From: Naegleria gruberi | Taxonomy: Eukaryota | Strand: one strand, 5' to 3' | Assembly (NCBI GenBank): GCA_000004985.1 | Contig: GG739479.1 | DNA length: 1,246 nucleotides | In this document: positions 1 through 1,246 of the stretch, one piece after another | Position numbering within the stretch: position 1 is the stretch's first letter | Layout of the letters: every line of letters begins with the position of its first letter | Made by a program: the position numbers and the translations under genes | Notes under the pieces: generated by a model | What the model saw: the letters and a program-made list of their open reading frames with translations, nothing else | What the model was told of the DNA's origin: nothing | The model's database searches: none

Positions 1-446
1 CTCAGATCTTGGAGAGCACATCTTAAATCTCTAACTTCAGCAATACTAACTGCTGTTCTAGGAGTATATTTTTGAATTCCATCATCACCAGTTGGAAATA
101 ATGTGACAGAATACTCAAAGGAAACAGATCTAGCACTACAACTACTGCATTTCTTTTCTGGATTGCCATAGTTAAAGCCTAGTGCACAACCATATTTTGG
201 CATTTTGAACTCTAAATTTTTGTCGCAACCATCATAGTAAAAACAGGATTCACGATCATAAAGGTTTGGCAAATTGTATGCAAGGTTGTCAAAGTAATTG
301 GTTAAGTTGGAACACACCATTTTTGCTATTTGTTCCTTTCTGTCTAGCAGAGCAGCGAATGTGGCTGGTGCCTTGGGACCGCTTTGTTGAAATGAGAGAG
401 ATACCAGAAGAAAGCCGAGCAATAACAAGGGTACAAGCTTTTGCAT
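1..446 (-). CDS. Hypothetical secretory-pathway protein, N-terminal 148 codons (cleavable signal peptide or type II signal anchor followed by a Cys-rich lumenal/extracellular region); 3' end of gene lies beyond window start; family not recognised
   Basis: Manual translation of the minus strand from ATG at 446-444 (context caaaaaaaaaaacaaaATGc). All 148 in-frame codons down to position 3 are open; I checked that no + strand triplet tta/cta/tca occurs in this frame. Product: MQKLVPLLLLGFLLVSLSFQQSGPKAPATFAALLDRKEQIAKMVCSNLTNYFDNLAYNLPNLYDRESCFYYDGCDKNLEFKMPKYGCALGFNYGNPEKKCSSCSARSVSFEYSVTLFPTGDDGIQKYTPRTAVSIAEVRDLRCALQDL... It has a 16-residue hydrophobic core (residues 4-19) directly after M-Q-K, an NLT sequon at residue 47, and seven Cys including CFYYDGC and CSSC. 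It is absent from the ORF track only because no stop falls inside the window. Same strand and yeast-like codon usage as the neighbouring SAM gene. Confidence 0.7.
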   Translation of the reverse strand, partial: MQKLVPLLLLGFLLVSLSFQQSGPKAPATFAALLDRKEQIAKMVCSNLTNYFDNLAYNLPNLYDRESCFYYDGCDKNLEFKMPKYGCALGFNYGNPEKKCSSCSARSVSFEYSVTLFPTGDDGIQKYTPRTAVSIAEVRDLRCALQDL

Positions 447-498
447 TTTGTTTTTTTTTTTGAGTGATGGAAAGGTGTTTTGGGTTACCTATTGGCTA

Positions 499-526
499 TG
501 TTTCGTTCACTTAGTTTCGTTCACTT
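499..526. repeat. Tandem direct repeat, 13-bp unit GTTTCGTTCACTT x2 (500-512 and 514-526) separated by 1 nt
   Basis: Exact identity of the two units, read directly from the sequence. Confidence 0.85.
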
Positions 527-564
527 TCCAAACACAATAAAAATGGCATTGCCCAAGTGAAATG

Positions 565-598
565 GTGAACGAAACAATCCAAGTAAGGAAAACGAAAC
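565..598. repeat. Inverted copies of the same motif: GTGAACGAAAC (565-575, perfect reverse complement of GTTTCGTTCAC) and AACGAAAC (591-598, 8-bp partial copy)
   Basis: The reverse complement of 500-510 equals 565-575 exactly (11/11; 12/12 when 499 is paired with 576). The 591-598 copy matches the first 8 bp. Together with the direct repeat this forms a palindromic array centred near 544. Confidence 0.8.
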
Positions 599-639
599 TA
601 TTAGCGTTTGTGGAACTTTTGTGCAAATTTTAAATATTT

Positions 640-707
640 CGCAAAAATAAGCATTTGTAAAATATTATTCTTTGTTTTTAATTTTTTAGTTTATTGGCTT
701 TCCTAAT
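640..707 (-). terminator. 3'UTR / polyadenylation region of the SAM synthetase gene (AT-rich, yeast-type signals)
   Basis: Immediately 3' of the TAA stop on the minus strand. The minus-strand sequence reads ttaggaaagccAATAAActaaaaaattaaaaacaaagaataatattttacaaatg, with AATAAA (+690-695) 13 nt after the stop. An A-rich tract and a TATTTTACA/TTTGTA-like efficiency element follow. No rho-independent hairpin is expected in a eukaryote. Confidence 0.4.
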
Positions 708-1246
708 TTAGAGTTGGAGAGTCTTTGGTTGTTCCCATGGGAATTCGCTTCTTCCAAAGTGACCATAAGCAGCAGTTGGTGAGTAGATTGGGTTCATCAA
801 GTTCAAATCCTTAATGATGTGATATGGTCTCAAATCAAAGTTCTTATTGACAATAGCCAAAATATCAGCATCAGTCTTACCGTTCAAAGCAGTACCATAG
901 GTATCAACGTGAACAGACAATGGGTGAGCAATACCAATAGCATAGGCAACTTGAACCAAACATCTCTTAGCCAAACCAGCAGCAACGACGGACTTAGCAA
1001 CCCATCTTGCAGCATAAGAAGCAGATCTATCGACCTTAGATGGATCCTTACCAGAGAAAGCACCACCACCGTGAGCACCCCAACCACCATAAGTATCAAC
1101 AATAATCTTTCTACCAGTAAGACCAGCATCACCTTGTGGACCTCCGATAACGAATCTTCCAGATGGGTTAAGATGGTAAATAGTAGCATCATCCAACAAA
1201 TTGGCTGGAATAACTGGAACAATGACGTGTTCCTTCAATGACTTTG
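708..1246 (-). CDS. SAM2: S-adenosylmethionine synthetase (methionine adenosyltransferase, MAT/MetK family; yeast SAM1/SAM2 ortholog), C-terminal ~179 aa including TAA stop at 710-708; 5' end of gene lies beyond window end
   Basis: The translation carries MAT hallmark blocks: [67 protein letters not shown] and, further on, [22 protein letters not shown] through [22 protein letters not shown]-stop. The frame stays open upstream of the track's TTG 'start' (codons K-S-L at 1239-1246), so the true ORF runs off the window. The GGWGAHGGG and C-terminal PWExPKxL tail are eukaryotic-type. Codon use is strongly biased toward GGT, CCA, AGA, TTG and AAG, as in highly expressed yeast genes. Confidence 0.95.

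Follow-up and report, generated by a model that had tools for sequence, protein, structure and literature searches.

The window, that is, the whole stretch of DNA that was analysed (1,246 nucleotides), is an entire 1246-bp scaffold of N. gruberi. This scaffold is unplaced, and because the window takes up all of it, extension of the contig was impossible in that assembly. The following features were located (coordinates in the window, strand, description):

1..446, minus strand: exon 1 coding sequence of 148 codons, truncated at its 3' end where the scaffold stops (open frame, homologues, pN/pS)
390..446, minus strand: start codon and signal-type segment, aa 1-19 (MQK + L4-F19; hydropathy, homologue alignment)
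279..365, minus strand: predicted long helix, aa ~28-56, ATFAALLDRKEQIAKMVCSNLTNYFDNL (helix 28-49 and 30-56 in two AlphaFold models, low confidence)
1..278, minus strand: Cys-rich region, aa 57-148 (six of the seven invariant Cys; the seventh, C45, lies in the preceding helix)
266..463, plus strand: spurious 65-aa TTG-initiated ORF, antisense to the conserved exon under purifying selection
447..707, no strand: AT-rich spacer, 261 bp (GC 0.30 vs 0.39 and 0.42 in the flanking coding parts; stops in all frames)
500-512 and 514-526, plus strand: tandem pair of GTTTCGTTCACTT copies lying 54-80 bp before the ATG (candidate cis-regulatory element)
565-575, plus strand: inverted copy of the same CGTTCAC motif, GTGAACGAAAC
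591-598, plus strand: degenerate copy of the same CGTTCAC motif, AACGAAAC
708..1246, minus strand: S-adenosylmethionine (SAM) synthetase, C-terminal 178 codons and stop, cut by the scaffold end (PF02773, E = 8e-69)

The open frame at the left end of the window was analysed by translation, shuffling and codon-position statistics. On the minus strand, an ATG at 446-444 is followed by 148 codons without a stop, and the frame leaves the window at position 1. Its product is MQKLVPLLLLGFLLVSLSFQQSGPKAP...RCALQDL, or, in a longer rendering, MQKLVPLLLLGFLLVSLSFQQSGPKAPATFAALLDRKEQIAKMVCSNLTNYF...VRDLRCALQDL. An in-frame stop was found 17 codons upstream of this ATG, with no in-frame ATG between the two, and the bases preceding the start codon are AAAAAAAAAACAAA. 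Each of the other five frames of positions 1-446 contains 7-15 stops. When positions 1-446 were shuffled with the dinucleotides preserved, a fully open frame (in any frame) was obtained in 6 of 20,000 shuffles (p about 3e-4). The GC content at codon positions 1, 2 and 3 of the 148-codon frame was 0.46, 0.39 and 0.30, a gradient of the coding type. The frame is missing from the program-made ORF list because that list reports only ORFs closed inside the window. The exact 148-aa sequence was likewise absent from a collection of 15e9 proteins, and it is therefore unannotated.

Coding character was also evident from the substitutions. When the window exon was compared with the N. fowleri coding sequence and with that of an environmental relative (described below), pN was 0.20-0.22 and pS, which is saturated, was 0.78-0.90. 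Relative to N. fowleri, 41, 20 and 96 differences were counted at codon positions 1, 2 and 3 (pN 0.20, pS 0.90); relative to the environmental coding sequence, the corresponding counts were 42, 25 and 85. The segment from 446 to 1 evolves as protein-coding sequence under purifying selection. A preliminary description of this DNA, made from its letters and its ORF list, had proposed a real, truncated minus-strand gene, starting at ATG 446-444 and running off position 1, which the ORF list had missed, and had dismissed the overlapping plus-strand ORF at 266..463 as spurious. The frame was recovered on translation, the gene was confirmed by homologues and purifying selection, the omission follows from the way in which the list was made, and the plus-strand ORF proved to be antisense to conserved coding sequence.

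An exhaustive phmmer search of 1.84e9 representative proteins was performed with the 148-aa fragment, and exactly two matches were obtained. The first was N. fowleri FDP41_004522 (P0121, 553 aa), with E = 6.8e-65 and 73% identity between query residues 7-148 and target residues 12-150, and the second was Willaertia magna ABK040_009573 (P0122, 656 aa), with E = 5.8e-30 and 45% identity to the fragment. A third homologue was found on an ENA metagenome contig of Naegleria-like origin (L002:90-554, 64-66% identity to the window exon); MSLRLCAIVVLLVLSLSITLQQSGPAAP...CALQDLRFNYRD is encoded there, after which come a GTAAGT intron and the remainder of protein P0126. All four sequences begin at an equivalent Met. 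Their alignment contains 51 invariant columns, among which are all seven cysteines of the window (C45, C68, C74, C87, C100, C103 and C143), and the Cys spacing is the same in the window exon and in the N. fowleri and W. magna homologues. By sequence similarity, the window fragment is assigned to a heterolobosean orthologue group typified by FDP41_004522.

The N. fowleri protein (FDP41_004522 / CAG4709659.1) and W. magna ABK040_009573 can be aligned with the window exon from the start codon onwards. These orthologues are full-length, whereas the window holds exon 1 only, and their genomic neighbours differ. In N. fowleri, synteny was absent, as the gene is flanked by an RCC1/RGS gene and Syf1 rather than by SAM synthetase. 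A literature search by the accession numbers of the homologues returned nothing, and FDP41_004522/CAG4709659.1 and ABK040_009573 are uncharacterised. Metagenome scans for further family members found none. A word-index protein search with the 148 residues also gave no match, though the 73%-identical relative sits in the same collection; since that relative was missed, the negative is no evidence of orphan status. Word-index negatives on short queries should not, in general, be taken to mean 'orphan'.

The full-length homologues are about 580-660 aa long. According to their alignment, an N-terminal hydrophobic segment is followed by the Cys-rich region, by the block INQIYVAGEYAP.INTYPGL.WR...[F/L]xYRxRxW[F/Y] and by a VWA-like domain. 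After the VWA come the block W..[F/L]Y.DLL...FLGVVGVDVP, a short Cys-rich stalk (LRGGxCNYCNxPCG), one hydrophobic helix and a tail that is short and acidic. When a family profile was compared with PDB sequences, the calcium-channel subunit alpha2delta-1 was matched at E = 6e-15 (8if3_A, 7mix_D, 5gjv_F and others). Profile positions 209-485 aligned to alpha2delta residues 234-493, covering the RxW[Y] element before the VWA, the VWA itself and the Y...GVDV element after it, where a Cache strand ends in GVDV, and the alignment thus spans both flanks of the VWA. In all homologues, a sub-threshold match to the second half of the Pfam Cache model MCP-like_PDC_1 (model positions 65-107; 19-25 bits vs a 27-bit cut-off) was located after the VWA. 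From a 5-row alignment, AlphaFold2 modelled the N. fowleri protein over its full length at a pLDDT of 41.6, with the VWA alone predicted confidently (pLDDT 70-89). When this model was compared with the PDB by Foldseek, the best matches were alpha2delta-1 and Cachd1. On this evidence from profile, model and structure comparison, the VWA domain of the family, which lies outside the window, and the VWA of alpha2delta are judged homologous. No similarity to alpha2delta was detected in the 148 residues that the window itself encodes, the likeness starting only past the exon 1 boundary, and the predicted alpha2delta-like assignment of the window gene rests on the downstream parts of its orthologues.

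In eukaryotes, a VWA domain is inserted in dCache_1, and single dCache_1 domains with a VWA insertion occur in diverse protists, Heterolobosea being listed among the lineages (Gumerov et al. 2022, PNAS, PMC8915833). In a survey made before that, one adenylate cyclase was the sole Naegleria protein in which Cache was detected (PMC4822843). The homologues appear to match the layout of the protist proteins in their predicted N-terminal signal, a putative distal Cache module split by the VWA and a predicted C-terminal anchor; they likewise have one Cache unit, with the RxW[Y/F]...Y...D positions conserved. Within the amino-acid motif YxxxxRxWY...Y...D, which falls outside the window, R, W, [F/Y], Y and D are kept. 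The first Tyr, however, is F in Naegleria and L in Willaertia. The family further differs from the protist proteins in about 95 residues with 7 Cys between the N-terminal helix and the Cache, which have no detectable counterpart elsewhere, and in the distance from the distal Cache module to the transmembrane helix. This distance is about 55 residues, which is too few for a canonical membrane-proximal PDC module.

The comparison with alpha2delta-1 (CACNA2D1; 5GJV_F, 7MIX_D, 8IF3_A) and CACHD1 (8S7C_A) gave a similar picture of likeness and difference. The VWA and the flanking Cache halves appear homologous to those of the family, and both groups are extracellular, with a signal peptide and a C-terminal anchor, features that are predicted for the family. 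The Naegleria proteins, however, have about 590 aa, whereas alpha2delta and CACHD1 have about 1,000-1,100 aa, and they lack the second dCache_1, canonical alpha2delta and CACHD1 consisting of two nested dCache_1 domains. Neither VWA_N nor VGCC_alpha2 Pfam signatures were found in the homologues. Owing to the half length, the one Cache unit and the lack of these two signatures, the family is not classed as canonical alpha2delta; on sequence grounds, it is filed as a single-dCache_1/VWA, alpha2delta-like surface protein. Of the three homologues, the environmental one has an intact MIDAS motif DxSxS (DYSSS); in N. fowleri (DYSSV) and W. magna (DMSSV) the last Ser is replaced, and the motif is imperfect in these two, a difference from alpha2delta. 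CACHD1 is reported to have a disrupted MIDAS, and the loss of the last Ser in N. fowleri and W. magna recalls it.

At the N-terminus of the exon product, M-Q-K is followed by 16 mostly hydrophobic residues (L4-F19), with a mean Kyte-Doolittle value of 2.0-2.5 in 15-residue windows. A hydrophobic N-terminus stands at the same place in all four homologues and is followed by a conserved QQSGP. The signal-type start that the preliminary description had seen (MQK and 16 hydrophobic residues) is borne out by the hydropathy and by its constant position. Residues 1-19 are most readily read as a cleaved signal peptide, and by the -3/-1 rule cleavage probably falls after S-L-S18 or shortly after. The segment might instead be an uncleaved first transmembrane helix, so that two membrane spans would hold the ectodomain, as they do in receptors of the bacterial dCache_1 type. 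In bacteria, a dCache_1 domain normally has a transmembrane helix on either side (PMC8915833), and the orthologues do have a second, C-terminal one. Against this arrangement, the hydrophobic core comprises just 16 residues after a 3-residue n-region, and small residues occupy -3 and -1 (S-L-S, S-F-S, S-I-T) before the conserved QQSGP in the three Naegleria-type sequences. Moreover, the hydrophobic stretch is poorly conserved in sequence, as is usual for signal peptides, and animal alpha2delta proteins have a cleaved signal peptide. An uncleaved anchor was therefore considered unlikely, and a cleaved signal peptide is retained as the likeliest reading.

Downstream of the signal-type segment, the four-sequence alignment contains the conserved motifs LDRKEQIA and CSNLT within the predicted helix (aa ~28-56), which may be a candidate stalk helix preceding the Cache module. 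For the Cys-rich residues 57-148, no homologue outside Heterolobosea was detectable, either by phmmer among the 1.84e9 representative proteins or by a profile against the PDB. The 148-residue fragment had no Pfam match, and a profile of the four N-terminal regions had no match among PDB sequences. AlphaFold2 was also applied to the window fragment (3-row alignment; pLDDT 37.3), and the N-terminal region reached a pLDDT of 20-40 in both AlphaFold models. Both models were too poor for a fold to be assigned to this region.

Between the two coding parts, the spacer at 447-707 was measured at 261 bp and 30% GC, in agreement with the preliminary description, which had resolved an apparently non-coding stretch into a gene and a 261-bp spacer. 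Within this spacer would lie the 3' flanking sequence of SAM synthetase as well as the new gene's promoter and 5' leader. Scanning the window for Rfam families and tRNAs gave no match. The CGTTCAC / GTGAACG core, which in the window extends to GTTTCGTTCAC, was counted three times in the window vs 0.07 expected. In N. fowleri, CGTTCAC is present 55-61 and 21-27 bp upstream of the ATG, with one further copy about 290 bp upstream; these sites (L001 9712-9718, 9940-9946 and 9974-9980) are the only three in 21.8 kb. In the environmental contig, the motif lies at 67-73, 17-23 bp upstream of the ATG, and is the sole copy in 2.1 kb. CGTTCAC was thus found upstream of the gene in all three Naegleria-type loci. 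From this conservation it is probably a cis-regulatory or promoter element of the gene, and its presence supports a working promoter in the spacer.

A wider proposal joins these observations. Exon 1 might constitute a domain confined to Heterolobosea, composed of the helix and a 7-Cys module of about 95 residues, that was grafted onto an ancient eukaryotic VWA-in-Cache sensor; the product might then serve Naegleria as a functional extracellular amino-acid/ligand sensor or channel auxiliary subunit, co-regulated through the conserved CGTTCAC promoter element. This proposal is tentative, and we regard it as more doubtful than convincing. If it were true, the protein, being surface-exposed and conserved in the pathogen N. 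fowleri, could be a lineage-specific surface marker.

The structure of the gene was deduced from its relatives. A short GTAAGT...CAG intron follows ...DLR..YR[T/D] in both N. fowleri (L001 10470-10510) and the environmental contig (555-587). The window ends at ...QDL, six codons before this conserved intron, and therefore contains nearly the whole of exon 1. The two N. fowleri gene models conflict at this point (L001 10466-10530), FDP41_004522 (553 aa) being without 39 residues of the Cache module that are present in CAG4709659.1 (592 aa). Judging from the homology of AKYLIDN in the environmental protein and NKLLIDD in W. magna, the N. fowleri intron acceptor is probably the upstream CAG, which would place SKYK in front of VDDTINQ; neither model would then be quite right.

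Elsewhere in N. gruberi, a single family member was found, NAEGRDRAFT_54870 (P0125, EFC35523.1), which is a 347-aa model encoded on a scaffold of 4849 bp. The C-terminal 61% of the family is all that it spans, and it begins inside the VWA (MRSSNGY... vs LRSSTGY of the homologues). Its identity is 63% to N. fowleri and 60% to the environmental protein, the same rank order as for the window fragment (about 73% and 65%). Circumstantially, the remainder of the window gene would be this truncated model on the other scaffold. Read most simply, a single gene has been split between two small scaffolds, and about 90 codons, with the MIDAS region among them, together with one short intron would be missing from the assembly at the break. 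The N. gruberi VWA would then be encoded on the second scaffold or within this gap. An intact N. gruberi gene would then continue downstream of the 148 visible codons, and it looks missing because the assembly breaks it.

Alternatively, the exon could be a dead fragment, left from a duplicated gene whose 5' piece has become a pseudogene or an orphan on this unplaced mini-scaffold and has lost its link to a working 3' part. Just exon 1 is seen, the scaffold is unplaced and has 1246 bp, synteny with N. fowleri is lacking, and the other N. gruberi member, being without an N-terminus, might come from a different copy. The exon nevertheless runs for 148 codons without a stop or frameshift and keeps all 51 family-invariant residues, the seven Cys included, as well as the upstream CGTTCAC motif. 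Its pN/pS is strongly below 1, a ratio that mostly reflects the long shared history, and the searches turned up no further N. gruberi copy that has an N-terminus. Decay of the exon is accordingly rated very unlikely, and one gene split by the assembly is preferred.

That the 148-codon frame might be a chance ORF in non-coding DNA, as its absence from the ORF list and the lack of Pfam and word-index matches could suggest, was refuted by three independent homologues with matching starts and by substitutions concentrated at codon position 3, together with the shuffling p of about 3e-4 and the sensitivity failure behind the word-index negative, and this explanation has next to no probability left.

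With a probability of about 0.85, positions 446 to 1 are almost the whole of exon 1 of an unannotated N. gruberi gene for an alpha2delta-like VWA/Cache type I surface glycoprotein of about 590 aa. This reading starts from established points, namely the coding nature of the exon, its start codon, which matches the starts of the orthologues, and the homology of the orthologues' VWA, with its putative Cache flanks, to alpha2delta. The predicted protein would comprise, in order, a signal peptide, a long helix, the 7-Cys region, the first Cache (PDC) part, the inserted VWA and the rest of the Cache, and would end with a short Cys-rich stalk, one transmembrane helix and a short acidic tail. Such an architecture would be a 'single dCache_1 with VWA insertion', related to alpha2delta and CACHD1 of animal voltage-gated calcium channels. 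Transcription would proceed from a promoter in the 261-bp spacer with its CGTTCAC repeats. The hydrophobic N-terminus would direct the protein into the ER and be cleaved, and the Cys-rich part would form disulfides in the ectodomain. The protein may then sense extracellular ligands, possibly amino acids, or may partner a membrane channel.

On this reading of a split VWA/Cache gene, the N. gruberi annotation gains a missing 5' exon, and it is explained why the reference proteome has only the headless 347-aa NAEGRDRAFT_54870 for the family. With such a headless model, domain surveys based on the proteome miss or misread the protein. The family would represent a compact, one-Cache relative of alpha2delta/CACHD1 in a deep-branching eukaryote and bears on the origin of the VWA-in-Cache sensor; the brain-eating amoeba N. 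fowleri, too, has it as a conserved, predicted surface protein. Three points are of some interest: a Cys-rich N-terminal module that is restricted to one lineage, an upstream motif that is conserved, and a corrected N. gruberi gene set.

The neighbouring SAM synthetase fragment is 100% identical to P0001 (EFC35259.1 / XP_002668003.1, 'predicted protein, partial [Naegleria gruberi]', 177 aa), and the next-best SAM synthetase in the database has 81% identity. Its codon use is strongly biased (TTG for 11 of 15 Leu, GGT for 16 of 19 Gly, GCT for 17 of 20 Ala and AAG for 11 of 11 Lys), and this bias is that of a highly expressed gene. In the new ORF, codon use is relaxed, with Leu spread over six codons and AAA used 6 times and AAG 4 times. 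The preliminary description had noted that the new gene shares both strand and codon style with the SAM gene. The tandem arrangement on the same strand stands, but the shared codon style does not, as the antisense frame of the exon scored as high as, or even higher than, the true frame against the SAM codon table; codon similarity to the SAM gene was accordingly rejected as evidence. Its yeast-type frame of reference was also mistaken, given that the SAM fragment is identical to a protein of the amoeboflagellate N. gruberi. A search of fungal proteomes would therefore have found nothing. The yeast-like appearance arose because SAM codon use is extremely biased, and an A-rich start context with AGA/TTG/GGT codon use does not identify a yeast. 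Two mechanical ORFs, 819-1241 on the plus strand (140 aa) and 884-1222 on the minus strand (112 aa), occupy other frames of the SAM coding region; they arise from its biased composition and are not genes.

What the first reader, a model, noticed from the sequence alone, without database searches (positions are those of the whole stretch)
138..245. Cys-rich module (C-x5-C ... C ... C-x2-C) in the secreted protein that I cannot place in a known family
Residues 68-103 read CFYYDGCDKNLEFKMPKYGCALGFNYGNPEKKCSSC, followed by FEYSVTLFPTGDDGIQKYTPR and a seventh Cys at 143. There is also Cys45 beside an N-glycosylation sequon. The spacing fits none of the families I could recall: CFEM, EGF, LDLa, saposin, CAP/PR-1 CAP2 motif, Trx-type CxxC in Ost3/TUSC3, hydrophobin, or the papain pro-region. 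So it is either a lineage-specific secreted/cell-wall protein or a divergent member of a family I cannot recall. The CSSC pair could be a redox or metal-binding site.
Basis: partly seen in the sequence, partly recalled or inferred. Interest (0 to 1): 0.55.

Follow-up and report, generated by a model that had tools for sequence, protein, structure and literature searches.

The report
Cysteine cluster in Naegleria α2δ-like protein
The cysteine-rich stretch is real and conserved, but it belongs to the start of an amoeba (Naegleria-type) surface protein related to the α2δ subunits of animal calcium channels, and its closest relative is already listed in the literature, so the protein is ordinary and only the cysteine cluster is undescribed.

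Summary
The minus-strand ORF 446..1 encodes 148 aa with Cys at 45, 68, 74, 87, 100, 103 and 143 and an NLT sequon at 47-49.

The organism is a heterolobosean amoeba, not a fungus. The fragment is 73% identical (E 7e-65) to the N-terminus of Naegleria fowleri KAF0976623.1 and 45% identical to a Willaertia magna protein.

The full-length orthologues are type I membrane proteins of about 590-656 aa. Their profile matches the calcium-channel α2δ-1 subunit (hmmsearch E 2e-13; hhalign 98.5%, E 4e-15). The match covers the R-x-W-[YF] motif, a von Willebrand A (VWA) domain, and the Cache strands after it. This is the "single dCache_1 with VWA insertion" class of Gumerov et al. 2022, who list KAF0976623.1 by accession.

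The detectable α2δ homology begins at the Arg three residues after the CSSC pair. The Cys-rich stretch itself matches nothing in Pfam or PDB and appears restricted to this orthogroup.

All seven Cys are invariant in four orthologues. CxxC becomes CxxxC in Willaertia, and the full ectodomain has 16 conserved Cys. This favours structural disulfides over a redox or metal site, but the structure could not be modelled.

Verdict: new member of a known kind, low interest.

The parts
1..446 (-). N-terminal 148 codons (ATG at 444-446) of an α2δ-like dCache_1/VWA type I membrane protein. The ORF continues beyond the left edge of the window.
   Evidence: Translation. It is 73% identical, E 7e-65, to N. 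fowleri KAF0976623.1 residues 12-150, and 45% identical, E 6e-30, to W. magna KAL9649758.1.
384..446 (-). Signal peptide, about residues 1-21 (MQKLVPLLLLGFLLVSLSFQQ). The cleavage site was not determined.
   Evidence: Sequence shows a short basic n-region followed by a hydrophobic core. Equivalent hydrophobic N-termini occur in all orthologues. No signal-peptide predictor was available.
276..365 (-). Predicted long helix, about residues 28-57, taken to be the stalk helix α1 of the dCache_1 domain. It carries Cys45 (312-314) and the conserved sequon N47-L-T49 (300-308).
   Evidence: Helix 28-57 appears in a low-confidence AF2 model. Assigning it as the stalk helix is an inference from the dCache_1 topology described in PMC8915833. 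Conservation of the sequon and Cys45 is shown.
129..257 (-). Cys-rich module, residues 64-106, with conserved pattern DR-x2-C-x-Y-x2-GCD-x2-LE-x-K-x-PKY-x-C-x2-G-x3-G-x2-E-x2-C-x2-C-x2-R. The finding's 138-245 is its core, Cys68 to Cys103.
   Evidence: 20 of 43 columns are invariant in four orthologues and all five Cys of this block are invariant. No Pfam hit at E<=10. No PDB hit with the N-terminal profile. The region lies immediately N-terminal to the start of the hhalign match to α2δ-1.
3..131 (-). Residues 106-148 (RSVSFEYSVTLFPTG...RCALQDL), including Cys143 (18-20). This is the first stretch that aligns with α2δ-1 (residues 157 to about 195, within the Pfam VWA_N region, the first part of the distal Cache module).
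   Evidence: hhalign of the family profile against human α2δ-1 starts here: query 107 aligns with α2δ-1 R157. Per-column confidence is moderate for RSVSFEYSVxLFPT and low after that. phmmer places W. magna 111-189 on α2δ-1 157-223, collinear with the significant match but not significant by itself. The window segment on its own gives no significant match.
447..707 (-). Intergenic region between the stop of the upstream S-adenosylmethionine synthetase gene and the ATG. It presumably holds the promoter and 5' UTR, and contains three exact copies of GTTTCGTTCAC (500-510 and 514-524 on +, 565-575 on -) and a T run at 451-463.
   Evidence: 3 matches against 0.01 expected by chance. Any promoter role is an inference.

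Best explanation
The window encodes the first 148 residues of a heterolobosean (Naegleria-type) type I membrane glycoprotein. [quoted passage not shown]

The inferred order along the full protein is: signal peptide, stalk helix, Cys-rich module, first part of the membrane-distal Cache module ending in F-x4-R-x-W-[FY], VWA domain with an imperfect MIDAS motif, the remaining Cache strands carrying the Y-x29/30-D half of the amino-acid-binding motif, a juxtamembrane CNYCNxPC cluster, one transmembrane helix, and a short charged tail.

The Cys-rich module (residues 64-106) occupies the position held in α2δ-1 by a Cys-free linker of about 40 residues between the stalk helix and R157. I read it as a lineage-specific, disulfide-stapled elaboration of the distal Cache module. 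On this reading its cysteines stabilise an extracellular fold and do not perform redox or metal chemistry.

Because the protein has no cytoplasmic signalling domain, it most likely works as α2δ or CACHD1 do. It would bind a small amino-acid-like ligand in the Cache pocket and act as an auxiliary subunit or co-receptor of another membrane protein through its VWA and Cache surfaces.

Shown here: orthology, domain homology, Cys conservation and membrane topology of the orthologues. Inferred: disulfide formation, the placement of the module in the fold, ligand binding, and any partner.
For: Orthology:
- The fragment matches only two cluster representatives among 1.84 billion: N. fowleri (73% identity, E 7e-65) and W. 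magna (45%, E 6e-30).
- A fourth orthologue lies on metagenome contig L002.

Family placement:
- W. magna protein against the PDB: α2δ-1 at E 4.5e-7 over 'EYRNRPWYIQSAFTPKNLVLMIDMS' against '[26 protein letters not shown]'.
- Family profile against the PDB: 13 α2δ-1 sequences at E about 2e-13 over profile 210-487, matching α2δ-1 233-494.
- hhalign against human α2δ-1 (sequence verified 100% against 8hlp_F): probability 98.5%, E 4e-15, query 107-487 matching 157-494.
- Pfam gives a Cache-type MCP-like_PDC_1 match after the VWA domain at E 3e-5, which is below the gathering score.
- Foldseek of the AF2 model ranks α2δ-1 and CACHD1 first, at E 1e-12 to 1e-11.

Literature:
- KAF0976623.1 is listed as a Heterolobosea dCache_1AA protein with motif F....R.WF / Y / D.
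- The class 'single dCache_1 with VWA insertion' in protists is described in PMC8915833.
- I recovered the same motif directly from the orthologue sequences.

Topology:
- All full-length orthologues have a C-terminal hydrophobic helix followed by a charged tail.
- The AF2 model has a helix at 578-609.

Cysteines:
- 7 of 7 are invariant (P about 4e-4).
- The spacing is CxxC in Naegleria and CxxxC in Willaertia.
- There are 16 conserved ectodomain Cys.
Against: - The window fragment by itself has no significant similarity to α2δ-1 (hhalign E 0.18, at a different register), to any Pfam family or to any PDB chain. The family assignment therefore rests on orthology to full-length proteins from other species.
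- Pfam VWA_N is not detected in any orthologue.
- Both AF2 models are unreliable in the N-terminal 230 residues (pLDDT 20-45). The fold of the module and its disulfide pairing are not known.
- The first and last Tyr of the amino-acid-binding motif are Phe in Naegleria and the first is Leu in Willaertia. The MIDAS motif is DxSSV in two of three orthologues. Ligand and metal binding may therefore be altered or lost.
- No partner channel was looked for.
Confidence: 0.8

Rival explanations
1. The Cys-rich stretch is a functional redox-active or metal-binding site, with the CSSC pair acting as a thioredoxin-like CxxC or as part of a Cys4 metal site.
For: Cys100 and Cys103 are invariant, and the block around them is the most conserved part of the fragment.
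Against: The spacing is not conserved: CSSC, CTGC and CQNC in Naegleria-type sequences but CQKQC in Willaertia. A positionally aligned CSHNC occurs in the distant homologue P0005. No thioredoxin-fold or zinc-binding family is detected. The region follows a signal peptide and carries a conserved N-glycosylation sequon, so it faces the oxidising exterior. From general knowledge, Cys in that setting normally form disulfides. The ectodomain has an even number (16) of conserved Cys.
Confidence: 0.07
2. It is a lineage-specific secreted or cell-wall protein unrelated to any characterised family.
For: The 148-aa fragment alone hits nothing in Pfam or the PDB. It has only two relatives among 1.84 billion cluster representatives.
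Against: Those relatives continue into a region that matches α2δ-1 at E 2e-13 by hmmsearch and E 4e-15 by hhalign, and they end in a transmembrane helix. The N. fowleri orthologue is already classified as dCache_1AA plus VWA.
Confidence: 0.03
3. The module is a separate small disulfide-rich domain inserted between the stalk helix and the Cache module. It would serve as a binding surface for a partner protein or a second ligand rather than as a structural staple.
For: It is the best conserved block of the N-terminal region, at 47% invariant. It has no counterpart in α2δ-1, where hhalign column confidence is zero N-terminal to residue 107. A distant homologue (P0005) also has many Cys at this position.
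Against: There is no structure and no independent occurrence of the module in other architectures: only two representatives were found and the metagenome scans found none. The similarity to P0005 in this region is not significant (E 0.18).
Confidence: 0.1

Closest known systems
Single dCache_1AA proteins with a VWA insertion in protists (Gumerov et al., PNAS 2022, PMC8915833), specifically Naegleria fowleri KAF0976623.1 / XP_044561336.1 / A0A6A5BFK7
   Same: The window fragment is 73% identical to the N-terminus of this protein. The architecture is the same: signal peptide, Cache part 1, VWA, Cache part 2 and a TM helix. The motif F....R.WF / Y / D is as listed in the paper's table.
   Different: It comes from a different species, which was not identified. 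N. gruberi is possible, since its gene model XP_002668267.1 lacks this N-terminus. In the main text and the passages I could read, the paper deals with the Cache pocket motif and does not mention the N-terminal Cys cluster.
Voltage-gated calcium channel α2δ-1 subunit (CACNA2D1; PDB 8hlp_F, 7mix_D, 8if3_A and others)
   Same: The R-x-W-Y motif, the whole VWA domain and the following Cache strands (W..Y.D...LGV.GVDV) are homologous. hmmsearch gives E 2e-13 and hhalign gives 98.5%, E 4e-15, with query 107-487 matching α2δ-1 157-494. The VWA Cys in 'YPCxTxGLW' aligns with α2δ-1 Cys404. From memory, that is the Cys forming the α2-δ disulfide.
   Different: The orthologues are about half the length (590-656 against about 1100 aa). 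They have no second dCache_1 domain and no δ peptide, and they carry a true TM helix. MIDAS is DxSSV in two of three orthologues, against DVSGS in α2δ-1. α2δ-1 has no cysteines in the segment that corresponds positionally to the Cys-rich module (sequence). Pfam VWA_N is not detected.
CACHD1 (PDB 8s7c_A, 9eq6_A)
   Same: It is a type I membrane protein with a VWA domain inserted in a Cache domain, a degenerate MIDAS motif and no cytoplasmic enzyme domain. It is among the top Foldseek hits, at E 2.5e-11.
   Different: CACHD1 has two dCache_1 domains and is much larger. No direct sequence comparison was made here beyond Foldseek on a model that is confident only in the VWA domain.
Bacterial dCache_1 amino-acid chemoreceptor sensor domains (for example PctA)
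   Same: The C-terminal Cache strands hit the Pfam MCP-like_PDC_1 model at E 3e-5, below the gathering score. The R-x-W-[YF] and Y...D pocket residues are retained.
   Different: The bacterial domains have no VWA insertion, no Cys-rich module and no signal-peptide/type I topology, and they are coupled to cytoplasmic signalling domains (PMC8915833).

Membership tests
Eukaryotic dCache_1 with VWA insertion (α2δ / CACHD1 / single-dCache class) | A VWA domain flanked on the N-terminal side by the R-x-W-[YF] Cache helix and on the C-terminal side by the Cache strands W..Y.D...LGV.GVD | tested here: met
   Met in the full-length orthologues: hmmsearch E 2e-13 and hhalign E 4e-15 against α2δ-1 across exactly these elements. 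The window ends at residue 148, before these elements. For the window, membership therefore follows from 73% identity to the orthologue's N-terminus.
Eukaryotic dCache_1 with VWA insertion (α2δ / CACHD1 / single-dCache class) | Amino-acid-binding motif Y-x4-R-x-W-Y ... Y-x(27-34)-D | tested here: inconclusive
   The orthologues have FEYRNRSWF, FDYRARSWF and LEYRNRPWY, followed by Y-x29/30-D. R, W, the second-half Y and D are kept. The first Tyr is Phe or Leu, and the last Tyr is Phe in Naegleria. Gumerov et al. still count KAF0976623.1 as a motif carrier. This part lies outside the window.
Eukaryotic dCache_1 with VWA insertion (α2δ / CACHD1 / single-dCache class) | Pfam VWA_N (PF08399) region N-terminal to the VWA domain | tested here: not met
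   No VWA_N hit at E<=10 for the window protein, nor for N. fowleri or W. magna. Only the distant P0005 gives a sub-threshold hit (E 7e-4, 20.7 bits against a cut-off of 34.7). hhalign nevertheless aligns family residues 107-187 with α2δ-1 157-224, which lies inside VWA_N.
Bona fide calcium-channel α2δ subunit | Two nested dCache_1 domains (including the VGCC_alpha2 region) and a δ segment, total about 1000-1100 aa | tested here: not met
   The orthologues are 581-656 aa with a single Cache module pair and a TM helix directly after a short Cys cluster. There is no Pfam VGCC_alpha2 hit.
Bona fide calcium-channel α2δ subunit | Perfect MIDAS motif D-x-S-x-S in the VWA domain | tested here: inconclusive
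   The motif reads DYSSV in N. fowleri, DMSSV in W. magna and DYSSS in the metagenome orthologue. It lies outside the window.
Bona fide calcium-channel α2δ subunit | Physical association with a four-domain voltage-gated Ca channel | not testable with these tools
   No interaction data are available, and I did not establish whether Naegleria encodes such a channel (searches gave no statement).
Thioredoxin-type CxxC redox site | Invariant C-x-x-C spacing within a thioredoxin fold | tested here: not met
   The spacing is CxxC in three orthologues and CxxxC in W. magna. There is no thioredoxin-family Pfam hit.
   hmmscan against Pfam-A returned 0 families for the 148-aa protein at E<=10. No such families were returned for the full-length orthologues either.

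The most novel reading that the evidence does not exclude
The conserved Cys-rich block (DR..C.Y..GCD..LE.K.PKY.C..G...G..E..C..C..R) is a previously undescribed disulfide-rich cap on the ligand-binding distal Cache module of a vahlkampfiid (Naegleria/Willaertia) α2δ-like surface receptor. It would reshape the pocket or create a second binding surface. If so, these amoebae, including the pathogen N. fowleri, would have a distinctive extracellular amino-acid or gabapentinoid-type sensor or channel auxiliary subunit.
Probability: 0.12. Interest if true: 0.5.

Novelty: new member of a known kind. Interest (0 to 1): 0.25.

Why it matters
The practical value is mainly annotation.

- The unplaced fragment can now be labelled as the N-terminus of an α2δ-like dCache_1/VWA membrane protein of a Naegleria-type amoeba.
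- This probably supplies the N-terminus missing from the N. gruberi model XP_002668267.1.
- Together with CAG4709659.1, it shows that the N. fowleri model KAF0976623.1 splices out 39-43 conserved residues of the Cache module.

On the biology, α2δ-like proteins in protists have no known function. A strongly conserved, lineage-specific Cys cluster sitting next to the predicted ligand-binding module is a reasonable target for anyone studying these proteins or N. fowleri surface antigens. Nothing here contradicts current knowledge or opens a long-standing question.

Tried and rejected
Searches with the fragment that found nothing:
- Word-indexed protein search.
- Two metagenome scans, one with the fragment and one with the N-terminal alignment.
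- Pfam on the fragment at E<=10.
- PDB phmmer on the fragment, which gave only a repeat-inflated cerebellin hit and a Cas6 hit. Both are chance: no single stretch is significant.
- PDB hmmsearch with the N-terminal profile A4.

Profile comparisons that were not significant:
- Window-only profile A5 against α2δ-1 1-266: E 0.18, wrong register.
- A5 against the N-terminus of the distant homologue P0005: E 0.18, with only C-x2/3-C-x2-R aligned. A wider distribution of the module is therefore not established.
- Forcing the hhalign alignment to the N-terminus (mact 0) gave zero column confidence before residue 104.

Structure:
- Single-sequence AF2 of the fragment: mean pLDDT 42.6.
- AF2 of the full W. 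magna protein with a 6-row alignment: mean pLDDT 43.9, confident only in the VWA domain at 238-440.
- No fold or disulfide pairing could be derived for the module. Model coordinates are not exposed, so Cys-Cys distances could not be measured.

Ideas dropped:
- My initial recollection of a class-3 lipase N-terminus (note) was dropped once the orthologues were seen.
- A yeast or CTG-clade origin, suggested by the adjacent SAM synthetase and AT-rich DNA, was rejected when the relatives proved to be Naegleria and Willaertia.
- Synteny with N. fowleri was checked. The neighbours differ: there is no SAM synthetase next to FDP41_004522.
- Literature searches gave no statement on Cav channels in Naegleria.

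Full report
**1. What is in the window**

The window holds two genes on the minus strand.

- Bases 708-1246 encode the C-terminal 178 residues of S-adenosylmethionine synthetase, ending at a TAA stop (Pfam S-AdoMet_synt_C, E 8e-69).
- After a 260-nt AT-rich spacer, an ATG at 444-446 opens a reading frame that runs to base 3 and off the window.

Cys are at 45, 68, 74, 87, 100, 103 and 143, and there is an NLT sequon at 47-49. The finding's coordinates 138-245 correspond to Cys103 back to Cys68.

**2. Whether the pattern is more than chance**

The fragment has very few relatives.

- A word-indexed search found none.
- An exhaustive phmmer scan of 1.84 billion cluster representatives found two: P0001 (73% identity, E 7e-65) and P0002 (45%, E 6e-30).
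- P0001 is Naegleria fowleri KAF0976623.1 / FDP41_004522. P0002 is Willaertia magna KAL9649758.1.
- A fourth orthologue is split over two called genes on an ENA metagenome contig, L002.

In the four-way alignment all seven Cys are invariant, while only 51 of 148 columns are invariant (P about 4e-4). Residues 64-106 are the best conserved block, at 47% invariant. The cluster is under selection.

**3. What the protein is**

The full-length orthologues are 581-656 aa and end in a hydrophobic helix followed by a short charged tail.

- The W. magna protein hits only calcium-channel α2δ-1 chains in the PDB. The match is E 4.5e-7 over 'LEYRNRPWYIQSAFTPKNLVLMIDMS...' against '[26 protein letters not shown]...'.
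- A profile of the four orthologues raises this to E 2e-13 over profile 210-487, matching α2δ-1 233-494. This span covers the R-x-W-Y motif, the whole VWA domain and the Cache strands 'W..Y.D.L..G...T..L....LGV.GVDV' that follow it.
- I checked my recalled human α2δ-1 sequence against the PDB and it is 100% identical to 8hlp_F residues 1-530.
- hhalign of the family profile against that sequence gives probability 98.5%, E 4e-15, aligning family 107-487 with α2δ-1 157-494.
- Pfam sees only a sub-threshold Cache-type match after the VWA domain (MCP-like_PDC_1, E 3e-5) and a weak VWA_3 match.
- Foldseek of an AF2 model ranks α2δ-1 and CACHD1 first, although that model is confident only in the VWA domain.

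**4. Relation to the literature**

Gumerov et al. (PNAS 2022, PMC8915833) showed three things relevant here.

- The VWA_N region is the first part of that Cache domain and carries Y....R.WY.
- Many protists, Heterolobosea included, have shorter proteins with a single dCache_1 plus VWA.

The supplementary table of the preprint version of that paper lists 'Naegleria fowleri, Heterolobosea, KAF0976623.1, F....R.WF Y D'. That is the same accession as P0001. I recovered the same motif from the sequences:

- N-terminal half: FEYRNRSWF, FDYRARSWF and LEYRNRPWY.
- C-terminal half: Y-x29/30-D.
- MIDAS-like motif: DYSSV, DYSSS and DMSSV.

The protein class, and this orthogroup's membership of it, are therefore already known. 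An earlier survey had reported only one Cache protein in Naegleria (PMC4822843). The truncated N. gruberi gene model may have contributed to this one being missed there.

**5. Where the Cys-rich module sits**

The significant hhalign alignment begins at the Arg in 'ARSVSFEYSVTLFPT' (window R106), which aligns with α2δ-1 R157 in 'GRQISYQHAAVHIPT'. That Arg is three residues after the CSSC pair. phmmer gives the same collinear placement, though not significantly on its own.

N-terminal to that point no alignment has any confidence. The N-terminal profile finds nothing in the PDB, and the window-only profile finds nothing significant in α2δ-1.

Positionally, the module replaces the Cys-free segment of about 40 residues that follows the stalk helix in α2δ-1. 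The distant homologue P0005 (E 1e-12 to the family; VWA and weak VWA_N hits) is also Cys-rich at this position. It has an aligned C-x3-C-x2-R, but the similarity is not significant. On present evidence the module is specific to the Naegleria/Willaertia orthogroup.

**6. Mechanism**

Shown:
- A signal-peptide-like N-terminus.
- A conserved sequon.
- Invariant Cys.
- Variable spacing of the last pair (CxxC against CxxxC).
- 16 conserved ectodomain Cys in the full-length proteins, including two in an insertion before the R-x-W motif, two in the VWA domain and a juxtamembrane CNYCNxPC cluster.

Inferred:
- The cysteines form structural disulfides that staple a lineage-specific elaboration onto the distal Cache module.
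- Seven is an odd number, so at least one Cys of the window fragment must pair with a Cys encoded beyond the window.
- The protein has no cytoplasmic domain. It probably acts like α2δ or CACHD1, as a ligand-binding auxiliary or co-receptor subunit.

The redox or metal reading is disfavoured by the variable spacing, the extracellular location and the absence of any thioredoxin-like or zinc-binding signature. Two AF2 attempts failed for this region (pLDDT 20-45). The fold and the pairing remain open.

**7. Verdict**

The protein is a divergent member of a known family. The 36-residue module has no known family. The redox or metal idea is unlikely.
- Novelty: a new member of a known kind.
- Interest is low. 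The unexplained part is a conserved, unmodelled Cys cluster in a protist α2δ-like protein of unknown function.

Noticed in passing
window 708-1246 (-): C-terminal 178 residues of S-adenosylmethionine synthetase (Pfam S-AdoMet_synt_C, E 8e-69), ending at a TAA stop at 708-710. It lies on the same strand as the α2δ-like gene and directly upstream of it. The N. fowleri orthologue has different neighbours (an RCC1/RGS protein and a HAT-repeat protein), so this adjacency is not conserved.
   Followed up: partly
window 500-510, 514-524 (+) and 565-575 (-); related AACGAAAC at 568-575 and 591-598: There are three exact copies of the 11-mer GTTTCGTTCAC, two tandem and one inverted, lying 55-130 nt upstream of the ATG of the α2δ-like gene. 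This is 3 matches against 0.01 expected by chance. It could be a transcription-factor site or a small palindromic element. Its function is unknown.
   Followed up: partly
L001 6469-6638 (N. fowleri VFQX01000037.1, gene FDP41_004522): The RefSeq/GenBank model KAF0976623.1 (553 aa) removes a 170-nt 'intron' that contains conserved coding sequence (KYKVDDTINQIYVAGEYAPLINTYPGLSWRFNNSIPSTTCLQ). This sequence belongs to the VWA_N/Cache region and includes one of the 16 conserved Cys. Short GTAAGT...AG introns of 41-53 nt restore it. The independent model CAG4709659.1 (592 aa) uses the 53-nt version, and the metagenome orthologue has a 33-nt intron at the same place.
   Followed up: yes
P0003 (N. gruberi XP_002668267.1 / D2W5X9, NAEGRDRAFT_54870): The N. 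gruberi gene model has only 347 aa and starts inside the VWA domain, on a 4.8-kb scaffold. It lacks the whole N-terminal region described here. The window may be the missing 5' part of that gene or of a close relative's gene, but this could not be tested.
   Followed up: partly
Orthologues, outside the window (for example N. fowleri 'YPCLTGGLW' and 'GGPCNYCNQPCG'): The conserved VWA cysteine aligns with α2δ-1 Cys404. From memory, Cys404 forms the α2-δ intersubunit disulfide. A conserved CNYCNxPC cluster sits just before the TM helix. This suggests that an α2δ-like VWA-to-stalk disulfide may be retained within a single chain.
   Followed up: no
L003 397-2232 (Logan SRR13587048 contig, P0005): This is an intronless 611-aa single-dCache/VWA protein from an unidentified eukaryote. 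It has a perfect MIDAS motif (DASAS), the motif FDPRVRPWY and its own Cys-rich N-terminal region. It is the only more distant relative that the word-indexed search reached.
   Followed up: partly
window 451-463: A T13 run on the plus strand, which reads as an A-rich leader directly upstream of the ATG on the coding strand.
   Followed up: no

Follow-up and report, generated by a model that had tools for sequence, protein, structure and literature searches.

A palindromic motif array upstream of an alpha2delta-like gene in Naegleria gruberi, a candidate cis-regulatory element

The sequence window analysed in this study is an entire small scaffold of Naegleria gruberi, 1246 bp in length, which carries parts of two genes on the minus strand. 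The 261-bp spacer between these genes (positions 447-707) contains several direct and inverted copies of an 11-nt motif. An earlier note on this DNA, which was made from the sequence alone, had read this array as a promoter element and had offered a transcribed hairpin as an alternative. The locus therefore raises the questions of which of the two genes the array belongs to, whether it could have arisen by chance, and what it may do.

Genes on the scaffold and the position of the array

The left gene occupies positions 1-446 on the minus strand. Its 5' coding part starts at the ATG at 446-444 and exits the left end of the scaffold, and the N-terminus of its translation resembles a signal peptide (MQKLVPLLLLGFLLVSLSF). 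The 148-aa fragment showed no match to Pfam and none in a word-indexed homology search. An exhaustive HMMER search with the same fragment yielded two relatives only, one in Naegleria fowleri and one in Willaertia magna. The N. fowleri relative (FDP41_004522, 553 aa), which is recorded under the name "VWFA domain-containing protein", shares 73% identity with the product of the left gene, and the W. magna relative (656 aa) shares 45%. Both relatives contain a signal peptide, a large ectodomain and a C-terminal transmembrane helix, and both show a weak match to PDC/Cache. In addition, FDP41_004522 matched the structures of the voltage-gated Ca-channel subunit alpha2delta-1 over the VWA-Cache region (E~9e-6). 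These sequence comparisons identify the left gene as the orthologue of FDP41_004522 and its product, of which the scaffold encodes the N-terminus, as an alpha2delta-like VWA/Cache type I membrane protein, not as a simple cell-wall protein or the secreted protein assumed in the earlier note. The ATG at 446-444 is backed by the three-way alignment of the orthologues and by the identical N-terminus of two N. fowleri gene models that are independent of each other, and in-frame stops are present upstream of it. The orthologue of FDP41_004522 is seemingly unannotated in N. gruberi, as neither the 148-aa fragment nor the orthologue profile matched any N. gruberi protein in the database. No orthologue of this gene was found in the JGI metagenomes.

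The right gene (708-1246, minus strand, stop codon 710-708) encodes the C-terminal 178 codons of S-adenosylmethionine (SAM) synthetase (Pfam PF02773, 8e-69) and is 100% identical to an NCBI record, 'predicted protein, partial [Naegleria gruberi]'. Apart from this identical record, the nearest SAM synthetase among the best 120 matches was an environmental sequence with 81% identity (contig L001), whose contig is not syntenic with the scaffold; no N. fowleri SAM synthetase was present among these 120 matches.

The poly(A) signal of the SAM synthetase gene, AATAAA, is located at 690-695 on the minus strand, 12-17 nt past the stop codon. AAUAAA is used in N. gruberi, in which the median length of the 3'UTR is 39 nt (PMC11529991). 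The SAM synthetase mRNA is therefore expected to end at approximately 660-680, leaving 60 nt or more between its end and the array, which thus belongs to the 5' flank of the alpha2delta-like gene. This position bears directly on the possibility that the array serves the SAM synthetase gene instead, in 3'-end formation, in termination or as an insulator. Such an assignment would agree with the location of the array downstream of this gene on the same strand. However, the expected mRNA end falls well short of the array, and the N. fowleri element described below adjoins a divergent gene, with no gene 3' end nearby. This explanation is consequently highly unlikely, as is the role in 3'-end formation that the earlier note had entertained.

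Several features lie between the array and the ATG. An A-rich stretch (TCAAAAAAAAAAACAAA on the gene strand) occupies 447-463 on the minus strand and abuts the ATG. A-rich runs precede most ATGs in the N. fowleri and W. magna loci that we compared, and on this comparison the stretch is of a kind generally seen where heterolobosean genes start. A CCATCAC block is found on the gene strand at 464-470 (-24 to -18 relative to the ATG) and also in N. fowleri, at -20 to -14; it may represent an initiator or start region. A CCAAT box (AGCCAATA on the gene strand, 490-497, with CCAAT at 491-495, -49 to -45) sits within a 47-nt insertion specific to N. gruberi and could be a site for NF-Y.

Two other repeats were seen on the scaffold. 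The word TATTGGCT, which is AGCCAATA on the gene strand, occurs twice, at 490-497 in the promoter and at 692-699, where it overlaps the AATAAA of the SAM synthetase gene. The coding region of the left gene and the stop-codon region of the SAM synthetase gene are joined by an inverted repeat (AACTCTAAATT / AATTTAGAGTT, 208-218 and 705-715) that is perfect over 11 nt, has 486 nt between its arms and is probably due to chance in AT-rich DNA.

Copies of the motif and their counterparts in N. fowleri

On the plus strand, exact copies of the motif GTTTCGTTCAC occupy 500-510 and 514-524. The minus strand carries one more exact copy at 565-575 and, at 591-598, an exact copy of the 8-mer core GTTTCGTT. 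The tandem pair, the reverse complement and the 8-bp copy are thus located precisely as the earlier note had described. The direct copies are actually 13 nt long (GTTTCGTTCACTT) and are repeated with a period of 14 nt, and the full unit is approximately 16 nt (GGAAAGTGAACGAAAC on the gene strand). The copies span -54 to -152 from the minus-strand ATG, which bears out their placement upstream of the start codon in a 261-bp spacer.

When read on the gene strand from the ATG outwards, proximal copy 2 comes first, with the sequence (CT)AAGTGAACGAAAC, of which AAGTGAACGAAAC occupies 500-512 (-66 to -54); it is a tandem duplicate of proximal copy 1. Proximal copy 1 (514-529, -83 to -68) represents the full unit, GGAAAGTGAACGAAAC, and the N. 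fowleri promoter matches it exactly over the first 12 nt. It is followed by the inter-arm spacer, or loop (530-556), which is not conserved and holds an upstream ATG at 549-547 (-103). Distal copy 1 forms the inverted arm (557-575, -129 to -111) and reads GTTTCGTTCAC-CA-TTTCAC, in which 2 nt are inserted between CGTTCAC and TTTC; in the comparison of the units it is represented by GTTTCGTTCAC-CA-TTTC. Distal copy 2 (587-600, -154 to -141) reads TAGTTTCGTT^TTCC, its core part being GTTTCGTT^TTCC; it is the unit minus 4 nt, a 4-nt deletion, and shows 10-nt complementarity to 512-521. A degenerate, weak fifth copy may be present at 477-484. The longest perfect stem is formed by 499-510 and 565-576 and consists of 12 bp with 54 nt between the arms, confirming the geometry of an 11-12-bp stem and a ~54-nt loop given in the earlier note. 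A second stem of 11 bp is formed by 514-524 and 565-575, with 40 nt between the arms.

The number of copies is difficult to attribute to chance, as had been suspected in the earlier note. The 11-mer with up to 2 mismatches gave 5 matches versus 0.32 expected, and 5 matches were reached in 0 of 200 shuffles; the 8-mer with up to 1 mismatch gave 7 matches versus 1.06 expected (0 of 200 shuffles). When the N. gruberi spacer was shuffled, 3 of 1000 sequences contained a perfect inverted repeat of 11 nt or longer that was not of low complexity.

The CpGs at 504, 518, 570 and 593 form the centres of the four motif copies and account for four of the six CpGs in this spacer of 30% GC; the motif-centre CpG is also present in N. 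fowleri. Naegleria possesses cytosine methylation and Tet-like enzymes, and methylation-sensitive binding at the motif CpGs is conceivable.

To examine conservation, we compared the orthologous loci of N. fowleri (L002, 21.8 kb) and W. magna (L003), which together comprise 43.8 kb. Two further N. fowleri isolates (L004 and L005) have identical promoters and add no phylogenetic depth. The gene upstream differs among the three species: in N. gruberi the SAM synthetase gene stands in tandem, and the neighbours in N. fowleri and W. magna are divergent, an RCC1/RGS gene and a 6PF2K gene, respectively. The exact 8-mer GTTTCGTT is absent upstream of the orthologue in both N. fowleri and W. magna. The N. 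fowleri promoter contains its own perfect 10-bp palindrome, TGGCGTTCAC (L002 9937-9946) / GTGAACGCCA (9974-9983). The longest word common to the two Naegleria promoters, low-complexity words aside, is GGAAAGTGAACG, which is identical at 12 of 12 positions, has the same orientation and is located at -83 in N. gruberi and at -32 in N. fowleri; CGTTCAC lies upstream of it in both species, and in N. fowleri it is these two words that make up the 10-bp palindrome. In the MAFFT alignment, GGAAAGTGAACG is followed by the 47-nt insertion found only in N. gruberi, which consists of the second tandem copy and the CCAAT box, and then by CCATCAC and the A-rich leader. Since the upstream neighbour differs between N. 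gruberi and N. fowleri, it is the alpha2delta-like gene with which the element has stayed.

The units of the two species differ in defined ways. The N. fowleri proximal unit reads GGAAAGTGAACGCCA and the distal unit TGGCGTTCAC-ACAA-TTTCC, both on the gene strand. The conserved part of the unit is CGTTCAC plus TTTCC, and the 7-nt core and GGAAA/TTTCC are invariant across all full copies in both Naegleria species. This invariance points to sequence-specific recognition and not to pairing alone. The distal arm carries an insertion at one shared place, 2 nt in N. gruberi and 4 nt in N. fowleri, which argues that the inverted pair is older than the split of the two species. Two flank positions differ, being TT/AA in N. 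gruberi and GG/CC in N. fowleri, and are compensated on both arms.

The statistical support for this conservation depends on the event that is scored. The shared 12-mer alone was matched in 53 of 3000 shuffles (p~0.018), and the collinear-block score in 51 of 2000 (p~0.026), the latter value being no lower because random 7-mer matches are common. By contrast, an event defined a priori, the presence of a 7-mer of the N. gruberi 11-mer in both orientations, was observed in 99 of 100,000 shuffles, and among 2171 real windows of L002 and L003 it was satisfied only by the 8 windows overlapping the orthologous promoter of N. fowleri. The perfect palindromes present in both species seldom arise by chance (17 of 1000 shuffles, and the 3 of 1000 mentioned above for the N. 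gruberi spacer). The 21.8-kb N. fowleri locus contains three GTGAACG sites, against an expectation of 1.37 over its entire length, and all of them fall in a stretch of 270 bp at the 5' end of the gene; no other promoter in L002 or L003 contains the words of the element. The element is thus non-coding, lies upstream of the gene and is conserved beyond chance in the orthologous promoter of N. fowleri, which qualifies it as a phylogenetic footprint. As for the conservation in related species on which the earlier note had set store, part of the unit is kept in N. fowleri, but the 8-mer is absent there and W. magna lacks the element: its promoter showed no match even at up to 3 mismatches and contains only AT-rich low-complexity repeats.

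Two further matches deserve mention. N. fowleri has a third AGTGAACGC outside the palindrome, at L002 9711-9719, which falls within the divergent neighbour (RCC1/WD40/RGS), approximately 80 nt into its coding sequence; this copy may be an additional site for binding or may be due to chance. A 16-mer shared with L002 near 12429 was rejected as AT-rich low-complexity sequence.

Possible roles of the array

With moderate confidence, and on sequence comparison, we interpret the array as a gene-specific palindromic cis-regulatory element of the alpha2delta-like gene that is bound by a putative factor. The ancestral element would have been an inverted pair of one unit, composed of a distal CGTTCAC-(2-4 nt)-TTTC and a proximal GGAAAGTGAACG, and would predate the separation of N. 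gruberi and N. fowleri. In N. gruberi, a 14-nt tandem duplication of the proximal unit and an additional distal copy, itself partly deleted, may have brought the element to four copies. Most likely, a putative sequence-specific factor would bind the arms as DNA; the extra copies would then allow cooperative or higher-occupancy binding, and the transcription so controlled would start between the proximal arm and the ATG. A regulatory role, probably through protein binding, had also been suggested in the earlier note and is reasonable, as the array is partly conserved before the N. fowleri orthologue. The copy number and the distance to the ATG vary and the third AGTGAACGC lies outside the palindrome, features that are typical of clustered binding sites. 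DNA recognition is favoured by this variation in spacing and copy number, by the upstream ATGs and by a core that does not change. The upstream ATG of N. gruberi (549-547) opens a 12-codon uORF (MPFLLCLESERN) that ends in the proximal copy, and that of N. fowleri (L002 9966-9968) encodes MGK-stop; both are in a CAATG context and inside the loop of the palindrome. These loop ATGs, together with the very short 3'UTRs of N. gruberi, mildly favour a start site downstream of the palindrome. In our literature search, we found neither cis-regulatory DNA elements described for Naegleria nor 5'UTR lengths for this genus. The cis-element reading is drawn from two informative species, N. gruberi and N. 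fowleri, as W. magna shows nothing.

Part of the data would fit better with a role of the palindrome as RNA. If transcribed, it would fold, in the 5' leader of the mRNA for the alpha2delta-like protein, into a hairpin that modulates translation or stability. An RNA-binding protein may recognize this hairpin, and the extra N. gruberi copies, which are arranged in nested order, would add a second, nested stem. The sequences of the two species are predicted to fold into the same two-part hairpin, consisting of a 10-11-bp stem, a 2-4-nt bulge on the 5' side, a second stem of 4-6 bp and a loop. The N. fowleri fold has a free energy of -20.5 kcal/mol (z -3.6), and in N. gruberi the inner hairpin has -21.5 kcal/mol (z -2.5) and the nested double structure -34.6 (z -5.2). 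RNAalifold applied to the two sequences predicted 10 pairs, of which 2 are changed on both sides (U:A to G:C) and 0 are broken. With a stable fold in both species and two compensated pairs, the hairpin alternative of the earlier note survives, and the compensated flanks favour it, since a simple cluster of independent sites does not predict compensation. However, only two pairs in two species covary, and this is also predicted by any model in which the arms need to read alike. The core is invariant in sequence and not covarying, the antisense strand folds about equally well with no G:U asymmetry, the distance from the palindrome to the ATG varies between the species, and the upstream ATGs inside the loop argue mildly against a 5' leader. 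Searches of Rfam 15 gave no family match at E<=1, and a tRNA scan found nothing. We therefore regard a leader hairpin as possible but not probable. It is likewise doubtful, although worth keeping in view, that the palindrome is a structured element in a wider sense, either a bulged RNA hairpin in the 5' leader or a DNA cruciform or hairpin, that has been kept by compensatory substitutions from the divergence of N. gruberi and N. fowleri onwards and that N. gruberi doubled into a nested two-stem structure. If this is true, a structured element would control the expression of a channel-subunit homologue of the alpha2delta-like type, and Heterolobosea would gain one of their first defined cis-elements of a post-transcriptional or structural nature.

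Explanations without any function at this promoter have also to be weighed. The array might have been left behind by slippage or inverted duplication acting locally in an AT-rich intergenic region, its likeness to the N. fowleri sequence being coincidental. The tandem copy of 14 nt clearly arose by recent duplication, W. magna is without the element, and the p-values of the single statistics are modest (0.018 and 0.026). This explanation is nevertheless unlikely, because the a-priori test gave ~1e-3 with an event that is unique to the orthologous promoter within 43.8 kb, both species have perfect palindromes that rarely arise by shuffling, and the orientation, the position of the distal-arm insertion and the CCATCAC block are common to the two species. 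An imperfect inverted repeat of 34 nt (477-510 / 565-598, 71% complementary) would be compatible with a remnant of a MITE-like element with terminal inverted repeats, and a dispersed genomic repeat would be a related explanation. Yet the position is orthologous in N. fowleri, no further copies exist in the 43.8 kb of related DNA, and the flanks show, by reading, no target-site duplication; we thus consider a mobile or dispersed origin very improbable. The content of transposable elements in N. gruberi is reported to be 0.28% (bioRxiv 10.64898/2026.06.24.734286). A search of metagenomes with a generalised palindrome pattern returned 13 loci with approximately 7 distinct sequences, all of which are bacterial-looking or GC-rich and represent unrelated bacterial hairpins, and none of the 13 loci encodes an orthologue of the alpha2delta-like protein. 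Within this set, a hairpin resembling a bacterial bidirectional terminator (aaaaaataCGTTCACTTTCC...GGAAAGTGAACGtattttttt) recurs in the human-gut contigs L006, L007, L011, L013 and L016; it shares a 12-nt stem with the Naegleria unit by happenstance and is unrelated to it.

The cis-regulatory interpretation, which we prefer, has practical consequences. Naegleria includes the brain-eating pathogen N. fowleri, and a palindrome conserved before one gene in N. gruberi and N. fowleri offers a candidate element of 12-16 nt that is open to testing and that varies naturally in copy number. The palindrome unit could also serve as bait for finding its binding factor.

Comparison with known motifs and regulatory elements

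None of the known motif families compared here (SCB, E2F, HSE, Myb and IRF-like) fits the element. The earlier note had likened the array to SCB sites, to which a factor of the Swi4/Swi6 (SBF) type would bind and drive a cell-wall or secreted-protein gene. The resemblance itself stands, as AACGAAA matches the yeast SCB, CRCGAAA, at 6 of 7 positions, but ACGAAA is precisely the part of the unit that is not conserved. N. fowleri has GTGAACGCC in place of the N. gruberi GTGAACGAAAC, and the orthologous copies read AACGCCA versus AACGAAA, so that ACGAAA has become ACGCCA while the adjacent GTGAACG and GGAAA are retained. Furthermore, the DNA comes from N. gruberi and not from a yeast, and the orthologues of the flanking gene are found in N. 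fowleri and W. magna. Homologues of SBF/APSES (KilA-N) factors have not been found outside fungi except for virus-derived cases (PMC4862756). An SBF-driven promoter, which would thus require a factor family from the wrong kingdom, is effectively refuted. The yeast-based reading, attributable to a guess at the organism from base composition, was overturned once the source of the DNA had been identified.

The E2F site (TTTSSCGC), the non-fungal counterpart of SCB/MCB, likewise consists of a T-run followed by a CG-containing core, and the distal flank of N. fowleri, TTTGGCGT, matches it at 7 of 8 positions. However, the N. gruberi sequence TTTCGTTC matches at 6 of 8 positions and is without the essential CGC core, only one N. 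fowleri arm fits, and the conserved GTGAACG/GGAAA is not E2F-like. An E2F/DP site was accordingly rejected, as the intact CGC/GCG core is not conserved. A heat-shock element was rejected because the nGAAn/nTTCn units have no consistent 5-bp register, with TTC...TTC spacings of 6 nt in the intact proximal units, 8 nt in the N. gruberi distal unit and 10 nt in the N. fowleri distal unit. A Myb site (YAACNG) was rejected on sequence or taxonomy. The metazoan IRF-E/ISRE (GAAAGTGAAA, GAAANNGAAACT) shows a close similarity, in that GGAAAGTGAAC matches GAAAGTGAAA at 9 of 10 positions and N. gruberi 586-600 reads AGGAAAACGAAACTA, giving IRF-like stretches at 514-529 and 586-600. To our knowledge, IRF factors are metazoan-specific, and this resemblance is probably a coincidence.

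With regard to elements that act as RNA, hairpins in 5' leaders, such as those of translational control of the iron-responsive-element type, would resemble the palindrome, were it transcribed, in having a stable stem-bulge-stem near the start codon, here in two species and with compensated pairs. They differ from it in that the Naegleria loop contains upstream ATGs and in that the palindrome has no sequence or Rfam likeness to known elements. The array can also be compared with the clustered palindromic or inverted transcription factor sites of compact eukaryotic promoters, such as upstream activating sequences. These also lie upstream of the gene, use one word in several copies and in both orientations, and vary in copy number and spacing between species around an invariant core. 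The Naegleria element departs from them in two respects: the 27-40 nt between its arms are too great a distance for a single rigid dimer, and its flank positions covary between the arms. As far as can be judged from the sequences of two species, the element would be a fresh example of a familiar kind, palindromic cis-regulatory sites.
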